A stretch of DNA of 64,000 nt, taken from Candidatus Sumerlaeales bacterium (GTDB lineage: Bacteria; Sumerlaeota; Sumerlaeia; Sumerlaeales; Sumerlaeaceae). The position numbers and the translations under genes were made by a program. The notes under the pieces were generated by a model, which searched no databases, was not told where the DNA came from, and saw nothing but the letters and a program-made list of their open reading frames with translations. The stretch is taken from positions 64,001 through 128,000 of the forward strand of contig JBBSQY010000002.1 in assembly GCA_038243585.1 (NCBI GenBank), written 5' to 3'. Below are positions 1 through 64,000 of the stretch, in pieces. Numbering within the stretch: the first letter of the stretch is position 1; each line of letters begins with the position of its first letter.

Positions 1-831
1 CACATTTCCATTTTCGATCAAAGCAATAAACCGGTAACCGTCGAATTTGATTTCGTGCACCCAGTCGCCGCCATCGGGTGCGGATTGTACGAGGGTTGCC
101 AGTTGTGGTTTCATGGTTGCGGGAAATTTGGATTTTGCAGCCCCGTCGATGGTCGACGGATCCATAACACTGGCCTGATTGGTTGCCTTTTTTATGCCGG
201 TCCATACGCGAACGCCCGCTTTTTTATCGGCGGCGCCGGCACCGGATTTCTGTCCTGCGGCGATGGCGTCCATGGCCCGATCAGTGGTTACGCTAGTGGT
301 ATATTGGTCCGTGATGCTTTTTTCGGTGGCCTGATCGTCACGCTCTTTTATGAGAAGCCAGTTTTTCTTATTGTCGCCATACTTGCCACCTTTCATAAGC
401 ACTAGTGCAAAAGCGCCCTGCAGTCGTTGCCCTTTCAGGAGGAATTTCATAGAACCCTCGGTGAGTTGCGCGAGCATGTCGGCGCCTTTCTCCATTGGTT
501 CCCAGTCTCCCTGATCCCAGAGCATCACGGTGCCGCCGCCGTATTCACCCTCGGGGATTGTCCCTTCAAAGTCGCCGTAGTCCAGCGGATGATCTTCCAC
601 CTGCATCGCCAGGCGTTTATCTTTGGGATTCATGCTCGGGCCCTTGGGTACTGCCCAACTTTTCAGGACACCTTCCATTTCCAGACGAAAATCATAGTGC
701 AGATGGCTGGCAGCATGTTTCTGGATCACGAAGCTTCCGCCACCGGCTTTTGAGGTGGGTTTTCTAACTACTCCCTCTGGCTCATTGGTTTTTTTGAAGT
801 CGCGCTTTTTCTTGTATTCGGTCAGTCCCAT
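1..831 (-). CDS. ligD: DNA ligase D, N-terminal part (3'-phosphoesterase domain); runs off the window edge
   Basis: Not in the ORF track because no stop lies in the window. Reading from ATG 831 gives MGLTEYKKKRDFKKTNEPEG...VLKSWAVPKGPSMNP...QVEDHPLDYGDFEGTIPEGEYGGGTVMLWD, the LigD PE-domain motifs. Directly downstream of Ku. Confidence 0.93.
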   Translation of the reverse strand, partial: MGLTEYKKKRDFKKTNEPEGVVRKPTSKAGGGSFVIQKHAASHLHYDFRLEMEGVLKSWAVPKGPSMNPKDKRLAMQVEDHPLDYGDFEGTIPEGEYGGGTVMLWDQGDWEPMEKGADMLAQLTEGSMKFLLKGQRLQGAFALVLMKGGKYGDNKKNWLLIKERDDQATEKSITDQYTTSVTTDRAMDAIAAGQKSGAGAADKKAGVRVWTGIKKATNQASVMDPSTIDGAAKSKFPATMKPQLATLVQSAPDGGDWVHEIKFDGYRFIALIENGNV

Positions 832-840
832 GATCGGCCT

Positions 841-1707
841 CTATGCTGCGGACTTTTTCTTCGTAGCCGCCTTACTTTTTTTAGAGGTTGCTGGTTTTGT
901 TGCAGGCTTAGATTTAGAGGGTTTTTCCGGCTCGCCGGTTCCACCGCCTAAGCTGGCTTTTAAAGCGCTGACCAAGTCGATAACTCTCGCTGGCTGTTCT
1001 TTTGTCTGCGTAACGCTGATCTTGCCACCCTTCGCTTTTTTTTCCAGCATCTCGATCACCTTCTCCCGATAATCGTCCTCATACCGTTCGGGCTCAAAAT
1101 CGCGACCCATGCTCTCGACCAGCCGCACCGCCATCTCCAACTCCTGCTTTGTTGGATTGCTAGCCTTTGGAATCGCAGGAACATCGTCTAACGACACTAC
1201 TTCATCAGCATAATAAAGTGTCGACAGCCCAATAGCGTTACCCATCGGGCGCATGATGACAAGGTGCTGCTTCGTGCGCATTACGAACCGCGCGATGGCG
1301 GCCTTACCGCTGTTCTCCATGGCCGCGACCAGCAGGCTATACGGCTTCGCAGCGCCTTTTTCCGGAGCAAGATAATACGCTGTCTCATAATATATTGGAT
1401 CAACCTGAGCCAATTCCACAAAATCCTCAATGTCGATGCTGTGCGGATTATCCGGCTGAAGTGCTTCCAGTTCTTCCGGCTCTACGGCCACGAATTCTCC
1501 TTTGCGAACTTCATAACCTTTGACGATCTCGTCCGCGCTTACTTCTTTGTTATCCACTGGACAAACTTTTTTCTGTTTCAGTGGAACCATATCTTTTTCA
1601 TGAAGCATCCGGAAATGAATGTCTTGCGGCCGCGTGGCCTTCCACATACTGATGGGAATATGTACAAGGCCAAAGTTAATAGCCCCTTTCCAAAGTGCGC
1701 GCGCCAT
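841..1707 (-). CDS. ku: Ku protein (NHEJ)
   Basis: MARALWKGAINFGLVHIPI, IVKGYE, IDIEDFV, DPIYYETAYYLAP motifs; basic C-terminal tail. Confidence 0.96.
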   Translation of the reverse strand: MARALWKGAINFGLVHIPISMWKATRPQDIHFRMLHEKDMVPLKQKKVCPVDNKEVSADEIVKGYEVRKGEFVAVEPEELEALQPDNPHSIDIEDFVELAQVDPIYYETAYYLAPEKGAAKPYSLLVAAMENSGKAAIARFVMRTKQHLVIMRPMGNAIGLSTLYYADEVVSLDDVPAIPKASNPTKQELEMAVRLVESMGRDFEPERYEDDYREKVIEMLEKKAKGGKISVTQTKEQPARVIDLVSALKASLGGGTGEPEKPSKSKPATKPATSKKSKAATKKKSAA

Positions 1708-1798
1708 GGCCAGTTCTCCTAGGTTGATATTTCATCTTACGGCAAAGACCGTGCCCATTCTACGGAACAATCGTACTCTGACTCGGTATCCGCTCTCC

Positions 1799-2917
1799 AT
1801 GAGTTTCGAATTCACCGTCCAGTCAAAATGCAGCGCGACCAGCGCACGCGCAGGCGTCCTAAATACCCCCCATGGTCCAGTTGAAACCCCCGTTTTCATG
1901 CCAGTGGGTACGAAAGCCACGGTTAAGGCAATGACGCCGGAGGAGCTAAAACAGGTTGGTGCGCAGATCATTCTGTCTAACACTTTCCACTTGGCTTTGC
2001 GTCCCGGCGATGAGACCGTAAAAGCCTTGGGTGGCCTTCACAAAATGATGAACTGGAACCGGCCTATCCTCACGGATAGTGGCGGGTTTCAGGTGTTCAG
2101 CCTGGGTGACATAAATAAGATCACAAATGATGGCGTTAGATTCCGGTCACCGTTGGACGGGTCTGAAATGTTTTTAACGCCGGAAAAGGCCACGCAAATT
2201 CAACACAATCTGGGCGCGGATATCATAATGGTTTTTGATGAATGCGCACCCTATCCTGCGGAACACGCGTATGTGAAAAAGTCTGCGGAGATGACGGCTC
2301 GCTGGGCAGAGCGGTGCAAAGCAGCTCACGCCGGTCGCGAAGATATGCAGGCGCTTTTCGGCATCGTTCAAGGTGGAATGTTTGATGATCTACGGGAATG
2401 GAGCGCTCGGGCAACCGTCGATATTGGCTTTCCCGGCTACGCCATAGGCGGGCTGAGCGTTGGCGAGCCAAAGCCGGATATGGAACGCGGCCTCGACGTG
2501 ATGAACCGCGTTCTACCGTGGGATCAACCGCGTTACCTGATGGGAGTGGGAACCCCGGACGACTTCTTCCGCGGAGTAGAGCGGGGGATTGATATGTTCG
2601 ACTGCGTGCTGCCGACGCGTTCGGCCCGAACCGGCCGCCTCTATACCACAGAGGGCATTCTCAATATGCGCAATGCTGTCCACGCGACCGATACGCGCCC
2701 ACCCGGCGAATCATGTGGCTGCTATGTTTGCCGCAACTATAGCCGGGGGTATCTGCGCCACTTATTTATGGCCGAAGAAATCCTGGCCTGTCGTCTGGCC
2801 ACATTCCACAACCTGCATTACTTCCTGGAACTGATGGCGGGAATACGAAGATCAATTCAGGAAGACCGTTTCCTGGCTTTTAAAACTGAAGCCCTGGCAG
2901 CCTACGGTAAGAACTGA
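1799..2917 (+). CDS. tgt: tRNA-guanine transglycosylase
   Basis: TPVFMPVGT, LTDSGGFQVFSL, PRYLMGVG, DMFDCVLPTR and CGCYVC Zn site; start placed at MSFEF (1799). Confidence 0.97.
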   Translation: MSFEFTVQSKCSATSARAGVLNTPHGPVETPVFMPVGTKATVKAMTPEELKQVGAQIILSNTFHLALRPGDETVKALGGLHKMMNWNRPILTDSGGFQVFSLGDINKITNDGVRFRSPLDGSEMFLTPEKATQIQHNLGADIIMVFDECAPYPAEHAYVKKSAEMTARWAERCKAAHAGREDMQALFGIVQGGMFDDLREWSARATVDIGFPGYAIGGLSVGEPKPDMERGLDVMNRVLPWDQPRYLMGVGTPDDFFRGVERGIDMFDCVLPTRSARTGRLYTTEGILNMRNAVHATDTRPPGESCGCYVCRNYSRGYLRHLFMAEEILACRLATFHNLHYFLELMAGIRRSIQEDRFLAFKTEALAAYGKN

Positions 2918-2977
2918 GCATTCGACACAGAAGCACTGAAAAAGCCACTGGGTGAACAGCTAAAAGACTAGGTGAGC

Positions 2978-3715
2978 TTAATCAGCAGCCTTCTGCTTTC
3001 CTGCCACTTCGACCAGACCCTGAAAAAGGGCCAGGTGGGCCGGTTCATCGAAGATCATTTCAGGATGCCATTGCAGGGCAACGCCGAAGGGATAGTCTTT
3101 TATCTCGAAGCTTTCGATGATGCCGTCCACCGGACAGCGTGAGGTTATTAAAACTCCGGCACCGGGCTTATCAACTGACTGGTGATGGGATGTATTTGCC
3201 AAAACAGTACCTTCGCCAACCATAGAAGCGAGCAAGGTGCCGCCGTCTACCACCACGTCGTGGCGAGAGTATGTCTTTGAGTGCTCTACTGTAGTGGTCA
3301 AGTGAGAATTTATATCCTGAATTAGGGTGCCGCCCAAAGCCACGTTGACTTCCTGACATCCCAGACATATCGCCAGGAAAGGTTTCTTCCGATCAAGCAC
3401 CTGTTGAATAAGGGCCAGGTCATACGTCTCCCGACGCTTTTCTACCATCTGATCCTTCACAGTTTCGTGAACTTCCTGCCCATAGAGTTTCGGATCAATA
3501 TCGGGTCCACCGGTAAAAATAAACCCGTCGCAGAGTTCCGCATGGTGGCTCACAAGATCTGCATCCTCGACCGCTGGCAAAATGATAGGAATACCACCTG
3601 CTGCGCGCACGGCGTCAACGTATGTAGTGCGAAGGGTGAAAAAGGGCTTTCCTGGGCCCTCTATGTCGCGAACGCCAGCATTTATGCCAATAAGTGGTGC
3701 CTCTATAACTGTCAT
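2978..3715 (-). CDS. Peptidase C26 / gamma-glutamyl-gamma-aminobutyrate hydrolase family (class I glutamine amidotransferase)
   Basis: GGPDIDP, LAICLGCQEVNVALGGTL, NTSHHQS, QWHPE. Confidence 0.9.
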   Translation of the reverse strand: MTVIEAPLIGINAGVRDIEGPGKPFFTLRTTYVDAVRAAGGIPIILPAVEDADLVSHHAELCDGFIFTGGPDIDPKLYGQEVHETVKDQMVEKRRETYDLALIQQVLDRKKPFLAICLGCQEVNVALGGTLIQDINSHLTTTVEHSKTYSRHDVVVDGGTLLASMVGEGTVLANTSHHQSVDKPGAGVLITSRCPVDGIIESFEIKDYPFGVALQWHPEMIFDEPAHLALFQGLVEVAGKQKAAD

Positions 3716-3720
3716 AGACG

Positions 3721-5310
3721 TTAGATCCTGATAATGCGGGCTGAGATGATGTTTGGCAAGGCTTCTACTTCTTTAATCATCTCTTCAGAAACCGGCGAAT
3801 CCACGTTGATAACTGTAATGGCGTCGTGTCCGGCCTGGGTGCGGCCCCAGGTCATTTGAGAGATGTTCACGTTGTGTTTGCCCATGAGCATTCCGACGTT
3901 TCCGATAATTCCAGGCACGTCTTTATTTTCAATGACGAGTAGTTCCCCTTCGGGTACGACGTCAAAAAACTTATCGTTAAGAACGACAATGCGGGGAGTA
4001 TCTTTTGTAAATAGCGTGCCACCAATAAACTGCTTGGTGCCGTCTTCACAAGTAACTTCCAGCGTGATAAGGTTTGCAAAATTGTAAAGCTTGGTGCTGG
4101 TTTGTTCAATGACTTCGATGCCGCGATCTTTCGCGATGGAGCCAGCGTTTACGAAGTTTACTACGCTGCCTTCCGTCATTGGCTCAAGGAAGCCGATGAC
4201 CGCTGCGTTAGTAATAGAAGAAATTGGGTAGTCCGTAACGCTGCCGCTGTAGTAAACCTGTAGCGATTTGGCCGGGCTGGTAACGTACTGGGAAATGAAT
4301 TTTCCCATGCGACGGGCCAGATCAATGTAAGGCTGAACCTGCTCTAGAATGGCAGGGTCGACGGACGGTGCATTAATCGCGTTGCGGATCATGTTGCCTT
4401 TTAATACATCGACAATCTGCTCAGCTACATCGCGGGCCACACCTTCCTGGGCTTCGCTGGTGGCGGCACCCAGGTGGGGAGTCATGATGACGTTGTCCAT
4501 GGTGCGGAACGGGTGATCTGCCGGGAGCGGTTCAACTTCAAAAACGTCGAGGGCCGCGCCGGCGACGGTGCCGTTTTGCATTGCTTCCAGAAGTGCTGTT
4601 TCATCCACTATGCCGCCGCGGGCACAATTTAGAATGTACACGCCCTTTTTCATCATGGCGAAACATTCCTGGTTCAGCATGCCTTTGGTTTGCGCGTTAA
4701 GAGGTGAATGTACTGTGATAAAATCAGCCTGAGCGCAAATCTCGTCTACGGTCGCTTTGGTAACGCCAAGTCGTTTTACAGCTTCTTCGTTGATAAATGG
4801 ATCATACGCGAGCACCTTCATTCCAAAAGCCAGGGCGCGTTTCGCCACTTCGTTGCCGATGCGACCAAAGCCGCATACGCCAAGAGTTTTGTTCTGCAAT
4901 TCAACGCCAACGTATTTCTTTTTGTCCCAGCGGCCTTCATGCATGCTGCGATCTGCCTGCGGGATGGAGCGGGCGAGCGACATAAGCATGGCGAAGGTGT
5001 GTTCGGCGGTGGAGACGGTGTTGCCACCTGGGGTGTTCATGACAATGATGCCATTTTTTGTAGCGGCAGGAATGTCAACGTTGTCAAGACCGACGCCGGC
5101 GCGACCGACTACTTTAAGGTTTTTGCCGTTGTTGAGTACGGCAGCGGTGGCGGTTGTGCGGCTGCGAATTACAAGAGCGTCGTAGTTAACGATTTCCTTT
5201 TCAAGGTCCTCGGGAGAAATTTCCGGTTTATGGTCTACGTCAAATCCGGCGGATTTGAGGATGCCGATGCCTTCATCGGAAAGGGAGTCGCTTACAAGAA
5301 TTCGTGCCAT
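3721..5310 (-). CDS. serA: D-3-phosphoglycerate dehydrogenase (long form with ACT domain)
   Basis: GRAGVGLDNVD, NCARGGIVDE, TPHLGAAT and a C-terminal ACT domain; start MARILVSD at 5310. Confidence 0.96.
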   Translation of the reverse strand: MARILVSDSLSDEGIGILKSAGFDVDHKPEISPEDLEKEIVNYDALVIRSRTTATAAVLNNGKNLKVVGRAGVGLDNVDIPAATKNGIIVMNTPGGNTVSTAEHTFAMLMSLARSIPQADRSMHEGRWDKKKYVGVELQNKTLGVCGFGRIGNEVAKRALAFGMKVLAYDPFINEEAVKRLGVTKATVDEICAQADFITVHSPLNAQTKGMLNQECFAMMKKGVYILNCARGGIVDETALLEAMQNGTVAGAALDVFEVEPLPADHPFRTMDNVIMTPHLGAATSEAQEGVARDVAEQIVDVLKGNMIRNAINAPSVDPAILEQVQPYIDLARRMGKFISQYVTSPAKSLQVYYSGSVTDYPISSITNAAVIGFLEPMTEGSVVNFVNAGSIAKDRGIEVIEQTSTKLYNFANLITLEVTCEDGTKQFIGGTLFTKDTPRIVVLNDKFFDVVPEGELLVIENKDVPGIIGNVGMLMGKHNVNISQMTWGRTQAGHDAITVINVDSPVSEEMIKEVEALPNIISARIIRI

Positions 5311-5536
5311 GTCAGTCCAGTGTGTCCGTTTTTGTTTTAGTGGGGTCGTTGTCGGGTGCTGCAATCGAGGTAACTTGCAAAGCGCATTCGGCATTCACGG
5401 GAAATTTAACGTGGAGGCTAGAAACCTTTACGCGAAGGACGCTAAGGAAACGCAAAACAAGAGCAGGCGGTAGGGGATTGACAAAAGTTGTAACTCGTTT
5501 TCTGTTAATCACATTAATGAAGAAAGGAGGGTAATA

Positions 5537-5899
5537 ATGAAAGAGTTTGTCCTTAAGTGGTGGCCAATTCCCAGTGTCGTCGCGACGATGTTAGGTATTC
5601 TCTCGCCTGTTTAGAGAAATAATTACTGGGCGATACTACCCAGCATGATTGCAGCGGGAATTTTGGGATATGCAGCTCAAGTATACTGGGACTGTTGTTG
5701 CAAGCGGCCTCACTGGGCCCAGATATTTATCGTCTTTTCAGTAATTCAGTATGGTCAACTTCTCAATGCCCTATGGCTTGAGCGGGTTGATCAGGCAAAG
5801 CTATCAGCTTTATTAATTGGGATGTTCTTTGTATCGATTTGCGCGATGGGCGCGGCTCTTCATCGTGGTGAATCAGCTGAGCGGGACACAGATAAGTAA
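5537..5899 (+). pseudogene. Small membrane protein gene interrupted by an in-frame TAG at 5612-5614
   Basis: Strong RBS AGAAAGGAGG before ATG 5537. MKEFVLKWWPIPSVVATMLGILSPV*RNNYWAILPS continues in frame into ORF 5645..5899. Confidence 0.6.
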
Positions 5900-6020
5900 T
5901 AAAACCCGTTTGTCCTGGATTAATAAGACAGTGCATAGAAAGAAATGCGTCGGTGCGGCGTTGACACAGGGTTTTGGCAACCGCTGATCAGTCCTAGTAT
6001 AATTATAAATGGAGTGATCA

Positions 6021-7391
6021 GTGACAATTTTAGATAAAATTTTTGGATGGAAACATTTAGCGGCTATCCCTGCCGCTCTATTATTTACGGGCACCGCAGC
6101 GGCCCAGACTTCGGTTTCGGCCGGCATGGATAAAGGATCAACAGCAACCGTGTACACAAACAAATATGCGCCAGAGCTTCCGAACGTAAAGGTGAAGCTG
6201 GGCAACGAAGTGCTATTCGAGGACGCAAAGTATACGGACCTGATACGCGGCAAGCGCGTTGGTCTTATAACAAACCCAACCGGTATGGACAGCCACTTTG
6301 TTTCAACGATCGACAAGCTGGCCTTTGGCGGAGTGTGTAAGTTGACAGCGCTTTTCGGGCCGGAGCATGGAATTCGTGGTGATGCCGATGCGGGGGAACA
6401 CGTAAAGAGCAGCGTGGATGAAAAAACAAGTACTCCAGTGCACAGTCTCTACGGAAAATATCCTGACGGCAAGCCCCGGGCAGTGCCCAACAGGGAAACC
6501 ATGGACACGCTGGACGTGATGGTGTATGATCTGCAGGATATTGGAAACCGCAGTTATACCTATATTACCACCATGAAAAACTGCATGAAAGCGGCGGCGG
6601 AACATGGCAAGCCGTTTATCGTGCTGGATCGCCCGAATCCTATGGGGGGCAATTTCGTTGATGGAAATGTGCTGGAAGAGGAACTTGTCAGCACGGTTGG
6701 TTGGGCGCCGGTGGCTTATCTGTACGGCCTCACTTGCGGCGAAACAGCAGGGTGGTTGAAAGACTATTTGAAACTGGACAATCTTGATCTGCATGTGGTC
6801 CCAGTTCAGGGTTGGAACCGCGATATGACCTGGATGGATACCGGCCTGCCATGGATTCCCACAAGCACGCATATGCCGCATCCGGAAACCTGCTGGCATA
6901 TCGGTCTGACGGGGACGTTTGGTGAGTTACATTCTGTAAACGAAGGTGTGGGCTACACGGCGCCGTTTGAGTATATTGGAGCGCCATTTATTAAAAGTAA
7001 TGAGTTTGCGGATGAACTGAACAGCCGCCGCCTGCCAGGCGTGTTTTTTCGCCCGGTTTATTACAAACCCTATTACGGTACTCATAAAACCGAAATGTGC
7101 GGTGGCGTGCAAGTGATGATTACCGATTTTAGCAAGATGCGGCCGGTGGAAGCTAGTGTGCATGTACTGGAGGTGTTGCAGAAACTGTATCCTCAAGCAG
7201 ATGTTCTACACCTTATAGAACCCACAAAAGCCGAGACGGTGCGCGTCGGTATGTTTACTAAAGTAATGGGGTCAAAAAAAATACGCGATGGTCTGGCCGC
7301 CGGAAAAACAGCGCAGGAAATCATTGCACCCTGGAAAGTCCAGCGGGAGCAATTTACCGAAGGCAGCAAAAAATATCATCTGTACAAGTAA
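6021..7391 (+). CDS. DUF1343 / NamZ-family exo-beta-N-acetylmuramidase, exported
   Basis: VGLITNPTG, LFGPEHGIRG, YDLQDIGNRSYTY, VLDRPNP, WIPTS; signal peptide. Confidence 0.9.
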   Translation: MTILDKIFGWKHLAAIPAALLFTGTAAAQTSVSAGMDKGSTATVYTNKYAPELPNVKVKLGNEVLFEDAKYTDLIRGKRVGLITNPTGMDSHFVSTIDKLAFGGVCKLTALFGPEHGIRGDADAGEHVKSSVDEKTSTPVHSLYGKYPDGKPRAVPNRETMDTLDVMVYDLQDIGNRSYTYITTMKNCMKAAAEHGKPFIVLDRPNPMGGNFVDGNVLEEELVSTVGWAPVAYLYGLTCGETAGWLKDYLKLDNLDLHVVPVQGWNRDMTWMDTGLPWIPTSTHMPHPETCWHIGLTGTFGELHSVNEGVGYTAPFEYIGAPFIKSNEFADELNSRRLPGVFFRPVYYKPYYGTHKTEMCGGVQVMITDFSKMRPVEASVHVLEVLQKLYPQADVLHLIEPTKAETVRVGMFTKVMGSKKIRDGLAAGKTAQEIIAPWKVQREQFTEGSKKYHLYK

Positions 7392-7529
7392 AGCCGTTTT
7401 CAAGTTGGGGTAAGAGCCGGGCCGGGCATCGCGCCCGGTTCTATTCCGACTGTAAAGTAAGCTACGCTAATAGCATTATCCTGCTGCGACCTGCATTATA
7501 TGTGCACAGAAGTGATGAGTAGTCGCGGG

Positions 7530-7895
7530 TTACTCCTCATCTGTTTTTTCTCGCTTCTGATAAGTCGTATATTTATCGGCGCGCCCTCGAACTAATTCTG
7601 CTGGATACTTTTTACGATTTCGTTCAATCTTTTCGTTGGCAGCCTTCATAGGATCGATTCCGAGCTGATCTGCAAGCCGCACAAGATAAATCAGGACATC
7701 GCCAATTTCATCCCGCACTTCCGCCATTTTTTCCTCCGGCAAGTCTGCGCTCTGTTCCGCAGTCAGCCATTGGAATATCTCCAAAATCTCAGCAGCTTCG
7801 CCGGCCAGGGCCATCGCCAGATTTTTGGGCGTGTGAAATTGCTGCCAATCCCGTTCATCCACAAATTCCCGAAGCCGATCTCTTAGCTCATTCAT
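7530..7895 (-). CDS. MazG-like nucleotide pyrophosphohydrolase (dCTP pyrophosphatase-like)
   Basis: ERDWQQFHTPKNLAMALAGEAAEILEIFQW, DEIGDVLIYL; start MNELR at 7895. Confidence 0.92.
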   Translation of the reverse strand: MNELRDRLREFVDERDWQQFHTPKNLAMALAGEAAEILEIFQWLTAEQSADLPEEKMAEVRDEIGDVLIYLVRLADQLGIDPMKAANEKIERNRKKYPAELVRGRADKYTTYQKREKTDEE

Positions 7896-8041
7896 TAGTT
7901 TCCTGTCTCGTGTCGTCAGCGTACGAAACGCTAGCCACCGATGAATTTGTAATGCAAATGCTCGTTGCGAAATTGTGCAAAAAACCTGTTGCACTACATG
8001 TTTTTACTTGGTTATTCTGAAAGCCATATATAGAATCTTTT

Positions 8042-10906
8042 ATGGGATCAATTTTCATGTCTACAACGCCTATATTCCCCGGTCAATTATCGGATGTTGA
8101 AACAGAGGCTTTTTCTGAAGCACCCACTATTGTTGGGCCTTTTGAAGATAATTCGCAATTGTCGCTGTCACAACTTACCCGGGTAATCATTCCGCAGGAT
8201 CATGAGCCCATAAAGACGTCAGGTACCCAGGCGCCATATACGGAATCCTACAAAATTACACACGAAATAGGTTTTGGCGGCTACGGTGCCGTGTGGAATG
8301 GAATTCAGAACAACTTAAACCGGCGTGTAGCGCTAAAAACTTTAAAGGCGGACGTGGTCGCCAAGCCCAAGATCGAGCGGCTGATATGGTTATTTCGCCA
8401 GGAAGCCATGACTACAGCTCATCTCCAGCATCCTAATGTTGTGCCGGTATATGATCTGACAGAAGACAGCAACGGCCTCCCTGTTCTTGCTATGAAACTG
8501 GTGGAAGGGCGCCAATGGAACCGGGTGCTATCCGAAGATTTTACTTTGATCACACCTTTAGATTTTCTTGAACGCCACTTGGCGGTGTTAATTAGCGTAG
8601 CGCAAGCGGTCGCCTATGCCCACTCTCGTGGAATCATTCATCGTGATTTAAAACCCTCGCAGATTATGATCGGCAATTATAGTGAAGTTCTGGTCATGGA
8701 TTGGGGGCTGGCCATGGCAACCCGGGATAGCGACGGACAGGTCCTCTGCGATCCCAGCATCATAATCGATTCTCAGTCGCCGCTGATAAAGCCCATGACT
8801 CCCGCGGGAACGCCTGGCTATATGGCGCCAGAGCAAAAGATGAAAGACGCTACAAAGCTCGGGCCGTGGACCGATGTGTATCTGCTTGGGGCGATTTTGT
8901 ATGAGCTTTTGACTGGTCTGCGACCGCATGAGTCTATTAAACTCGGAGACCCGGCCGGCCTGCAGGCGCAAAATGATATCGTTAATCCACAGCTTCGAAC
9001 CCCCCACCGCGATATACCTGCGCAGTTATCTTCGCTTGCCATGACTGCGATGGCCACTGACCCTCGAGATCGCGTCGCCAGCGTTTCCGCATTTGCTGAC
9101 GATCTGCGGGAGTATCTGACAAAAGCTGGTAATCGAGGTGAAAGCATGACCTTGGTGACCAGCGTCGCGAATTCGGTTTTAGCTGATGAACTTACTTATG
9201 AACACCTGCAGAACTGTCTAGAAAAGCTGGATCGGGCACAAGCTCAATGGCCGGAAAACCAAATGGCTTCTTCTCTGAGACACCAGATTCTTGTGACTTT
9301 TGCCCGGTCCGCTCTCAATAACAATGATCTTATGTTGGCGCGCCTGCAGGCTGACCGGATTATGATTGAGTCAGAACGTTTACAGATCCTGAAAGAAATA
9401 GACGCCGCAGATCTGGATTACAAAACGCGCGGGCAGGAAATGTCGAAAGTGCGTTATCAGGTAACCGAAGAACGGGACCGCGCCGAGGCGCTCGTGCGTT
9501 TCATGCTTCTGGATCTTCATGCGGAACTGCGAACCCTGGGGCGCGTAGACCTTGTCCATAAAGTTGCGTGTGAAGCTCTAAATTTCTTCGACTCTCTCCA
9601 TGACGATGAACTCAACCATGAGAATTTGCTAAATCGCTGTACCGCATGTGTGCAAATTGGAGACGTACTTGCCGAACTCGGCCGGCGTGACGAGGCTGAA
9701 GGTGCCTATCGACGCGCCCTTGCCAGTGCGGAAGTGCTTGTTTCTGCGGATCCGGGAAATGTCAAATCGCGTCAGTTGACAGCAAAGTGCCTTGGATATC
9801 TTGGGAGGCTCTACTACGTCAAAGGACAGCTCGAGTTGGCACAACAGGAATATGACAAGGCTTTGCAGACGCAACTTGATGCTTTAGAACTTTCTGTCGG
9901 CAACGCCGAGCTGAGGCGAGGCATCGCCAATACCGCGCATGCTATGGCCCTGATTCTCTGGAGAAAGCAGAACTACGAAGCGGCCCTGCATAAACTCTCT
10001 GAATCCATAAGTTACGCCCGCGCCATACATAACGCAATGCCATCAAGCGTAGATCATCAGACGGACCTTGCGGTCTACCTTGCATCTCAAAGCAACATCA
10101 TGCGCGACCTTGGTGATACCGACGGTGCTCTTCAGGCAGCCCAGGAATCCCTTTCTATGAGGATTGCTCTCAGCGATCAGTTTCCCGGTGATTCCCGTCG
10201 GAAAGAAGAGGTGTACTGGGTGCGGGCGAATCTTTGCTCTGTCTTGCTGAAGCGCGGTGAATTTGAACGCGTACTTAATAATTTAAAGCCGGATATTGCT
10301 GAACGGCGCCGCATGTATGAGGAAGATCCACTTAACATATTGCGTACTATGGGGCTGACGTTTCACTTAAGCTTACTGGCAGAGGCTAATTTCCTGCTCA
10401 ATAAAACCGACGAAGCGGAACGGTTGTTGGCAGAATGCTTACTGCACTCTCGCCGGTTGGCGGATCAAGATGATTCTAATCCCGGAGCCATGAGCAGATT
10501 CGCCTTTCACCTTGTGCAAATGGCCGAGCTTCATGCGGCGCGCGGCCAGTGGAGTGAAGCTGAACGACTGGCGACTCAGAGTCTGCAAACGGCACGTTCC
10601 AGCTATTGGCTATCGCCAGATAACAATTTTGTGATGAGGCCGCTATTCCAAGCTTTGGCCATAAACGCGCGAATCTGTATGAGACACGGGAAATCTGTGA
10701 ACGCATCGCAACTCATGCTCGAAAGCCGGGATGTTCTAAGCCAAACAAAAGGGAACAGGGAATCCGCAGAGTACGAAAGTCTAGAGGCAAGAGTGGAGTT
10801 CGCAAGCGCAGATCCTGCTGCGCTACAGGCTCTGGTGAAACGCCTTCAAAACTCCAGAAGAATGGATCCTTACTTGGAAGCATGGGCAGAAGAGCAACTC
10901 TCCTAA
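8042..10906 (+). CDS. Hanks-type Ser/Thr protein kinase with C-terminal TPR-like repeats
   Basis: GFGGYGAV, VALK, HRDLKPSQ, DWGLA, GTPGYMAPEQ; helical repeat C-terminus. Confidence 0.9.
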   Translation: MGSIFMSTTPIFPGQLSDVETEAFSEAPTIVGPFEDNSQLSLSQLTRVIIPQDHEPIKTSGTQAPYTESYKITHEIGFGGYGAVWNGIQNNLNRRVALKTLKADVVAKPKIERLIWLFRQEAMTTAHLQHPNVVPVYDLTEDSNGLPVLAMKLVEGRQWNRVLSEDFTLITPLDFLERHLAVLISVAQAVAYAHSRGIIHRDLKPSQIMIGNYSEVLVMDWGLAMATRDSDGQVLCDPSIIIDSQSPLIKPMTPAGTPGYMAPEQKMKDATKLGPWTDVYLLGAILYELLTGLRPHESIKLGDPAGLQAQNDIVNPQLRTPHRDIPAQLSSLAMTAMATDPRDRVASVSAFADDLREYLTKAGNRGESMTLVTSVANSVLADELTYEHLQNCLEKLDRAQAQWPENQMASSLRHQILVTFARSALNNNDLMLARLQADRIMIESERLQILKEIDAADLDYKTRGQEMSKVRYQVTEERDRAEALVRFMLLDLHAELRTLGRVDLVHKVACEALNFFDSLHDDELNHENLLNRCTACVQIGDVLAELGRRDEAEGAYRRALASAEVLVSADPGNVKSRQLTAKCLGYLGRLYYVKGQLELAQQEYDKALQTQLDALELSVGNAELRRGIANTAHAMALILWRKQNYEAALHKLSESISYARAIHNAMPSSVDHQTDLAVYLASQSNIMRDLGDTDGALQAAQESLSMRIALSDQFPGDSRRKEEVYWVRANLCSVLLKRGEFERVLNNLKPDIAERRRMYEEDPLNILRTMGLTFHLSLLAEANFLLNKTDEAERLLAECLLHSRRLADQDDSNPGAMSRFAFHLVQMAELHAARGQWSEAERLATQSLQTARSSYWLSPDNNFVMRPLFQALAINARICMRHGKSVNASQLMLESRDVLSQTKGNRESAEYESLEARVEFASADPAALQALVKRLQNSRRMDPYLEAWAEEQLS

Positions 10907-10945
10907 GTACGGTAACAACCCCCGGTATTTCTCGTCCGGCGGGGT

Positions 10946-11809
10946 CTAAGGCTTTCGTGCCGCATTGAACTGCCCCTGATGAAAATCCAGGTGTTCCTCA
11001 ATACGCGCATTCCAGTACGCCCAGTTGTGGTCTCCAGGATACTCCCGGTAGACGTGCGGGATGTTCAGACGCGTCAATTTTTCATTTAGGCGCCGATTAT
11101 CTTCAACTGCGCCAGTCTTATCGCTCACCCCTGTATCGAAAAGCAGCGCCACACCAGCGGTTGTATAAGCTTCCGCGAGACAGTATACGCTATGAAGTTT
11201 CCACTCGTCCAAATGCTCCGGCTGCGTCCCGAGGAGCTCATCCAAGTTCCATTTTCCCGGGTGCGCCGAGATGTCTAGGATACCGCTCATAGATGAAGCC
11301 GAACCGAATAATTGTGGGTTTTTAGCGGCAAGTGACAATGCACCGTGCCCGCCCATACTCAGGCCGGCGATACCTCGTTTATTCCTGGATTTTGCAACTG
11401 GAAAACGAGCTTCCACATCCGTGATCAGGTCCCGGACGATTGCAGTTTGGTATTGGCTGCCCGACTGTAATTTACTATCCAGATACCAGCCAAACGATCC
11501 GCCTTCAGGCATGACGACAATCAGGTCGCGGTCCTTAAGCAGCTGGGTAAATGTGCTTTGCTCGGTCCAGTCCATGTGACTGCCTGTGGCGCCATGTAGC
11601 AGGTAGATCGTCGGATAGAGCATCCCCTTTTGCAAAGGCGACGGCAACGCGACCACATAAGATGTTATCTGGTCCAAAGCGCTGCTTTTGAAGGAAACGG
11701 TCTCAGTAGTAATTGCAGAGGAGCCGGCGGATCCGGTAAAAGGAGAAGTCAATATGCCAACCGCAAACAGGAATGGTCCAAACGGGAAGTTAATCATAAG
11801 GGTCATCAC
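10946..11809 (-). CDS. Putative esterase (alpha/beta hydrolase, S-formylglutathione hydrolase-like)
   Basis: YLLHG, GLSMGG nucleophile motif, PGDHNWAYW. Confidence 0.88.
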   Translation of the reverse strand: MMTLMINFPFGPFLFAVGILTSPFTGSAGSSAITTETVSFKSSALDQITSYVVALPSPLQKGMLYPTIYLLHGATGSHMDWTEQSTFTQLLKDRDLIVVMPEGGSFGWYLDSKLQSGSQYQTAIVRDLITDVEARFPVAKSRNKRGIAGLSMGGHGALSLAAKNPQLFGSASSMSGILDISAHPGKWNLDELLGTQPEHLDEWKLHSVYCLAEAYTTAGVALLFDTGVSDKTGAVEDNRRLNEKLTRLNIPHVYREYPGDHNWAYWNARIEEHLDFHQGQFNAARKP

Positions 11810-12039
11810 AATCGGCTTAGCGAGATTGTCAAAATAAAAGACACAGAACCGCAGGCTAGATGTGGAATATTCTACCCCGTTAGCAGATTAAACTACTAAG
11901 TTTAATCAATGAATGTTACATCGCTATTCTGTAAAAGAGTGAAACAGCCCGGTAATATTGGCTTTGATGTACTGGCTGAAACATCTCAATTGTTCTGCCG
12001 TGGCATATATGTGGCTAGTTGATTAAAGGTTAGTATCTT

Positions 12040-12561
12040 GTGCACAGGGGTGGTTACTTGAAGATTGCCATATTGACGGAATGTGAAGTTGACCTCCAGG
12101 AGCCCGAGTCCGATGCGGACACCGCAAACGTCGATGTTAAAAGAGAATGCGCGGACGATGCCAATGGACAAAACTTTCATAGGATGTTCGACGCTTTTTT
12201 TTCAGGCAAACATCCATTCTTCTGCCCCGAAGGACGGGCTTGGAATCCGCCTACAGACATTCTTGAAACGGAAAATGCGCTGGATATAAAAATTGAGGTG
12301 GCTGGACTTCGTGAGCAGGATGTGGAGGTTAAGGTAAATCAGGAGTACCTGATAATCCGTGGCGAACGCGCCGATCATAACCGCAAACCGGAATCCCGGT
12401 ATCACCTTATGGAAATTCATTACGGCAGTTTTGAGCGGGTCATACGTCTGCCTCATGCCGTTGAGGTTAAAAACATTACTGCCACTCTGCAAAACGGTTT
12501 TCTGTTTGTGAGAGTGCCTAAAGATAGCAACATTGCCGAGTATCGGATTGAAATTGAATAG
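12040..12561 (+). CDS. Hsp20/alpha-crystallin small heat-shock protein (5' end uncertain)
   Basis: WNPPTDILET, IIRGER, EIHYGSFERVIRLP, NGFLFVRVPK; upstream of lon. Confidence 0.88.
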   Translation: MHRGGYLKIAILTECEVDLQEPESDADTANVDVKRECADDANGQNFHRMFDAFFSGKHPFFCPEGRAWNPPTDILETENALDIKIEVAGLREQDVEVKVNQEYLIIRGERADHNRKPESRYHLMEIHYGSFERVIRLPHAVEVKNITATLQNGFLFVRVPKDSNIAEYRIEIE

Positions 12562-12615
12562 CGTGTAAACGCCCCCCAGTAGAATCCACACATTAAGGAT
12601 TAATTAGCCTAAATC

Positions 12616-15069
12616 ATGAGCGAAAACGTCGCGGGTATAAAAATCGAAGAAGTTTCAAAAGGACAGGAGATTCCAGCGGCCCTGCCGGTTATGCCGTTGG
12701 AAAACGTAGTTCTTTATCCTTCGATGATCGCTCCAATAGTTGTGGGAGACGAAAAAAGCCGTAAGATGGTGGACGAGGCCTTAGCGGGGCAGCGCATGGT
12801 AGCGGTGCTGACCAAGCGCCCAGACGCCGATGGCGAACTCGATAATTTTGACAATCTTTACACCACGGGTACCGCCGCAGTTATCCTTAAGATGCTCAAG
12901 ATGCCTGACGGCACTATGCGCATTCTATTGCACGGCCTACAGCGAATTAACGTGGTGGAACGCATTTCGAGCAAGCCCTACCTGAAGGCTAAGGTTGAGG
13001 TTGTTAAAGAAATTGCCGCCCGACAGACTCGAGAAGTCGATGCCCTAGTCAAGAGTCTGCATGGCCTTCTTGGAAAAGCCATCGAATTGTCCAGCCTCCC
13101 GGAAGACCTGCGGGTTGCTGCTATCAATATAACGGATTCCGGACGACTAGCCGATTTAATCGCCAGCAACCTAAACCTGAAAGTGGACGAGCAACAGGAT
13201 CTACTGGAGGTTCTCGACGTAACTGAGCGCCTGAAACGTGTGCATTTCATCCTGAGCCGCGAGATCGAAGTGCTGGAACTGGGAAGTCGCATTCAATCCC
13301 GGGTAAAGACCGAGCTGGATAAGAATCAGCGCGATTATCTCCTGCGAGAACAGATGAAGGCCATTCGTCACGAATTGGGCGAAGATGAAGGTCCTGGACA
13401 AGAACTTGACGAGCTAGAGAAACGGCTGGAGAAGAAAGCGTTGCCCGATGCTGCGCGGGAAACGGCAAAACGGGAGCTCAGCCGCCTGCGTTCAATGCAA
13501 CCCTCCAGTGCCGAGTACTCCGTTAGTCGGACGTACCTTGACATCATCTTAGATCTTCCTTGGATGGAAAGCACAGACGACAGGATCGACATAATAAAAG
13601 CTCGCAAAATCTTGAACCGCGACCACTTCGATCTCGAAAAAACCAAAGAACGTATTCTGGAACATCTGGCAGTCCGCAAGTTGAAGAAGGATATGAAGGG
13701 GCCTATCCTGTGTCTGGTCGGGCCTCCGGGGGTGGGGAAGACCAGCCTTGGCAGGTCCATCGCTGCCGCCATGGGGCGGAAATTCGTCCGATTTTCATTG
13801 GGCGGTATGCGTGACGAAGCAGAGATCCGCGGACACCGCCGAACCTACATAGGTGCCATGCCCGGACGGATTCTTAAAAACCTGCGCCAGGTGGAAGCCA
13901 ATAATCCGGTGATGATGCTGGACGAAATCGACAAAGTCGGCAGTGATTACCGCGGCGATCCGAGCAGCGCCCTGCTGGAGGTTCTTGATCCGGAGCAAAA
14001 CGATTCCTTTGCGGATCATTATCTGGACATGCCGTTTGACCTGAGCAATATCATGTTTATCACCACTGCCAATCAGCTGGACACCATTCCCGGGCCGCTG
14101 CGCGACCGCATGGAAATCATCGAACTGACAGGCTATTCCCTGCGCGAGAAAATGCAGATCGCCAAGCAGTTCACTATTCCAAAGCAAATGAACGAAAACG
14201 GCGTGTCCACCAAGGACCTGACAATCACAGACGCAGCGCTGACCCGGCTCATCGAGGATTACACCCGAGAAGCTGGCGTGCGCGGCCTTGAACGCCAGAT
14301 AGGCGCCGTATGCCGAAAGGTGGCTCGAAAGGTTGCGGAAGGTAAATCGGAAAAGTTGAAGGTGACGCCGGAAGTGGTAAAGACACTTCTGGGGCCGCCA
14401 AAGTTCTACATGGATATCGCTCAGCGGGCGGGAACGCCGGGCGTCAGCATTGGTCTGGCCTGGACTCCCGTCGGCGGAGAAATTCTTTTTATTGAAGCCA
14501 CAATCACCATGGGGACCGGAAAATTTGTACTGACAGGTCAGCTCGGTGATGTAATGAAAGAAAGCGCTCATGCGGCGATGACGTATGTGCATACCGTCGC
14601 CGAGACCCTGAAAATTCCGGAAGAGCTGTTTTCGAAGCGGGATATTCATCTCCACGTCCCCGCTGGCGCCATTCCCAAAGATGGGCCGTCTGCGGGAACT
14701 GCAATGGCCACCGCCATCACATCTCTGCTGACGGGGCGCCGGGTGAAAGACTTTTTCGCCATGACGGGCGAGATTACACTTAAGGGCAATGTGTTGCCGG
14801 TTGGCGGCATAAAAGATAAGCTTCTGGCGGCCCATCGCGCTGGAATTAAGCAAGTCACGCTCCCGGAGCGCAACCAGGGTGATACGGAACAGTTACCGGA
14901 AGAGGTTCGCAAAAAACTGAAGATAAACTTCGTAACCCACATGGATCAGGTGCTGGATCTCGCTCTCGTCCGAAAAAAAGACTCGTCCGCCAGCCGCTTG
15001 TTATTGCCTATGCCTGAACCCGGAAAGCCTACGGGTGACACCCGGCCAACATCCGGTGTTAGTATATAG
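12616..15069 (+). CDS. lon: ATP-dependent protease La
   Basis: GPPGVGKTS, DEAEIRGHRRTYIGAMPG, PKDGPSAG. Confidence 0.98.
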   Translation: MSENVAGIKIEEVSKGQEIPAALPVMPLENVVLYPSMIAPIVVGDEKSRKMVDEALAGQRMVAVLTKRPDADGELDNFDNLYTTGTAAVILKMLKMPDGTMRILLHGLQRINVVERISSKPYLKAKVEVVKEIAARQTREVDALVKSLHGLLGKAIELSSLPEDLRVAAINITDSGRLADLIASNLNLKVDEQQDLLEVLDVTERLKRVHFILSREIEVLELGSRIQSRVKTELDKNQRDYLLREQMKAIRHELGEDEGPGQELDELEKRLEKKALPDAARETAKRELSRLRSMQPSSAEYSVSRTYLDIILDLPWMESTDDRIDIIKARKILNRDHFDLEKTKERILEHLAVRKLKKDMKGPILCLVGPPGVGKTSLGRSIAAAMGRKFVRFSLGGMRDEAEIRGHRRTYIGAMPGRILKNLRQVEANNPVMMLDEIDKVGSDYRGDPSSALLEVLDPEQNDSFADHYLDMPFDLSNIMFITTANQLDTIPGPLRDRMEIIELTGYSLREKMQIAKQFTIPKQMNENGVSTKDLTITDAALTRLIEDYTREAGVRGLERQIGAVCRKVARKVAEGKSEKLKVTPEVVKTLLGPPKFYMDIAQRAGTPGVSIGLAWTPVGGEILFIEATITMGTGKFVLTGQLGDVMKESAHAAMTYVHTVAETLKIPEELFSKRDIHLHVPAGAIPKDGPSAGTAMATAITSLLTGRRVKDFFAMTGEITLKGNVLPVGGIKDKLLAAHRAGIKQVTLPERNQGDTEQLPEEVRKKLKINFVTHMDQVLDLALVRKKDSSASRLLLPMPEPGKPTGDTRPTSGVSI

Positions 15070-15149
15070 GCGAGCACACATGGATCATTAAGCAAGTGCG
15101 CCGTAATTACGAACCGTCAGGCTCCTTCCGATCTAAATCAAGCCAGTAA

Positions 15150-15848
15150 CTAGGACTCTTTGAGCAGCCATTTAATGCGATATTTAACCAGCACCCACAG
15201 GGACACAAAGCCGTCGCTCCAATAGAGTTTTTTCCCCTCCTGATGGGAGCGGGGGAAGTAGTCAACCGGCACTTCCGCGATGCGACAACGGGCGCGGAGG
15301 AATCGAAGCGTTAGCTCTACCGTGAAAGACATGTCGCTTCGGTCGAACCGCATGGGCGAGGTGATCTCACGGCGAAAAACCTGGTAGCAGGTTTCGGCGT
15401 CGGTGAGCCTGGCGTTCCAGAAAATATTGAGTATGCCGGTGACGGTGCGGTTGCCCCAGTATTGTAGAGGAGTCATGTTTGGGCGGCCCCGGAGAAACCT
15501 GGATCCAAAAACGACGTCGGCCTCGGACTGCTGAATGGGGCGCACGAGATCGGGAAAGCAGGCGGGGTCCAGCTCCAAGTCGGCGTCCTGAAAAATAATT
15601 ATCTGGCCTCGGGCGGCGGCCATTCCTTCGCGAAGGGCTCCGCCGCGGCCGTTTCGAGTTTTCTGGTAGATCACCAAAAGATCGCCCCGCTGCTCCTCCC
15701 GCTGGAGAATTTCGCGCGTACCGTCCGTAGAGGCCCCGTCTACCACAACAATTTCCAGATCAAGAGGAACGGCACGCACAGCTTGGAGCACAGTAGCAAG
15801 CGTGGGGGCCTCGTTGTAAACCGGAATAATGACGGAGAGAAGTTTCAT
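15150..15848 (-). CDS. Glycosyltransferase family 2 (DPM1-like)
   Basis: LSVIIPVYNE, VVDGASTDGT, QDADLE, VFGSRF. Confidence 0.92.
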   Translation of the reverse strand: MKLLSVIIPVYNEAPTLATVLQAVRAVPLDLEIVVVDGASTDGTREILQREEQRGDLLVIYQKTRNGRGGALREGMAAARGQIIIFQDADLELDPACFPDLVRPIQQSEADVVFGSRFLRGRPNMTPLQYWGNRTVTGILNIFWNARLTDAETCYQVFRREITSPMRFDRSDMSFTVELTLRFLRARCRIAEVPVDYFPRSHQEGKKLYWSDGFVSLWVLVKYRIKWLLKES

Positions 15849-17002
15849 GAAATGGCTTGTCTTACCGTATGAACGACTTCGCGAACGTGGGCGGGGGAAA
15901 GCTTGGGATGGAGGGGCAAGGTAATCTGGTGACTGGCGAAGGCGACGGCGTTATCCAGGGACGGAGATGAAGGCACCGGATTATCGGCGTACCAGGAAAA
16001 GGTGTGTATGGGCGGGTAATGGTGAGAGGTCTGGATGCCGGCAGCGTTGAGCGCTTTTGCGATTTGATCTCGGGTGGAGGGACTGTCACACAACAATGGG
16101 AGGATGTGGCATGCGGAACCGCTAATGTGCCTTATGACGGCCGGCGCAATTTTGACCTCCTTAATTCCATTGAGAAGGTCCTGGTATAGCAGTGTCAGCT
16201 CGCGCCGGCGGTCGTTTCCGTCGAAAAGCTTTTCCAGTTGAACCAGACCCAGGGCCGCCATTATTTCGGTGCCTCGGCTATTATAGCCTGGAAATCGAAC
16301 ATCATATCCGGAGGTTTGGGTGCTGTGGCGGGTCCAGGTGCCGACGGAAAGGCCGTGGCTTCGGGCGAGGCGCACCCAGTCTGCCAGGGCGGGATCATCG
16401 GTAATGATCATACCGCCTTCGCCGGTGGACAAATTCTTGTTGCTGAAAAACGAGAAGCAGCCGGCGGCGCCAAGCGTGCCGAGGGCGCGACCGGAGGCGG
16501 TGTGAGCGCCGGGGGAGTGGGCGCAGTCTTCAATCAGGTACACGGAGTGACGGCGGCAGATTTCGGCCACGGCTTCCGCGCCGGCATCGTGGCCGGCGTA
16601 GTGCATCAGCGCGACGGCGGCAATATCGTTTCGCGATTGGAGAAGCTGTTCGACGGCAGAGGCTGACAGAAAGGGAGACGTTTGGCTTTCTGTATCGCAA
16701 AGGACAGGAACGCCTCCCGCTGCAATAACGGCGCTGGCGGTGGCGACAAACGTAATATCTGGAACTATAACAGCGCGACGGGCAACGGGAGCATCCTGCA
16801 AAAGGTACCGGTAGACCAGTTCCAGAGCGCAGGTGCAGTTAGCCACGGCGATGGCGTGGGCAGATTGATGATGCGCCGCAAATTGAGTTTCAAACTCGGC
16901 GGTCAGTTGGCCCATGGTAAGCCAGCCGGATTCTAACACCTGCTGTACCGCCGCGGTTTCGCGGTGATCATAATTCAAATCGCTGAGGGGAATCCGCCAC
17001 AT
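15845..17002 (-). CDS. DegT/DnrJ/EryC1/StrS PLP aminotransferase
   Basis: IEDCAHS, FSFFSNKNLSTGEGGM. Confidence 0.93.
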   Translation of the reverse strand: MWRIPLSDLNYDHRETAAVQQVLESGWLTMGQLTAEFETQFAAHHQSAHAIAVANCTCALELVYRYLLQDAPVARRAVIVPDITFVATASAVIAAGGVPVLCDTESQTSPFLSASAVEQLLQSRNDIAAVALMHYAGHDAGAEAVAEICRRHSVYLIEDCAHSPGAHTASGRALGTLGAAGCFSFFSNKNLSTGEGGMIITDDPALADWVRLARSHGLSVGTWTRHSTQTSGYDVRFPGYNSRGTEIMAALGLVQLEKLFDGNDRRRELTLLYQDLLNGIKEVKIAPAVIRHISGSACHILPLLCDSPSTRDQIAKALNAAGIQTSHHYPPIHTFSWYADNPVPSSPSLDNAVAFASHQITLPLHPKLSPAHVREVVHTVRQAIS

Positions 17003-17122
17003 AGAGGGGTACGTAGCGACAGCGCGAGCGGGAGTGCAAAGTAAAATTTGCTATTGCGGAGCGAATCCCCATCATCCAGAAGACTGATCATCTGTATTAA
17101 TGTATGAAATGGGGTTCAGGTA

Positions 17123-17545
17123 ATGGGTTTTATCCAGGATTTTAAGACTTTCGCAGTTAAAGGCAACGTGGTGGACCTGGCAGTCGCCGTGGTTATTGGA
17201 GCGGCCTTTGGCAAAATTGTGACGTCGCTGGTCAATGATATCGTTATGCCGCCGATTGGTTATGCCATGCGGGGCGTCGATTTTTCGAAGCTTGTTTATG
17301 TTCTCGGCATGAACGCCGAGGGAAAAGCCGTTACGATTAACTACGGCAATTTTATCAACAACTGCCTTCATTTTCTGATAATCGCTTTTGCAATATTTAT
17401 AGCCATCAGACAGGTTGGCAGGCTGAAAAGAAAGCCGGAAAAACTGCCGCCGGAGACGCGGAAATGTCCCTTCTGCATGGAGGTTATCGCAACAAAAGCG
17501 ATAAAATGCAAGCACTGCACCGCAGATGTTCCCGCGACTATGTGA
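17123..17545 (+). CDS. mscL: Large-conductance mechanosensitive channel with C-terminal Zn ribbon
   Basis: [41 protein letters not shown]...CKHC tail. Confidence 0.95.
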
Positions 17546-17648
17546 CAGCGGGACGCGACGTAGAGAGGGATGTGCTTTACATCGAATAGGATTTGGCGAA
17601 GTCGGTAAAGAAGCAGGCATTCGCAGGACCATGCGAACGCAATCGGTT

Positions 17649-17735
17649 GGAGGGATGGCCGAGTGGTTAATGGCAACAGACTGTAAATCTGTCGTGCTTC
17701 GCACTACGGAGGTTCAAATCCTCCTCCCTCCACCA
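17649..17735 (+). tRNA. tRNA-Tyr(GTA)
   Basis: GGAGGGATGGCCGAGTGG...CTGTAAA anticodon loop, long variable arm, GGTTCAAATCC T-arm, ...CCCTCCACCA. Confidence 0.97.
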
Positions 17736-17751
17736 CTCTTATAAATCAAGC

Positions 17752-17791
17752 GCCCGCCCAGCATTATCAAGCTGAGGCGGGCTTTTAATTT
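17752..17791 (+). terminator. Intrinsic terminator after tRNA-Tyr
   Basis: GCCCGCC-CAGC...GCTG-AGGCGGGC stem followed by TTTTAATTT. Confidence 0.65.
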
Positions 17792-18022
17792 GCCCCCCGC
17801 TCGGCAGGATAGAACTATGGATGACTAATATGGGGCATTTGCCTAAGCGAGACCCTGGGCGCGAGATTGCGTTTTGCCGGGTTGCCCTATGAAGTAACGA
17901 TTTTTCTTTCAAGTGTCTGGGAGTTAGGAAACATCCAAGCTGTGCAGTCGGGAAGACGACGCGACTGCGTTCTAATTCATTTAGCCGTTGTTAAGTTCGA
18001 TCTACGAGAAGGACTGGTAGCA

Positions 18023-18928
18023 ATGCGTTATTTCCTAACTCTTTTAGTTTTTCTGCTTTCTCTTTTTGGAACGTCCCGTTTCGCCTCGGCGGCGGAGCAA
18101 TGGGATGATCCGGTCCCGGGACTACAGCCCGAAGCAAGACGACTCCATGTTGTCTCGTCCGTCCAAAAGTCCAGCGGGACAGCTTTCATAACATACACGG
18201 TTGATGCATGGTACTTCGACCGCGAAGTGATCATACGGATCCGGTCCGCAAACAGTGACATGATTGGCTACGAAGACAAAACCAAATCGCAGGCTGCTTA
18301 TTGGGAAAAAGGCATCGATACTTCCACGCCCTACTTTCCGAAAGAGTTTCTAGACGGCTTTCTTACCGACTTGGTAGCCCATGCTGATATTTGGTTCTAT
18401 CAGCAGCCTATACGAAAACTAATGGAGCCTCAAGCAGCTCGGACTGAACGCGACTCAGACTCATCTCTCACAACAATAACGCTGCGAATTTCTAATCCAG
18501 CCCCGGGTGTGACTAACTATTTGTCTGCTGCTTATCGCGATAATAATATTATTGCTATGCACACGGCCGGTGATCTGAATGACCAGATTAAAGATGCGTA
18601 CGTAGTTGAGTATAGAGACCACGACCCTAAGACCGGCCTGCCTCGACTCGTTTCATACCAGAGCCGCATCCCGCCATACACGACCATTCGCCACAAAACT
18701 ACATTAATAGAACCGATTCCCGCCAACGTATCAGTGCAGAGCCTTTTGGCGGAGCTGAGCAAGGGCTATCGGCCGGTCACAATGCGCATGTTGAACGATC
18801 CCGGGGAGCGCGTTAAATGGTCCGCAGGAAGCTTTCAAAATCTGGGATTTCAAATCGCGGCGGCTGGAGCTGCGATAGCATTTCTGATTTTTGCTAGTCG
18901 CCGGGCGTCGCGTCGAGGCAAGCGCTGA
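18023..18928 (+). CDS. Hypothetical exported protein with C-terminal membrane anchor
   Basis: Signal peptide MRYFLTLLVFLLSLFGTSRFASA; C-terminal hydrophobic helix followed by RRASRRGKR. Confidence 0.7.
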   Translation: MRYFLTLLVFLLSLFGTSRFASAAEQWDDPVPGLQPEARRLHVVSSVQKSSGTAFITYTVDAWYFDREVIIRIRSANSDMIGYEDKTKSQAAYWEKGIDTSTPYFPKEFLDGFLTDLVAHADIWFYQQPIRKLMEPQAARTERDSDSSLTTITLRISNPAPGVTNYLSAAYRDNNIIAMHTAGDLNDQIKDAYVVEYRDHDPKTGLPRLVSYQSRIPPYTTIRHKTTLIEPIPANVSVQSLLAELSKGYRPVTMRMLNDPGERVKWSAGSFQNLGFQIAAAGAAIAFLIFASRRASRRGKR

Positions 18929-18929
18929 T

Positions 18930-21254
18930 ATGGCTTCACTTAGCCGTTCTGTACTTGCGATTCTAACTGCAGTCCTTCCCCTCATCAGCCTGTTTCCGTT
19001 CATTTCTCTGACGCTCTATGACCCATTCTACATGACCACTAAGGATGGACACGGTGCCACGCTGATAATGGCGTGCGCTTTGGGCGTTGGATTTGCGGGC
19101 GCAATGGCGCTGCGAGGCTATCGCCGCGTTATGTGGATGCTGTTTCTGGCGGCTTGCTTCGCTGCCTGGAGCCAGGGCCACCTGTTGCGAAAAGACTGGG
19201 GCATCTGGACTTCCAAAGGTTCGGTCATGCTTACCGCTGCATACGCGATGAACACTTTGGCCCTGTTGGCGATCCCCTTAGTCGTATATGCGCGCAGGGC
19301 CGGTGTTCGCGTGGAACAACTGGTCGCTGTGGGGCTCCAGTCGGTTTTACTGGTGCAGGTAATTATGATCGGGGGGCCGTGGCTCATTGCCCTGGTCGGG
19401 AACAGCAGCGGCCTCTATTGGGGAATTCCGTTTCGGGGTGCGGCATTGCCGGTCATTGACGCCCTGGGCGTTCGAGATTCAGTTCCTCGGGCTCTTGGGG
19501 TGGTGGCCAGTCCAAACGAGGCGGGAGCCGTACTGCTCCTTGCCTGGCCCGCTCTCCTGATCAACTGGTCTTCTCGAGCAAAGAAATCAGCACTGGTTAT
19601 GCGCGGCATCGTCGTCCTGGCAGTTATGGCCACTTTACTGACGACCTTCACGCGCGGAGCCTATATTGGCCTGCTTTTCCAGATTATGCTCCTGTTATTT
19701 GTCGCCCGGCGCCGGGAGCGGGATTCCGCTGTTGGGTACAGTGCCGCGGCGGTCGCTGCGATGCTCGTGTTAAGCCTGGTTATGCTGGGGATGGCGTCTG
19801 AGGCATTTCGTACGCGTTGGTTGTCCCTGTTGATGCCCACCGACGCATCCATTCTAAACCGCGTCAAGGTATTCGGATCCGCTGCCATGTTGTTGCTGGA
19901 GCGGCCTTTTTGCGGTTGGGGAGTGGGATCGTTTAACACCTTATATAATGTATTCTATAGCATTCCATCGGTCGGATACAGCTATGCCGACGCGCACAGC
20001 GGAATCTTGCAGGGTCTGCTCAACACGGGCATCGCGGGATGGGCGCTCTTTATTTTTGCCGTGTTCGGGATGCGACCCTGGCGAACTTTAAAAATCGTTC
20101 CTCTGTGGGTGTTGGTGTCGTTGATCGGAGTTCTCGTTCCCATGCTAAGCGATAATCTATTAACGCGCAGATTGTCCATGTCCGTGCCGCTTTGTCTCCT
20201 GTTAGGGGTTTGCTGCTTATACGCTTCGCGCTTCGAGACGAATCGCCGCGCCCGATCGCGCTACGGCTACGGCGCGGCCGTCGTGCTTGCCGGTTTGTGG
20301 GTTGGTGGATTTGGCGTTCGCCCTATGGGACCGGTAGATCGTCTGGCTGTTGTTGTCAAGGCCGCCGCGGCGCGCGCCCGTGCAGACGTATCGCTTGCGG
20401 TGCGAAACATGAGCACGGGCGAGTCCTGGGGGCAACATGAAAGCCGCCCGCACGCCAGTCAGCTTGCCACCCTCGCGGTCATTGCGAAAACCGGCCAGTC
20501 TATGCCGGATGCGCCGCTGTATATATCCGATTACCGCGTGTCACCAGTTGGGCCGTCAAGCCTTGGCTTTTCTTTGCCGGCGGCAGACTGGCTGGCCATG
20601 GCGCTCAGCGATCCGGCGCACCGCTCGGTCGATGCTGTACTTCAATCTCTACCTGCCACATCTCTGACGGAAACTGGTAAAGAACTTTTTGGTCAGGACA
20701 CCACCGCAACAGCCTCGTTGCCACAGCCCTGTGTGACTTGTGGGATGGATTTTGGCAAGGCGGACGCGGCTCAGGTAGAAAGTCCACTGGCGCAACGGAT
20801 GACTACGGCGACCGCGTCTGGACTTATTGATGCGTTTGCGCAAATAACCGAAACCTCAACGGAGCCTGGTCAACTGGCTGCGGCGGCCATGGCGGCGAGT
20901 CCGGACCACGTCGGTCTGACGAGGTACCTGACCCGTGGACCGTGGCTGCTCCATTGCAGCGCGGATACGGGGAATACCCGGGAAGAGGTGCTGATCGTGG
21001 ATAAAGGGCTCACAAACAGGTGGGGCGTAGTAATGCTCTATTCATCGCATCTGCCGGGTCGCACGAGAGTTGACTCCGTACCAAGCCGGATGTTTGGCGA
21101 TGTCGGCTGGCGGCTGTATTGCTATTTTGATGTTCTGCCGCCTCTCGCGACGCCCACTTTGCCAGTGCCGCACGAGCATAGCTTTTCCAAACACGACGGC
21201 CCATGGTTCTGGAAGCATTTATGGACTGTCGACGAGATCAACTCGGGGAGTTAA
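18930..21254 (+). CDS. O-antigen ligase (Wzy_C) family membrane protein fused to a degenerate serine beta-lactamase-like domain
   Basis: SPNEAG, TFTRGAYIG, RPFCGWGVGSF, DAHS motifs; soluble C-terminal ~310 aa with a class A beta-lactamase-like pattern. Confidence 0.75.
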   Translation: MASLSRSVLAILTAVLPLISLFPFISLTLYDPFYMTTKDGHGATLIMACALGVGFAGAMALRGYRRVMWMLFLAACFAAWSQGHLLRKDWGIWTSKGSVMLTAAYAMNTLALLAIPLVVYARRAGVRVEQLVAVGLQSVLLVQVIMIGGPWLIALVGNSSGLYWGIPFRGAALPVIDALGVRDSVPRALGVVASPNEAGAVLLLAWPALLINWSSRAKKSALVMRGIVVLAVMATLLTTFTRGAYIGLLFQIMLLLFVARRRERDSAVGYSAAAVAAMLVLSLVMLGMASEAFRTRWLSLLMPTDASILNRVKVFGSAAMLLLERPFCGWGVGSFNTLYNVFYSIPSVGYSYADAHSGILQGLLNTGIAGWALFIFAVFGMRPWRTLKIVPLWVLVSLIGVLVPMLSDNLLTRRLSMSVPLCLLLGVCCLYASRFETNRRARSRYGYGAAVVLAGLWVGGFGVRPMGPVDRLAVVVKAAAARARADVSLAVRNMSTGESWGQHESRPHASQLATLAVIAKTGQSMPDAPLYISDYRVSPVGPSSLGFSLPAADWLAMALSDPAHRSVDAVLQSLPATSLTETGKELFGQDTTATASLPQPCVTCGMDFGKADAAQVESPLAQRMTTATASGLIDAFAQITETSTEPGQLAAAAMAASPDHVGLTRYLTRGPWLLHCSADTGNTREEVLIVDKGLTNRWGVVMLYSSHLPGRTRVDSVPSRMFGDVGWRLYCYFDVLPPLATPTLPVPHEHSFSKHDGPWFWKHLWTVDEINSGS

Positions 21255-21297
21255 GCCGCTTGGCTCTATCGTGGAATTGGGCTTAACTTTGTTTTAC

Positions 21298-21780
21298 TTA
21301 GGGCAGGGGGGCAGCGGCTCGGTTTATGTCTGCGTAGGCGCCGATGGCATCGGGTTTGAAGACGAGGCGTTTACCTATGGGGGAGTTCACTTCTTTAAAA
21401 ATGGCGCGGCCGCTTAAGGTGCTGTTTGGCTTAATGACGGCAGGCTGTGGCATATCGATAATGGTGGTGGATTTTGAGTAAGGAGTAACCTGGCGATTTT
21501 CCTGGGAAATGACAGCGAAGCTTTCTTTTTGAACCGCGAGATCGGTTGTGCCCAGATTATGGATGCTGAAATCAATATAAGGCCCGGCGCTTTGAGCGCT
21601 AAGAACGTAGGGAGCAGCGGCGACCGCAGGGGCTGAGGCGGGAGGAGCGGTCATCGGAGCACCTGCGGGGACTGGGGCAGGGCTCGGTTTGTTGAAAAGG
21701 GTGTTTGCATGGTTATTGCACCCCGTGACGGAGATTACGGTGGCCAATAGTGCAAGCAGTTTGCAGGTGTTGTTTAACAT
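21298..21780 (-). CDS. Hypothetical lipoprotein (Ig-like)
   Basis: Lipobox VTGC, Pro/Ala linker, beta-rich domain. Confidence 0.7.
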   Translation of the reverse strand: MLNNTCKLLALLATVISVTGCNNHANTLFNKPSPAPVPAGAPMTAPPASAPAVAAAPYVLSAQSAGPYIDFSIHNLGTTDLAVQKESFAVISQENRQVTPYSKSTTIIDMPQPAVIKPNSTLSGRAIFKEVNSPIGKRLVFKPDAIGAYADINRAAAPLP

Positions 21781-21926
21781 AATGGTTCGTCCTCAGCAGG
21801 TACGGATTCCAGACATCCAACTTGTCAGCAGGATTCGGAAACTATCTACAGTCATTTTTAGTGTTGCTGGGTAATGATGTGCCTACCCTGCGGGGACGGC
21901 GTCAAATGATTTTTGCGGATCATTTA

Positions 21927-22631
21927 TTAGTGCGAAGTGGGAAGAGCCACCTGGTTAACAGCTATATCTTCCACTATAAGCCCATCGCGAACCTGGATGG
22001 AACGTTTGCAGTAGTTTGCCACTTCCGGCTCGTGGGTGACGATGATCAAGGTGACGCCCTGGTCGTTGAGTTCCCGAAAAAGGGCCATAATTTCCACACT
22101 GGTCTTCGAATCGAGATTTCCGGTGGGTTCATCGGCCAGAATGATAGTGGGATTGGTGACGAGGGCGCGGGCAATAGCGACCCGCTGGCGTTGTCCGCCG
22201 GAGAGTTGATTCGGTTCGTGGTGGCAACGGTCGGCCAGGCTTACCCGGCCAAGGGCGGCCAGGGCTCGGTCTGCCGCGCTGTGGATGCCGCTGTAGAGCA
22301 ATGGTACTTCCACGTTTTCGAGGGCGCTCATGCGAGCCAGGAGGTTGAAACTTTGGAAAACAAACCCAATTTTTTGGTTTCTGATGCGGGCGAGCCGGTT
22401 TGTGCCGAGTTTGCTGACATCTTCGTCGTCCAGAAAATACTGGCCGCCACTGGGGCGGTCCAGGCAACCAAGGATGTTCATCAGCGTGCTCTTGCCGCTG
22501 CCGGAAGTTCCTATAATTGCCACCATTTCACCGGCCTGTATATCAAAGGAGACCCCGGCCAGGGCGTGGACTTCCTGATCGCCCATTTTGTAGGTTTTTG
22601 TAAGGTTCTTTACTTCGATCGCGGCTTTCAT
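21927..22631 (-). CDS. ABC transporter ATP-binding protein (MacB/LolD type)
   Basis: [34 protein letters not shown]. Confidence 0.95.
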
Positions 22632-22642
22632 AGTGGGCTGAG

Positions 22643-24019
22643 TTATCTCCGTCCGCCGCTGGACCCCAGGCGGTAGGCGGCGCTTCGCATGCCTCTGCTC
22701 ATGCCGCCGGAACTGCCAGCGTTGTCTTCGCCTCGTGACCAGCGGCTTTGAATCGAGGAGGGGATCAGAACCTGGTCGCCTTCGCTAAGGCCGGACTTAA
22801 CTTCTGTGTTCAGGCCGTCCGTAATTCCAGGCTCAATTTTTGTCCTTACTCCAGACGTAGAATCGTCGTTTGCCAGCAACACATAATACCCGGTCTTGCC
22901 ATACTGTATGGTTTCATTGGGCAGCACAAGGACATCCTCGCGTCGCTCCGCCTGGATTTCCACGTTGGCGGTCATCTCAGGCTTGAGGATGTCGAGACCG
23001 GCTTCGCCCACTTCCATTTTTACTTCGAAGGTAACGACGTTGCTGTTTGTGACACCTTTGGCCGCGACGCGAACCACTTCGCCGGTAAACCGTTGCCCAG
23101 GAAAGGCATCGGCCGTAATGACCGCCTTTTGTTTTTCCCGAATTTTACCGATGTCTGATTCATCTACGCTGGCGTCGATAAAGAGGCGGCTTAAATCGCT
23201 GAGGGTCATTAGAGTAGTGCCGCCGCCTACGTTGCTGATACCGGAAGCTATTATCTGGCCGATTTGCACGGGGCGGGATGTAATCACACCATTCATGGGA
23301 GCGTATATTTTGGTTTCCTTGAGGCGCTGTTCCACGTTTTCCATGTCAATTTCCGCGCGGGTAACTTCTGTTTTATTGAGGATAATGTCTTGTTTGCGAA
23401 GTTCCACGGTCCGGGGAAGATTTTGCAGTTCAGTGATACGCACCCGGGCCTGCGTGAGCGCACGCTCCGCAGCGCTGGCGTCACTGCGAAGGATATCGAG
23501 CTCTTCGCTACTGACAACGCGTTTGCGGTAAAGGTCCTGAGTTCGTTCGAGGCGGCCCTGAATTTCGCGGTATTTCACCTGGGCTGAGTCTAGCTCGGCA
23601 AGGGCAGTAGAAGTGCCTGTGTCGACATCGGCCTGGGCAATTCTGAGCTGTTGCGTAGCCTGCTCGAGACGGGCGCGGGTCGCCTGGAGCTGCGCCTGGC
23701 GTTGGGCTACATTGCGGAGTTCGTCTACGGGGTCCAGCTGGCACAGCAGATCGCCGGAGGTGATTTTGTCGCTGACGTCAAACGGGAGCCTCGTAATCTG
23801 ACCGCTCGCCTTAGACTTGATCTCTACGTCTAAATTAGACACGACTTTTCCGGTGGTAGATACGCGAAGATCAATGGTTTTGCGTTCGACTAAAATCAAA
23901 CGCGGCTTGTCAGATTGCTGCTCTGCTTCCTGCGTCGCGGCAGCCTGTTTCTGTTGATACCAATATGCCGCCGCTCCACATGCGGCCAGGAGAATAAGGA
24001 ACACCACAAACTTTTTCAA
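22643..24019 (-). CDS. Efflux periplasmic adaptor (MacA/HlyD type)
   Basis: N-terminal anchor, [21 protein letters not shown]. Confidence 0.92.
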
Positions 24020-26058
24020 CCAGCGGGTACTCCACTTTCCGGTGTAATGTGGATTGGCTGGATTCCCCTGCGCTGCAACGCCGTTCCTTCCACACGATAC
24101 AGTTCGAGGTAGGCATTTATGTTTGCAACTTCGGCAACCACTCTATCAAGCTGAGACTGTACAAAGTCGCGCTGCGCCTGGCTAACCTCAATCTGTGTGC
24201 TGCGACCAACGCGGAATTTTTCGGTCTCCGCTTCCAGCTGACGCCTTCTCAGTTCTTCAGTAATCTCTGTAGAGTAAATAAGGCGGCTGGTACGTTCGAT
24301 CTCGAGAATGGCGGTACGAACCTCCACGTCGATGATCTGGCAAAAATTTCGGATCGCCTCTTCTGATAGGGTCTTTTGGAAATTGGCGCGGCGGTGGTTG
24401 GCGTTTGCGGTGCGGTTTTGCAGCGGATAGCTGAACTGCAGGCCGACCTGATAGTTACGGGTGTCGGTTTCCGGAACCCGTTTAAGGGAATCCCATTGTG
24501 TATCGCCAACGCCGGTGAGGCCAAGACCGATGACAAAATCGAGCCGGGGCAAAAGGCCGTTAGTGGTCCGGTGAACTTCAAGTTCGCCGTTTGCCAGATC
24601 AATCTGAGCCTGACGCAGGTCCGGTCTGTAATACCTTGCGAGCCTTACCCGTTCTTCCGGCACAAGCTTTTCCGTGGGGAGAATGGGTTCTTCACTAGGG
24701 AAGATGAGCGACTTCCAGCCGGTGCTCAGATTTTCAGGATTAATAAGGCGTAGAAAAACGAGCTGGCGCTGTTTCAGGTTAGAAATAGCGTTAATAATGT
24801 CGCTGACGCGGCTGGCTTCTTCGGCCTGAGCTGCCAGGGAATCGAGGGGCGCGGAGCGTCCAACCCGCACGAATTCTTCAGTACGTTCGCGCTGTTCACG
24901 GGCAACCTCGAAGGCTTTACGACGAATGTCGAGGGTTTCATAGGCGAGATAGATATCCCAATACGCTTTTTGTACATCAGTAACCAGGTTTATCAGGGTG
25001 TTTTGAAGCTGATAGAGGGAGATGACGAAGTTGTTTTGAGCCGTCCATACGGAGATGAGATTTACATCGCTGCCGGCGCCTCGCAGCAGGTTCTGAGTGA
25101 TGTTCAGGTTAAGATCGTTGCTAAAGAAAGGCTCGGTTCTGTTTGTGTCACTCCGGTTTCCAGAGAAGTTAAGGTTGTAGTTCGTGCCAGCCGGTGTGCG
25201 ACCTTTGAGGGCAACATCGTAATCCAGACCACGGCTCATGGATATATCGTCTACCCGGTTATCCGGCCCTCTGCTGGGTCGTGGTCCGAGGGTTGATCGA
25301 CGACTGGAAGCGACGCCGACTGCGGCTTCAAGAACGGTATCAAATTCCCCTTCCGCGTTTTCAATGCCTGTGTTAGAAATTTCCGGGCGAAGCTGGTCAA
25401 CTCGAAGTGCCTGATTACTCTGGAGGCTCTGGCAAACCGCAAGCAGCAGCGACATTTTGCGTACGTTGCTGCTCTTGGTCAGGCTTTCCAGGTCGCCTAG
25501 GAAATTACCGGCGCGGGGGTTATCATACATATCGCTGAGGCGCATGGTTGAAGTTGATTCTTCGTAGCCGAGGCTTTCGGTAGTGTTTAAAAAGTCGTCG
25601 GACAGCAGGGTTGTCATGTCCATTAGTGTTGAAGTGGTGGTGTCGTAGCCGATGGGGGGCAGACTGAGCAGGCTGTCCTGAAGATCCAGCGTACGATTGC
25701 GCAGGGTGTCGTTAAAGGTCGCAGTGTCGGTTCCAGTGGTCAATCCAGACGTTGTAGACAAGTCCGAATACACCGGCAGTGTTGTTCCCAGGTCCAGGTC
25801 GATGTTGCTGTAGTCGTAGTCCGTTTCAAAATCTATTGACGCAGTAGTAATGTCGGAAGCCAGGCTGGGGATCCGGGGTTTAGACAACTGGGCCAACTGG
25901 TCGCCAGATATAGTAGTCGCAGGGCGAACCTCAAACTTTTGCACTACTTTTGGTTGAGTAGAGACAGCGTTAGAGGCTGCGATCACATAAGCGGAGCAGG
26001 TGGCAGTGGCTACTATGGTAAGTAAGCGAGCAATGGCGGAACAGGAAGCGAATTTCAT
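24016..26058 (-). CDS. TolC family outer-membrane efflux protein with long Thr/Ser/Asp-rich N-terminal extension
   Basis: QNLLRG, VQKAYWD, RPDLRQ, EKFRVGRST; adjacent to the adaptor and ATPase genes. Confidence 0.88.
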   Translation of the reverse strand: MKFASCSAIARLLTIVATATCSAYVIAASNAVSTQPKVVQKFEVRPATTISGDQLAQLSKPRIPSLASDITTASIDFETDYDYSNIDLDLGTTLPVYSDLSTTSGLTTGTDTATFNDTLRNRTLDLQDSLLSLPPIGYDTTTSTLMDMTTLLSDDFLNTTESLGYEESTSTMRLSDMYDNPRAGNFLGDLESLTKSSNVRKMSLLLAVCQSLQSNQALRVDQLRPEISNTGIENAEGEFDTVLEAAVGVASSRRSTLGPRPSRGPDNRVDDISMSRGLDYDVALKGRTPAGTNYNLNFSGNRSDTNRTEPFFSNDLNLNITQNLLRGAGSDVNLISVWTAQNNFVISLYQLQNTLINLVTDVQKAYWDIYLAYETLDIRRKAFEVAREQRERTEEFVRVGRSAPLDSLAAQAEEASRVSDIINAISNLKQRQLVFLRLINPENLSTGWKSLIFPSEEPILPTEKLVPEERVRLARYYRPDLRQAQIDLANGELEVHRTTNGLLPRLDFVIGLGLTGVGDTQWDSLKRVPETDTRNYQVGLQFSYPLQNRTANANHRRANFQKTLSEEAIRNFCQIIDVEVRTAILEIERTSRLIYSTEITEELRRRQLEAETEKFRVGRSTQIEVSQAQRDFVQSQLDRVVAEVANINAYLELYRVEGTALQRRGIQPIHITPESGVPAG

Positions 26059-26194
26059 GGGAAAAGGTGGATCCTCCAGCAGGGTTCCAAGGTTTCATTT
26101 GAGTTTGTGAGAGTGGTTTAGAAACGTTAATGAACGGGATTTGCCGGCGGAAGTATCGCAGGTCAATATTTAGTTCGAAAATTAAGTACCTAAC

Positions 26195-27421
26195 CTATTC
26201 GTACCGCAGCGCATCGATGGGATCCATGGCGGCGGCCTTGCGCGCCGGGTACCAGCCGAAGAATACGCCGACGGCGAAAGAGAAACAGAAGGCCAGCACA
26301 ACGGGCCATACCTGGAAAATGGCGGAGAACGCGCCGTCGAAGTAGTTAGCCATGACGTAGTTGAACAGGAAGATACTGCCGATGCCGAAGGTTATCCCTA
26401 AAATTCCGCCGGTGAGGCTGACGACCACAGCTTCGAGCAGGAACTGAGTCAGAAGATCAAAGGGCCGCGCACCAAGAGCTTTTCTAATTCCGATTTCGCG
26501 GGTGCGTTCCGTCACGGTTACCAGCATGATGTTCATGATGCCGATGCCGCCCACCAGCAGAGATATGCTGGCGACCCCGGCCAGCAGCAGGGTGAACACC
26601 TGGGATACCTCGGCCAGGGAATCCGCGATCTCCTGCAGGTTTCGCACAGTAAAATCGTCACCGCGGCCGGGTTGAATTTTGTGCTGTCGCCGAAGCACGG
26701 CGGAAACGCTTTCGATGGCTTCCTGCATATCGGTGCCATCTTTTACGGTTAAGTAAATGGAATCAATGTTTTCTTTGCCCATAAGCTGATTCATCCCGGT
26801 GTTAAGAGGCACCACAATTTGATCGTCGGGATTGTACCAGCCCTGATCGCCCTTGGTCTTGGTAACGCCAATGACAATAAAGTTTATCCCCTTTACCTTG
26901 ATCTGCTCACCGACAGGATTTAAGTCGCCGAAGAGATCAGCTGCGGTTTTAGAGCCCAGAACAGCAACCTTTGCGGATTGATTAACTTCCGACTCGGTAA
27001 ATGCCCGGCCATATTCGACTACGAAATTTCTAACTTTGAAGTACGTTGGCGCCTCTGCCAGAACAGATACCTGGCTGTTTTTGTTGAGGTATTTTGCCTG
27101 GTATCGGGAAGAAGCCTCCGGGGAAACCATCTCGACCACCGGCACTTGTTCGAGTATGGCGTCGGCATCCTCAAGGGTCAGGTCCTGACGCGCAGCAGAG
27201 CTCACGCCCCCGCCCCATCTGGAGGAAGGCCGAACCATTAGCAGATTGCTCCCCATGCCCTTAACGGATTCTGTCACTTTGGCCTTCGTGCCGGCGCCCA
27301 GGGCCAGCATGGCTATCACGGCCGCCACGCCGATGATAATTCCCAGCATGGTTAAAAACGACCGCAGTTTGTTGGCTGCGATGCTTTTAAAGGCAATTCT
27401 GATGATTGTCCAGATTAACAT
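26195..27421 (-). CDS. ABC transporter permease (MacB-like)
   Basis: RSFLTMLGIIIGV, GGIGIMNIMLVTVTERTREIGIRKALGA, PARKAAAMDPIDALRYE. Confidence 0.95.
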   Translation of the reverse strand: MLIWTIIRIAFKSIAANKLRSFLTMLGIIIGVAAVIAMLALGAGTKAKVTESVKGMGSNLLMVRPSSRWGGGVSSAARQDLTLEDADAILEQVPVVEMVSPEASSRYQAKYLNKNSQVSVLAEAPTYFKVRNFVVEYGRAFTESEVNQSAKVAVLGSKTAADLFGDLNPVGEQIKVKGINFIVIGVTKTKGDQGWYNPDDQIVVPLNTGMNQLMGKENIDSIYLTVKDGTDMQEAIESVSAVLRRQHKIQPGRGDDFTVRNLQEIADSLAEVSQVFTLLLAGVASISLLVGGIGIMNIMLVTVTERTREIGIRKALGARPFDLLTQFLLEAVVVSLTGGILGITFGIGSIFLFNYVMANYFDGAFSAIFQVWPVVLAFCFSFAVGVFFGWYPARKAAAMDPIDALRYE

Positions 27422-27560
27422 GGGGAAGGTCTCATTCCACGGATTATTACGGGATCTTGTTAATAAAATGCAGCAGTTAAAGCGAAAGGAATTCTGATTT
27501 GATCAGCGATGGAAAAAACTGATTGAGTTGACGGTTTCCAGGTTTTCTTTCGGCGCTATT

Positions 27561-29987
27561 ATGTTTTATCGCCGCCCGCTTATTCCATGTATCCTGGCCT
27601 ATGTTGCCGGGCTGTGGCTGGTTCATTGGGTCTATCACTTTTGGCCTGCCGCCGCCTTGTTGTTAGGTGGACTGACAGCGGCTGCATCCATCAGCGTTGC
27701 CGTACGCTCGAAGGATATGAGCTTGTTCTACCTTTTTCTCCTTATGGCGTTAGGGGCGTCGGTTATGGGTGTGCGGGAGCGGAGGGCGTATGTGGCGCAG
27801 GAGGTAGTTACGCAGCTCCAGTCGCCGGCTGCAAAAATTATTTCAGGCAAAGTCAAGGCAATGGCGGAGCTGACCGATACGGAAAGTTCTCGGCTGATAT
27901 TGAGCGACGTCCGGGTTACAAGCGGAAGCGGTTCTGTCGAGCTGCCGGGCCTTGTTTATTTAACGCTGGACGCGGCGGGTATGGCAGGAGGAAAGTTCCC
28001 CGGCGCGGGACAGCGAGTCATTTTTCCCGGACGGATTTTTAAGCCGGGCGCCCTCCATAATTTCTTCGGATATGATCGAACCGCGGCCCTGCGCCATGAA
28101 GGCGTATTTGCTGGCGCAGCCCCGCTGGGGTCAAAAGGAATCGTCAGGATTCAATCGGGGAGCGACGGCGTTTTCGGCCGAATCAGCCGGACGCTGAGCA
28201 ATTTCCGCCGTCTCGTTTCAGAAAACCTGCTTCGGGATATGTGGGACCGAGAAGGGCGGCTGATGGTCGCAATGCTTTTTAACGATATGAGAAACCTTGG
28301 AGATGACGAGAAGGCCATTTTCCGGGACAGCCAGACGTTTCACTTGTTTGCCGTCAGCGGAATGCACGTGGCCATATTGGCATTCGTGCTAAACCTCCTG
28401 TTTCGCGCTCTTCGATTTGGAGTTCGGGCCTCGTGGCTGGGAGTGGCTGTTGTGCTCCTGATTTATTTGTGGATTATTGGCTTTGTGCCTTCGGCCACTC
28501 GCAGCTATCTGATGCTCGTGGCATTCACTGCGGCATATGTGCTGGGGCGGGAAGTCGACGCCCTGACGTCCTTATTTTTTGCGATTGCGGCGGTGGTGGC
28601 TTTTGATCCTGCAGCACCCTGGAAAGCTGGCTTCGTTTTAAGCGTGGCCGGGGTCACAGGTATTATCCTGCTGGCTCCGCTTCTGCTGTTGTGGTTTCCG
28701 TGGCCGGGGGAAAATCGGCATTCCGGGTGGAGACGATGGGCTGCCAATGGGATGAAGCTTTTAATGGCGACAATAGCCGTGTCTATCTTTCTGCTGCCGC
28801 TCCAGGTTTACTATTTCGGCTTCTGGAATGCCGTTTCACCTGTAGCGAATTTGCTGCAGGCGATACTCGCGGAGTTTGTGCTGAGCGCCGGCATATTGAC
28901 GGCGGTCGCAGGACTTGTTTCTGAGGAGGCGGGGGCGCTGGCAGGGCAGTCTGCGTCTGCCATCATGTGGATGATATATGGTATATCTAAAGCTGCTGCG
29001 GAGCTTCCTGAAGGAATGTTTTACTTCCGTCAGATACCGCTTTGGCTGCTAATGGCCTGCTATGGGATATTAATAGGCGGATACTACCTTGTGCATAGGG
29101 ATTCTCCGGAGTTTCGATTAAAGAGCCGTGCCCGCTTCGCCACGCATGCCTGTTGCTGCCTGGGGATGCTGATTGTGTTCCAGCACTGGAGCGATAGCCG
29201 CCAGGACGAGCTGGAAATATGGTCGTTGGACGTGGGGCAGGGGGATGCGACGCTGGTCCGCTTTTCCAATGGGGAAACGCTGCTAATTGATGGCGGCCGA
29301 TCGGATCCGGATATGGGCCGGCTGGTGGTTGTGCCGCAGCTTAGGGGACTAGGTATCTCCAGGCTTGATTATATTGTTGCGACTCATGATGACGACGATC
29401 ACACCGGCGGTCTGGCGGAAGTAATAAGGTCGGTGGGGTGCAAAAACCTGCTGGTTCCAGCTGGACTTGAGGCTAAATCGAAATCCACCAAGGCGATGTT
29501 GAAAGCGGCTAAAGACCGCAACTGCGTTGTGCAAACGGTATCTAGTGGTTACACCGCCCGGGCGGGGGAAGCGCTAATCGAAATTCTCAATCCGCTAAAA
29601 GGAGCGGCCAATACTGGCAACGACAACGAGAATTCCGTAGTTCTACAGGTTAGCCTGGGACAATTTTCTGCTTTGCTGATGGGCGACGCCGGGCTTGCGG
29701 TGGAAGAACGGCTTATTCGGGAACGAAAGCTGAGCCCGGTTACGCTGCTGAAGGCGGGGCACCATGGCAGCAAGACGGCTACAGGAAAAGATTTGCTGGT
29801 CGCGGTGCGCCCAAAGTGCGTGTTAATTTCATGTGGAGCAGGCAACCGGTTTGGACATCCGGCCACCGATGTGATGGCACGACTGGCGCTGGCTGGAGGA
29901 GAGATATTTCGGACGGATGTTGATGGCGCAATCTGCGTCAGCACGAACGGGGACGGGGTTAATGTTAAGCGGGCAGTAGGCTGGTAA
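27561..29987 (+). CDS. comEC: DNA internalization competence protein ComEC/Rec2
   Basis: HLFAVSGMHV competence motif; LDVGQGDA, HxDxDH-like and LKAGHHGS metallo-beta-lactamase motifs. Confidence 0.93.
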   Translation: MFYRRPLIPCILAYVAGLWLVHWVYHFWPAAALLLGGLTAAASISVAVRSKDMSLFYLFLLMALGASVMGVRERRAYVAQEVVTQLQSPAAKIISGKVKAMAELTDTESSRLILSDVRVTSGSGSVELPGLVYLTLDAAGMAGGKFPGAGQRVIFPGRIFKPGALHNFFGYDRTAALRHEGVFAGAAPLGSKGIVRIQSGSDGVFGRISRTLSNFRRLVSENLLRDMWDREGRLMVAMLFNDMRNLGDDEKAIFRDSQTFHLFAVSGMHVAILAFVLNLLFRALRFGVRASWLGVAVVLLIYLWIIGFVPSATRSYLMLVAFTAAYVLGREVDALTSLFFAIAAVVAFDPAAPWKAGFVLSVAGVTGIILLAPLLLLWFPWPGENRHSGWRRWAANGMKLLMATIAVSIFLLPLQVYYFGFWNAVSPVANLLQAILAEFVLSAGILTAVAGLVSEEAGALAGQSASAIMWMIYGISKAAAELPEGMFYFRQIPLWLLMACYGILIGGYYLVHRDSPEFRLKSRARFATHACCCLGMLIVFQHWSDSRQDELEIWSLDVGQGDATLVRFSNGETLLIDGGRSDPDMGRLVVVPQLRGLGISRLDYIVATHDDDDHTGGLAEVIRSVGCKNLLVPAGLEAKSKSTKAMLKAAKDRNCVVQTVSSGYTARAGEALIEILNPLKGAANTGNDNENSVVLQVSLGQFSALLMGDAGLAVEERLIRERKLSPVTLLKAGHHGSKTATGKDLLVAVRPKCVLISCGAGNRFGHPATDVMARLALAGGEIFRTDVDGAICVSTNGDGVNVKRAVGW

Positions 29988-30078
29988 ATCGCGCCGGGCC
30001 ATAGCCGATTAATAATAAAAGGGCTGAGAAACTTTCGTCTCTCAACCCTGCAAAACATGTTCTTGCTAAAAGGTACGA

Positions 30079-31548
30079 CTACTGGTTGCCCTGTTTAGCT
30101 TTGTTCCGGTTGCGCTTTCCTTTTTTCCGAACAGCCGGTTTGCTGGTTTTCGAGTCGTTCTCGGCGGCCAGTTTTTCTCTCGCTTTAAGTAATCTAGAAT
30201 CCAAAAAAAGTGGTGGTGCGTTTTTGCGGTTCCAAACTTGCCAGGCCTTCCGAAGCTCAGCGACCTTTTCACTGTTTTCCTGCGCGACATCTTTTGTTTC
30301 GCCTATATCTTCATTCAGGTTATAGAGGGCCCAAGGCGCTCCGTCGGCTGGCTGGACTGCTTTCCAGTCGCCCATTCTGACGGCTTTTTGGTTAGGGGCG
30401 TCAGTCCATTTCCAGAAGAGAGCTTCATGAGGCGTTCCGGTATTTTTACCGGTGATAAACGGCAGCAGATCAACTCCTTCAAGATCAGAAGTTGTAGTTG
30501 TATTAGCGGCAGCCAGGAAGGTTGGGGTAAGATCGAGAGCAATAACAGGCTTTTCATATTTTAGGCCTGCAGGAATAACTCCGTTCCACTGAATGAACAG
30601 GGGAACCCGAATGCCGCCTTCATATACAGTAGCTTTGCCGTCGCGCAGGACACCATTGGATTCAGAAAGATTGCCGCGGGTACCGCCGTTATCATTGAAA
30701 AATACGATAAGGGTATTATCTTCTTGCCCGGAGTCACGGACAGCTTTCAAAATGTCGCCCACGGAATTATCCATCTCATAAATCATCGCCGCCATAGCGC
30801 GGTCTCGATCGTCTTTAATATTTTCAAACTTCTTCCGGGTTTCCTCCGGGGCTTGTAACGGAGTATGAACCGCGTTGAACGGGACATAGAGGAAGTAGGG
30901 ATTGTCCTTTGAACGGCCAATGAACTGAACGGCTTCATCACCAAATGCGGTTGTCAGATACTGAGTCGTTTTAACAGGTTTGTCATTGCGGAGAATTGGT
31001 CCCGGTTTTTCAACTCCAGGTTGGTAATCATGGGCACCATGAAGGTGTCCGAAAAAGTAATCGAATCCCTGGCCGTTGGGCGTCATTTCCGTTTTAAATC
31101 CTATATGCCATTTACCAACCATGCCCGTAGAATAGCCGGCATCTTTAAGCATTTCAGAAACCAGGGTTGCAGTGGTCGGTAAGCCGAAATTTTCCGGAAT
31201 TACAGGTCCATGATTGGATACGTACCCGAATCTATCTTGATAAATACCGGTGAGGATTCCGACGCGAGAAGGCCCGCAAACAGGGCATGTCACGTATGCG
31301 TTAGTAAATTGCGCGCCGTTTTTTGCGATGGAATCAATGTTCGGAGTCTCGACTTTTTTACCGCCGGTTATACTGAGGTCGGCGTAATCCAGATCATCAG
31401 CCAGGATAAGAATGATATTTGGCTGCTTCTGCGTCTGCGAGGTTTCCGATGAACCAGCCAGTGTGGCGGTGGTTTGTGCGGAAACGGAGAACGCGCAGGC
31501 AGCCATGGCTGCCGCAAGCAGGCCGGCTCGAAACGTGGTTTGATGCAT
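30079..31548 (-). CDS. Sulfatase (Cys-type), exported
   Basis: PNIILILADDL, CGPSR (CxPxR), GKWH, YEGGIRVP. Confidence 0.93.
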   Translation of the reverse strand: MHQTTFRAGLLAAAMAACAFSVSAQTTATLAGSSETSQTQKQPNIILILADDLDYADLSITGGKKVETPNIDSIAKNGAQFTNAYVTCPVCGPSRVGILTGIYQDRFGYVSNHGPVIPENFGLPTTATLVSEMLKDAGYSTGMVGKWHIGFKTEMTPNGQGFDYFFGHLHGAHDYQPGVEKPGPILRNDKPVKTTQYLTTAFGDEAVQFIGRSKDNPYFLYVPFNAVHTPLQAPEETRKKFENIKDDRDRAMAAMIYEMDNSVGDILKAVRDSGQEDNTLIVFFNDNGGTRGNLSESNGVLRDGKATVYEGGIRVPLFIQWNGVIPAGLKYEKPVIALDLTPTFLAAANTTTTSDLEGVDLLPFITGKNTGTPHEALFWKWTDAPNQKAVRMGDWKAVQPADGAPWALYNLNEDIGETKDVAQENSEKVAELRKAWQVWNRKNAPPLFLDSRLLKAREKLAAENDSKTSKPAVRKKGKRNRNKAKQGNQ

Positions 31549-31782
31549 TATGTGCCTTTCTTTGTCCGCTGCGCGTGGCGGCATAGTATCTGGGAGAGGG
31601 AAGATGATACACTTGACAACAAATCTGATCGACAGGTTACGCGCGTAAAGGCGCAAGAGTTGATTTGCAAATTATTTTACGCGCTCGTAGGCTTGTTATG
31701 TGAAAAATATCAGCCTAAAAGCTAAGGTTTGGGGAATAACCAGTAATAGTTCGGCAATTTGGAGGGTACAACTATAACAACC

Positions 31783-32532
31783 ATGCCAGCTAACCTGACT
31801 TCGACATCACATCGACCCTACCCGCTCCCGGCGGGACGTCCGGTTATGGAAATGAACTGGCACGATCTGATGTTTGCCCATTGGCCGCTTCCGGCGGAGG
31901 CTTTAAAAAGCCTGGTTCCCCCCGGTCTATCTATCGATGTTTTTGAGGGACAGGCCTGGATTGGCATAGTTCCGTTTTCTATGTCGGGCGTGCGACGGTG
32001 GCCGTTTCCTCCTATGCCGGGAGTTTCGCTATTCCCGGAGATTAACGTCCGCACCTATGTGACCGATGGCGATAAGCCAGGCGTGTATTTTTTCAGCCTT
32101 GATGCCGCCAGCCTTTTTGCGGTAAAGGTTGCCCGGGCATGGTACCATTTGCCCTACTACCATTCAAGGATCACTTCCAGGCGCGACGGTGATACGATCA
32201 CCTACAGCGCATCCCGCCGCATAAAAACAGGCCAGATGCCAGTGCAATACGAAGGTGCCTACCGCGCCATCGGCCCCCCAAATTGCGGAGGCTGCGGTAA
32301 GCTTGCTCACTGGCTTACAGAACGGTACTGTTTATACAGCGTAAGTCCGCGCGGGCATGTCTATCGTGCAGATATACACCATGACATGTGGCCGCTGCAG
32401 CTGGCAGAGGCTGAGATTCGGCTAAACAGTATGGTCGCTCCGTTAGGCCTCGTTCTACCCAGCGCTCCACCCCTCCTTCATTTTTCCAAACGCCTGGACG
32501 TAGTCGCGTGGCAACCGGTAAGGGTAAGTTAA
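31783..32532 (+). CDS. DUF2071 / YqjF family protein
   Basis: WHDLMFAHW, FPEINVRTYV, GVYFFSLDA, WLTERYCLY. Confidence 0.9.
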   Translation: MPANLTSTSHRPYPLPAGRPVMEMNWHDLMFAHWPLPAEALKSLVPPGLSIDVFEGQAWIGIVPFSMSGVRRWPFPPMPGVSLFPEINVRTYVTDGDKPGVYFFSLDAASLFAVKVARAWYHLPYYHSRITSRRDGDTITYSASRRIKTGQMPVQYEGAYRAIGPPNCGGCGKLAHWLTERYCLYSVSPRGHVYRADIHHDMWPLQLAEAEIRLNSMVAPLGLVLPSAPPLLHFSKRLDVVAWQPVRVS

Positions 32533-32663
32533 GCCGAATCTTAGAGTATTGAGAAAATAATACTACAAGGTTCTACAGCGCGGGATGACTTGACAGAAAA
32601 CAATTTGCACTTGAGACGCTAATATACAAAAGCCTATAGTCTAAACCTTACTGGAGAGCCGCA

Positions 32664-33557
32664 ATGGATTTAATCCGCACTACGCGAGGCGCACTGATTT
32701 TTACAGCACTGGCTGTGATGACTCCACTATGGGGACAAACCCCGGATGAAATCGAAAAAATAGAAAAGGCTATGCCGGCGACTGCAAGGGTAACGCCAGA
32801 GAAGCCGCGGCGGGTACTGGTTTTCAGCCAGGCTTTGAAGTTCAAGCACGCCAGCATACCTTATGGTGAAAAAGCCTTCCAGATAATGGGAGAAAAGACC
32901 GGAGCATTTAAGGCAGATATATCACGCGATGGGGCAGAGCTGACGCCGGAAAACCTCGCACAATACGACGCCATTATTATAAATAATACCACCGGCGATT
33001 TTATTACAACACCAAGCCTGCGGCAGGGGCTGCTGGACTTCGTGAGCAGTGGCAAAGGAATTGTCGGTATTCATGCGGCCAGCGACAGCAACTTTTCATG
33101 GGAGGAATATGGAGAACTGATTGGCGGATTTTTCGTGAACCACCCGTGGACCTCTAAGACAAAGGTAACTCTTAAAATTGAAAACCCGGATCATCCTGTC
33201 AATCAGGCATTTAAGGGACCGTCGTTCGAGGTAACAGACGAGATCTATCAGTTCCGAGAGCCATATTCTCGGGAAAAACTGCTCGTACTTGCGAGCCTGG
33301 ATACCGAAAAAACGGATATGCAGAAGAAAGGGATCGAACGCACAGACAATGACTTCGCCGTTAGCTGGGTGCGCGAATGGGGCGATGGTCGCATTTTTTA
33401 CTGCTCGCTTGGCCACAATCCTGAAATATTTTGGAATCAGACGGTGCTGCTGCATTACTTGGATGGGATACAGTTTGCCTTAGGAGATCTGAAGGCTACT
33501 GCGTCAGCGTCTGATAACAGTAGCACGCAGACCGTTGCAATGCCGCGATCCAATTAA
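32664..33557 (+). CDS. ThuA domain protein, exported
   Basis: FKHASIP, GKGIVGIHAA, DEIYQF, GRIFYCSLGH. Confidence 0.88.
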   Translation: MDLIRTTRGALIFTALAVMTPLWGQTPDEIEKIEKAMPATARVTPEKPRRVLVFSQALKFKHASIPYGEKAFQIMGEKTGAFKADISRDGAELTPENLAQYDAIIINNTTGDFITTPSLRQGLLDFVSSGKGIVGIHAASDSNFSWEEYGELIGGFFVNHPWTSKTKVTLKIENPDHPVNQAFKGPSFEVTDEIYQFREPYSREKLLVLASLDTEKTDMQKKGIERTDNDFAVSWVREWGDGRIFYCSLGHNPEIFWNQTVLLHYLDGIQFALGDLKATASASDNSSTQTVAMPRSN

Positions 33558-33748
33558 GCTGGTTTCTATGATGGTGCTAAGACCAGAAAAAGACTGATCT
33601 ACTACATCGCCTTATATGTGCATTGCGTATAGGGCAATAGGGTAAGATACTATCTTCCCCATGTTTATATTAAGACTTAGCAGGTTGCATGGCTATACTG
33701 ACACGGCCAGGTTGCGTCGAAATCAAATACGCATGTTTGATTGAACAT

Positions 33749-35344
33749 TTAGTTATGAGAAGCCGGCGATTCTTCCAGCAGGTCGCGACCTTCTTCTGGG
33801 CTTCTTGCATGCCGAGCCTGCTGTTCTACGCTCTCTGAGTCACTATCCAAACCACCTTCCCCAAGGGCAGAGACAGCCTCAGTCTCGGCGGGTATTGGCT
33901 GCTTTGGTCGTGCTGCCGTTTGAGTATGAGCAGTAGAGACTTCGGCAGGCAGGTCTTTATCAGAGAGCACTCCAGCATCTTCCCGTGTAATGCGAACAAC
34001 AACTGGAACCTCCTTGTTTACAATCACTTCACGAGCCTCGTCCGGCATGGATATTCCATTGTCTTGGAACGTTTTTTTAACCATGCGAATGACTGATGAG
34101 CGAACTTTTAGCCAGCTGTGCTTCGTACCGTCGAGCCAAAAATAGATCTTGAGATTTACTGTGGATGGCCCCAGATTATCTACTAAAACCCAAGGTTCAG
34201 GTTCGCTCAGAACAGCGGGATGATTGCATAGCACTCCCATCGCTACCTCTTGCACTTCCGTAATTACGTCATCATATCCGATTCCAATTATAAAGTCCTC
34301 GCGCCGATTGGGATTACTGGTATAGTTACGAATGGTGCTTTTATAGATTGTGGCATTTGGCACCTGAACATGGTTTCCGTCCAGGGTCATCAGTACAGTC
34401 GTCCGAACGGTAAGCCGCTGAACCAGACCTGTAACTTCCTCAACCTCGATAAGGTCACCCGACCGAAAGGGTCGTTGGATGCTTAGAAAAATGCTGGCAA
34501 GAAAGTTTTCCGTGATATCGCGAAATGCGATACCGATAATCAAGCCAATCAATCCGGTACCACCAAGTACAGTTACCGCCAGTCGGGCCAGACCAACCAC
34601 CAGCAGTACTACGTAAAGGCAGAGCAGGAATACACCTGCGCCAGCCGCTATGGCAACAACTTCGCGCAGTAGAGGAGTCAGGCTTTCTCTGCGCTGAAAG
34701 GTTCGCCGGAGAAATCCCGATATCCCAACCGCAGAAAACCATCCAACTACGAGAATGACAATGCCAAAAACAATGAGGGGCAATACTCGGACTACGCTGC
34801 GCCACAAATTTTTCAAACTCATCAGAGCTGGAGCCGGATCCCAGAGAGGAGGCGCAATAACTTCAATTTGGTTTACGACAGCAACAACGTCACGGGTGTT
34901 TCGCGCCAAGTCTCCGGCCCACTTCTTTAAAGACTCAGTTTTGGTGCGTCCGGATAAAAAAGCAACGCCTTCGTCGACGCTGACACTGGGTTTTTCGAAC
35001 CACTCTGTTGCCAATAAGATTCTTTCTAAACGGCCGGCAATTTCTGTATCGTCTGAGCCGGGGCGAACCTCAACTTTGTCAGTCAGCACCGGCTTAGCAT
35101 CTTCCTCTTCACCCGAGGACAGGGTTTCCTGCTTTGGCGCCCCAGGAAGCAACGAGCCTGGGGAAAGCTGGGCAAAGACCGGAGAATGTCCGAGTACTAT
35201 TAAAAACACAAAAAACACGGCCAAGTTCCAGCAGCAGACCTTGCAGGATAACTGGCTATGCCTTCGCGGGAGGATAAGGTTGGTAGTAAACACGGAAACT
35301 CTCGCGTGCAATCGCTGTGCCAATGGGCGGTGCGGCATAGTCAC
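33749..35344 (-). CDS. MscS family mechanosensitive channel with BON-like periplasmic domain
   Basis: GIAFRDITENFLAS, RPFRSGD, VPNATIY, IGIGYDD. Confidence 0.9.
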   Translation of the reverse strand: MTMPHRPLAQRLHARVSVFTTNLILPRRHSQLSCKVCCWNLAVFFVFLIVLGHSPVFAQLSPGSLLPGAPKQETLSSGEEEDAKPVLTDKVEVRPGSDDTEIAGRLERILLATEWFEKPSVSVDEGVAFLSGRTKTESLKKWAGDLARNTRDVVAVVNQIEVIAPPLWDPAPALMSLKNLWRSVVRVLPLIVFGIVILVVGWFSAVGISGFLRRTFQRRESLTPLLREVVAIAAGAGVFLLCLYVVLLVVGLARLAVTVLGGTGLIGLIIGIAFRDITENFLASIFLSIQRPFRSGDLIEVEEVTGLVQRLTVRTTVLMTLDGNHVQVPNATIYKSTIRNYTSNPNRREDFIIGIGYDDVITEVQEVAMGVLCNHPAVLSEPEPWVLVDNLGPSTVNLKIYFWLDGTKHSWLKVRSSVIRMVKKTFQDNGISMPDEAREVIVNKEVPVVVRITREDAGVLSDKDLPAEVSTAHTQTAARPKQPIPAETEAVSALGEGGLDSDSESVEQQARHARSPEEGRDLLEESPASHN

Positions 35345-35416
35345 GCCATACGCATAACTTTATATTATACGTGCTGTGGCTAATAATGAATCGAGGTTAA
35401 TCTGGTTCAGCGCCTC

Positions 35417-35953
35417 TTAGCTGCGAACCATTGAACTTAATGTGGATAAGCTGCTTTTTTCAGGAGCGTTAGATATGACTGAGAATGTACCGTCAGTTTC
35501 TAAGACGACCCCTTCTGCTTCTGTAGACGCCGAGCCACTATTTCGGAGAGCGGACAGAATTTCAGCCTCCGTTATACGGGCGCGCCGCATGTTACCTCGC
35601 AAATACTCGCCTTGATACATTAACAATGTCGGTTCCGATTTTACTAATTTCTCGAACTGCGGAAATCTGACAGAAAGCCACGAAACAACAAACTGAAGAG
35701 AAGCCAACAGCAAAAATGCCAGGATTCCCTCTAGAATCGCAACATCTTTAGATAGCACGATAGTAGCCAAAGTAGAGCCTAGGGCGACCGTTACCACAAG
35801 ATCGAAAGCGTTCATTTTAGAAAGCGTTCGTTTTCCAAAGGTACGCAACACAGTGACTAGTGCAACGTAGCTTACAGATCCAGCAATCAAAACACGAAGC
35901 AGTCCATACCATGAATCAAAAAGCATACTTGGCAGCGAATCAGGTAACTCCAT
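35417..35953 (-). CDS. DUF421 (YetF-like) membrane protein
   Basis: GKRTLSKMNAFDLVVTVALGSTLA, VVLETDGTFSVI. Confidence 0.92.
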   Translation of the reverse strand: MELPDSLPSMLFDSWYGLLRVLIAGSVSYVALVTVLRTFGKRTLSKMNAFDLVVTVALGSTLATIVLSKDVAILEGILAFLLLASLQFVVSWLSVRFPQFEKLVKSEPTLLMYQGEYLRGNMRRARITEAEILSALRNSGSASTEAEGVVLETDGTFSVISNAPEKSSLSTLSSMVRS

Positions 35954-36053
35954 ATTGCGATGTCTCCTTCTGATCGAGCAGCTTCGGGCCTATGCAAAGG
36001 AACAGTAACGCGTCTGGTAAGGCTGTAAACTATTGATCTCAATGGGTTTGAAT

Positions 36054-36077
36054 TTGGTAGCGACGAGTGGAGTTGAA
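36054..36077 (-). repeat. att direct repeat (duplicated 3' end of tRNA-Met), distal copy
   Basis: TTGGTAGCGACGAGTGGAGTTGAA, identical to 46581-46604. Confidence 0.95.
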
Positions 36078-36187
36078 GGATTCGTCGTGGTATTGATACC
36101 ATTAGACATACGCCCTATATATGGCTACTACACTCAATTTACATCCAATCTATTATAGTAGTAGTATCAAACAAATTCCCTTCTATA

Positions 36188-36251
36188 GCCACATATACGC
36201 CTTAGAGACTTTACCCTATTTACCCTGTTTACCCTGTTCTAAAAACAATGC
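36188..36251. repeat. Sub-terminal imperfect inverted repeat, left copy
   Basis: CACATATACGCCTTAGAGACTTTACCCTATTTACCCTGTTTACCCTGTT aligns to the reverse complement of 46379-46442. Confidence 0.8.
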
Positions 36252-37385
36252 CAGCCGGTTAATGACGACGCGCCTTAGCCGGTCCGGATCCATAAGCTCC
36301 GCATAATGCTTATCTGTCATCCCTGCCGGTGCATGGCCTATATAAGCGCCATAGTCTGACAATGCGACGTCGGCCTTTACGCATAGGTTAACGAATGTTT
36401 TTCTAACGTCCTTCGGATCCATGTCGGCGTATGCGGGAATGTCGAAATCCGCCGCCACGCTATTGAGTAGCCGGCGCAGGCTTAATCCAACGCTGTGGTG
36501 GGTCGCGTCAAATCCCTCGGTGTTCGTGACTACCAGCGCCTCAGGGGCCATCCTAGACAGCTCAGCGGCCATCCATGCAGAGACTGCCGGCAGGATAGGA
36601 ATGGATCGCGCACGATACTTGTTTTTCGACAGCTTAATGGATAGCATATTGCTTGTGAAATCGAAGTCGCCGACGCGCAGGCGGATAATTTCTTTAATGT
36701 TACACCCTACCAAACAGCCTAGAACAACAGCCCGTGGGATCGCACGGTTGACGCGCATATTAGCGCATCCCCATAAAAGCGCCACCTGGTCAGCGTTTAT
36801 GTAGTTTTTCTCCGGTGTGGATTCATCGGTTAAAAATCCGCTCTGGATTACCAGGGGATAGTACCGGCGCGGATCTGATCGTGCCTGGTTCTTTGCCGTC
36901 ATAGTCAGAACGCCGATGTAGTGCCGTATGCTCTTTGGCTTTAATCCCTGGTCATGTAGAAATTTGACATAATCCTGTGCTACCGCGCCCGTGACTTTTT
37001 CCCAATATGATATGTTGGGGCCATCACCTTCTAACCAGTTTATGAAGTATTTTTCAAACCTGCGAAGATCCGCACGACGGTCATCTGTTTTGGCTCTGGC
37101 GTGCGTAATGGCTTTTCTGATAGCGTCGCCGATTAGGTCGCCGTCCATCCGGTCCATAACATGAGAAAAGCGGGAGCCTAGAATGTCCCTAAGCTCCCGC
37201 GCCATCTTCTTCACTTCATCCGGCAGGGTAATTCCTGCCAGTTGCTTTTCCGTCTCCGCTTTTATGCCGGTGCTCTTCGACAGCCGTTTACCGGCAGTAT
37301 CACGATAAACTAAATAGTAGCGCTTATCACTACTCTGGATCCTTATAGTAACGGCTCCGATTTTTTCCACTGTTCGCAGGGTCAT
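36216..37385 (-). CDS. Tyrosine recombinase / integrase
   Basis: IIRLRVGDFDF, SKNKYRARSIP, DVRKTF, IGHAPAGMTDKHY; adjacent to the att repeat. Confidence 0.9.
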   Translation of the reverse strand: MTLRTVEKIGAVTIRIQSSDKRYYLVYRDTAGKRLSKSTGIKAETEKQLAGITLPDEVKKMARELRDILGSRFSHVMDRMDGDLIGDAIRKAITHARAKTDDRRADLRRFEKYFINWLEGDGPNISYWEKVTGAVAQDYVKFLHDQGLKPKSIRHYIGVLTMTAKNQARSDPRRYYPLVIQSGFLTDESTPEKNYINADQVALLWGCANMRVNRAIPRAVVLGCLVGCNIKEIIRLRVGDFDFTSNMLSIKLSKNKYRARSIPILPAVSAWMAAELSRMAPEALVVTNTEGFDATHHSVGLSLRRLLNSVAADFDIPAYADMDPKDVRKTFVNLCVKADVALSDYGAYIGHAPAGMTDKHYAELMDPDRLRRVVINRLALFLEQGKQGK

Positions 37386-37617
37386 GCTTTTTTTGTTTCA
37401 TCCTGACTGGTTTTAAGTCAATACTGGTTTTGGGATGGAGCAGGCTTTCCACTCTCTGCCGGCCTATTTCGTCCAAATAGTGAATGATGGTCCCGCCCCA
37501 ATACCTGCCCCGAATGGTAGCCAGGGGCGCACATTCGTCAGCGAGTTTGCGGCCTAGCATTATTTCGAGCTCAGCAGCGCCATACCAGCGGTATGGGCGA
37601 ATGATAGGTTTAAGCAT
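37330..37617 (-). CDS. Small putative excisionase/HTH-like protein
   Basis: 95 aa, basic, overlaps the primase stop and the integrase start; function inferred from position. Confidence 0.5.
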   Translation of the reverse strand: MLKPIIRPYRWYGAAELEIMLGRKLADECAPLATIRGRYWGGTIIHYLDEIGRQRVESLLHPKTSIDLKPVRMKQKKHDPANSGKNRSRYYKDPE

Positions 37618-40123
37618 GATTCACCGCCTGGGGGTTCATGTGGTACACTCTGGCAGGCTTCTTTGCCCCTGGTGATAGAATCTCCGCTTTGCGCAGGATG
37701 TGGCGCTCTTCAAGGTAGGAAAGCGCCTCGCTGAATATGCTTTCGTTTTTCATGCGCTTCTTTACCCGGTCCCACAAATCCGTGTGGCGGATGGGTGATT
37801 CTCCGGTACTGCCGGCAAGGTTGCGGATGTGCCTAAGTGCATATTTAGCATTCGACTGGACCGGGAGCTCCTTCACGATGCCGAGCACCTGGTCCGCACG
37901 ATACAGAAAATATGTTCCCAGCGTAATCGCGCTTTTCATCGTGTCAGCCGATATGGTCCGCCCTGCGTAATCGATGGGGAATTCTGCTACGTGCAGACAC
38001 GCCGCCAGGCGAAGGATCCTGCCGGCATGTTTAGCGCCCCACTGTGCAATGTCCTCTTCGCCGAAGTCACCCGTATCTGGGCAAAGTTTAGGCATGAAGT
38101 CTTGTCTGAAAGTACGAAATTCAGCAGCAGCGCCATCACTGAGTTTTAGGACTACACCATCGTTCGTATCATTTAGCAGGTGCGTAATTGTTTTAAGGTA
38201 TTTCTGTTTTATCGCCTCATCGATGGGGGGCGCATCTACTTTATAATTTGCAAAGTCAATGCTGCCACGCAGAAGGATATAACGCTGGATTACGCCGAGC
38301 CCTGTAAATGTGTCCTGGTTTATAACGCCGTCAAATGGCTTCGGTTGCACAAACTGCACGACAGATAAAAGTGGCGCTTCAAGTGTTTCATTCCCACCTG
38401 AAACGCGGTCCCGGACGTGCCTCTCTCCGTCATAGCATTTGGGAAATAATGTGCATGAGCTTTGCCCGTTGCTATACATCCCACCCATCACGTTAAACAG
38501 TTTGGAAGACTCAGCAGAAATAACGATCCCGCTTTCCCTGTTTTGCTTTTCGCCTAATGGCTTGAATAGTGATTCTTCGGTGAAATCCTCATATATAAGC
38601 CGCCTTGCATTCCGAGCCGGTAGGGCGTCCAATTCCGTTTCAAGGTCCGTGAGCTCCATTGCCAGCATTTTACGATCCGCAGAAGTGGACGCCTTATTTA
38701 CTTTTCGCACAACAGCCGCCTGCCGTGCGACAATTATCTTTTCTTCGTTGCCGGCAAGGATCCGCTCTTGTCTGGATTCGAGCTCATTCTGTTTTCCCCA
38801 AAGAACGGCAGGTTCTGAAATGGCTTCCAATGTCGCTGATTTTGTAGCGCCTGGGGGAAAGATTACCATCACCCATAAGTTTGTGTTTTCCTGCCAGTTT
38901 GTTTTGCCTTCAATTATCACACGCCGCTGGATCGTAGACGATAACATCCCCAACGCAATGGTCGCGGTTACTTCTACCGGCACGTTCTGTTGAACAGCCA
39001 GCTCCGCGGCGAAATCTCTTAACCAGGGTGAACCGTCGAATGACTGTAAGGGGAACGTCTCCGCGTCTTCGCCAAACATCTCACCCGGCGCTACCTGGTC
39101 AATGGATATCAGCTCCGGCCATTCCTCGACCTGGGCAACCGCCGGCTCCCATAGAACAGCTACCTTTAGGCGCTCATCATAACTCATTCCTGCCGGCTCT
39201 GGGTCGGCCAGGTCTTGGCCTTTTTCCATGCCATCGGTCGGCATGATCCGCACCCGCGTATTCATCTCATAAAGGTGTGCGGCTAGTCCGTCCATCGCAT
39301 CAGTGCCAGGCTCGTCAGCATCAGGAATTAAGAAGCCTTCAGAGTTCGCCAGTAGGCGCCAGTCTGTTTTGTTCCATGTTCCGGCGCTACCTTGCCAGGT
39401 GAGTATTAACAGATCAGGCCAGCGCTCCTGTGCGGCCTCCATTGTCTTGTGCCCTTCACATATTGCCCACGGCCTGGTATCTCCAGCAGCAATCTTGTCA
39501 GCCCCATAGAACGGCTTATTGTCCAGGCTACCGTGAAAGTGCCAGCCAGCTTTATATTTTCTGCCTTCGTGGGTGTGTTCTGTGTCGTAGTAGTAGCACG
39601 GTCTGAATTGCTTACGGTCAAACACTGGGGGATTGTCCCATCGGTAGTCATAATTGAACAGCGTGCCATCAGAATTTAAGAGGGTGTAGACGTGATCCGG
39701 CTTGCCTAATTTGTAAGCTTCTTTTGGCGGTGCAATATCTTCCGGCGGGTTACGATTTATGTTGCATATATCTGCCGGCAGGGGTGTAGTTTTGGTAATC
39801 CTTGTCGGGATACTTTTAGGTTTTGCCTCGGTTCGCGCCGGGGCAATTTCTTTTTTTGGGGGGCTTGTGTTTGTCGCTGTGTTCATCCGGTGGTTGCCTC
39901 TCAAATCGTCTCTGAAGTGGTCTGCTATTTCTTTGGTGGGGCATTTCATGGTAGTGCACTTGAACATCACATCCCCAGACTTCGCGCTATCCCATACCAG
40001 GCAGTTTAAGCCGCTGCCCTTATGGATGGGGCAATTGATCCTGTAGCAGCCTTTAGCGTCCGGTCTGGTAGATCGTGCGCTGCCGTTGCCGTACCTGTCG
40101 GCAATGTCTGCCGCGTTCATCAT
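37610..40123 (-). CDS. Replication protein: Zn finger + Toprim primase + DUF3987 (YfjI-like) domain
   Basis: CPIH...C...C; ICEGHKT and PDADEPG Toprim motifs; WQENTNLW, PPGATKS, LIYEDFTEESL, DRVSGG, GVIQRY. Confidence 0.82.
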   Translation of the reverse strand: MMNAADIADRYGNGSARSTRPDAKGCYRINCPIHKGSGLNCLVWDSAKSGDVMFKCTTMKCPTKEIADHFRDDLRGNHRMNTATNTSPPKKEIAPARTEAKPKSIPTRITKTTPLPADICNINRNPPEDIAPPKEAYKLGKPDHVYTLLNSDGTLFNYDYRWDNPPVFDRKQFRPCYYYDTEHTHEGRKYKAGWHFHGSLDNKPFYGADKIAAGDTRPWAICEGHKTMEAAQERWPDLLILTWQGSAGTWNKTDWRLLANSEGFLIPDADEPGTDAMDGLAAHLYEMNTRVRIMPTDGMEKGQDLADPEPAGMSYDERLKVAVLWEPAVAQVEEWPELISIDQVAPGEMFGEDAETFPLQSFDGSPWLRDFAAELAVQQNVPVEVTATIALGMLSSTIQRRVIIEGKTNWQENTNLWVMVIFPPGATKSATLEAISEPAVLWGKQNELESRQERILAGNEEKIIVARQAAVVRKVNKASTSADRKMLAMELTDLETELDALPARNARRLIYEDFTEESLFKPLGEKQNRESGIVISAESSKLFNVMGGMYSNGQSSCTLFPKCYDGERHVRDRVSGGNETLEAPLLSVVQFVQPKPFDGVINQDTFTGLGVIQRYILLRGSIDFANYKVDAPPIDEAIKQKYLKTITHLLNDTNDGVVLKLSDGAAAEFRTFRQDFMPKLCPDTGDFGEEDIAQWGAKHAGRILRLAACLHVAEFPIDYAGRTISADTMKSAITLGTYFLYRADQVLGIVKELPVQSNAKYALRHIRNLAGSTGESPIRHTDLWDRVKKRMKNESIFSEALSYLEERHILRKAEILSPGAKKPARVYHMNPQAVNHA

Positions 40124-40350
40124 TTCTTTTCCTCAATTCTGTAATGCCCGCCGCTGTGATTCCAGCAGTGTGATAATCGGTGGTCGGGGTCGGTGAATTC
40201 CGGCTTCGTCCCGGTGCCGCCGCCGTGTCGGTGTGGCTCTCGGCAGTAGGGGCATTGTCCTATCAGCAGCCACATACTGCTGTAACGTGACCACTCAGCC
40301 CGGCAGTAGAATACCGGCAGTTGTTCCTCGGTGTCGATGGTGGTGGTCAT
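40120..40350 (-). CDS. Small Zn-binding phage-type hypothetical protein
   Basis: CPYCREPHRHGGG...HRLSHC; 4-bp overlaps with both neighbours. Confidence 0.7.
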   Translation of the reverse strand: MTTTIDTEEQLPVFYCRAEWSRYSSMWLLIGQCPYCREPHRHGGGTGTKPEFTDPDHRLSHCWNHSGGHYRIEEKK

Positions 40351-40559
40351 CGTTCGCCACCGCCCAAACCGACAGATCCGCGACGCAGGCCCCAGCGCTC
40401 CAAGGCTTTTTCCAGTGAATCAGCATCGACGCGCCGCCGGATGCGGAAAACTGGATAATCTGGAACAGTGTTATTATGATAATCTGCCCAGTGATGAAAG
40501 GCGTTTGGACTACTGAAACCGGCAAGTTTTGCCGCCGACGTGATGGAGATCAATTTCAT
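40347..40559 (-). CDS. AlpA/excisionase-like winged-HTH protein (copy 2)
   Basis: MKLISITSAAKLAGFSSPNAFHHW...RRRVDADSLEKAL; 4-bp overlap coupling. Confidence 0.65.
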   Translation of the reverse strand: MKLISITSAAKLAGFSSPNAFHHWADYHNNTVPDYPVFRIRRRVDADSLEKALERWGLRRGSVGLGGGER

Positions 40560-40774
40560 TTGGTCGCCTCCCGCTTGCCTTGCTTTGCTGCCGAACGTGC
40601 ATGTGCTTTCCGAATGATCGCCGCCTCGATAGAATCCAAATCGACCCGGTTACCACATCTCAAAATTGGATGTGCTGGAAAATCTGCCTCGTACCGGCCA
40701 AGCCAGTTGTTAAACGAGTTCTTGCTTACATGACCCGTAAAAGCCATTGCCGCGTCTAATGAAACGAAACGCAT
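40556..40774 (-). CDS. AlpA/excisionase-like winged-HTH protein (copy 1)
   Basis: RBS CAGGAGG; MRFVSLDAAMAFTGHVSKNSFNNW...GNRVDLDSIEAAI. Confidence 0.65.
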   Translation of the reverse strand: MRFVSLDAAMAFTGHVSKNSFNNWLGRYEADFPAHPILRCGNRVDLDSIEAAIIRKAHARSAAKQGKREATK

Positions 40775-40884
40775 TATGCTGCCTCCTGTGTAACTGAAAA
40801 TTAGTTTCAACCCGCATTAACGACAGTCGGCTACAGGTGGGCGCAAAATAGTTGAAATAGTTGTGGTGGGTCGCCCGGCGGGAT

Positions 40885-40916
40885 GAAAAAAGCCCCCCGG
40901 CGCTTGCCAGGGGGCA
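40885..40916 (-). terminator. Intrinsic terminator inside the element
   Basis: Minus strand GCCCCCTGGC-AAGC-GCCGGGGGGC then TTTTTT, just after the stop of ORF 40921..41136. Confidence 0.75.
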
Positions 40917-40920
40917 GTGG

Positions 40921-41136
40921 TTAAAGCGCCTCGACTTCATCCGCCACGGCTCTGAGTTTATCCGGCAGGTGATCAGCCAGGTGCCGGGCTTCCTCAATGC
41001 AAAGCCAGGTAACTTCACCGCGGACTTCCAGGGCAACCAAAGGGATTCCCCCACGGTACTCGACATAAACTTCAATCCCGTGATCTTTGAAAACATCTTC
41101 GCCGGTGAAAACAGGTCGCGTGGTGGTGGCGGTCAT
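40921..41136 (-). CDS. Hypothetical protein (71 aa)
   Basis: 4-bp overlap with the upstream ORF; followed by a terminator. Confidence 0.65.
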   Translation of the reverse strand: MTATTTRPVFTGEDVFKDHGIEVYVEYRGGIPLVALEVRGEVTWLCIEEARHLADHLPDKLRAVADEVEAL

Positions 41137-41468
41137 AGCGCTACCGCTGTGAAAAACAGATCGGCATCAGCGTCGCGCTTCTCTATGTCATCGCGAAATT
41201 CGCACATTGATTTCAATGCGGTATCACGTCCGCTAACTACGGCATTATAGTAGTCGCTTAAGTCTTCCGAATCCATCAGCGGAATTCTAATCTGGCGAAA
41301 CAGATCATACAGAATCGTGGCAATGGGTGCAAACTTTGCCAGCATCTGCTCTTTTTCTTCCCGTGAAAAAACTGCTGAATCTATCACGATAAACTCAGGA
41401 CGTCCGAAATCAATCTGACTTTCGTTCTCTCTGTGGGTAACGGGGTTTGTTGCGTTAATCGTGGACAT
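41133..41468 (-). CDS. Hypothetical protein (111 aa)
   Basis: RBS GAAAGG upstream; first gene after the structured leader. Confidence 0.65.
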   Translation of the reverse strand: MSTINATNPVTHRENESQIDFGRPEFIVIDSAVFSREEKEQMLAKFAPIATILYDLFRQIRIPLMDSEDLSDYYNAVVSGRDTALKSMCEFRDDIEKRDADADLFFTAVAL

Positions 41469-41640
41469 AAAAAAATCAACCTTTCGATACTTCGTGGTTG
41501 ACGGAGACTGACACGCACCTTCAGGAATGCGTATAGGTCATTCGGTGTGCAATCACCGTCTTGACTCAGGCCCTGGGTTGCGCTGAACACGCTTCCTGGG
41601 GCCGCTTATTTATCCGGCATGGTCTTACTGCCGGGCGTTG
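41469..41640 (-). promoter_or_regulatory. Structured leader / attenuator-like region
   Basis: Series of hairpins ending in TCAACC...GGTTGA-TTTTTTT immediately before ATG 41468. Confidence 0.5.
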
Positions 41641-41682
41641 GCAAGAGAAATCGACATCACGGCGCGATTCCAGCCACTCTGA

Positions 41683-41859
41683 GCCACTTTAGCAGTTGCC
41701 TGCGTGTGTTTGCACCGTCGGCACATGAACGAAAGCCAGCGGGCAATGATTGGCGCGAAGATCGCCAATATGGTGCGGGGTGAAAATCAGCATACGCAAA
41801 TTTGCGGAACCATATCCCAATCCGACGCCGCTGAACATCATATCCCCATCACTTCATGA
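41683..41859 (+). pseudogene. Fragment of a phage ParB-like/methyltransferase-associated HTH gene, opposite to element transcription
   Basis: The plus frame reads LHRRHMNESQRAMIGAKIANMVRGENQHTQICGTISQSDAAE, bounded by stops at 41680-41682 and 41857-41859. Confidence 0.6.
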
Positions 41860-43331
41860 CCTGGATTCCGTTCATTCAGCGTGAAGTTAATCGTGGATTC
41901 CTGCCCGGCGCGTCCGGTATTGGCCCGGTTGGCGGCTTGCGTCGCGTGAATATCCTCATTCGACATCCCGCCTCCCTGCAACGCACCAGCACCGAATTTT
42001 GCAACCATGTCAGCCTGTAGCTTTTTATCTTTCGTGGCATCCATCGCCGTTTTACCATGCGCCCTTAACCAGTTGTCCACGACGGCATTTGTGGAAATAG
42101 CTGTCTGGTTCATCGGGTTGGCGCGGTCGCTGTCGGCCGGGTACCGCGCCGTTGTCTTCGCATCATGAGCCGCTACCTTGTCACGGTAGCCCGTTTCATT
42201 CGCAGCAAATCCAGCCGCTTTTTCGCGCGCTTTTGCAGCCATCTCATCCGCGCCGAATAAGTCATAGACATTAGCCGCAAGATTCTCCGACTTGCCCATA
42301 ACACTATTATTAAACGCCCCGGCTTTGTTGTCCAGGTTCTTAATGTCACCGGCTTTTTCAGACATCGAGGAAACCAGCGCCGCAGCATTTACAGCAGCGG
42401 TGCCCAGGAAGTCAGAAAACGCCTTCGCGTCTTGCCCCATCTCTGCCCAATCAATGCTTTTGATCGTGCCGAACAGGTCTTTGGCGCTGTCTGCAATGTT
42501 CTCTCCAAATGCTTTGGTAAACTCGTCAACACCCATCTTCGCGTCACCGCTGATATACTGCACGAAGTCCACCAATTCGCCTTTAATGACATCAAACAAG
42601 GGAGCCGTCGACGCCTGCTTCATGTTATCGAAGAATGATCCCGCCGTGCTGGATAGCCCTTCCCATGTCGACGCCATCTGCATAACCAGTTCAGGCCCCG
42701 CGCCCATTTGTTTCAGTGCAGCATTGATCAGCTCCATACCCTCGAGGCCCTGGGCTTTTAATTCTTTTATAACACTACGAGATATATCAAACCGGCTTTG
42801 TAAACTTACATAGTCCCCGCCCATAGCCTCACGGATAGAGAATGCAGCACCTTCAAGCCCCTGCGCCGGATTAAGCGCCGCCAGAACTTCCGCAGTCTTA
42901 ACCAACTTCATCAGCTCTTCGCGTGAACCCTTCGCGCTGGAAATCAGCGCTTTGCCCGCTGTGATCATCTCGCCGGTGTCGAACGGCGTAACGTCAGCTT
43001 CCGTGCGAAGATCCATTACAATCTGTTTTGCAAGCGCCGCGTCCTTCGTAAACGCTGTAAACGTCGCTGTGGCCTGCTCAATCGAACTGTTGAGCGCCAA
43101 CCCATCTTTCACCATGGAACCAAACGCGACACCCGTAGCAGCCGCCGCAACACCCGCAGCAACGCCCATCCCGGCCAGAACCTTCGCAGCCGGTGCAAAC
43201 GCTTTCGCCACAGCCCGGCCTTCAGTCATTGCGTTATTCTTAAACCGGGTGAAACCTGTTTGCGCGCTCACTATACCCGCGCGAAATTCGGCGGCGTCTA
43301 ATTTAACTTTTGCTGTGACTTCTGCGCTCAT
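41838..43331 (-). CDS. Short tail tape-measure-like protein (497 aa)
   Basis: N-terminal VTAKVKLDAAEF; SIEQATATF...EADVTPFDTGEMITAGKAL (tape-measure N-terminal motif); STWEGLSST; Ala/Gly-rich helical composition. Confidence 0.8.
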   Translation of the reverse strand: MSAEVTAKVKLDAAEFRAGIVSAQTGFTRFKNNAMTEGRAVAKAFAPAAKVLAGMGVAAGVAAAATGVAFGSMVKDGLALNSSIEQATATFTAFTKDAALAKQIVMDLRTEADVTPFDTGEMITAGKALISSAKGSREELMKLVKTAEVLAALNPAQGLEGAAFSIREAMGGDYVSLQSRFDISRSVIKELKAQGLEGMELINAALKQMGAGPELVMQMASTWEGLSSTAGSFFDNMKQASTAPLFDVIKGELVDFVQYISGDAKMGVDEFTKAFGENIADSAKDLFGTIKSIDWAEMGQDAKAFSDFLGTAAVNAAALVSSMSEKAGDIKNLDNKAGAFNNSVMGKSENLAANVYDLFGADEMAAKAREKAAGFAANETGYRDKVAAHDAKTTARYPADSDRANPMNQTAISTNAVVDNWLRAHGKTAMDATKDKKLQADMVAKFGAGALQGGGMSNEDIHATQAANRANTGRAGQESTINFTLNERNPGHEVMGI

Positions 43332-43346
43332 AACGAATTACCTTTC

Positions 43347-43490
43347 AAAATAAAAATGCCGCCTGGGGCAGAGGGATCCCAGGCGGCGATTCGCGGGGAA
43401 ACGAGCGTAAACCCGCGAAGATAAAATAAGTTGGACGACGGCTAACCCTCGCCGATTAGCCGCCGCCCGCTCTTGACGGTTTCCCATCAA
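43347..43490 (-). ncRNA. Cluster of four hairpins; the last is an intrinsic terminator upstream of the TMP gene
   Basis: Stems at 43473-43490 (GAAA loop), 43433-43468, 43390-43419 and 43358-43387, followed by ATTTTTATTTT. Confidence 0.5.
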
Positions 43491-43496
43491 ACTTTG

Positions 43497-43676
43497 TTAC
43501 CGCCTGCGTACCAGGTCAGCCAATGGATCAGGCGACCTTGCATTGTCCTGGACGCGCTGGGTGTCGATATCCGTGCCCGCGCCCAACGAGGATAAACTCG
43601 AAAATCGCTGGACAGGTTCCGCCGATTCGTCATCAGCAGGTTTTGGCTCTTCTATGTCTTGGTAAAAATCTCTCAT
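43497..43676 (-). CDS. Unannotated 59-aa acidic protein, putative mini-scaffold
   Basis: ATG 43676 with GGAAAG upstream; MRDFYQDIEEPKPADDESAEPVQRFSSLSSLGAGTDIDTQRVQDNARSPDPLADLVRRR*; shorter than any ORF in the track. Confidence 0.65.
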   Translation of the reverse strand: MRDFYQDIEEPKPADDESAEPVQRFSSLSSLGAGTDIDTQRVQDNARSPDPLADLVRRR

Positions 43677-43687
43677 AATTTAATCTT

Positions 43688-43837
43688 TCCGAGTAGACGG
43701 ACGCCTCTTCCAAGACGCCCGCCCAACCCTATTTCGGAGCTATGGACGCAACGACAACGGCCATATTTTGACCGCCGGGCTACGCGGTTGAAGGTGTGCC
43801 CGGCGGCCTGATTCGTTCGCAGCAGGCAAGCGAATCA
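43688..43837 (-). ncRNA. Cluster of hairpins downstream of the capsid gene
   Basis: Stems at 43809-43837, 43770-43808, 43741-43765 and 43688-43738 (14-bp G-U-rich stem, GGAA loop). Confidence 0.5.
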
Positions 43838-43844
43838 AACGTGA

Positions 43845-44855
43845 TTACGGAGTCTCATCAGCGCTTATAAGGATAGAAGCCGGATAGCGGTCAGCCTCTA
43901 ACGGCTGTGCCACTGTGACCGGGTTCGCCGTACAAAAGCCAATTCGCGCGACCGCTTTAATTGCGATAGAGTCAGCTTGCATGAGATTCAGCATAATGTT
44001 TCCCGCCAAATCTTGGATCACGCCATCTTTGTGAACGCTGATATGGAGTTCCTCACGGACGCCCACCAGGTGTTTTGTGCGGTCGAACATGATCATTTCA
44101 ATGTCGGACGCGTCGGGGTTCTGTGGCGGGAAAACTCCGTCGACCCCGAAGGAAATTTCACGACCAAACAACCGGCCTTCCAGTGCCTCGCCGCTCTGAA
44201 GTTCCTCGGGAATGAAAAGCGGGCGTCCGAGCGTATCGGTTTCCGACATTAAATCGTACTCGAACCCCGGCCTAGCGATAGCGCCATTTAACTGGAAACC
44301 ATCCCGGCGCGACATCTTTAGCACGTTCATAATGTCCGTGCGTAGACCACCATTAGCCGCCGCCGTGTCGATAACCGTCACGTTACCGGCGCTCATCGCA
44401 CCAGCAGCAACATGAGCCGGCCAGACAATCGGCTTTTCAATTCCGAAGAAAATTGCCTTATCAATTGCCATCGCGATACTCTGGGCAATCGCCGGAATTA
44501 TTTCTTCCGTGAGATTGATCCCTCCAGCCTGAATGTCAGACATCAGCCGGCGCGGAAATGGTATGATGACGGCAATGTCGGCCACGTTCATGTCAATATT
44601 GGCCCATGATACATCGCTCGTCTGGATAAGCCGGGTATCATCTTCAGGTGTGCCGGTTTGGGTTAGCCAATAAGATTTCGGCAGCGCCGTCATAACCGGG
44701 AAAGATTTGTTCTGCGTCAAAATTGGAACGTGCTTGAAGAACCGCAATGCGGCCGACTGTTGCGTCGCCATCTTGAAAATTTTGTTGGAATGTTCGCATG
44801 GAACAAGGCCACCGGCAGAGGTTGCGTTGCGGTCTGTGATATCGTTGAAAGCCAT
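43845..44855 (-). CDS. Phage major capsid protein (HK97 fold, no delta domain)
   Basis: GGLVP..SNKIF, FPVMTALPKSYW, IAVIIPF, AIDKAIFFG..KP..WP, NLMQADSIAIKAVARIGF; RBS TAAGGAG. Confidence 0.9.
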   Translation of the reverse strand: MAFNDITDRNATSAGGLVPCEHSNKIFKMATQQSAALRFFKHVPILTQNKSFPVMTALPKSYWLTQTGTPEDDTRLIQTSDVSWANIDMNVADIAVIIPFPRRLMSDIQAGGINLTEEIIPAIAQSIAMAIDKAIFFGIEKPIVWPAHVAAGAMSAGNVTVIDTAAANGGLRTDIMNVLKMSRRDGFQLNGAIARPGFEYDLMSETDTLGRPLFIPEELQSGEALEGRLFGREISFGVDGVFPPQNPDASDIEMIMFDRTKHLVGVREELHISVHKDGVIQDLAGNIMLNLMQADSIAIKAVARIGFCTANPVTVAQPLEADRYPASILISADETP

Positions 44856-44946
44856 GAAAGTGGCTCCTTAATAGGGAGATCGCGGGAGGAATGGAATAGC
44901 CTATCAGTTACCTGTCAGCCATGACGTTTCAACCGCGTCGCCTTTA

Positions 44947-45459
44947 TTAACGACAGCTTGCTTCCAGGTCGCTCCCAATAATCCGATTTTGCATCATATC
45001 TGATAGTATTTCCGGCTGTGCAAATAAAGCCGTCCCGAAATCCTGTAGGCTTGCGAAAAGAGCACCCTCACGACGCCACGCACGACGCCGCATTTTCAGA
45101 ATATCCATCGCCTTATTTTTCGCGGATCCGAGAAAAAACGAATTCACGCTGCCGCTAAATTCAAACCCGGCAACCGGTAACCCGGTTCGCGGATTGAGAC
45201 GCCGGCATTGTTTAGGTTTTGCGCTCTCGAGTAGGTGCATCAAAATTTCATTTCGTGCGTCGTCTTGATCCTCCTGCGACAGTGAAACCTTGTACGCCCA
45301 TTGCTTCGCCAGTGGTAGCAGCAGGGCCGCAACGTCAGCCAGCAGGAATTCATTCTCTGGATCCCGCCGCAGCGCCACAATAGCGGCCTCCAGGTCAATG
45401 GCCTGTTGTGCGAAATCAATCACTGCGTGATGGCTACGGGGAGCGCAAACAGCAGGCAT
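44947..45459 (-). CDS. Sigma-70 region-2-like protein lacking region 4
   Basis: EDQDDARNEILMHLLE...FSGSVNSFFLGSAKNKAMDILKMRRR; RBS AGAAAGGA before ATG 45459. Confidence 0.6.
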   Translation of the reverse strand: MPAVCAPRSHHAVIDFAQQAIDLEAAIVALRRDPENEFLLADVAALLLPLAKQWAYKVSLSQEDQDDARNEILMHLLESAKPKQCRRLNPRTGLPVAGFEFSGSVNSFFLGSAKNKAMDILKMRRRAWRREGALFASLQDFGTALFAQPEILSDMMQNRIIGSDLEASCR

Positions 45460-45540
45460 AAGCAAATCCTTTCTTGTGTAAATGCTTACCCGTACCCGCC
45501 GCTTTCATGCAAGGTGAATCCGACAGTCAAGAGAAAAAAA

Positions 45541-46146
45541 TTATGCTTTCACCGGCGGGGCATCGCCCATCTTTTCAGGCATATAGTCGCTGAAGTCCAT
45601 CGTATCGCCGACGCATCCAGTTTCTACCCACTCCCTGGGCGGCAAACCAACATGGACGAACGTGATCGGGGTCTCCGTGTCATCCTTCGCCACAAGTTCC
45701 TGGTAGGCCTGAAAATCTTTGCTCAGCCGTTGGTCATAACTAATCCGGGCCTCGAGTAGCTTCCGTTTTTCCGATGTGTAAAAGCGCTTATCCGCCATTG
45801 TCTCAGCATCAGCCAGGCATTGATCAAGACGAAGGGCCTCCACATCCAGCGCCACAAGCGTGTTTTCGTGCCGATCCAGCATGAAAGCCAGCCGCGCCTT
45901 GCCACTGGATAGACTCTCAGCCAGGTTCACCGGATCGCCCTCGGCAATAGCCAGAACAATCGCCGGTGTATGCGAATGTACCCTTGCCGTAGTCTTACCC
46001 ACCGGCGGCTCATCGCCACGAACCCGCGCACGGTACCGCCGTTTACTGTCAGCCCGGCATTTCTTGCAATCGCCCGCAGCATAACGCTCTGAGGTGCCAC
46101 ACTTCGCGCAAATCTTGTCATTATCCATGCCAGGTATTAACGCCAT
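45541..46146 (-). CDS. Zn-finger / coiled-coil protein, possible terminase small subunit
   Basis: CAKC...CKKC, basic patch, coiled-coil core, C-terminal beta strand PITFVHVG; first gene of the structural module. Confidence 0.5.
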   Translation of the reverse strand: MALIPGMDNDKICAKCGTSERYAAGDCKKCRADSKRRYRARVRGDEPPVGKTTARVHSHTPAIVLAIAEGDPVNLAESLSSGKARLAFMLDRHENTLVALDVEALRLDQCLADAETMADKRFYTSEKRKLLEARISYDQRLSKDFQAYQELVAKDDTETPITFVHVGLPPREWVETGCVGDTMDFSDYMPEKMGDAPPVKA

Positions 46147-46378
46147 TCGTACCCACCGGCCACGCTGTACCCATGATTTTCACAAAAAGCCAAAAATCTC
46201 CCGTTTCAGTGCTAGCGAGCATTGGCCTATACCAGCTACAGGGGTGCCCCGGCCTTGTAATAGTTACAACCGTTGTGTGGTGCCCTGTGGCGGCTGTGGT
46301 GGTGGTGCTACTCGGATCAGTGCCACGCGGTGCGGTGTGTTGTGTGTGTGGTGGTGCGCCGGCAGTGGTGGTTGACGT

Positions 46379-46442
46379 GCGTTGGTTTAGCAATAGGGTA
46401 AATAGGGTAAACAGGGGAACTCTCTTAAAGCGTATATGTGAC
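46379..46442. repeat. Sub-terminal imperfect inverted repeat, right copy
   Basis: AATAGGGTAAATAGGGTAAACAGGGGAACTCTCTTAAAGCGTATATGTG; its reverse complement matches 36188-36251. Confidence 0.8.
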
Positions 46443-46581
46443 ATCACCACATACGCCCTACACCCAGTTTACACCCAGTTGTTCGTGGTGTGGTGGGTGT
46501 ATCTTGCCTGTACCTTCAATGTGGTTAAAGTGGTTATCGCTTGATATAGCTGGGGATCAGGTAGTTGGGTGATAGGGAAAT

Positions 46582-46658
46582 TGGTAGCGACGAGTGGAGT
46601 TGAACCACTGACCTAAGGGTTATGAGTCCTTCGCTCTAACCACCTGAGCTACGCCGCC
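46582..46658 (-). tRNA. tRNA-Met(CAT), elongator; integration target
   Basis: GGCGGCGTAGCTCAGGTGGTTAGAGCGAAGGACTCATAACCCTTAGGTCAGTGGTTCAACTCCACTCGTCGCTACCA; G2-C71 and C3-G70 favour Met over Ile2. Confidence 0.93.
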
Positions 46659-46708
46659 CCGTGGTTTGAAGTACGGTTCTGCACTTCAAAACATTCTTGC
46701 AAAAAAAG

Positions 46709-46784
<76 letters not shown>

Positions 46785-46948
46785 TCATTTTGCAGCCGCA
46801 CTGTTCCGGTTGCAGGCTCATTTTACCGGAGGCGTTTGGTTTTCTTCAAAGATTAGCAATATTGGTTTTTGGATTTTCAGATTTCGGCTTTTGATCCACG
46901 TCTATCAGCAAAATCCAGTTCTTATGTCATTGTTTTCCAGTATAGTAT

Positions 46949-47356
46949 TTACTTTCGACGGGTCCTTCCGGGGGAAGCTGAGGTGGAGGTTTCTGTAAGG
47001 ATTGGCGAGGTTTCCAGCATTGGTACGGCGGGTGATGTTTTTGACTCGTTCTCAAAAAGCATCACCTTTTCTCCAGGTCTGTGCATTTGGAGGCGTTCCC
47101 GAATTTGTTTTTCGCTTTCCACCCCATTGAACATTAAGCTCTGCTGTTGACGCCTCAACTGTGCGATGCGTTGCTTGGTTTTGGCTATCTCTAACTGAGC
47201 CTTTTCCCGGTTCCGATGAGTCTCAGAAAACTCATGCAGGTTTTCGCGGTTTATCACAAACCAGAGCCCTGCAGCTACAAGAGTAAATACCACTGCAAAC
47301 AGAAAATAACCTCGGGATTTAGGCGGCGCGGGATTGTGCTGATACCTTTTCTGCAT
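46949..47356 (-). CDS. Septum formation initiator (FtsB/DivIC family)
   Basis: One TM helix, coiled coil, EKQIRERLQMHRPGEKV. Confidence 0.8.
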   Translation of the reverse strand: MQKRYQHNPAPPKSRGYFLFAVVFTLVAAGLWFVINRENLHEFSETHRNREKAQLEIAKTKQRIAQLRRQQQSLMFNGVESEKQIRERLQMHRPGEKVMLFENESKTSPAVPMLETSPILTETSTSASPGRTRRK

Positions 47357-47382
47357 AGAATTGATCCGTACCGACGCCTAGT

Positions 47383-47862
47383 TTATCGTTCTGCCATAAA
47401 CGTGAGAAGAGCTTCGGACACCAGCGAATCGCCGACGAACGCTTTCGCAGCAGAGCGACCCACGCCTTTGCGCCGGTACTCCTGGGTGACTTCAATTCGG
47501 AGAACGTCTCCCGGCTGAACCAATTTACGAAAACGAGCCTTGTCCACACCAGCAAGAAAAACGAGTTTATCTTTATTTTCTTCCCATTGATGCACCATGA
47601 CGGCTCCTGTCTGAGCCATGGCCTCAACAATGAGAACCCCCGGCATAACCGGTTTATCGGGGAAGTGCCCCTGGAAAAACCATTCGTTCATGGTAACACA
47701 TTTAATACCGGTGACTTTCGTTTCGGAAGACTCAATGATACGGTCAATCAAAAGAAAAGGATACCGGTGAGGAAGAATCTTAAGAATTTGTTCAATCGAA
47801 AAGACTTCGCCGGTGGTTGTCGGCAAAGAAGCTAAGTTTTCTGTGTTTAGGCTGTCACTCAT
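47383..47862 (-). CDS. fabZ: 3-hydroxyacyl-ACP dehydratase
   Basis: LPHRYPFLLIDR, FFQGHFP, MPGVLIVEAMAQ. Confidence 0.97.
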   Translation of the reverse strand: MSDSLNTENLASLPTTTGEVFSIEQILKILPHRYPFLLIDRIIESSETKVTGIKCVTMNEWFFQGHFPDKPVMPGVLIVEAMAQTGAVMVHQWEENKDKLVFLAGVDKARFRKLVQPGDVLRIEVTQEYRRKGVGRSAAKAFVGDSLVSEALLTFMAER

Positions 47863-48740
47863 AAATCAAGTTCCTTTTGTAGGTGTTTTCCGAAGGCCGC
47901 ATTAACGGCATGGCCGGCCCTCCAGGCTAAAAAATGCCCTTGTAGTGGTGCTCCAAGAAGCGCCATATCGCCAATGAAATCAAGAATTTTGTGGCGCACA
48001 GGCTCATCCGGAAACCTGAGGCTTTCGTTTAAAATGCTCTTCCGCCCTATTACGACAGCGGAAGCTAGGTTAGCACCCTTGATCAAACCGGCCTTCCGCA
48101 TGGCTTCTATTTCTTCAAAAAAGCAAAAGGTCCGCGCGGGAGCTATTTCTTTAAAATAACTTTCCGGTGTTACGACCACAGAGTAGGCCTGATTACGCAG
48201 AGCAGGGTGATCAGAAGTGTAGAAAAAAGACACACGAAATTCGTGGGACGGCACTGCTGAAATTTCCGCACCAGCATGGATAAATGCCAGAGGCTTTTTT
48301 ATGACAATGGGTGGAGCGGGAAGTTCAGTGGCGATAGTGCCTGCGCTTTTAATCATTGCTGCGTATTGCAGGCTGCTTCCATCAAGAAAGGGTGGTTCGG
48401 CGGCGTCGAGGCGTACATCTACATCATCGACTTGCAGGGCTGCCAAAGCACTTAAGACGTGCTCAATAGTGTAAACTACCGCATCGCCAGCTCGAAGAGT
48501 AGTGCGGCGGTCCAACTCTTTATCGACGAGGGTATTATAGCTTGCCCGGATGACAGGTTGAGTTGGAAGATCTATACGAACAAAACGTATGCCGGAACCA
48601 GGAGGGGCAGGGGACAGGGTTATATTAGATACGATACCGGAATGAACTCCGCGACCAGATATGCTCGCTTCGGAGGCCAAGGTGTTTCTGGTTCTGGGAA
48701 CAGGAGAAGCCATTAAAGGTTCAACGATGGCCGATTCCAC
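47859..48740 (-). CDS. lpxC: UDP-3-O-acyl-GlcNAc deacetylase
   Basis: GRGVHSG, TIEHVLSAL, EIAPARTF, EPVRHKILDFIGD. Confidence 0.96.
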   Translation of the reverse strand: MESAIVEPLMASPVPRTRNTLASEASISGRGVHSGIVSNITLSPAPPGSGIRFVRIDLPTQPVIRASYNTLVDKELDRRTTLRAGDAVVYTIEHVLSALAALQVDDVDVRLDAAEPPFLDGSSLQYAAMIKSAGTIATELPAPPIVIKKPLAFIHAGAEISAVPSHEFRVSFFYTSDHPALRNQAYSVVVTPESYFKEIAPARTFCFFEEIEAMRKAGLIKGANLASAVVIGRKSILNESLRFPDEPVRHKILDFIGDMALLGAPLQGHFLAWRAGHAVNAAFGKHLQKELDL

Positions 48741-48745
48741 AATAG

Positions 48746-49495
48746 TTAGTCCTGTTGACGGTCAACGGGCCGCTTGGCCATGGGGATTTTTGCGTTGCCG
48801 GACGTGGATTTACCGGAATCGCTGCCGGTTGGCGCATCACTCTTAGCCGAAGGGCTGGATCCCGATTTAACCTTGGATTCCGTCTCTCTGGATGAGCCGG
48901 TGGACTCTTCGTCGTCATCGTTTTCAGAACTGGACGAATCGGTGGACGAAGAGGACGTTTTAGATTTTGATGCCGTACCGGACATGTACGTCTGACTATT
49001 AAGCATTTTAATAACATCATTAGTAATATCAGAGCTATCGGTGCCATAAATTACGGCTTCGCCGCGGACTACAAGGTCGATTTTTTTCTCTCGAGCTACA
49101 TCCTGAATAGCCAGAACGATTGTTTTGATCATTGGCTCAAAAAGCGTGGTGTCCAGTTTTTGAAGTTCGCGACGACCTTCGTACTCCAGATCAACCAGCT
49201 TTTTATCAAGCCCGGCCGCTTCGTCCCGCTTCTTTTTTAACTCAGAGTCTGCAAGGACTCCTTCGCCTTTTTTGATCTCGCTACGGATTTCCACCAGGCG
49301 GGCTCGCTTGGATTCTATCTCTTTTTGAATGTCTTCAACTCGCCCTTTGACGCTTCCCATGGCGGTGTTGATCTTTTCAGACTTCTCGGTTACACGGTCT
49401 ATGTCGACATACGCAACGCTGGTTGTTTGCGCGACGGCGCCTGCGCAGAGTGCCCATGCGAAGGCCGCTGTTGTACAAGTAAGTTTCAGATTCAT
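48746..49495 (-). CDS. OmpH/Skp periplasmic chaperone with Ser-rich tail
   Basis: VAYVDIDRV, coiled coil, DITNDVIKML; downstream of bamA. Confidence 0.88.
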   Translation of the reverse strand: MNLKLTCTTAAFAWALCAGAVAQTTSVAYVDIDRVTEKSEKINTAMGSVKGRVEDIQKEIESKRARLVEIRSEIKKGEGVLADSELKKKRDEAAGLDKKLVDLEYEGRRELQKLDTTLFEPMIKTIVLAIQDVAREKKIDLVVRGEAVIYGTDSSDITNDVIKMLNSQTYMSGTASKSKTSSSSTDSSSSENDDDEESTGSSRETESKVKSGSSPSAKSDAPTGSDSGKSTSGNAKIPMAKRPVDRQQD

Positions 49496-49546
49496 CTATT
49501 TTTACCCCTACCGTTCAGGAAATGCGAGTGACTGGCTCTACCGTTA

Positions 49547-52213
49547 TTAGAAGGCAGAAGTCATGTTGAAGTGGAGAATCTGGCGCTGATCTTCGTCCTG
49601 GCTTATGACAGGAATACCAACGTCCAGGCTGACCGAAGCGACTGGAAGCCTTACCCGAACGCCAGCACCTACCGATGCGCGTGGCGTTTCAAATTCCAGG
49701 GGATCATGGCCCAGCATGCCCATATCGGCAAAGAGAACACCTGCTAAATTTTCCGTAAAGCGATGGCGCAGCTCAAACTGAGTAATCAACTTGGTGGCGC
49801 CGCCAAGAGGTACACTACTATTTCGTCTGTCGTGAGGTCCGGCCCCGCTGACCCTGAAGCCCCGCAGATCGCCGCTGCCGCCCATAAACAGACGGTCGGC
49901 GTAGCCTATATCCTCGACATCCATAGGGATCAAGCCGACGAGCGTGTTGTTCGCCAGCACCCAGTCGTCAGTGACATTAAAGTAGGTGGCGTACTGTCCC
50001 TCCAGCTTCACGAGAAAGCTGTCAGCGACACCGGTTTCCGCGCTAACTGTGGCAACATGGCCCTCTGTGGGAAAGAACAGATCATCGCGGGTATCATGAT
50101 TAATGCGGTAACGAACTGTAGCCGCCAGATAATCGTCGATGTTGGTTTCCGGTTTTTTCTTATTGTCGAAATCGTATCCGATGGATTCGACGCGCAGGCG
50201 AATGCTATCCTTCATCACATCGGAAACTGGCCGTGTAAATTCGGTCGTAAGTCCGGTGTTACTTTGCTCAAAGTTTCCAGTGCGGCGAAAGGTCCTGTGA
50301 AACGCTGTGAACTGGGCGGATATATCACTGGCCATGAAATAACGATCCAGATAAGAAATCTCGCCACTGGTAGCGCGGGTGCCCATGAGAAGCGAAACGC
50401 GAAGGTCGCGGGCCATTCCCAAAAGATTATGTTCTATATAGTTAGCGTACACAAAGGCACCTTCTACATCACCAAAACCGGCGCCGAAGATCAAACTCCC
50501 GGTATTTCCCTGCTCCACCTGCACAACCATATCACGGACGTTGGTCTCAGCGGTCAGTTGTTCATGGACCTTTACTGTTTCAAATACATTGAGAGACTGA
50601 AGTCGCTCTTTGGTTCGGACCTCGTCAAACCTGCGGTAGACTTGGCCAGGGCGCATCTGCACTTCCCGGCGAACTACCTCATCTTTAACGGGAGGGGAGA
50701 AGCGGGAGTAATACCGACGAAGCCAGCCCATATCCGCATCTTCGGGGTAGGACTCGCTTACGACACGAACGTCACCCACATAGACTCGCGGACCTTCAGC
50801 AATTTTAACGTCAACATCAACCAGTCCCGTGGAGGGATCCTTATGAAATTCGGATGACGCAGTAGAAGTAATAAAGCCTTCGTCGCCATACATATTTTGA
50901 ACGCTTTTCGAACGCTTTTCAAACTCCGCCTGATCATATACCTGGCCCTGCATGGTGCGGTACGGTTCGAGAATCTCATCCCGGGTAAAGAGGGTATAGC
51001 CAGATGCTTCAAGGCGACCTACTCTATATTGTCGTCCTTCGTTTACAATAATGACAGGATCTACCCAGCTTCGGTCTTCTGCGTAAACAAAATCTCCGCG
51101 ACGAACATCTACATCAAGAAAGCCTTTGTTTAAATAAGCGGCGCGAATGACGTTCATATCCTGCTCAAAACGAGACTCATTGTAGTAGCGTTTGAACGGT
51201 CCCCAGCTTCCTCGGTTTTCGGTTTTCAACTTCAGAAGCAGGTCATTCATGCTGTTAGCGCCGACGATCTGAAGATTACGGATGCGAGTTTTAGTTCCCT
51301 CATCTACCGTAATATTTAGCTCCACGTTCTGGTTGAAATCGGGCCGCTCTTCAATTGTCACTGCAGCGTCAGGAAACCCACGTTCCTCGTAGAGGCGCAA
51401 AATGTTCTCTCGAATCTTATTTTGAGCCTGAACCGTGTAAGTTTCTCCCGCTTTTACCGGCAGATCGCTTATGATTTTGGTGGTTGGAACCTTTAGATTG
51501 CCATTCACGTTGACCGCGCTAACCTTTGGATTCGGCTGCACAACGTACCTAACTATAACGCCGCCGTCTGAAGTGTCCTGCGCTTCCACAAGAATATTGG
51601 GTTGAAATATTCCAAGGTCGTAAAGCTTGTTAATGTCCTTGCGCTGCTTATCCGGGTCGAGTGGTTCCCCTTCCCGGGTAGTCAGCAATCTGCGGGCGCG
51701 ATCAGCATCTTCGGTTGACGCACCGGTTATCTCTACTCCACGAACGATAGGAGCATCTGGAACAGAAACAGGCCGGTTATCCGGCTGGTAGGCTTCAGGT
51801 CCGGCCGCTGACCTTGCTTTTTCGGCCGCCTCTCGCTCAATCCGGGCATCGTCCTCTGGCGTGCGATCACGAGCATCCACGTTGTCGTGGGTCTGAGCGC
51901 GGGGTTGAGCATCGGCCGCATCAGTAGGCATAGTGTGGCTGAGGGGACCGCCGCCGCTGGAAAACGCTGCCTGGCTCCAGGCATCCGACGTCGAGACCAT
52001 GGCGAAAACGGCTATGCACAGAGAACAAATACCCGTCTTTAAAGGGTGCTGACCCAGAAGCGCCAACCTTGAAAAGGTCGCGATGGGCTTATCAATGTAC
52101 TTATACGGCTGGCAGCTAAACAGGGTAAGTCCTCGGGCTTGTAAACTTCTGAACGTCGTTATCCAGGAAAAGTGGCTTCTGATTATGTTCCCGTCGAGGA
52201 CGTTGCAAGGCAA
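49547..52213 (-). CDS. bamA: Outer-membrane protein assembly factor BamA/Omp85 (true start probably downstream of 52213)
   Basis: POTRA repeats, NLLG, FPTEG, FMGGSGDLRGF, terminal Phe. Confidence 0.88.
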   Translation of the reverse strand: MPCNVLDGNIIRSHFSWITTFRSLQARGLTLFSCQPYKYIDKPIATFSRLALLGQHPLKTGICSLCIAVFAMVSTSDAWSQAAFSSGGGPLSHTMPTDAADAQPRAQTHDNVDARDRTPEDDARIEREAAEKARSAAGPEAYQPDNRPVSVPDAPIVRGVEITGASTEDADRARRLLTTREGEPLDPDKQRKDINKLYDLGIFQPNILVEAQDTSDGGVIVRYVVQPNPKVSAVNVNGNLKVPTTKIISDLPVKAGETYTVQAQNKIRENILRLYEERGFPDAAVTIEERPDFNQNVELNITVDEGTKTRIRNLQIVGANSMNDLLLKLKTENRGSWGPFKRYYNESRFEQDMNVIRAAYLNKGFLDVDVRRGDFVYAEDRSWVDPVIIVNEGRQYRVGRLEASGYTLFTRDEILEPYRTMQGQVYDQAEFEKRSKSVQNMYGDEGFITSTASSEFHKDPSTGLVDVDVKIAEGPRVYVGDVRVVSESYPEDADMGWLRRYYSRFSPPVKDEVVRREVQMRPGQVYRRFDEVRTKERLQSLNVFETVKVHEQLTAETNVRDMVVQVEQGNTGSLIFGAGFGDVEGAFVYANYIEHNLLGMARDLRVSLLMGTRATSGEISYLDRYFMASDISAQFTAFHRTFRRTGNFEQSNTGLTTEFTRPVSDVMKDSIRLRVESIGYDFDNKKKPETNIDDYLAATVRYRINHDTRDDLFFPTEGHVATVSAETGVADSFLVKLEGQYATYFNVTDDWVLANNTLVGLIPMDVEDIGYADRLFMGGSGDLRGFRVSGAGPHDRRNSSVPLGGATKLITQFELRHRFTENLAGVLFADMGMLGHDPLEFETPRASVGAGVRVRLPVASVSLDVGIPVISQDEDQRQILHFNMTSAF

Positions 52214-52285
52214 AAACGTGGGCTAGTTAATAATTTTAGACGTACGCTTAGCTTATAAAATCTCGACTCGGCGAGCAATGTTCTC

Positions 52286-52321
52286 AAAAAAAAAATCCCC
52301 AGCCTGTAACGGCCGGGGATT
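52286..52321 (-). terminator. Intrinsic terminator after the PpiD-like gene
   Basis: TCCCCGGCC-GTTACA-GGCTGGGGA followed by a long T run. Confidence 0.8.
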
Positions 52322-52331
52322 AAGATGAAAT

Positions 52332-54356
52332 TTACAGGTAATCTTCGTTGATATCAATTCGATTTTCGAGCTTTTTGCGCTGGTCCCGCATATACTCCAG
52401 CACGATGATCTCACGCTTGCGTTCTTCCAGGCGTTGGCTAATGCCCCCAAGACCTTTGGCGAAATCAGTCTTTGAAGGTTCCACAATTTTTGCAAGATGC
52501 CAGACGACGAAAGACTGCTGCTGGCCGGGGCGTCCCACTTCAGACATCTGAATGGACCCTTCTTTAATTCCAGCGGTAGCGTTGCCAAAATCCTGAACAG
52601 GTCCGCCAAATATACTTCCTACTTCAGGTCGCGCGAATGGCCTGCTGCGTGTGTAGGTGGTGCCTGCATCCGTTAAGGCTTTTTCAAAGGACGCAATATC
52701 TGTAGATTTCTTTAGAAGTTCTTCCGCCTTCGCCTTGGCCGCTTCTTCCGCCAACTGCAGCTTGTAGGCCTGCTCGACGCGTCCGCGTATTGTTTGTAAA
52801 TCCGGCGTGTGAGCGGGATACTCCTGCTTGATTTGAATGACCAAATGGCGCTGAGCATCCGACAGTACGTCGCTGCGGCCACCGGCTGTCAAATCCTGAA
52901 CTGCGTCCTCAAGATCGCCTAGAAGTCCGATCCCAGGAACGAATTTGCTGTCTGTGTTCACTTTCTGAGATACGGCAACGGTTGCGGATGTTTCCTGCGC
53001 AAGCTGGTCGAGGCTGGTAACGCGTTTGGCGGCGGCTTCCATCGATTCGCCGGCATTGGCGAAAACGGGTTCGACTTTCTGTTCGCGTATGCGATTCTCT
53101 ACCAGCGGACGAACTTGGTCCAAAGCTTGAATCTCGCCGTCTATCACATTCTTCACCTGCACAATGGCAAAGCCATTTGCGGTTCTAATAGGCTTTGTAA
53201 GGCCTCCCGGCTGCATTGAGAATACTGCGGAAGTCCATTGTTCATTATACCAGGTATTAGTCACGTCTTCGCTTAAGAGACCCAGATAGCCGCCCGCTGT
53301 AGTTTTTTTGTCCGTGGCGGTAGTCGTCTCGTCGTCAGCTCGTGGCGGAAAGTTCTCTTCTTCACTGAACGTATCGGCAAGGCTTGCAAAGTTTTCGCCT
53401 TTGGCCGCCCGTTCATATAAGTCTGTCGCTTTTGCGCTTACTGCTTCGGTAATAGAGGTTAGTGCTTCTGCGCTCGTAGTGTTTAATTCTTCCGGGGTCG
53501 GAAGCTTGAGGAAAATCTGGCTCGCTTCCACCTTGCGTGGGAGCCGGAAGTCTTCTTTATTAGCGGCATAAAAACTAGTTACATCGTCTTCAGATACTGT
53601 GATGCTACTTTTCAGGTCGTCTTTGCGCAACAGGACGTATTCGTATTCAAGCTGATTTGGGACGCGAAACTTTTCGGAGTTTTTCTCGAAGTAAGCGGTC
53701 AGGCCCTCATCAGTCACGGTTACGGATGACATGAGATCGTTCGGGCTAAACCGAATGTAATCGGCAACAAGGCTTTCATTGGATTTCAAATAGTCCTGCC
53801 ACGCCTCATAATGGGTAATCCGGACGGTAGCGCCAAGGCTTTCCGCCGCCTTTTGAAGCACGCGGCCTTTGCGTTCTTCTTCCAGAACAGATTCCACCGA
53901 ACGCCCCTGCTGGCGCCACTGATCAACGAGCTGCCTGCGCTGGTCGGCGGTGGTCATCTGCTGAAAAAAGCCCTGAACTTCTTCCATGCTGACTGTGAGG
54001 TTATTAACTTCCGCGTAATGTCTTAAAATATCCAGATTAACGGCCTGATCCATGATCGTACGGTTATCCGCAAGCTGGCTGGTTGCGAGAGAATCAAGAA
54101 CTGTTCCCTGTTCCTGCGAATAGCGGTTTAAACGGTTTTCCAGGTAGTTTTTGGCGAAGCGCAGCTCACTGCTCCCAATGGCCCCAGCAGCTCCCTCCGG
54201 GTAATCGATTTCGGCTACAGGACCAGTGTTACGAACGGTCTGACTACCACTCGACCCAAACCCGTAAAATGCAACCATCGCTGGAATGATTAATACCAGC
54301 AAGCCAATCCAAAGGATGCGCTTCATTTTTTCCGCAGAACGTAGCTGTCTCAGCAT
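52332..54356 (-). CDS. PpiD/SurA-like periplasmic chaperone (parvulin PPIase)
   Basis: N-terminal anchor MLRQLR, FASLADTFSEE, GGYLG, PIRTANGFAIVQV. Confidence 0.85.
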   Translation of the reverse strand: MLRQLRSAEKMKRILWIGLLVLIIPAMVAFYGFGSSGSQTVRNTGPVAEIDYPEGAAGAIGSSELRFAKNYLENRLNRYSQEQGTVLDSLATSQLADNRTIMDQAVNLDILRHYAEVNNLTVSMEEVQGFFQQMTTADQRRQLVDQWRQQGRSVESVLEEERKGRVLQKAAESLGATVRITHYEAWQDYLKSNESLVADYIRFSPNDLMSSVTVTDEGLTAYFEKNSEKFRVPNQLEYEYVLLRKDDLKSSITVSEDDVTSFYAANKEDFRLPRKVEASQIFLKLPTPEELNTTSAEALTSITEAVSAKATDLYERAAKGENFASLADTFSEEENFPPRADDETTTATDKKTTAGGYLGLLSEDVTNTWYNEQWTSAVFSMQPGGLTKPIRTANGFAIVQVKNVIDGEIQALDQVRPLVENRIREQKVEPVFANAGESMEAAAKRVTSLDQLAQETSATVAVSQKVNTDSKFVPGIGLLGDLEDAVQDLTAGGRSDVLSDAQRHLVIQIKQEYPAHTPDLQTIRGRVEQAYKLQLAEEAAKAKAEELLKKSTDIASFEKALTDAGTTYTRSRPFARPEVGSIFGGPVQDFGNATAGIKEGSIQMSEVGRPGQQQSFVVWHLAKIVEPSKTDFAKGLGGISQRLEERKREIIVLEYMRDQRKKLENRIDINEDYL

Positions 54357-54557
54357 ATCGGTTTAGATATCTCCATTAGCAGGGTGTAATTATTTGTTAA
54401 GACTTTAATAAGTTCTTAGTGTTCGAGCAGACGCAACCCGGCACGTTTTTACATTTATAAGCCGAAGGATAGTCGGAGGCCCTTCAAATTCATGTCAACA
54501 TAGAAAGTGTATTACTTCACATTGAGCCGTACTCGCCGACACCGGGGGGAATGACTA

Positions 54558-55643
54558 TTAAATAATTCCACCGCGATCGCCGGTTGATGCAATGCCTGCG
54601 ATAAACCGCTTATACGCATAGAAATCCTCGCAGTGAAGCGCACCTTCATCAAAGGTAATCTTATTTGCGCGCACCAGATCGGCCAACGCCTGATCAAAAG
54701 TTTGCATACCGTCATCGCGTCCCTTGATAACACCAAAAATATCCGGAACGCGATCTTCCGAAATGAGTTTGGCAATGGTCGCATTTACCACCATGATTTC
54801 CTGCACCGCCACACGTCCCGAGCCTGACGCCCGCTTAACGAGGCGCTGAGTAATGGATGCGCGAAGGTTTAGGGAAAGCTGTTCGCTGAGAAGAGCATGT
54901 TCGCTCCTGTCAAAGTAGCCGAATATGCGCTGAACTGTATGTACGGCGCTGGTGGTATGAAGCGTCGACAGTACAAGATGGCCGGTTTCCGAAGCTTTGA
55001 TGGCCACACGTATTGTTTCAGCATCGCGCATTTCGCCGACCAGGATAATATCAGGATCCATACGCATCGCCTGACGCAAGGCAGAGTTAAAATCCGGAAC
55101 GTCTTTGCCCACTTCACGCTGGCTGATGATGGCTTTTTTGTTCGTATAAACATATTCCACTGGGTCTTCAATGGTGATAATGCGTACGGATTCTGTTGTG
55201 TTGATGTAATCGATCATCGCCGCCAGAGTAGTGGATTTACCTGAACCGGTCATGCCAGTCAGAAGAATCATACCGCGGCTGTTTCCAGCGATCGTGCGCA
55301 CGACTTCCGGCAGTTCCAAATCTTCAATGGTGGGGATTTCCAATGGAATGAGGCGCATGACGAGACCTCGGTTTCCCATCTCGTAGAAAGCGACAACGCG
55401 CACGCGGATATCCTTACCGACCTGGTAACCAAAATCGGCGCCTCGCTGACTTTCGTATTCCCTATGCAGATGCGTAGGCATCATCTTCTTCAGCATCACC
55501 GTGATATCTTCCGGTGAAACAGCGGGCAGATCAACTTTTTTCATGTCGCCGGCGATTCGGAAATATGGCGACTGACCCTCGATCAGATGGACGTCAGACG
55601 CTTTTACCTTCTTTGCGCCCAAGAGCATGGAATCAATATTCAT
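54558..55643 (-). CDS. pilT: Type IV pilus retraction ATPase (PilT/PilU family)
   Basis: TGMTGSGKSTTLA, TIEDPVE, DPDIILVGEMRD, ETGHLVLSTLHT, GMQTFDQAL. Confidence 0.9.
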   Translation of the reverse strand: MNIDSMLLGAKKVKASDVHLIEGQSPYFRIAGDMKKVDLPAVSPEDITVMLKKMMPTHLHREYESQRGADFGYQVGKDIRVRVVAFYEMGNRGLVMRLIPLEIPTIEDLELPEVVRTIAGNSRGMILLTGMTGSGKSTTLAAMIDYINTTESVRIITIEDPVEYVYTNKKAIISQREVGKDVPDFNSALRQAMRMDPDIILVGEMRDAETIRVAIKASETGHLVLSTLHTTSAVHTVQRIFGYFDRSEHALLSEQLSLNLRASITQRLVKRASGSGRVAVQEIMVVNATIAKLISEDRVPDIFGVIKGRDDGMQTFDQALADLVRANKITFDEGALHCEDFYAYKRFIAGIASTGDRGGII

Positions 55644-55874
55644 TCAAAAACCTTCGTTTAGATCGGCTCGGAGCCGCGGAATGGCGGTGACAAAGAAGAA
55701 AGATGGTAATCCGTCGATCTTCGGCTGAAATGGTTACACTCGTGCAGGCTTCGGAATTTACAGAAGTAATAACTGGTTCCCAGCCGTTTGTTGATTTTAC
55801 AGGAAAACTGTTGATTTCCGTCAGAAGAATTTTGATTAGTCTATTAGTCACATTGCTATTGAGGAAAACTATCG

Positions 55875-57104
55875 ATGCCTTATTTTACATATGTTGCGCG
55901 TAATCCTAACGGAAAGCTTGTTACTGGGCGTACAGAAGCTCCCACACAGGCGATGGTAGTCAAGATACTGAAAGATCAGGGTCTTACGCCTACGTCCATT
56001 GACACGGGTACGGCAGCAGCGGCACGGGGACGCTCGAAAGTTAGAAAACAGAAACTGAAGCGTGGTAAAGCCAAGATAGAAGATCTTGTTCTTATCTCGC
56101 GTCAGCTTGCTACTATGATTCGCGCCGGTTTGCCTCTAATTGAAGTGTTGAACATCCTGGGCGAGCAGGTGGAAAGACTTTCTCTGAAAAACGTTTTGCG
56201 TCAGGTGGAAAAGGACGTTCAGGGCGGCAGTTCTTTTTACGAAGCGCTAGCGCGCCACCCCCGCGTATTTAATCAGTTCTTTCTCAGCATGGTCAAAGCG
56301 GGCGAGGCCAGCGGTATGCTGGATACAATCCTGGATCAGGTGGCAACCTATCTGGAAAAATCTGCAAGTATCCGCCGTAAGGTGAAAGCGGCGACCATGT
56401 ATCCAGCCGTTGTGACTATTGTGGCGGGACTTATCATGATTCTGATCATGTGGAAGATCGTGCCAGTCTTTGAAGACATCTTCAAAGATCTCGGAGAAGA
56501 GTTGCCTCTCCTCACCAAAATGGTAGTCGCTATAAGCCGTTTTATACGTGAGCGGTGGTATATCGCACTGGCGGGAACTGTCGGGTTGTACACCTTGATA
56601 GTTCAATGGGGACGAACCAAAACGGGTCGCAGGCATATCGACACTTGGAAAATTCGCATGCCGGTTTTCGGACCGCTGCTTTTAAAGGTAGCCATTGCGA
56701 AGTTTACCCGGTCGCTTGGGACACTGATGCGCGCCGGCGTCAACATCCGTGGCGCGCTTGAAATTGTTGCCAAAACGGCAGGCAATGTTATTATTGAAGA
56801 AGCCATCATGAGCACGAAGCTAAGCATTCAGGGCGGCGAGAGCATAACGAAACCGCTCGTGGAAAGCGGCGTGTTTCCCCCCATGGTGACCCGAATGATA
56901 GAAGTCGGCGAAAAAACCGGCGCTTTGGAAAATATGCTGCATAAAGTAGCCGAATACTACGAAGATCAGGTAGACACCGCCGTGGCTGGTTTGACTTCGT
57001 TAATTGAACCGCTTCTCATTGTCGGACTGGGCATTGCCATCGGCACAATTGTAATAGCCATGTTTCTGCCGCTTATCAAGATGATCGAATCCGTGTCCGG
57101 CTAA
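55875..57104 (+). CDS. pilC: Type IV pilus / T2SS platform protein (PilC/GspF)
   Basis: RQLATMIRAGLPL, AGEASGML, VGEKTGAL, SLIEPLLIV. Confidence 0.92.
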   Translation: MPYFTYVARNPNGKLVTGRTEAPTQAMVVKILKDQGLTPTSIDTGTAAAARGRSKVRKQKLKRGKAKIEDLVLISRQLATMIRAGLPLIEVLNILGEQVERLSLKNVLRQVEKDVQGGSSFYEALARHPRVFNQFFLSMVKAGEASGMLDTILDQVATYLEKSASIRRKVKAATMYPAVVTIVAGLIMILIMWKIVPVFEDIFKDLGEELPLLTKMVVAISRFIRERWYIALAGTVGLYTLIVQWGRTKTGRRHIDTWKIRMPVFGPLLLKVAIAKFTRSLGTLMRAGVNIRGALEIVAKTAGNVIIEEAIMSTKLSIQGGESITKPLVESGVFPPMVTRMIEVGEKTGALENMLHKVAEYYEDQVDTAVAGLTSLIEPLLIVGLGIAIGTIVIAMFLPLIKMIESVSG

Positions 57105-57203
57105 AAACTACTTGAAGGCAGAAAATTGCCTCTCGCAGGTATAAGTTTTTCCGCTGATCGCACCACCAGCAATTAATTAATCAGGCATACAGGTTCATTA
57201 CTC

Positions 57204-58265
57204 ATGATAGATCCGGTAGTTGAAAGACAGTACTCAGATACAAAAGAGCTAATGTCGCATTGGAACACATTTCACCAATTTTTTAATCTTGGTGTTAAAG
57301 GCGAAAACATTACGCCGGAGAAAGAAAACCAATTTCTGGATCTAAAAAGCCGGATAGCGATGCTCCACGATAGTTTTATGGATGCGCTGACCAGCAACCA
57401 GAATGTGGGTCAGGATGTGCTTAGCGTTATCACCCGAGCCATTACCCTGAAAGGGGTTAACCGGTTAAGCACGGCTGACACGAAAAAGCTGGAAACTGAG
57501 TGGCATGATGTGTACCTGCTTCTTAATGACACTATCGCTGTTCTTGAGCAGAAACGCCAAGACCTGGATGCCATTAACGAAAGCCAGTTCCGGGCAAAAC
57601 GGGCGGCAGGATTAGCAAACCAAAAGGTTAGAAAATTCTTAGGCAGCTTCTATTTCAAGTTGTCCGCAATTATCGTAGCCCTGCTTTTCGTCACTATCGG
57701 CATTCAAACCCTTGGGTTTTATGACTACGATAATATCGGACAGATGTCTGGTCTTACGACACCATACAATTGGGGCAAGGCTGCTGTGCGAATTGTAAAG
57801 CCCGACAGCCCATGGCCCTCAATTCAGTCAATGTATCGTAAACCTCATAGCGGATGGCCCGCTGGACTTTCCGAACCGGAAGTAGATACCGATCTGGATA
57901 AAGATGGCGCCGCCCGAAAGTTGGCTCAACTTACAGCTCCCGCCGGTATTGGTCAGCAGTTCGGCACCATCCTCCAAAGCGCTTTGGAATTTAAGTATGA
58001 AGAGTCCACAAAGCAACATGGCGACGGGGTAGAAATCTATACGTTCCGCTTCGCGAACGCCGATCAATCAAGAGAATTGGATAAGCTGTGGAAGGACACA
58101 CGGAAAGGCTATGCCAACCGTCCGCAGAATAACCGGACACCAACTCCGCCCGTCATTGACAGACTTGAGATGGCGCCAAGCGTAAACATTGTGACCATCG
58201 TATACTCTCAGAATCCTGAGACTGCGGTGAAAATGATGGAAGATGTCTTTGGAAGGCCGCACTGA
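57204..58265 (+). CDS. Hypothetical single-pass membrane protein
   Basis: 353-aa ORF; helical N-terminal domain and one TM segment. Confidence 0.75.
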   Translation: MIDPVVERQYSDTKELMSHWNTFHQFFNLGVKGENITPEKENQFLDLKSRIAMLHDSFMDALTSNQNVGQDVLSVITRAITLKGVNRLSTADTKKLETEWHDVYLLLNDTIAVLEQKRQDLDAINESQFRAKRAAGLANQKVRKFLGSFYFKLSAIIVALLFVTIGIQTLGFYDYDNIGQMSGLTTPYNWGKAAVRIVKPDSPWPSIQSMYRKPHSGWPAGLSEPEVDTDLDKDGAARKLAQLTAPAGIGQQFGTILQSALEFKYEESTKQHGDGVEIYTFRFANADQSRELDKLWKDTRKGYANRPQNNRTPTPPVIDRLEMAPSVNIVTIVYSQNPETAVKMMEDVFGRPH

Positions 58266-58285
58266 TCCGGCGAAGGTAAGCTATC

Positions 58286-59023
58286 ATGACAAGCCGGTAC
58301 TACTGCGGTAGCACGCCTATGACTCCGGGGGCGCGGGTCGAACTTTCTGATGAGGAATCGCGCCACCTTTTAAAGGTGATGCGTGCCCAAACTGGAGATT
58401 CCATCGTTGTCTTCGGCGACGAAGGTCAATTTTCTGCGACAGTAGTCGGCCCGGGTACTGCGAGGTCCGCTGTCGTCATAATCGGAGATCCGGTGCCGGG
58501 CGCAAGGCCGCCCGCTGTTCAAATGACCTTCCTGATTCCTTGGATCAAGGGCGGTAAGACGGATCTGGTCGTGCAAAAACTGACAGAAATCGGCGCATGC
58601 GGAATGATCGTATTCCAGTCTGAGCGCGAAGTCGCTCGCGGCGATGATTCAAAACTTGACCGGCTCAGGCGTGTAGCATTGGAAGCGTGCAAGCAGTGTG
58701 AGCGAGTAGATATGCCGAAAATCGAGAGCGCTGGGTCATTGCGTCTGGGAGTTGATATGGCTCCAGACATCCCGCGCAAAAATCGATTTCTGCTTCACGA
58801 AAGAAATACCGTCACTTTACTTTCAACGGTTGCGGCGCCGGCCCTCGGCCATTCATCCAGGATACTGTTTGCCAGTGGGCCTGAAGGCGGCTGGCATGAT
58901 CGTGAACTGGAATCCGTAGAGGAATTGATGTTGGCTGTCTCTTTGGGACCGCGGATTTTACGTGCGGAAACCGCTCCCATAGTCGCGGCATCAGCTATGC
59001 TGACCTTGGCCGGAGAAATTTAA
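58286..59023 (+). CDS. rsmE: 16S rRNA m3U1498 methyltransferase
   Basis: HLLKVMR, VQKLTEIG, EACKQCER, GPEGG, LGPRILRAETA. Confidence 0.95.
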   Translation: MTSRYYCGSTPMTPGARVELSDEESRHLLKVMRAQTGDSIVVFGDEGQFSATVVGPGTARSAVVIIGDPVPGARPPAVQMTFLIPWIKGGKTDLVVQKLTEIGACGMIVFQSEREVARGDDSKLDRLRRVALEACKQCERVDMPKIESAGSLRLGVDMAPDIPRKNRFLLHERNTVTLLSTVAAPALGHSSRILFASGPEGGWHDRELESVEELMLAVSLGPRILRAETAPIVAASAMLTLAGEI

Positions 59024-59026
59024 CCG

Positions 59027-60319
59027 ATGTGGAAAGGGCGGGGCAATATAGTGGTTTACGCTCTGCTCGCCATTCTCGCGGTCATATCACTATTGATATT
59101 GTTTCGGTTGCGCGAGCGGTTTGAGAATAGCCTCAGCGACAGGATCGATGATTTACAGCGGGTTTTTTCCAGCCGCACACTTCTTAAAATGCCGTCGGAT
59201 CATAAAATTGTCTTTGCTGATATTGAAGCCGAGGCGGCTAAATATGAGAATCGCGGCGAATTTGGAAGCCTTTGGATTTCGAAAAACTTCGGACAGTCAC
59301 AGCGGATAATTTATCCGTTTTATTACCCGCCGGTTCATAGCGCTGATATTGAGGTAGCGCAGAAGGATAACAGTGTCGAAATAGTGGAGCAGGGTTACCT
59401 CGAGCGGCTATTATTAAAAGAGTCTCTCGCCGAAAGGCCCCTCATTTCAGACGACGGCGAGCGCCTGGGGACGTTGTTCGTCCAGGTTAATGAGGCACCG
59501 CTTCGTACAGTCAGCATGGTTATATGGGCTTTGGGAGCAATGCTGGCAACCTCCCTTGCGTTTCTGGCGAGTCAGTTCCGACGGCAGGAAAAGGTTATTT
59601 CGGCCACCACCATTGAACTGGAAGAGAAACGCCGCGAACTGGTGCGCCTGGAACGGCTGGCAATGGCCGGGCAGTTGTCCGCTAACATATTGCATGATCT
59701 AAAGAAACCGGTGCTGAACATCCGTAACGAAGCCGATGAAGCGCTCCACCCCATGGAAACAAATGTAGAGCCTCCGGCACCTTCTGGAATTTTTTCACGC
59801 ATAAGGGAGCAGGCTGATTTCTTTCTGGCAATTTTGAAAGACGCCGGTTTCGATCGTTTTGTCCGCGCTCAGGAAGAGCGCGAATATGTGGATATAAATG
59901 AGTTGCTTGATCGCAGCCTGGCACTGGTTCGTTACGAACAGGCGAATATCACGGTAAACCGCAGCTACGAGCCGGAACTACCACCGGTTCTGGCTGCACC
60001 GGTTCGTATTATACAGGTATTCTCGAATGTTATCCTGAATGCATACCAGGCCATGGGCGGCCGTGGCGATCTTTGTGTAGAAACAAAACAGACAGGGGAC
60101 TCCATATTAGTCGATATTGTCGACAACGGGCCCGGAATGTCAGAGAAGTTAATAACAAATATATTCGACCCCTTTTATACAACTAAGCCGCCAGGGCAGG
60201 GAACAGGACTTGGCCTTTACATTGTGGCGGATATCCTGCGGGACCTCGGCGGGACAATAAGCGTGACCAGTAAACCCGGCCACACTACCTTTCATATCAA
60301 GTTTCGCACAGAAACTTAA
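59027..60319 (+). CDS. Membrane sensor histidine kinase
   Basis: ILHDLKKP H-box, NVILNA, DNGPGM, FDPFYTTK, GTGLGL. Confidence 0.92.
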   Translation: MWKGRGNIVVYALLAILAVISLLILFRLRERFENSLSDRIDDLQRVFSSRTLLKMPSDHKIVFADIEAEAAKYENRGEFGSLWISKNFGQSQRIIYPFYYPPVHSADIEVAQKDNSVEIVEQGYLERLLLKESLAERPLISDDGERLGTLFVQVNEAPLRTVSMVIWALGAMLATSLAFLASQFRRQEKVISATTIELEEKRRELVRLERLAMAGQLSANILHDLKKPVLNIRNEADEALHPMETNVEPPAPSGIFSRIREQADFFLAILKDAGFDRFVRAQEEREYVDINELLDRSLALVRYEQANITVNRSYEPELPPVLAAPVRIIQVFSNVILNAYQAMGGRGDLCVETKQTGDSILVDIVDNGPGMSEKLITNIFDPFYTTKPPGQGTGLGLYIVADILRDLGGTISVTSKPGHTTFHIKFRTET

Positions 60320-60431
60320 TCGTCGTTACTGGTGCTGTGTATAAAAAGAACTAGAGTGTTGTTCCGGGTTGACAGAGACAGAACACGACTTTTATGTCAT
60401 AGATATATTTGCTGTTAGAGGACGCTTTGGA

Positions 60432-60689
60432 ATGAAGTTGGTAGCTGCTGGTGCCCTTGCACTAATGATGGTTTTTCAGTTCACTGGATGCACACGCCCC
60501 ACCCCGGTCGCGAGTGTTTCGACCCTTGCTCCACAAAGCCGACCAACCGCCAGTGGAATCAAACCCGCCGCCCAGGTAAACCAATGTTGCCGTGCATTTG
60601 CCGAGGGGCGCATCAGCCTTGATAGATGCATGGAAAATCCTGCATGTGTTGCCAATGGTCGGCAATGTTGTATGCAGGCTATTCAATAA
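60432..60689 (+). CDS. Small Cys-rich lipoprotein
   Basis: RBS AGAGGA; lipobox FTGC; C-terminal CC...C...C...CC. Confidence 0.65.
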   Translation: MKLVAAGALALMMVFQFTGCTRPTPVASVSTLAPQSRPTASGIKPAAQVNQCCRAFAEGRISLDRCMENPACVANGRQCCMQAIQ

Positions 60690-60734
60690 TCTGCAATACG
60701 TCTTGGTCTACCGTACCCATTCTGGGTACCTTGG

Positions 60735-62321
60735 CTAGCGCAACGTTACTGGCAGACTTCCCTGTGGGGTAGCTTCACCCCTTAGCACTTCCGCCATCGC
60801 TTGCTGGCTAGGCTGCGTTGCACCGTAGGCGCATAAGTATGACGTGGCCTCCTGTAGCTGTTCGATAATATAAGGGCTACCGAAGCTAACCAGCAGGAAA
60901 TCCCGGTCGCGCAACAGGGTCTTCAGCATATCGACCATGGCGGAAGACAGGTCAATTGTGCCACTGCTTAACCGAACACTCACATAGGCCGCAACGATAA
61001 CTACGTCCGACTCAGCTACAGTTTGAGCAAGCCGCGGTGCAATTGCGGCTATATGAGCATCCTCACTGCTTAATGCAAAGGATTTTACACTTCGGCCATC
61101 TGCGCCCAGATAATCGGCAAAGCTCTGCGGTTCAAGAAATCCGCTCCTGCCATCGCCGCCGTTGCTGACCGTAACACAACAAATAGTCCTATTTCTGTCA
61201 AGCGGCAGATCTCCGCCGTCTTTTACCAGCGTCACAGACTGCCGGGCAATTTCGATAGAGCGGGTAACGTTAGCAGGCACCTGCGTTTGCAAATACACCC
61301 TGGCTGGGTCCGGCAACGCCGCATTAAGAATTCCACGAGTCTCTTTCAAACTAAGAATCCTACCCACCGCTTCATTTAACCGGTCTTCTGAGACCTCTCC
61401 GCTGGCAACTGCCCGCGATAGCACGTCAATGGCAAACGCGTTATCCTGAGGCATTATAAGCTGGTCACATCCGGCATTAATTGCCATGGGAATGGCAACT
61501 TCCGGTGGATAATTCTCAGCAACAGCCCCCATGTCCAGCGCGTCGCTAACTGCTACGCCTGTAAATCCCATTTGCTCCCGGAGCAGAGTCGTCATTATTC
61601 GTTTTGACAGGGTCGCCGGCAGGCGCTCTGGTTCATACGCCGGAATCAGCAGATGCGCAGACATGATACAATCGACTCCTGCTTCAATAAGGGCACGAAA
61701 TGGAAGCAACTCTATTGCTTCAAGTTCAATTCTTGTCCCACCAACGCTGCCCAGCAGGCTGTGAGAATCGATGTTCGTATTCCCATGGCCGGGAAAGTGT
61801 TTGCCACACGAGGCCACACCCCCATCGTGCAAACCCTTTGCGAATGCCACTGCCATTCTGGCAACATTAATTGGATCATTCCCGAAGGATCTTGTATTAA
61901 TTACAGGATTTGCTGAGTTTGAGTTGACGTCCAACACCGGCGCGTAATTTACATTAATGCCCATGACTGCGGACTCTTCCGCAATCATTCGTGCCGCGTC
62001 ATAGGCGGCCTTTTCATCGCCTGTCGCTCCGAGGGCCATGCACGTAACTACTTCAACTGCCCCACTAAGTGTTCCTCCAACGCCACGCTCCAGATCCGCC
62101 GCAATGATTAACGGAATACGCGTGGCCTGCTGGATTGCCCGCGTCTGACGGGCCACCGATAGCGCATCGCTATAAATTCGAATGTACCCGCCAGGGTAGA
62201 ATCGCAGGTCAGATTGGGCCTGAGCCTCATTCCTCCAGGTAAAAACAAAAACCTGACCAATTTTTTCAGCCAGGGACATATCTGCCAAAAGATTCAGCAC
62301 TACAGCGCTGGTGTCCATCAT
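60735..62321 (-). CDS. Glycoside hydrolase family 3 (beta-N-acetylhexosaminidase-like)
   Basis: AADLERG, APVLDVNSN, KHFPGHGNTNIDSH, SDALDM. Confidence 0.93.
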   Translation of the reverse strand: MMDTSAVVLNLLADMSLAEKIGQVFVFTWRNEAQAQSDLRFYPGGYIRIYSDALSVARQTRAIQQATRIPLIIAADLERGVGGTLSGAVEVVTCMALGATGDEKAAYDAARMIAEESAVMGINVNYAPVLDVNSNSANPVINTRSFGNDPINVARMAVAFAKGLHDGGVASCGKHFPGHGNTNIDSHSLLGSVGGTRIELEAIELLPFRALIEAGVDCIMSAHLLIPAYEPERLPATLSKRIMTTLLREQMGFTGVAVSDALDMGAVAENYPPEVAIPMAINAGCDQLIMPQDNAFAIDVLSRAVASGEVSEDRLNEAVGRILSLKETRGILNAALPDPARVYLQTQVPANVTRSIEIARQSVTLVKDGGDLPLDRNRTICCVTVSNGGDGRSGFLEPQSFADYLGADGRSVKSFALSSEDAHIAAIAPRLAQTVAESDVVIVAAYVSVRLSSGTIDLSSAMVDMLKTLLRDRDFLLVSFGSPYIIEQLQEATSYLCAYGATQPSQQAMAEVLRGEATPQGSLPVTLR

Positions 62322-62333
62322 AAGAAGGCCTCT

Positions 62334-63971
62334 CTAGCGGATGAGCGGGGCAATGATACTAAGATGCGCGGTATTGGGGTCAGATACAATGATATCTGTA
62401 CGGCTATCCGCATTGACATCCGTAAAGGATAGAGATGCATTTTCAGGAATCGTAAATGTGGCTGCAGGAGTTTGACCAAGAACAAAATTACCTTTAGTAA
62501 GAAAGATTTGCAACTGATCGGCCGACGTTCGTACAACCAAGTCCATCATCTTATCATTGTTCATATCTTTCACGATCATCACCGGCGGATTGCCACGAAA
62601 ATTTTCCAACTTCGTGTTTAGCGTTATTTGTTGCTCTGCATCCGGTTGGCGCGGAAACCCCTGTTTGCCGCGCCCTAAAAAATACTGAAGGCGAAACTGG
62701 ATCTTGTTGGCAAAAGCCAGATCAACTATATCTTCCATAGAACCAAACTGGTAGCTGAAAAAGGTCATCGCGAAGTCGGTAACCCCATCGCTGTTAAAAT
62801 CGTTTAGTTGCACTAGGCCGACCGGATCCTTCGTAATAAACCTGTCGGTTTCCTGGGCAAAAACTTGATATCCGTCTTGCTCACCAATAAAGAATTTTAC
62901 CACAGTTCGCGGATTGACTACGTCAAGATTACTGCGCACGAGTATGGCGTCCAGTCGCCCATCTAAATTGATATCTCTAAAGGTCGCATCCGCCTGGCTA
63001 TCGTAGGGCACGGCGAACGATTGCGCGGGACTGTCTGAAAATGTTAAATCGTCACGTTGGATGTATACGTCGTAGCGCTCCACCTGACGCGACGAAGAGC
63101 CTGTGGCCGTGGATGAGTATATAAGGTCAAGGCGACCATCACTATTAGCGTCAAAAAACAACAGATCATCTGTGCCACGTCGATGGGAGATTGCAGCCAT
63201 GGAAAACGCCGGCCGGACAGGATCATCCGGAACATCACGGCTGAAGGTAAACGTTTGCTCAGACTGATATGGGTTCTTTGGCAGCTTTACGCTGGAAAAG
63301 CTCCCGCCTTTAGCGCGATGGTGAATTTCGAAGCCTGTTTTGCCAGGCAGAAGCAATTCATCTAATCCGTCGCCATCAAGATCCAGGGCCATATCATAAT
63401 ACCGATGGACAGGACCGGGAGAGGTTTCTGTCACAAGGTCTGTCGCAAACAAGCTGATTGGTTGTGAACCGATAATTTCATCTTGCAACGGGTAATATGC
63501 CGCGGTTCCCGAAGAGAGTACCACCAGCGAATAATGGTTTTCGGATTCCACTCGCGCGAAGCCATAATAAACGTGTCCGCTACCTTTTGGCGGAAGCGGC
63601 AGGGGTAGAACCTGGAGTGGAACAAACCCGTTCGGTGTCTGACCAAAAACTACGGCTTTACCGTTACCAGAGAGAACTAGCTCCAGTTCAGGGCCACCAA
63701 CCAGATTGACGGGATGGACCTGTGTATTCTCGCCGATTGCATCTTTGGCGACAACGAAACGTTCAAACCGAACTTCCGCCGCATAGATGCCGTCTAATGC
63801 CGCCATCGCCAACAAAAATAATCCAATTCTTTGTCGGAACTGACGTTGAGCCGAAATGGTGGCTGCTAATTTTCTAGTAATGAACGGCACTTTAGAAAAG
63901 ATTATTTTACCTGAGGGACTGCGACACTTGAAACAAACGCTTTTAGAGAATTCACAATTTCTGCAGGGCAA
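62334..63971 (-). CDS. FG-GAP/VCBS repeat protein (start uncertain)
   Basis: Repeated DLDGDGLDE / DANSDGRLD / DINLDGRLD / DFNSDGVTD motifs. Confidence 0.85.
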   Translation of the reverse strand: MPCRNCEFSKSVCFKCRSPSGKIIFSKVPFITRKLAATISAQRQFRQRIGLFLLAMAALDGIYAAEVRFERFVVAKDAIGENTQVHPVNLVGGPELELVLSGNGKAVVFGQTPNGFVPLQVLPLPLPPKGSGHVYYGFARVESENHYSLVVLSSGTAAYYPLQDEIIGSQPISLFATDLVTETSPGPVHRYYDMALDLDGDGLDELLLPGKTGFEIHHRAKGGSFSSVKLPKNPYQSEQTFTFSRDVPDDPVRPAFSMAAISHRRGTDDLLFFDANSDGRLDLIYSSTATGSSSRQVERYDVYIQRDDLTFSDSPAQSFAVPYDSQADATFRDINLDGRLDAILVRSNLDVVNPRTVVKFFIGEQDGYQVFAQETDRFITKDPVGLVQLNDFNSDGVTDFAMTFFSYQFGSMEDIVDLAFANKIQFRLQYFLGRGKQGFPRQPDAEQQITLNTKLENFRGNPPVMIVKDMNNDKMMDLVVRTSADQLQIFLTKGNFVLGQTPAATFTIPENASLSFTDVNADSRTDIIVSDPNTAHLSIIAPLIR

Positions 63972-64000
63972 TCTTCGAAAAACAATCCAATGCGATAACA

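Follow-up and report, generated by a model that had tools for sequence, protein, structure and literature searches.

Between positions 36054 and 46604 of the window, by which is meant the whole 64-kb (64,000-nucleotide) stretch of DNA that was analysed, lies a compact element of 10,527 bp that carries an integrase, a primase-helicase, a major capsid protein (MCP) of the HK97 type and a protein of a tape-measure family (TMP). The host is an uncultured soil bacterium from a phylum with 75 sequenced species/genomes. All the genes of the element are co-oriented on the minus strand and none of their frames is broken; they follow the order orf201, orf172, MCP, orf59, the TMP-like gene, orf50, orf111 and orf71, and then two paralogous small genes, a gene for a 76-aa Cys/His-rich protein, the primase-helicase, orf95 and the integrase. 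Seven junctions overlap: the overlap is 4 bp at five of them, 8 bp at orf95/primase and 56 bp at int/orf95. Both the gene order and the intact, tightly coupled reading frames described in an earlier note on this DNA are borne out by the ORF coordinates. A strong terminator-like hairpin (40892..40915, minus strand; 10 pairs, 9 of them G-C, followed by a T run) divides the structural-side genes from those of regulation, replication and integration. Another hairpin, of 15 pairs, is found just upstream of the TMP start (43433..43468, minus strand) and, lying between the genes of the capsid and the TMP, may be an attenuator or a terminator. When the 15 submitted ORFs were compared with Pfam, PHROG and NCBIfam, a significant direct match was obtained for three, the integrase, the primase-helicase and the MCP; the labels TerS, sigma2-like, AlpA-like, xis-like and scaffold, which the earlier note had given to other genes, found no significant match in these collections.

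Integration site and replication genes

The element is delimited by two exact 24-bp direct repeats (36054-36077 and 46581-46604) whose starts are 10,527 bp apart, as had been claimed. The repeat-pair search returned them as 36050-36077 and 46577-46604, 28 nt with 1 mismatch and the 24 exact bases inside; by simple arithmetic, an exact 24-bp repeat within 15 kb has a chance expectation of approximately 1e-6. ARAGORN places a tRNA-Met(CAT) gene at 46582..46658 on the minus strand, and the right repeat (46581..46604) is therefore the 3′ end of this intact gene, with the element downstream of it, which confirms the proposed integration into tRNA-Met; the left repeat (36054..36077), proximal to the integrase, duplicates the last bases of the tRNA. 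A second tRNA-Met is present at 46709-46784. In a genome of the same genus (G007), the same tRNA-Met is followed by ordinary chromosomal genes, with no integrase among them. The relatives yielded no true empty site in which the two flanks are joined, as they do not conserve the left flank.

Both ends of the element contain short repeated motifs. On the left, three tandem copies of TTTACCCTRTT (36210..36238, plus strand), candidate arm-type sites of the integrase, overlap the end of int, and copies of ATACGCCYTA lie near this array (36108-36117 and 36195-36204). On the right, two tandem copies of TTTACCCTATT (46392..46411, minus strand), inverted with respect to those of the left end, form together with a copy of ATACGCCCTA (46451-46460) a candidate second att arm. 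In the 64-kb window, all five exact occurrences of TTTACCCTRTT and all three of ATACGCCYTA fall inside the two element ends, and none of 100 shuffles reached the observed total of either motif (8 for TTTACCCTRTT when one mismatch is tolerated and 3 for ATACGCCYTA). By their sequence, these end-confined motifs look like integrase arm sites. A noncoding, repeat-rich leader of 434 bp (46147..46580) separates the tRNA from the first gene; it contains ACCAC-rich repeats, TACACCCAGTT twice and an imperfect palindrome, and is a candidate promoter, operator and att arm, and possibly a packaging site. The 109-aa ORF within it is of low complexity and is probably not a gene.

The tyrosine integrase (389 aa, 36216..37385, minus strand) is the last gene and adjoins the left att copy. 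It matches phrog_1 (9.1e-22) and, with 25.9 bits, just under the cut-off of 27.1, PF00589 (9.9e-6); its NCBIfam matches are weak ones to Xer. The neighbouring orf95 (37330..37617, minus strand), which overlaps both primase and int, has no Pfam, PHROG or NCBIfam match, and its position suggests a putative directionality factor. The primase-helicase (837 aa, 37610..40123, minus strand) combines a primase-like N-terminal part with a DUF3987 helicase-like part (PF13148, 3.9e-62; phrog_2373, 2.7e-47; phrog_239, 5.9e-9), and no relative of it at E<=1e-10 appeared among the 8,000 candidates scored. The 76-aa Cys/His-rich protein (40120..40350, minus strand) has no match in Pfam, PHROG or NCBIfam. The two paralogous small genes (84 and 70 aa, 40347..40810, minus strand) are 32% identical to each other (E 5e-13) and by eye resemble excisionase/AlpA-type HTH proteins, without a significant family match; the Pfam search for Phage_AlpA or HTH_17 among the element ORFs gave nothing at E<=0.1.

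The capsid gene, the tape-measure-family gene and their neighbours

The MCP (336 aa, 43845..44855, minus strand) is a full-length protein of the HK97 type that lacks an N-terminal delta/scaffolding domain. It matches PF05065 (1.6e-11, 44.6 bits, cut-off 24.2), phrog_10 (4.5e-27) and TIGR01554 (9.7e-13, 48 bits against a cut-off of 27.5, model positions 106-356 of 385), and its residues 1-329 align end to end with phage MCPs at 31-37% identity. No family other than those of phage capsids was matched at E up to 0.1 in Pfam, PHROG and NCBIfam, and the relatives of the protein belong to ordinary TerL-portal-scaffold-MCP modules. Its closest relatives are diverged (48-53% identity) and keep their full length; the one at 52% is on a contig of 9,213 bp. 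This is the sole HK97 capsid gene of the whole assembly, and none of the other 72 genomes of the class has it.

The tape-measure-family protein (497 aa, 41838..43331, minus strand) had no direct match in Pfam (E<=0.1), PHROG or NCBIfam, and it was recognised by way of its homologues, 5 of 14 of which match PF20155 (TMP_3), the best at 6.1e-8. Its TMP_3-type core spans approximately residues 50-290, with a hydrophobic Gly/Ala-rich segment at approximately 45-75, and this core is 44% identical (E 4e-36) to the TMP of L045, an element from IMG/VR, and 41% identical to that of the phage L094. Both of these TMPs match TMP_3 and the PHROG tape-measure families, and the aligned region (residues ~77-257) coincides with the part of them that matches TMP_3. 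The assignment predicted for the 497-aa protein is indirect, by way of homologues, but solid.

The protein belongs to a group of eight diverged sequences, here called short forms (455-497 aa), that are 35-65% identical, full length and conserved at the C-terminus, where they share an ERNPxHxVMA-like motif that is common only to these short-form relatives and absent from all the phage ORFs retrieved. The closest TMP relatives are on contigs of 8,521 and 11,933 bp, which are not of the same length as the 9,213-bp contig of the MCP relatives and hence give no clear case of MCP and TMP together elsewhere; one short form is on a contig of 33 kb. The diverged, full-length relatives of both proteins, together with the conserved C-terminus of the TMP, argue that function has been maintained. 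The TMP was not found in the other 12 genomes of the family, nor its profile in the other 74 genomes of the phylum. On phage contigs of 30-60 kb, TMPs measure 469-2445 aa with a median of 711 (88 complete ORFs, out of 107 loci that have a TMP match); the shortened ruler that had been proposed is accordingly not upheld, since 497 aa is at the short end of the family and yet within the phage range. The surroundings of the gene differ from those in phages. In L094, which carries relatives of both MCP and TMP, the two genes are ~4.8 kb apart with ~10 genes intervening, against 0.5 kb here; in the phage relatives the TMP gene follows those of the tail tube and chaperone and precedes the distal tail genes, none of which is recognisable around the 497-aa gene in Pfam, PHROG or NCBIfam.

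The remaining structural-side ORFs are small. The first, orf201 (45541..46146, minus strand), is conserved, with 19 relatives at E<=0.001 and 11 at E<=1e-10. Its N-terminal zinc ribbon (CxxC...CxxC) is accompanied by a basic linker and by a long helical hairpin at residues 82-153; its structure model (pLDDT 72.9) matched no known fold. A relative of 55% identity is on a 9,213-bp contig, probably one and the same as that of the MCP relative. The product of orf201 could be DNA-binding, TerS-like or scaffold-like. The following gene, orf172 (44947..45465, minus strand), holds the position that the scaffold gene has in related phages; it resembles sigma-70 region 2 weakly and below threshold (PF04542, E 0.086), its structure model is too poor for use (pLDDT 38), and a likeness to sigma factors that also came from feature look-alikes is a lead only. 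Neither orf172 nor orf201 matched a profile of the scaffolds encoded ahead of the MCP in related phages, and orf172 is not a homologue of these scaffolds. Between MCP and TMP, orf59 (43497..43676, minus strand) has no match in Pfam, PHROG, NCBIfam or PADLOC and is possibly not a gene at all. After the TMP come the unassigned orf50 (41689..41841, minus strand), which overlaps the TMP stop by 4 bp, and, closing the structural-side operon, orf111 (41133-41468) and orf71 (40921-41136), both on the minus strand, overlapping each other by 4 bp and without a match in Pfam, PHROG, NCBIfam or PADLOC.

A probable helper-dependent satellite and the alternatives

The 15 ORFs of the element include no portal, TerL, tail tube or tip, or lysis family of Pfam, PHROG or NCBIfam, in agreement with the earlier note, which had remarked on the absence of portal, TerL and tail tube. 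Portal and TerL cannot be hidden, because the largest ORF without a family is of 201 aa. Neither a TerS, a cos/pac site, a scaffold or a tail chaperone was recognisable in the element, nor was any match to P4 Sid/Psu/Delta-type proteins among the 15 ORFs in the same three collections. TerL (PF03354, PF03237, PF20441) and portal (PF04860, PF05133) are likewise absent from the whole assembly, which is 89.7% complete in 99 contigs and contains no second capsid gene; the helper prophage with a related MCP for which the earlier note had proposed a search was not found in it. A syntenic sister element was not found either. Sequencing depth over the element (~8-10) equals that of the flanks (8.8 and 11.9) and gives no sign of active replication, and the assembled contigs of one run contained no reliable att joint of an excised circle. 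A joint from 35926 to 46582 (side 22 letters) was set aside as excision because it is off the att core and unreliable.

The element has only two genes for the virus particle, those of the capsid and the tape measure, and a helper phage probably supplies the remaining parts with which it spreads. That it is an intact, site-specifically integrated, helper-dependent phage satellite is the reading that we favour and hold to be reasonably probable; excision, dependence on a helper and the incorporation of MCP and TMP into particles are what we infer. With att repeats at its borders, an integrase of its own and 10,527 bp, the element falls within the approximately 7-20 kb of phage satellites, and the use by satellites of a TMP or an MCP of their own has published precedents. 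The earlier proposal is thus retained for the compact integrated element with its integrase, primase, own HK97 capsid and TMP-family gene, and for the satellite as the best reading of it, and is not supported for the scaffold and the shortened ruler.

The same genes could also serve interference. In this case the element would be a PICI-like island, transferred by a helper, whose MCP and TMP are mainly poison or decoy subunits that spoil helper assembly and defend the host, something that we regard as unlikely. The orphan major capsid gene, which is the commonest late gene of PICIs (21 of 29 reference elements), is dispensable for transfer in those of Gram-negative bacteria, according to the available part of the survey (Tommasini, Mageeney & Williams 2023, PMC10111431), and the part at hand of the work on PLE11 of Vibrio cholerae describes a satellite TMP paired with Rta, a small protein of 80 aa that is an anti-TMP (Nature 2026, PMC12987554). 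The small orf50, orf111 and orf71 adjoin the TMP here, and scaffold, TerS and chaperone are not recognisable. Against interference, none of 13 ORFs matched a defence family in PADLOC, the full-length MCP can be aligned with phage MCPs from end to end, and the TMP of PLE11 is built into satellite virions, as far as that part of the paper goes (PMC12987554); this last fact also means that a structural use does not preclude interference.

Decay is another explanation that the short gene list brings to mind: a formerly complete temperate siphophage from which deletions had removed TerL, portal, protease, connectors, tail tube, tip and lysis genes would leave an immobile fossil bounded by an integrase. 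The MCP and TMP families are indeed typical of complete siphophages, neither evidence of excision nor a helper was found, and one of the short-form TMPs is on a 33-kb contig. We nevertheless consider a defective prophage improbable. It would require at least three separate in-frame-neutral deletions (upstream of MCP, in the MCP-TMP interval and after TMP); all remaining frames are intact and tightly coupled, the att repeats are still identical, both clusters of arm motifs are kept and the replication module is a primase-helicase of satellite type. Furthermore, the recurrence of short-form TMPs with a shared C-terminal motif in eight diverged sequences, along with the full length of the MCP relatives, argues for selection on the compact form. 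Finally, a portal-less mini HK97 entity, with non-canonical packaging or movement of DNA and no tailed helper, fits the gene-content profile, including the weak sigma-like ORF, but is very improbable, given that the MCP matches only the phage capsid families PF05065 and TIGR01554 at E up to 0.1 in the three collections, that its relatives sit in ordinary phage modules and that a tape-measure protein is not known to act where tail tube and tip are lacking. Those who described such entities list satellites among their own hypotheses, in the part of the article available (Nat Commun 2026, PMC13669383).

Returning to the helper-dependent satellite, its cycle may be pictured as follows. The tyrosine integrase would insert the element into the 3′ end of tRNA-Met, regenerating the tRNA, with the repeat motifs that flank the core att presumably serving as its arm sites. 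When a helper phage of siphophage type grows in the cell, the element would excise and be replicated by its own primase-helicase, and the helper terminase would package its DNA via the helper portal. The two predicted virion proteins, the delta-less HK97-type MCP and the 497-aa TMP_3-family protein, would enter at this point: the shell would be formed wholly or partly of the element MCP, and the head would join a tail in which the tube and tip proteins of the helper are assembled around the tape measure of the element. A more specific proposal, to be taken as a whole and put forward tentatively as a possibility, is that of a minimal satellite with two rulers, which might keep only the MCP, for head size, and the TMP, for tail length and ejected with the DNA, and obtain all else (scaffold, portal, terminase, tube and tip) from the helper. 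The chimeric particles might then be sized for a 10.5-kb genome, and the short-form TMPs with their private ERNPxHxVMA-like motif might be a satellite-specific lineage adapted to the helper tail tip.

Relation to known satellites

P4-like satellites have the capsid-size and regulatory genes Sid/Psu/Delta, an alpha primase and a cos site; they are without an MCP of their own, which the element has. In cf-PICIs the module for head and packaging is complete (MCP, protease, portal, head-tail adaptor, TerS and HNH), and of it the MCP alone was detected here, the likeness being the possession of an HK97 capsid. Some cf-PICIs also have a putative tmp, since the caption of Extended Data Fig. 10 in the available part of the PLE11 paper reports putative tmp genes in diverse putative satellites, cf-PICIs included (PMC12987554). 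As described there, the PLEs of V. cholerae encode a TMP, a tail chaperone and a baseplate hub, and their TMP replaces that of the helper in chimeric tails (PMC12987554). The PLEs parasitise a myophage and use its capsid protein, whereas the element has its own MCP; neither chaperone nor hub is recognisable in it, and the resemblance to the PLEs involves no demonstrated homology. The AlpA-type PICIs of Gram-negative bacteria are, in the portion of the survey at hand, unidirectional islands of 10-20 kb that carry int, a primase and one or more small HTH regulators (PMC10111431). The element has a primase-helicase and an orphan MCP and also, unlike the PICI models given there, a TMP-family gene; its order differs too, as PICIs begin with int and alpA and the element begins, after the tRNA, with the structural genes and ends with int.

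Three other groups come close in different respects. The twilight-zone mini HK97 entities (~8.75 kb) have an integrase, transcription factors that include sigma factors, a helicase and an MCP, in some cases a scaffold, and neither portal nor terminase, and tail genes occur in 23 of 536 of their genomes, as just one gene in 20 of those, by the part of the article available (PMC13669383). The human gut is the source of their main group, the MCPs of which are encapsulin-enriched, in contrast to the ordinary phage family of the MCP described here, and that part of the article does not analyse them as satellites with MCP and TMP, whereas the tail gene of the element is a clear member of a TMP family. 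The SUSP1 satellites of E. coli (‘F5’ family) are integrated, and their structural genes are for tail assembly only; the available text of the preprint gives them a TMP and a baseplate protein and no capsid gene, unlike the TMP and MCP of the element (bioRxiv Oct 2026, 10.64898/2026.10.15.759431). The IMG/VR element L045 is a complete circle of 14.3 kb with a 127-bp terminal repeat, an integrase, a primase and a TMP, and no TerL, portal or MCP is recognisable in it; it differs in its serine integrase, D5-type primase, tail tube gene, 715-aa TMP and G+C content of 71%.

A close parallel is that of the EPIPs of Mycolicibacterium aichiense, satellites of ~11 kb with both an MCP and a TMP and without tail and lysis genes, whose particles have smaller heads than the helper and tails of different length (Qian et al., bioRxiv Dec 2025, PMC12822802). 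The element is EPIP-like in MCP, TMP and size, a likeness of gene content. Besides MCP and TMP, the EPIPs encode TerS, a head-to-tail adaptor, a stopper, a scaffold and an integrase of the serine type (PMC12822802); the integrase of the element is a tyrosine recombinase, it has a primase-helicase, and no TerS, adaptor, stopper or scaffold was detected in it. The hosts also differ, Actinomycetota for the EPIPs and an uncultured diderm phylum here.

The novelty implied by the earlier note was overstated: satellites that encode a TMP, a capsid or both were in print between 2023 and 2026, and the lifestyle of borrowing from a helper with an own capsid and TMP was first described in 2025-2026. Satellite TMPs (PLE11, cf-PICIs, SUSP1), EPIPs, PICI capsid genes and portal-less mini HK97 entities are all published, and no new category is opened. 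What is new is a sequence-unrelated variant, with the EPIPs compared by description only, that occurs in this one genome among the 75 of its phylum. If the reading is true, the strategy of an own capsid and TMP reaches beyond the mycobacterial EPIPs into an uncultured diderm phylum, and that of an own TMP extends beyond the Vibrio PLEs and the E. coli satellites that have the tape measure alone. The element would be the most stripped-down form so far, with MCP and TMP and no recognisable TerS, adaptor, scaffold or chaperone, and would offer a short, tractable gene pair with which to ask how helper assembly accepts a foreign TMP and shell subunit. It would also support the idea that the determinants of head size and tail length are the parts that satellites privatise most often.

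An integrated element at a tRNA-Met gene

The element is real, intact and integrated. A repeat search found that 36050-36077 and 46577-46604 differ by a single base and contain an exact 24-bp pair (36054-36077 and 46581-46604) spaced 10,527 bp apart. The right copy corresponds to the final 23 nt of a tRNA-Met(CAT) gene that ARAGORN places at 46582-46658 on the minus strand, with a second tRNA-Met(CAT) at 46709-46784. The element is flanked by chromosomal genes, those for an MscS-BON channel and YetF to its left and those for DivIC, FabZ, LpxC and Skp to its right, and the G+C fraction is 0.49–0.55 within it and 0.47–0.50 outside. From the tRNA, the genes, all on the minus strand, run in the order orf201, orf172 (orfN being an ORF of N aa), the 336-aa gene, orf59, the 497-aa gene, orf50, orf111 and orf71, and the array continues with the 84-aa and 70-aa genes, a 76-aa Cys/His protein, the 837-aa gene, orf95 and the 389-aa gene. 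The tRNA, repeat and ORF data thus bear out the boundaries and the co-oriented array described in an earlier note on this DNA.

A strong terminator-like hairpin (40915-40892) divides the structural-side genes from those of regulation, replication and integration, and a 15-pair hairpin stands just ahead of the start of the 497-aa gene. Three tandem copies of the motif TTTACCCTRTT lie at 36210-36238 on the plus strand, and two more at 46392-46411 on the minus strand. They are its only five exact matches in the 64-kb window, where 8 matches are found with one mismatch allowed, against 1.67 expected and a count reached by 0 of 100 shuffles. Three matches of a second motif, ATACGCCYTA, lie every one at the element ends (0.12 expected); judged from their sequence and placement, both motifs are putative integrase arm-type sites on the two sides of the core. 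In the leader, at 46440-46475 read on the minus strand, there is an imperfect palindrome around GCGTATGTGGTGATGTCACATATACGC, adjoined by two exact TACACCCAGTT repeats (46459-46480), and together they look like an operator or protein-binding site.

Synteny of the right flank and the tRNA pair extends to a genome of the same genus (G007) and to another related genome (G008), and partly to a third (G012). In the 12 other genomes of the family, the left flank (MscS-BON, YetF) finds no DNA match at all, and distant protein matches in two only; because it is conserved in no relative, a joined empty site is not shown. In G007 the tRNA-Met is followed by genes for an AraC-type regulator, a kinase-sulfatase-modifying protein, a ribonucleotide reductase and other ordinary proteins, and an integrase is absent. 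The tandem tRNA-Met(CAT) pair (46582-46784) is kept in relatives (loci L121 and L123), and gene order is kept solely on the DivIC-FabZ-LpxC-Skp side. Beyond the pair, each of the relatives looked at (G007, G012) has different neighbours, which makes the tRNA a synteny break.

Among the sequencing runs, the element is present as assembled contigs in one (X1), and in no RNA run. Its depth of approximately 8–10 is on a par with the flanking depths of 8.8 and 11.9. The three runs compared (X1-X3) give no reliable joint at the att core, the one candidate (35926 to 46582) having a 22-letter side and lying off the core. The parts left uncovered in X2 and X3 say nothing, and the contig data speak neither for nor against excision.

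Proteins of the element

Of fifteen ORFs compared with Pfam, PHROGs and NCBIfam, three had a direct significant match. One encodes the 389-aa protein, a tyrosine integrase (phrog_1, 9.1e-22; PF00589, 9.9e-6, its 25.9 bits just below the cut-off of 27.1). The second protein, of 837 aa, is a primase-helicase (PF13148 DUF3987, 3.9e-62; phrog_2373, 2.7e-47; phrog_239, 5.9e-9 over residues 123-306), and none of the candidates scored was a relative of it at E<=1e-10, the search returning the protein itself alone. The third, of 336 aa, is a major capsid protein (MCP) of HK97 type (PF05065, 1.6e-11; phrog_10, 4.5e-27; TIGR01554, 9.7e-13), and it is without an N-terminal delta domain, since the TIGR01554 match spans model positions 106-356 of 385.

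For the 497-aa protein these three databases give no direct family match, and its identity comes from its relatives. A large protein collection holds 14 of them, and five of the 14 aligned sequences match Pfam TMP_3 (best 6.1e-8). Scans of genomes and viromes produced 108 loci, 107 of which have a relative by blastp, and here the conserved core of the protein (approximately residues 50-290) forms the start of long ORFs (469-2445 aa, median 711, for the 88 that are complete). In a phage locus (L094), a 1,387-aa ORF matches TMP_3 at 4.3e-6 and follows portal, scaffold, MCP, head completion and tail completion genes; in an IMG/VR contig (L045), a 715-aa ORF matches PHROG tape-measure families (phrog_58, 6.2e-14) and is preceded by a tail tube gene. 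Because homologues match tape-measure families, and the context of these two marks them as genuine tape measures, the 497-aa protein belongs to the family of tape-measure proteins (TMPs). It stands at the short end of the family, yet inside its range, as there are TMPs of 493 aa on a 35-kb contig (L044) and of 514 aa on a 61-kb contig (L055). Eight short forms (455-497 aa) have in common an ERNPxHxVMA-like C-terminal motif, which is absent from every ORF of the phage loci examined and therefore points to no helper lineage. A sequence search of the PDB with the TMP profile returned coiled-coil noise only.

The run contigs break repeatedly in 41700-42750, the 3' 60% of the TMP gene (ends at 41704, 41900, 42165, 42730 and 42750), and word depth there falls to 2–7. 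This could reflect strain-level variation of the C-terminal part of the TMP, a dip in contig depth alone being no finding.

The small ORFs had been given names that the searches did not uphold. For orf201, called a possible TerS, there is no significant match in Pfam, PHROGs or NCBIfam; it has 19 relatives in a library of 1.84 billion proteins (11 at E<=1e-10), only unnamed clusters in the Atlas, all below 0.9, and a model (pLDDT 72.9) with a zinc ribbon and a helical hairpin that finds no PDB match at E<=0.001 in Foldseek. These results speak neither for nor against a TerS role. The likeness of orf172 to sigma-70 region 2, from which its sigma2-like label derives, is sub-threshold (E 0.086) and accompanied by feature look-alikes, so that on sequence it is only a lead; its single-sequence model is unusable (pLDDT 38). 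A scaffold had also been proposed, and none is recognisable: orf172 occupies the scaffold position and is not hit by a profile built on the scaffold genes (164-194 aa) found ahead of the MCP in related phages, and orf201 has no similarity to phage scaffolds. The 84-aa and 70-aa genes, labelled AlpA-like, are paralogues (32% identity, E 5e-13) without a match to AlpA or HTH_17, and the xis-like orf95 matches nothing in Pfam, PHROGs or NCBIfam. One X1 contig (depth 4.4 versus approximately 9.5) joins 40117 to 40957 and omits 839 bp with the 76-, 70- and 84-aa genes; it also has three base differences at 40067-40070, and may represent a co-existing variant of the element in which this cassette is deleted or replaced.

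Relatives and the question of a helper

The TMP is absent from the 12 other genomes of the family and the MCP from the 72 others of the class, a profile of the short TMP forms finds nothing in the 74 other genomes of the phylum, and E. coli genomes have no DNA match to the element. Relatives of the MCP (P0017-P0019, 48–53% identity) and short TMP forms (P0002-P0008, 35–65%) are known on short assembled contigs only, for instance of 8,521 bp (P0002), 11,933 bp (P0006) and 33,123 bp (P0008). The closest relatives of the MCP (P0018, 52%) and of orf201 (P0023, 55%) are each recorded on one 9,213-bp Logan contig; probably a single compact contig carries both genes, which suggests that the orf201-MCP linkage is conserved. 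No TMP relative is listed on a contig of that size and the primase is without relatives at E<=1e-10 among the candidates scored, so a family of syntenic int-primase-MCP-TMP elements is unproven. Neither a scan of metagenome contigs with the short-TMP alignment nor one of viral contigs with the orf201 alignment gave sister elements.

The more distant relatives of the MCP (31–37% identity, 160 loci) belong to ordinary TerS-TerL-portal-scaffold-MCP modules, and contigs of 8–16 kb with such relatives, which at first resembled small elements, are fragments of ordinary phages with that same order. None of the 160 loci has a TMP relative or another protein of the element, and a related MCP occurs in one (L094) of the 107 TMP-relative loci. 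The IMG/VR contig L045, which is complete and circular (14,303 bp, 127-bp terminal repeat, 71% G+C), encodes a serine integrase, a D5-type primase, HTH_17 and HTH_7 regulators, a tail tube protein and the 715-aa TMP, which shares 44% identity in its core with the TMP of the element. No MCP, TerL or portal is recognisable in it, and by gene content it looks like another TMP-carrying satellite with a different backbone.

The largest unassigned ORF of the element has 201 aa, so that the element is without portal and TerL. In the source assembly (3.43 Mb, 99 contigs), neither TerL_ATPase, Terminase_6N and TerL_nuclease nor Phage_portal and SPP1_portal have a match, the sole Phage_capsid match is the MCP of the element, and the MCP and the TMP each recover themselves alone. 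A weak TMP_3 match on contig 13 (E 0.009) is a RecN/SMC-type protein amid housekeeping genes and not a prophage. No resident helper is therefore visible in the assembly, whose completeness of 89.7% makes this absence not conclusive, and the helper may be a non-integrated phage.

Mode of life and published counterparts

An integrated satellite, as the earlier note proposed, is the best supported reading, shorn of the TerS, sigma2, AlpA and xis names; that the element is a helper-dependent phage satellite is held here with reasonable, though far from full, confidence. It is unlikely that it is an interference island in which the MCP and TMP act as decoys, and none of 13 element ORFs matches a PADLOC defence family. 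A defective prophage remnant is marginally less probable again: seven gene junctions of the element overlap, in five cases by 4 bp. Quite improbable is a portal-less mini HK97 entity, a kind described as approximately 9 kb long, with integrase, sigma factors and MCP, devoid of portal and terminase and with a single tail gene in 20 of 536 cases, the four supplementary files giving no further MCP+TMP case under a tape-measure term search (PMC13669383).

As a satellite, the element would be inserted at tRNA-Met by its tyrosine integrase and replicated by its own primase-helicase, the trigger presumably being infection or induction of a siphophage-type helper. Its DNA would be packaged through the terminase and portal of the helper into a shell containing the element's MCP, and the head would then be joined to a tail built around the element's TMP; what the sequence shows is the boundaries, the gene content, the intactness and the missing genes, and excision, helper dependence and particle composition are what we infer here. 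Since the MCP is without a delta domain and a scaffold is not recognisable either, the scaffold would have to be supplied by the helper or by some unrecognised protein of the element. Tail length amounts to approximately 0.15 nm per TMP residue, a rule by which 497 residues would give a tail of approximately 75 nm. The 10.5-kb genome falls in the range of the T=4 capsid of P4, given as 11.6 kb (PMC13669383).

Several published satellites carry structural genes. EPIPs, satellites of 11 kb, encode TerS, adaptor, stopper, serine integrase, scaffold, MCP and TMP, and form particles whose heads are small and whose tails are altered (PMC12822802). According to one report, PLE11 forms chimeric tails from its own TMP and hub, and putative tmp genes are noted among cf-PICIs and PLE-like elements (Mathur, Boyd et al., PMC12987554). 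In two others, TMP and a baseplate protein are the only structural genes of the SUSP1 satellites (10.64898/2026.10.15.759431), and an orphan capsid gene is common in Gram-negative PICIs (21 of 29 reference elements; PMC10111431). The novelty first attributed to the element was consequently too high, as satellites with their own MCP and/or TMP (EPIPs, PLE11) are already published; a search of the literature readable without subscription found no description of one with MCP and TMP only, on a backbone of tyrosine integrase and primase-helicase. The element does not fit AlpA-type PICIs, cf-PICIs, P4-like elements or EPIPs in the defining features tested. It probably works like them and is a member of none, and it is most likely a variant of a recently described kind of satellite.

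Follow-up and report, generated by a model that had tools for sequence, protein, structure and literature searches.

The integrated element and its capsid locus

The window, that is, the whole 64,000-nucleotide stretch analysed, carries an element of 10,527 bp (repeat start to repeat start) that is bounded by 28-bp direct repeats and integrated at a tRNA-Met gene. The features that bear on its capsid locus are the following:

36050-36077: att direct repeat, left end, 28-bp repeat
36216-37385, minus strand: tyrosine integrase (PHROG and Pfam matches)
37610-40123, minus strand: primase/helicase, DUF3987 (PHROG and Pfam matches)
41838-43331, minus strand: tape-measure-like protein, 497 aa (7 of 50,697 phage records match, all tape measure, best E 3e-9; no PHROG match)
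43347-43493, minus strand: downstream array of four hairpins, the last terminator-like (z -6.18; structure kept in a related element)
43497-43676, minus strand: candidate mini-scaffold ORF, 59 aa (residues 1-38 acidic coil with SLGAG at 30-34; helices predicted at 39-46 and 51-58)
43500-43532, minus strand: PDPLADLVRRR, residues 49-59 of this ORF (matches the capsid-binding helix 191-201 of the 80alpha scaffold; no hook after it)
43677-43691, minus strand: Shine-Dalgarno (SD)-like GGAAAG about 8 nt before the ATG of the ORF (start region AU-rich and weakly folded)
43695-43837, minus strand: upstream four-hairpin array, separating the ORF from the capsid stop (z -3.66 for the minus strand and -1.42 for the plus strand)
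43845-44855, minus strand: major capsid protein, 336 aa (HK97 fold, PF05065, phrog_10, no delta domain)
44947-45465, minus strand: 172-aa ORF upstream of the capsid gene, in the usual scaffold position (weak sigma-region-2/regulator similarity, no scaffold match)
45541-46146, minus strand: 201-aa ORF whose N-terminus has a Cys motif (weak matches to endonuclease VII/HNH; candidate packaging role)
46577-46604: att direct repeat, right end, at the 3' end of tRNA-Met (46582-46658)

PHROG and Pfam searches of the 16 ORFs of the element give no portal, large terminase, protease or tail tube, and no ORF matches a head-tail adaptor or a stopper. The Atlas search places the 201-aa ORF only in unnamed clusters under 0.9, and the element DNA has no useful match in the other genomes (75 searched). 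A 62-nt inverted repeat with TTTACCCT units lies just inside both att sites at 36190-36251 and 46379-46440, possibly representing integrase arm sites or iterons. At 40347-40810, two ORFs of 84 and 70 aa are tandem paralogues with about 32% identity and are probably excisionase-like. A second satellite-like element of the same genome (G000:C6:91379-98636) has an integrase, a 299-aa ORF that looks capsid-like by eye and, before it, an acidic 207-aa scaffold-like ORF; a 180-nt stretch of it is 74% identical to the window around 41459-41637. An integrase with 39% identity to that of the element, cut by a contig end (G000:C75:9784-10432), may be a sign of a third, unassembled element.

The capsid protein and its clade

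The capsid protein starts in register with its family, and its structural model has a pLDDT of 90. Since residue 20 already lies within the HK97 fold, a delta domain is lacking; register and model thus agree with the first-pass annotation of this DNA on this point. The protein is nearest to the capsids of Muddy and Bridgette, and the family profile matches the 80alpha capsid at E 1e-40. Together with P0002-P0004, to which it is 48-54% identical, it forms a clade with a support of 1.0, and none of the sampled phage capsids exceeds about 36% identity to it. P0002-P0004 are single Logan proteins that come without genomic context, so that conservation of the 59-aa ORF rests on one loose contig end. 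Scans for loci of close capsid relatives returned two distant phage loci and otherwise nothing. A helper prophage of this capsid family was not found in the own genome (89.7% complete), where PF05065 matches this element alone, and among 74 other genomes of the phylum the capsid profile gives a single match, weak and partial, in one genome.

A short ORF between two hairpin arrays

The ORF at 43497-43676 runs on the minus strand from an ATG to a TAA and encodes MRDFY...SSLGAG...DPLADLVRRR. An in-frame stop two codons before the ATG means that it is not extendable upstream. Its coordinates, strand, length, SLGAG motif and DPLADLVRRR ending are all as given by the first-pass annotation, which also placed it directly downstream of the capsid gene; it does lie downstream without adjoining that gene, being 168 nt after the capsid stop with four hairpins in the gap. 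The product was described there as acidic and likely disordered. The acidity holds (pI 4.4, D+E 22%), and the disorder applies to residues 1-38 only, which are coil in a single-sequence AlphaFold model of low global confidence (pTM 0.19) that has two helices at 39-46 and 51-58. The hydrophobic moment is highest in the predicted C-terminal helix, and no run free of Pro and Gly is longer than 14 aa. The SLGAG sequence may resemble encapsulin cargo peptides.

The ORF occupies the unfolded gap between the two arrays, each of which folds more strongly on the minus strand. The upstream array (43695-43837) is G-U rich on the coding strand. Rfam finds only the two tRNAs above threshold, neither array being among its matches, and a hairpin motif search of viral contigs gave 0 matches. 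The SD-like site has a duplex energy of -5.6 kcal/mol against a generic anti-SD sequence, compared with +0.1 to -10.3 for 12 other genes of the element. When the 203-nt gap between the arrays is shuffled, an ATG ORF of at least 59 codons arises in 39 of 5,000 trials; when the entire 513-nt interval is shuffled, it arises in 1,602 of 5,000, so that ORF length alone is weak evidence. The codon score falls between those of genes and shadow frames: among 1,200 true gene windows 6% are lower, and among 4,491 shadow frames 19% are higher. It is ambiguous as a sign of coding, and three other small genes of the element have similarly intermediate scores. Readthrough from the ORF into the in-frame 50-codon ORF at 43338-43490 was considered and rejected because the latter has the worst codon score and takes four 1-nt indels in a relative.

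A related element

The relative is one 555-nt contig of depth 4.5 from sequencing run X1, which is possibly the source of this genome, and belongs to a different element. Its counterpart of the downstream array (43347-43493) differs by 17 substitutions and 4 gaps. Eight of the 11 listed substitutions are unpaired, two make a compensatory change from a C-G to an A-U pair, and one turns A-U into G-U. All four indels are unpaired, though 59% of the region is paired, and none of the 15 listed changes breaks a pair. Since the changes spare the pairs, sequencing errors are unlikely. The array is also better conserved in sequence than the adjacent coding DNA, and by this pattern of change it is a structured RNA conserved on the coding strand.

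In the 30 letters that follow the array, the relative reads xCA-L-R-D-A-I-N-R-R-stop, as against P-L-A-D-L-V-R-R-R-stop in the ORF. The stop lies at most 2 nt from that of the ORF, and 10 of the 29 compared bases differ with no indel; the change in the Asp codon is silent, and Val is replaced by Ile. This single short observation favours a conserved coding end in which the hydrophobic face of the putative helix is kept. The X1 tail fits scaffold tails at a fixed register (72 of 9,810 small ORF ends do as well), and the fit is not significant when the register floats (848-1,052 of 9,809); Asn stands at a position held by Arg in 72 of 84 scaffolds. Conservation in related elements, which the first-pass annotation had proposed as a check, is thus seen as a similar tail and stop in one contig only, at a fixed register and not at a floating one. 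The ORF is probably translated.

The gene after the array of the relative starts M-T-T-I-H with its own SD-like site, unlike the tape-measure gene here, which starts MSAEV. The M-T-T-I-H start loosely resembles the start MSTIN of a 111-aa ORF. The tape-measure gene may be a variable module.

The C-terminal helix compared with scaffold tails

The last 16 residues of the 80alpha scaffold form an 11-residue helix that lies on the capsid N-arm via L194, I197, A198 and K201, followed by a hook in which R202 and I203 are essential, as described in PMC5644958; its C-terminus reads GGDSF...PQNLAEIARQKRIIKN. Two sets of scaffolds were collected from loci of the capsid family. The first comprised 80 loci, 67 of which had an upstream ORF, giving 54 distinct sequences and, after removal of L065 (wrong frame), 53. 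The second comprised 50 loci, 41 with an upstream ORF, and gave 31 distinct sequences after removal of L119, L120 (HNH gene) and L137 (wrong frame). Family scaffolds are 156-285 aa long (median 189). Those upstream of the nearest phage capsids have a Gly motif, a linker and D-M-N-x-L-I-R-x-x, usually followed by A-G-x-G, and the D-x-N-x-x-I-R-R type of ending that the first-pass annotation named is therefore real, in the form D-M-N-x-L-I-R-x-x-A-G. The second set includes variants such as V-S-N-L-L-R-E-Q, and one member (L086) stops 8 residues after its Met.

Residues 49-59 of the ORF align without gaps to PQNLAEIARQK of the 80alpha scaffold with a BLOSUM62 score of 25. In this comparison, which was picked post hoc with helix limits taken from PMC5644958 and with 80alpha in no training set, the ends of 2 of 9,809 small and of 2 of 2,224 long host ORFs score at least 25, as do 16 of 50,000 shuffles and 2 of 53 family scaffolds. 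When the ORF is compared with the 53 scaffold helices one at a time, its empirical P value is below 0.05 in 27 cases and below 0.01 in 17, with a median of 0.043. Profiles of 53-84 family tails give the ORF a P of about 0.01, as 86-124 of 9,809 small ORFs and about 1% of shuffles score as well. The ORF beats about 19 of 31 held-out scaffold tails and, on the first profile, the 80alpha tail itself, and in leave-one-out scoring just 5 of 84 real tails fall below it. A local HMM gives it 1.8 bits (E 1.7) and does not single it out within the element, and a full-length scaffold profile gives 0.2 bit.

An amphipathic C-terminal helix of the form hydrophobe-x-x-hydrophobe-hydrophobe-R is predicted in the ORF, and the near-invariant M-N of scaffold tails (59 and 56 of 84) is L-A there. 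A Gly motif [DSNR][LIVF]GxG, chosen post hoc, precedes the helix in the ORF and occurs in 8 of 53 scaffolds, the 80alpha scaffold carrying GGDSF; none of the 9,809 small ORFs combines it with an equally good helix. The distance from motif to helix is 17 residues in the ORF versus about 10-13 in scaffolds sharing this motif form. From the first helix hydrophobe, the ORF runs on for 8 residues to its end; an end as early as this is found in 2 of 84 family scaffolds, and 43 of the 84 end at 12. It stops at the equivalent of K201, and the hook of 4-5 residues (RIIK or AGxG) that would follow the helix is absent. Neither a scaffold-like coiled-coil body nor a length of 150-290 aa is found in the 59-aa product, and the family scaffolds are encoded upstream of the capsid gene, whereas the ORF lies downstream. 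The resemblance between the ORF tail and scaffold tails is therefore above chance by these scores, but modest. The likeness to scaffold endings that had been noticed by eye stands in so far as it exceeds chance and is better with 80alpha, and it falls short at the missing hook; alignment with the C-termini of genes upstream of capsid homologues is weakly positive by profile and does not stand out by local HMM.

Residue 257 of the capsid (window position about 44085) is the counterpart of the 80alpha hook-contact residue G247 and is Phe in P0001-P0004, compared with Gly in 111 of 132 aligned capsids. Co-evolution of hook loss with the capsid was rejected: among 83 pairs, all six non-Gly capsids with a known scaffold have normal tails (11-13), and three short-tail cases have Gly.

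Search for a scaffold and for homologues of the ORF

None of the 16 ORFs of the element matches a scaffold PHROG, whereas real scaffolds used as positive controls did so in three of three cases. Nor does the profile of the 53 family scaffolds give any match below E 0.5 among the 202 six-frame segments of the element, or below E 5 among 65,540 genome segments. The earlier statement that a full-length scaffold gene is missing is borne out for the element by both methods.

Homologues of the ORF, of near or longer length, were not found in a search of 5.8 billion proteins, and its exact sequence is absent from the protein collection. None occurs among 50,697 phages, the Atlas gives no usable match, and no real one was found in 74 other genomes of the phylum, the weak matches in two of these (G010, G049) being shadow frames of housekeeping genes. 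Behind phage capsid genes, 3 of 256 small downstream ORFs from 78 loci reach its tail score, which is the chance rate. In these phages, the gene behind the capsid gene commonly encodes a small acidic protein with G[FY]xG and [YH][TS]xxG motifs (35 such proteins, L002-L081). A profile of these 35 gives the ORF 0.1 bit, so that it is no member of that group.

Comparison with known systems

The 80alpha scaffold gp46 (PDB 6B0X) and the scaffolds of the Muddy/Bridgette type serve the same capsid family and share with the ORF an acidic N-terminus, a Gly motif and a terminal helix. However, gp46 has 206 aa as against 59, and the ORF lacks the coiled-coil body and the hook and lies downstream, not upstream. 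SaPI1 CpmB (72 aa) is, like the ORF, small and satellite-encoded, and its L61/L64/A65 stand in the register of L52/L55/V56 of the ORF (Table 2 of PMC5644958). According to that paper, CpmB bends the lattice as a dimer straddling capsomers; it combines an RIIK hook with a helical dimer domain at its N-terminus, depends on CpmA and targets the helper capsid. None of these features was found for the ORF, which, in contrast to CpmB, stands next to a capsid gene of its own element. No ORF among the 16 matches CpmA in PHROGs or Pfam. The parallel with CpmB drawn by the first-pass annotation breaks down at the hook, which is common to CpmB and the 80alpha scaffold. On the tested features of hook, length and position, the ORF belongs neither to the 80alpha-type scaffolds nor to CpmB; its product would act like the capsid-binding tail of either protein, without being a CpmB.

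Two further staphylococcal proteins are comparable by description. Rcm of SaPIpT1028 redirects head assembly from inside the shell, but is larger, multi-helical and directed at the helper capsid, according to PMC12409344; Ccm of SaPIbov5 (PMC8569155), a capsid homologue, is reported to redirect assembly for a cos-type helper. The element also resembles the EPIPs of Mycolicibacterium aichiense (PMC12822802; Alyssa1, OR387110), which are about 11 kb long and, like the element, carry an integrase, their own capsid and a tape-measure gene and no portal or tail tube. The EPIPs have TerS, a head-tail adaptor, a stopper and a serine integrase, whereas the element has a tyrosine integrase and no adaptor or stopper match. 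Alyssa1 encodes a 156-aa scaffold upstream of its capsid gene, in contrast to the downstream candidate here. The two capsids are distantly related (E 1.6e-12), and tblastn of 13 element proteins against Alyssa1 gives a sole match of 22 residues (E 0.002). Portal-less mini viral genomes, as described in PMC13669383, are about 9 kb long with an integrase, a sigma factor and a helicase; capsid and scaffold are their sole structural genes, apart from one that has a tape measure. Unlike the element, they come from gut samples and their capsids are encapsulin-enriched. The element is no cf-PICI, which encodes the whole head and packaging set of portal, protease and terminases (PMC12409344), since it has no portal, protease or TerL match.

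Both scaffolds of small size in satellites (CpmB, Rcm) and satellites that pair a capsid of their own with a full scaffold (EPIPs, portal-less mini genomes) have already been described. A hook-less scaffold of about 60 residues behind a satellite's own capsid gene was not found in the main texts of open PubMed Central and bioRxiv papers; the EPIP supplement may list short scaffolds.

Proposed function and alternative explanations

We propose, with a probability of roughly 0.5, that the ORF encodes a real, hook-less mini-scaffold for the element's own capsid. The capsid family requires a separate scaffold, as stated in PMC5744158 and PMC5644958, and none was found in the element, which counts in favour of this proposal; so do the SD-like site, the open start region and the fit to the unfolded gap. 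If the ORF is translated, its product would probably bind the scaffold site, mostly on the element's own capsid. The capsid operon would supply the peptide, and inside the procapsid the last helix of the peptide would attach to the inner N-arm of that capsid in place of the absent scaffold, with L52, L55, V56 and R59 in the places of 80alpha L194, I197, A198 and K201. The acidic coil would point into the shell and depart as DNA enters, the hairpin arrays would set the ratio of scaffold to capsid, and a helper phage would provide portal, large terminase and tail. The order of acidic N-terminus, Gly motif and helix hints at descent from a full-length scaffold whose coiled coil was lost, and not at the independent origin proposed in the first-pass annotation.

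Sizing of heads for about 10 kb, as the first-pass annotation had it, is the weakest step, since nothing like the helical dimer domain of CpmB is predicted for the ORF. The divergent capsid, and not the peptide, may determine head size, and a satellite that has such a capsid of its own may need no size switch.

It is unlikely that the ORF is no gene or a decaying remnant, namely a chance ORF in a spacer between RNA arrays, with the capsid borrowing the scaffold of a helper. This explanation would account for the lack of homologues in the protein, phage and phylum searches and of the exact sequence in the protein collection, for the frequency of equally long ORFs in whole-interval shuffles, for the inconclusive codon score and for an ORF end that diverges faster than the RNA alongside. 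It sits poorly with the relative, in which the stop, a frame of 9 codons and L-x-D-x-hydrophobe-x-R-R are preserved despite 10 of 29 changed bases while the neighbouring 50-codon frame at 43338-43490 takes four 1-nt indels, and with the SD-like site and the rarity of such an ORF in shuffles of the 203-nt gap. A slightly less probable alternative is a real small protein with another job, such as a minor capsid or cement protein, a regulator or a factor that interferes with a helper, whose likeness to the scaffold helix is incidental. Small acidic accessory genes often stand behind the capsid gene in the family (the 35 collected above; Bridgette gp8), and basic amphipathic C-terminal helices are common, with about 1% of ORF ends fitting the profile. 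Yet the accessory-protein profile barely scores the ORF, a scaffold-dependent capsid would be left without a scaffold, and the 80alpha match would go unexplained.

The same helix evidence is shared by a CpmB-like size switch or decoy, a peptide that competes with the scaffold of a helper, either for that helper's capsid or for a shell of mixed composition where the element capsid is Ccm-like, thereby shrinking or blocking helper heads. CpmB and Rcm act by scaffold competition (PMC5644958 and PMC12409344), and since the element has no portal or large terminase match, it must meet the head machinery of a helper. This is nevertheless the least probable of the explanations considered, and quite improbable in itself, because the ORF shares an operon with the capsid gene of the element itself, the low-confidence model predicts no dimer domain, and the genome searches found no helper of the capsid family beyond the weak partial match in one genome of the phylum. 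The hook-less mini-scaffold acting on the element's own capsid remains the reading that we prefer.

Implications for minimal head assembly

A wider hypothesis, which we put forward only tentatively and regard as rather doubtful, is that a rare satellite clade, represented by the P0001-P0004 capsids, makes small heads of its own by means of a 59-residue scaffold that has shrunk to a single docking helix and an acidic tether, without hook or dimer domain, its gene moved behind the capsid gene and dosed by two four-hairpin arrays. If this is true, the clade would define the minimum for a separate scaffold and give a two-gene small-shell system. If the mini-scaffold is real, co-expression of the two genes can ask whether a docking helix alone drives assembly of an HK97-fold shell and whether the scaffold or the capsid sets head size, and small capsid-only elements that seemingly have no scaffold may hide one below gene-caller length.

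What the first reader, a model, noticed from the sequence alone, without database searches (positions are those of the whole stretch)
43688..43837. Back-to-back G-U-rich hairpins between the capsid gene and the mini-ORF: candidate structured RNA
Seen on the minus strand: TGATTCG/CGAATCA; GGCCGCCGGGC/GCCCGGCGGTC; TATGG/CCATA; and TGGGCGGGCGTCTT-GGAA-GAGGCGTCCGTCTA. The last is a 14-bp stem with five G-U pairs and a GNRA loop, enclosed by TCCGA/TCGGA, which overlaps the RBS of the 59-aa ORF. The mismatches resolve as G-U only on the transcribed strand, and no U-tract follows. Inference: selection acts at RNA level, for example capsid mRNA stabilisation or processing, stoichiometry control, or a processed ncRNA used in assembly.
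Basis: partly seen in the sequence, partly recalled or inferred. Interest (0 to 1): 0.7.

Follow-up and report, generated by a model that had tools for sequence, protein, structure and literature searches.

The report
Capsid-leader-pairing RNA in a phage satellite
A cluster of RNA hairpins just after the capsid gene of a small phage-parasite element is real and carries two exposed stretches that match the same gene's leader, so it may fold back to control capsid production, though this rests on one sequence and folding predictions only.

Summary
The four hairpins are present as described (minus strand z about -4, plus strand about -1). Only H4 and H3 are strand-specific; the stem enclosing the mini-ORF's ribosome site is minor, and the 59-aa ORF is unproven. 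They lie in the capsid gene's 3' region in a 10.55-kb tRNA-integrated satellite-like element (integrase, primase, capsid, tape measure; no portal or large terminase found).

New: two exposed segments match the capsid leader. The H2 loop matches a site 73-87 nt upstream (14/15), and a linker matches the Shine-Dalgarno region (12/14). The joint match beats all 1925 other host genes and 60 phage capsid loci, narrowly and post hoc; predicted net binding is modest.

Best reading (0.4): a C4/CI-like feedback RNA or long-range pseudoknot tuning capsid translation. Main rival (0.3): plain mRNA stabiliser or processing element. No Rfam match. No homologous DNA was found, so covariation is untested; no RNA data. 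An earlier scan note on other DNA (e1-205908) reported similar logic and gave me the C4 lead.

The parts
43809..43837 (-). H1 hairpin (7 + 4 bp), 8 nt after the capsid stop codon
   Evidence: folds equally on both strands
43770..43808 (-). H2 hairpin, 11-bp GC-rich stem with a 17-nt loop (43797-43781)
   Evidence: (pair probabilities 0.97-1.0)
43778..43792 (-). Segment A': 11 loop bases plus 4, complementary (14/15) to site A in the capsid leader
   Evidence: (I15)
43741..43765 (-). H3 hairpin (5 + 3 bp)
43727..43740 (-).
   Evidence: (cofold)
43694..43725 (-). H4 hairpin: 14 bp, five G-U pairs, GNRA loop; strongly strand-specific
   Evidence: -21.4 vs -5.3 kcal/mol
43497..43676 (-). 59-codon ORF, in frame with the capsid gene but with an in-frame stop between them; coding status unresolved
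   Evidence: frames; no homologue; codon score ambiguous
43358..43493 (-). Second hairpin block H5-H8 before the tape-measure gene; H6 (43468-43433) and H8 (43388-43358) are followed by U-rich tails (terminator-like)
   Evidence: (z -5.61)
44928..44942 (-). Site A in the capsid leader, 73-87 nt before the AUG; can also pair locally with the capsid start codon region
44863..44876 (-). Site B: capsid Shine-Dalgarno region (SD at 44869-44864)
43845..44855 (-). HK97-type major capsid protein, 336 aa
41838..43331 (-). Tape-measure-like protein, 497 aa
36050..46604 (-). Whole satellite-like element between att repeats (36050-36077, 46577-46604) at a tRNA 3' end; integrase 36216-37385, DUF3987 primase/helicase 37610-40123

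Best explanation
The hairpin block is a post-transcriptional control module of the satellite's late (capsid - mini-ORF - tape measure) transcript. Shown from sequence and prediction: stable hairpins present two single-stranded segments, A' (H2 loop) and B' (H3-H4 linker), complementary to site A and to the Shine-Dalgarno region B of the capsid leader. Inferred: the loop nucleates pairing at A, and B' then covers the ribosome site. This could happen in cis, where the order A-B-(capsid ORF)-A'-B' is that of an H-type long-range pseudoknot enclosing the whole ORF, or in trans after the block is cut out at its AU-rich flanks by the host's RNase Y/J machinery and protected by H1 and H4. The result is feedback on capsid synthesis (most likely repression), while terminator-like stems H6/H8 keep tape-measure mRNA low. 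It works like the two-loop C4/CI antisense RNAs but is not a C4 family member.
For: Strand-specific stable fold. A'/A 14 of 15 pairs: 0 of 1500 leader shuffles reach it, 1 of 899 other sampled host genes and 0 of 60 phage capsid loci. Joint A+B score 21.5 exceeds all 1925 other host genes (best 21.0), all 60 capsid loci (best 18), and ranks first among 1926 host 5' windows and 674 element windows. It stays in the top 0.5% under 7 other scorings (0-3 of about 600). Each segment's best duplex within the element is the capsid leader. A' is accessible: the most unpaired of the 5 host cases with 11 or more contiguous pairs, and among the top 10 of 158 windows of the block. The B pairing appears in the cofold minimum-energy structure, 11 kcal/mol below the separate folds. 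The a'-upstream, b'-on-RBS logic is the one described for C4 (PMC5320573 section 16). Host has RNase Y, RNase J, RNase III and Rho.
Against: One sequence only: no homologous DNA, so no covariation. The statistic was chosen after seeing the match and wins by a small margin; the host nulls use script-called ORFs whose first ATG is not always the true start. Net energies after opening costs are modest: B about -4, A (11 bp) about -4.5 to -8, A (15 bp) about -2 to +2 kcal/mol. In the fold of the whole transcript the B helix has probability 0-0.016 and the A helix 0, though the program cannot model pseudoknots. The same-order geometry makes the two helices cross. A'/A might instead activate, since A can sequester the start codon (0-14% of the ensemble with upstream sequence, 98% for a short leader). 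Part of A is shared with a motif before the replication operon, and B/B' share a core with the att-flanking repeats, which allows DNA-level readings.
Confidence: 0.4

Rival explanations
1. Local mRNA stabiliser, processing or pause element only: the hairpins protect the 3' end of a capsid mRNA (or the 5' end of the downstream fragment) so that capsid outnumbers tape measure; the leader complementarity is chance.
For: Stable, partly strand-specific hairpins without a U-tract; terminator-like H6/H8 downstream; host RNase Y/J/III; 3 of 60 ordinary phage capsid genes have equally stable 3' structure; weak net pairing energies.
Against: It does not explain a 17-nt open loop and a linker that both match the same gene's leader, one of them at its Shine-Dalgarno region.
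Confidence: 0.3
2. The matches are DNA sites: A/A' is an operator or promoter box for one of the element's small DNA-binding or sigma-like proteins, B/B' an integrase arm-type core; the hairpins are incidental or a separate feature.
For: An 11-mer and a 9-mer recur together before both the capsid gene and the replication operon; the 11-mer occurs only 3 times in the genome, twice here. B and B' share a 7-9-nt core with the att-flanking repeats.
Against: The spacing between the two half-motifs differs (11 vs 3 nt), which is unusual for one protein site (inference). A' sits exactly in an open loop. H4's G-U pattern works only as RNA.
Confidence: 0.1
3. Neutral: GC-rich intergenic sequence that folds by chance or is a decayed remnant.
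For: 24 of 400 host 3' windows reach z <= -4; a window inside the integrase gene reaches z -4.86.
Against: Both intergenic stretches around the mini-ORF are among the top 3 of 142 windows of the element; z and strand asymmetry together occur in 1 of 400 host windows; flanking genes are intact.
Confidence: 0.12
4. A structural or packaging RNA (pRNA-like), or a single ~410-490-nt ncRNA spanning both hairpin blocks with a non-coding middle, used in assembly or aimed at helper-phage mRNAs like SviR.
For: The whole 526-nt stretch folds at z -5.3; the mini-ORF's coding score is ambiguous; satellite sRNAs that hit helper transcripts exist (SviR preprint).
Against: No Rfam match; no portal or packaging ATPase found in the element; no helper capsid or TerL_ATPase found in this 90%-complete genome, so helper targets could not be tested.
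Confidence: 0.08

Closest known systems
C4 antisense RNA of phages P1/P7 (Rfam RF01695)
   Same: Same-strand structured RNA with two single-stranded elements, one covering the ribosome site and one binding further upstream (PMC5320573 section 16); a small ORF follows (P1 icd, recalled).
   Different: No covariance-model match; about 150 nt in four hairpins, not a 77-nt three-stem fold; the predicted target is the capsid leader 1.1 kb upstream, not an immunity operon; RNase P processing untested.
CI RNA of satellite phage P4
   Same: Satellite-encoded RNA pairing with a site upstream in its own transcript (seqA; passage of PMC4825925).
   Different: CI causes premature termination of the replication operon and has a second, downstream target (seqC). 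Here no full downstream target was found and the operon is structural.
OppZ and CarZ, autoregulatory 3'UTR-derived sRNAs of Vibrio cholerae
   Same: RNA from the 3' end of a transcript pairs with the same transcript to inhibit translation; proposed to set stoichiometry (PMC7398697 abstract and section 17).
   Different: Those are released by RNase E and, per the paper's keywords and methods headings, studied with Hfq. Neither family was found in this genome (90% complete). The element here is heavily structured with loop-presented seeds.
SviR of the PLE satellite
   Same: Satellite sRNA acting on satellite operons independently of Hfq/ProQ (preprint 10.1101/2022.04.08.487710, abstract and passages); PLEs also carry their own tape-measure gene (PMC12987554 passages).
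   Different: SviR is a trans-acting intergenic sRNA with phage targets. No sequence comparison with SviR was made, and helper targets are untestable here.
Long-range pseudoknot of the E. coli infC-rpmI (L20) operator
   Same: Translation control involving a long-range pseudoknot across coding sequence (passage of PMC3616713).
   Different: Protein-bound, and encloses far less sequence (recalled); here the whole 1-kb capsid ORF would lie in the loop and no binding protein is known.

Membership tests
C4 antisense RNA (RF01695) | Match to the covariance model | tested here: not met
   No hit at gathering score or at E <= 10 over 43250-45000. The genome-wide RF01695 search was uninformative because its controls were also blank.
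C4 antisense RNA (RF01695) | About 77-nt fold of three stems | tested here: not met
   About 150 nt, four consecutive hairpins; only a weak, window-dependent enclosing stem.
C4 antisense RNA (RF01695) | Two single-stranded elements, one on the target RBS and one upstream of it | tested here: met
   By prediction only: A'/A and B'/B.
C4 antisense RNA (RF01695) | Released from a precursor by RNase P | not testable with these tools
   No RNA data.
C4 / P4 CI immunity RNAs | Targets the immunity or replication operon, with a second downstream site | tested here: not met
   Best target is the capsid leader; only a 7-nt A-like match before the replication operon.
Intrinsic terminator (H1-H4) | Hairpin followed by a U-tract | tested here: not met
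   Not called; H4 is followed by a purine-rich stretch. H6 and H8 of the second block do qualify.
RNase E/Hfq-type 3'UTR-derived autoregulatory sRNA (OppZ, CarZ) | Pairs with the RBS of its own transcript | tested here: met
   Predicted B'/B pairing.
RNase E/Hfq-type 3'UTR-derived autoregulatory sRNA (OppZ, CarZ) | Host RNase E and Hfq | tested here: not met
   PF10150 and PF17209 not found in the 89.7%-complete genome; controls rang.
Prohead (packaging) RNA | Rfam match; adjacent portal and packaging ATPase | tested here: not met
Tail assembly chaperone G/T (for the mini-ORF) | Chaperone-like ORF pair right before the tape-measure gene | tested here: inconclusive
   Related phage tape-measure genes have such ORFs; the 59-aa ORF gave no tblastn hit to those loci, a weak test for so short a query.
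Conserved structured RNA (any) | Covariation among homologues | not testable with these tools
   Homologous proteins exist but no DNA around them could be fetched.

The most novel reading that the evidence does not exclude
An uncatalogued satellite RNA device in which the 3' region of the capsid gene folds back through two exposed seeds onto the same gene's leader, as a long-range pseudoknot enclosing the whole ORF or as a processed Hfq-independent C4-like RNA, and so meters capsid against tape-measure synthesis in a family of capsid-plus-tape-measure satellites.
Probability: 0.3. Interest if true: 0.7.

Novelty: new variant of a known kind. Interest (0 to 1): 0.5.

Why it matters
Known two-loop antisense RNAs of phages and satellites (C4, CI) control immunity or replication operons. 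If this reading holds, the same logic is used on a structural gene, in a satellite that carries its own capsid and tape-measure genes and in a host where Hfq and RNase E were not found. It would offer a compact, testable answer to how a satellite makes many capsid subunits and few tape-measure copies from one operon and keeps capsid off until a helper arrives. It would also suggest scanning phage genomes for 3'-to-5' fold-back pairs, which single-locus RNA motif searches miss. My 9 answered paper searches (listings read) showed no such case; subscription journals are largely not held.

Tried and rejected
Rfam: only three tRNAs in the window; three chance-level hits on the plus strand at E 1.3-5. 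Homologous DNA: none found with capsid queries (one search gave one 30% phage locus; one search gave 80 loci at 31-36%), tape-measure queries (two searches gave 80 and 28 loci), other element proteins, the motif or the intergenic DNA (one 26-nt chance-level hit). Of these loci 4 carried both capsid and tape-measure genes, 4-5 kb apart, none adjacent; the 34 I listed ORF by ORF mostly showed ordinary tail modules (six gave no listing). Ten primase- or integrase-related islands in this and related genomes lacked capsid and tape-measure genes. No RNA holder listed, which is no evidence on expression. Readthrough from capsid into the mini-ORF is rejected: in frame, but blocked by a stop 35 codons on. 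A simple inverted duplication of the leader is rejected because A' and B' lie in the same order as A and B. A repeated host element is rejected: no other copy in the genome. Mini-ORF: no homologue; codon score at or above only 46 of 800 true frames and reached by 192 of 623 wrong open frames. A single-sequence fold of the sigma-like ORF was unusable (pLDDT 38). The primary C4 and CI papers were not held. The supplement of PMC5737381 could not be read; it may describe motifs downstream of capsid genes (a Mu-gpT downstream element is recalled, not seen).

Full report
Observation. H4 is a 14-bp stem with five G-U pairs and a GGAA loop. The region folds at -78.4 kcal/mol, z -4.35, 0 of 200 shuffles, against z -1.12 on the plus strand; the intergenic stretch alone gives -4.28 and -1.34, and -3.7 in a 40-shuffle rerun. 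Three qualifications apply. The strand asymmetry comes from H4 (-21.4 vs -5.3) and H3; H1 and H2 are symmetric. The stem said to enclose H4 and cover the mini-ORF's ribosome site has probability 0.22-0.39, and that site stays mostly paired, with the ORF's own first codons, even when the stem is blocked. A z of -4 or lower is reached by 24 of 400 sampled host 3' windows and 3 of 60 phage capsid 3' windows, but only 1 of 400 and 0 of 60 also show the same strand asymmetry (12-15 shuffles each, so noisy).

Context. The hairpins lie in a 10.55-kb element bounded by a 27/28 direct repeat matching the 3' end of a tRNA (36050-36077, 46577-46604; anticodon CAT read by eye). Of 14 ORFs scanned, one is an integrase, one a DUF3987 primase/helicase and one an HK97-type capsid protein. 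The 497-aa ORF matches annotated tape-measure proteins, and its relatives sit in phage tail modules. No portal or large terminase was found among these ORFs; the genome (89.7% complete) gave no TerL_ATPase match and no second capsid. PLE satellites and some unrelated ones carry tape-measure genes (PMC12987554, passages). Gene order on the minus strand is capsid, block 1 (this finding), 59-codon ORF, block 2, tape measure. Block 2 is more stable still (z -5.61) and has two terminator-like stems. The two blocks rank first and third among 142 windows of the element.

The new element. A repeat scan showed a 15-nt inverted repeat joining the H2 loop to the capsid leader. Segment A' (43792-43778) pairs 14 of 15 with site A (44942-44928); the 11 contiguous pairs lie wholly in the loop. 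No leader shuffle of 1500 reached 14 matches; 7 of 1500 reached 11 contiguous. Cofolding then showed a second pairing, B' (43740-43727) with B (44876-44863), 5 + 7 bp around a 2x2 loop, covering the GGAG core of the capsid Shine-Dalgarno sequence. The summed score of the two best non-overlapping matches (21.5) is above all 1925 other script-called host genes (best 21.0) and all 60 phage capsid loci (best 18). This block also scores highest against its own leader among 1926 host 5' windows and 674 windows of the element. Seven other scorings left 0, 0, 3, 1, 0, 1 and 0 of about 600 sampled genes at or above it. Five of 1926 genes have 11 or more contiguous 5'/3' pairs, and this one is the most accessible.

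Against it. The test was built after the match was seen and the margin is thin. Duplex energies are -17.2 (A, 11 bp), -23.2 (A, 15 bp) and -18.1 (B) kcal/mol, but opening costs leave about -4.5 to -8, -2 to +2 and -4. In whole-transcript folds B has probability at most 0.016 and A none, though loop-loop pairing cannot be modelled. A' and B' are in the same order as A and B, so the helices cross: in cis this is H-type pseudoknot order with the capsid ORF in the loop; in trans a double kissing geometry. Site A can also pair with the capsid start codon region (0-14% of the ensemble with upstream sequence, 98% for a short leader), so the sign of regulation is open. An 11-mer plus 9-mer around site A recurs before the replication operon with different spacing; the 11-mer occurs 3 times in the genome, twice in this element. 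B and B' share a short core with the att-flanking repeats. These leave a DNA-site reading open.

Homologues. Close relatives exist as proteins: three capsids at 48-53% identity and about seven short tape-measure proteins at 35-65%, all single Logan or JGI records. No DNA around them could be obtained from viral, metagenome, genome, phage or plasmid collections, or from 74 other genomes of the phylum. None of the fetched loci had capsid and tape-measure genes adjacent, and those fetched up to one search had no match to the intergenic DNA. Covariation is therefore untested. No RNA run is listed, which says nothing on expression. The mini-ORF has no homologue and an ambiguous codon score.

Mechanism. 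Shown: hairpins, accessible seeds, complementarity, terminator-like stems downstream, host RNase Y, J, III and Rho, Hfq and RNase E/G not found. Inferred: the late transcript mostly ends in block 2, so capsid mRNA exceeds tape-measure mRNA; block 1 survives as a protected 3' domain or is cut out at its AU-rich flanks; the H2 loop docks at A and B' covers the ribosome site, giving feedback on capsid synthesis. I put this at 0.4, a purely local stabiliser or processing element at 0.3, chance at 0.12, DNA sites at 0.1 and a structural or helper-directed RNA at 0.08.

Comparison. It works like C4, whose b' loop partly occludes the ribosome site while a' binds upstream (PMC5320573, section 16 read), and like P4 CI RNA pairing with seqA (PMC4825925, passage). 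It is not a member: no Rfam match, different size, fold and target. OppZ and CarZ give the precedent for autoregulation from a 3' UTR (PMC7398697, abstract and section 17), SviR for a satellite sRNA (preprint abstract and passages), and the L20 operator for a long-range pseudoknot (PMC3616713, passages). The C4 lead came from the unchecked note e1-205908 on an unrelated plasmid; it is not independent support. The primary C4 and CI papers were not held. The supplement of PMC5737381 could not be read and may bear on known motifs downstream of capsid genes. From PMC2864571, PMC5737381 and PMC10690425 I saw only passages.

Verdict. A real, uncatalogued structured region with a statistically suggestive two-site match to its own capsid leader; most likely a new variant of known RNA-based control, resting on one sequence. 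Interest 0.5; 0.7 if the fold-back regulation is confirmed.

Noticed in passing
window 43358-43493 (-): Second hairpin block, more stable than the one reported (z -5.6), with a GNRA-capped H5, a strand-specific H6 and two terminator-like stems just before the tape-measure gene.
   Followed up: partly
window 44956-44926 and 40826-40804 (-): Shared bipartite motif (11-mer plus 9-mer, spacers 11 and 3 nt) before the capsid gene and before the replication operon; the 11-mer occurs 3 times in the 3.4-Mb genome. No good RNA partner for the 11-mer was found in the element.
   Followed up: partly
window 36190-36251 and 46379-46440: 62-nt inverted repeats with tandem 10-nt units inside both att sites, probably integrase arm-type sites.
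   Followed up: no
window 43392-43378 and 37632-37618 (-): The 5' arm of H8 is complementary (13/15) to the sequence directly before the start of the 95-aa ORF upstream of the integrase; may be chance.
   Followed up: partly
window 44947-45465 (-): 172-aa ORF just before the capsid gene with a weak sigma-70 region 2 resemblance (Pfam E 0.086; Atlas clusters at 0.94-0.96); candidate late-gene activator.
   Followed up: partly
window 45541-46146 (-): 201-aa ORF with an N-terminal four-cysteine zinc-finger-like motif and a helical body; small-terminase-like by position (inference); weak PHROG hit to endonuclease VII.
   Followed up: no
window 41838-41880 (-): The short tape-measure homologues P0156-P0163 share a distinctive C-terminal motif not seen in the phage homologues listed; a possible marker for this satellite family.
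   Followed up: partly
window 37125-37274 (-): Strongly folding window (z -4.86) inside the 5' part of the integrase gene.
   Followed up: no
L219 (G000:C75:9811-10431): A second, contig-end integrase fragment 39-41% identical to this element's integrase in the same genome.
   Followed up: no
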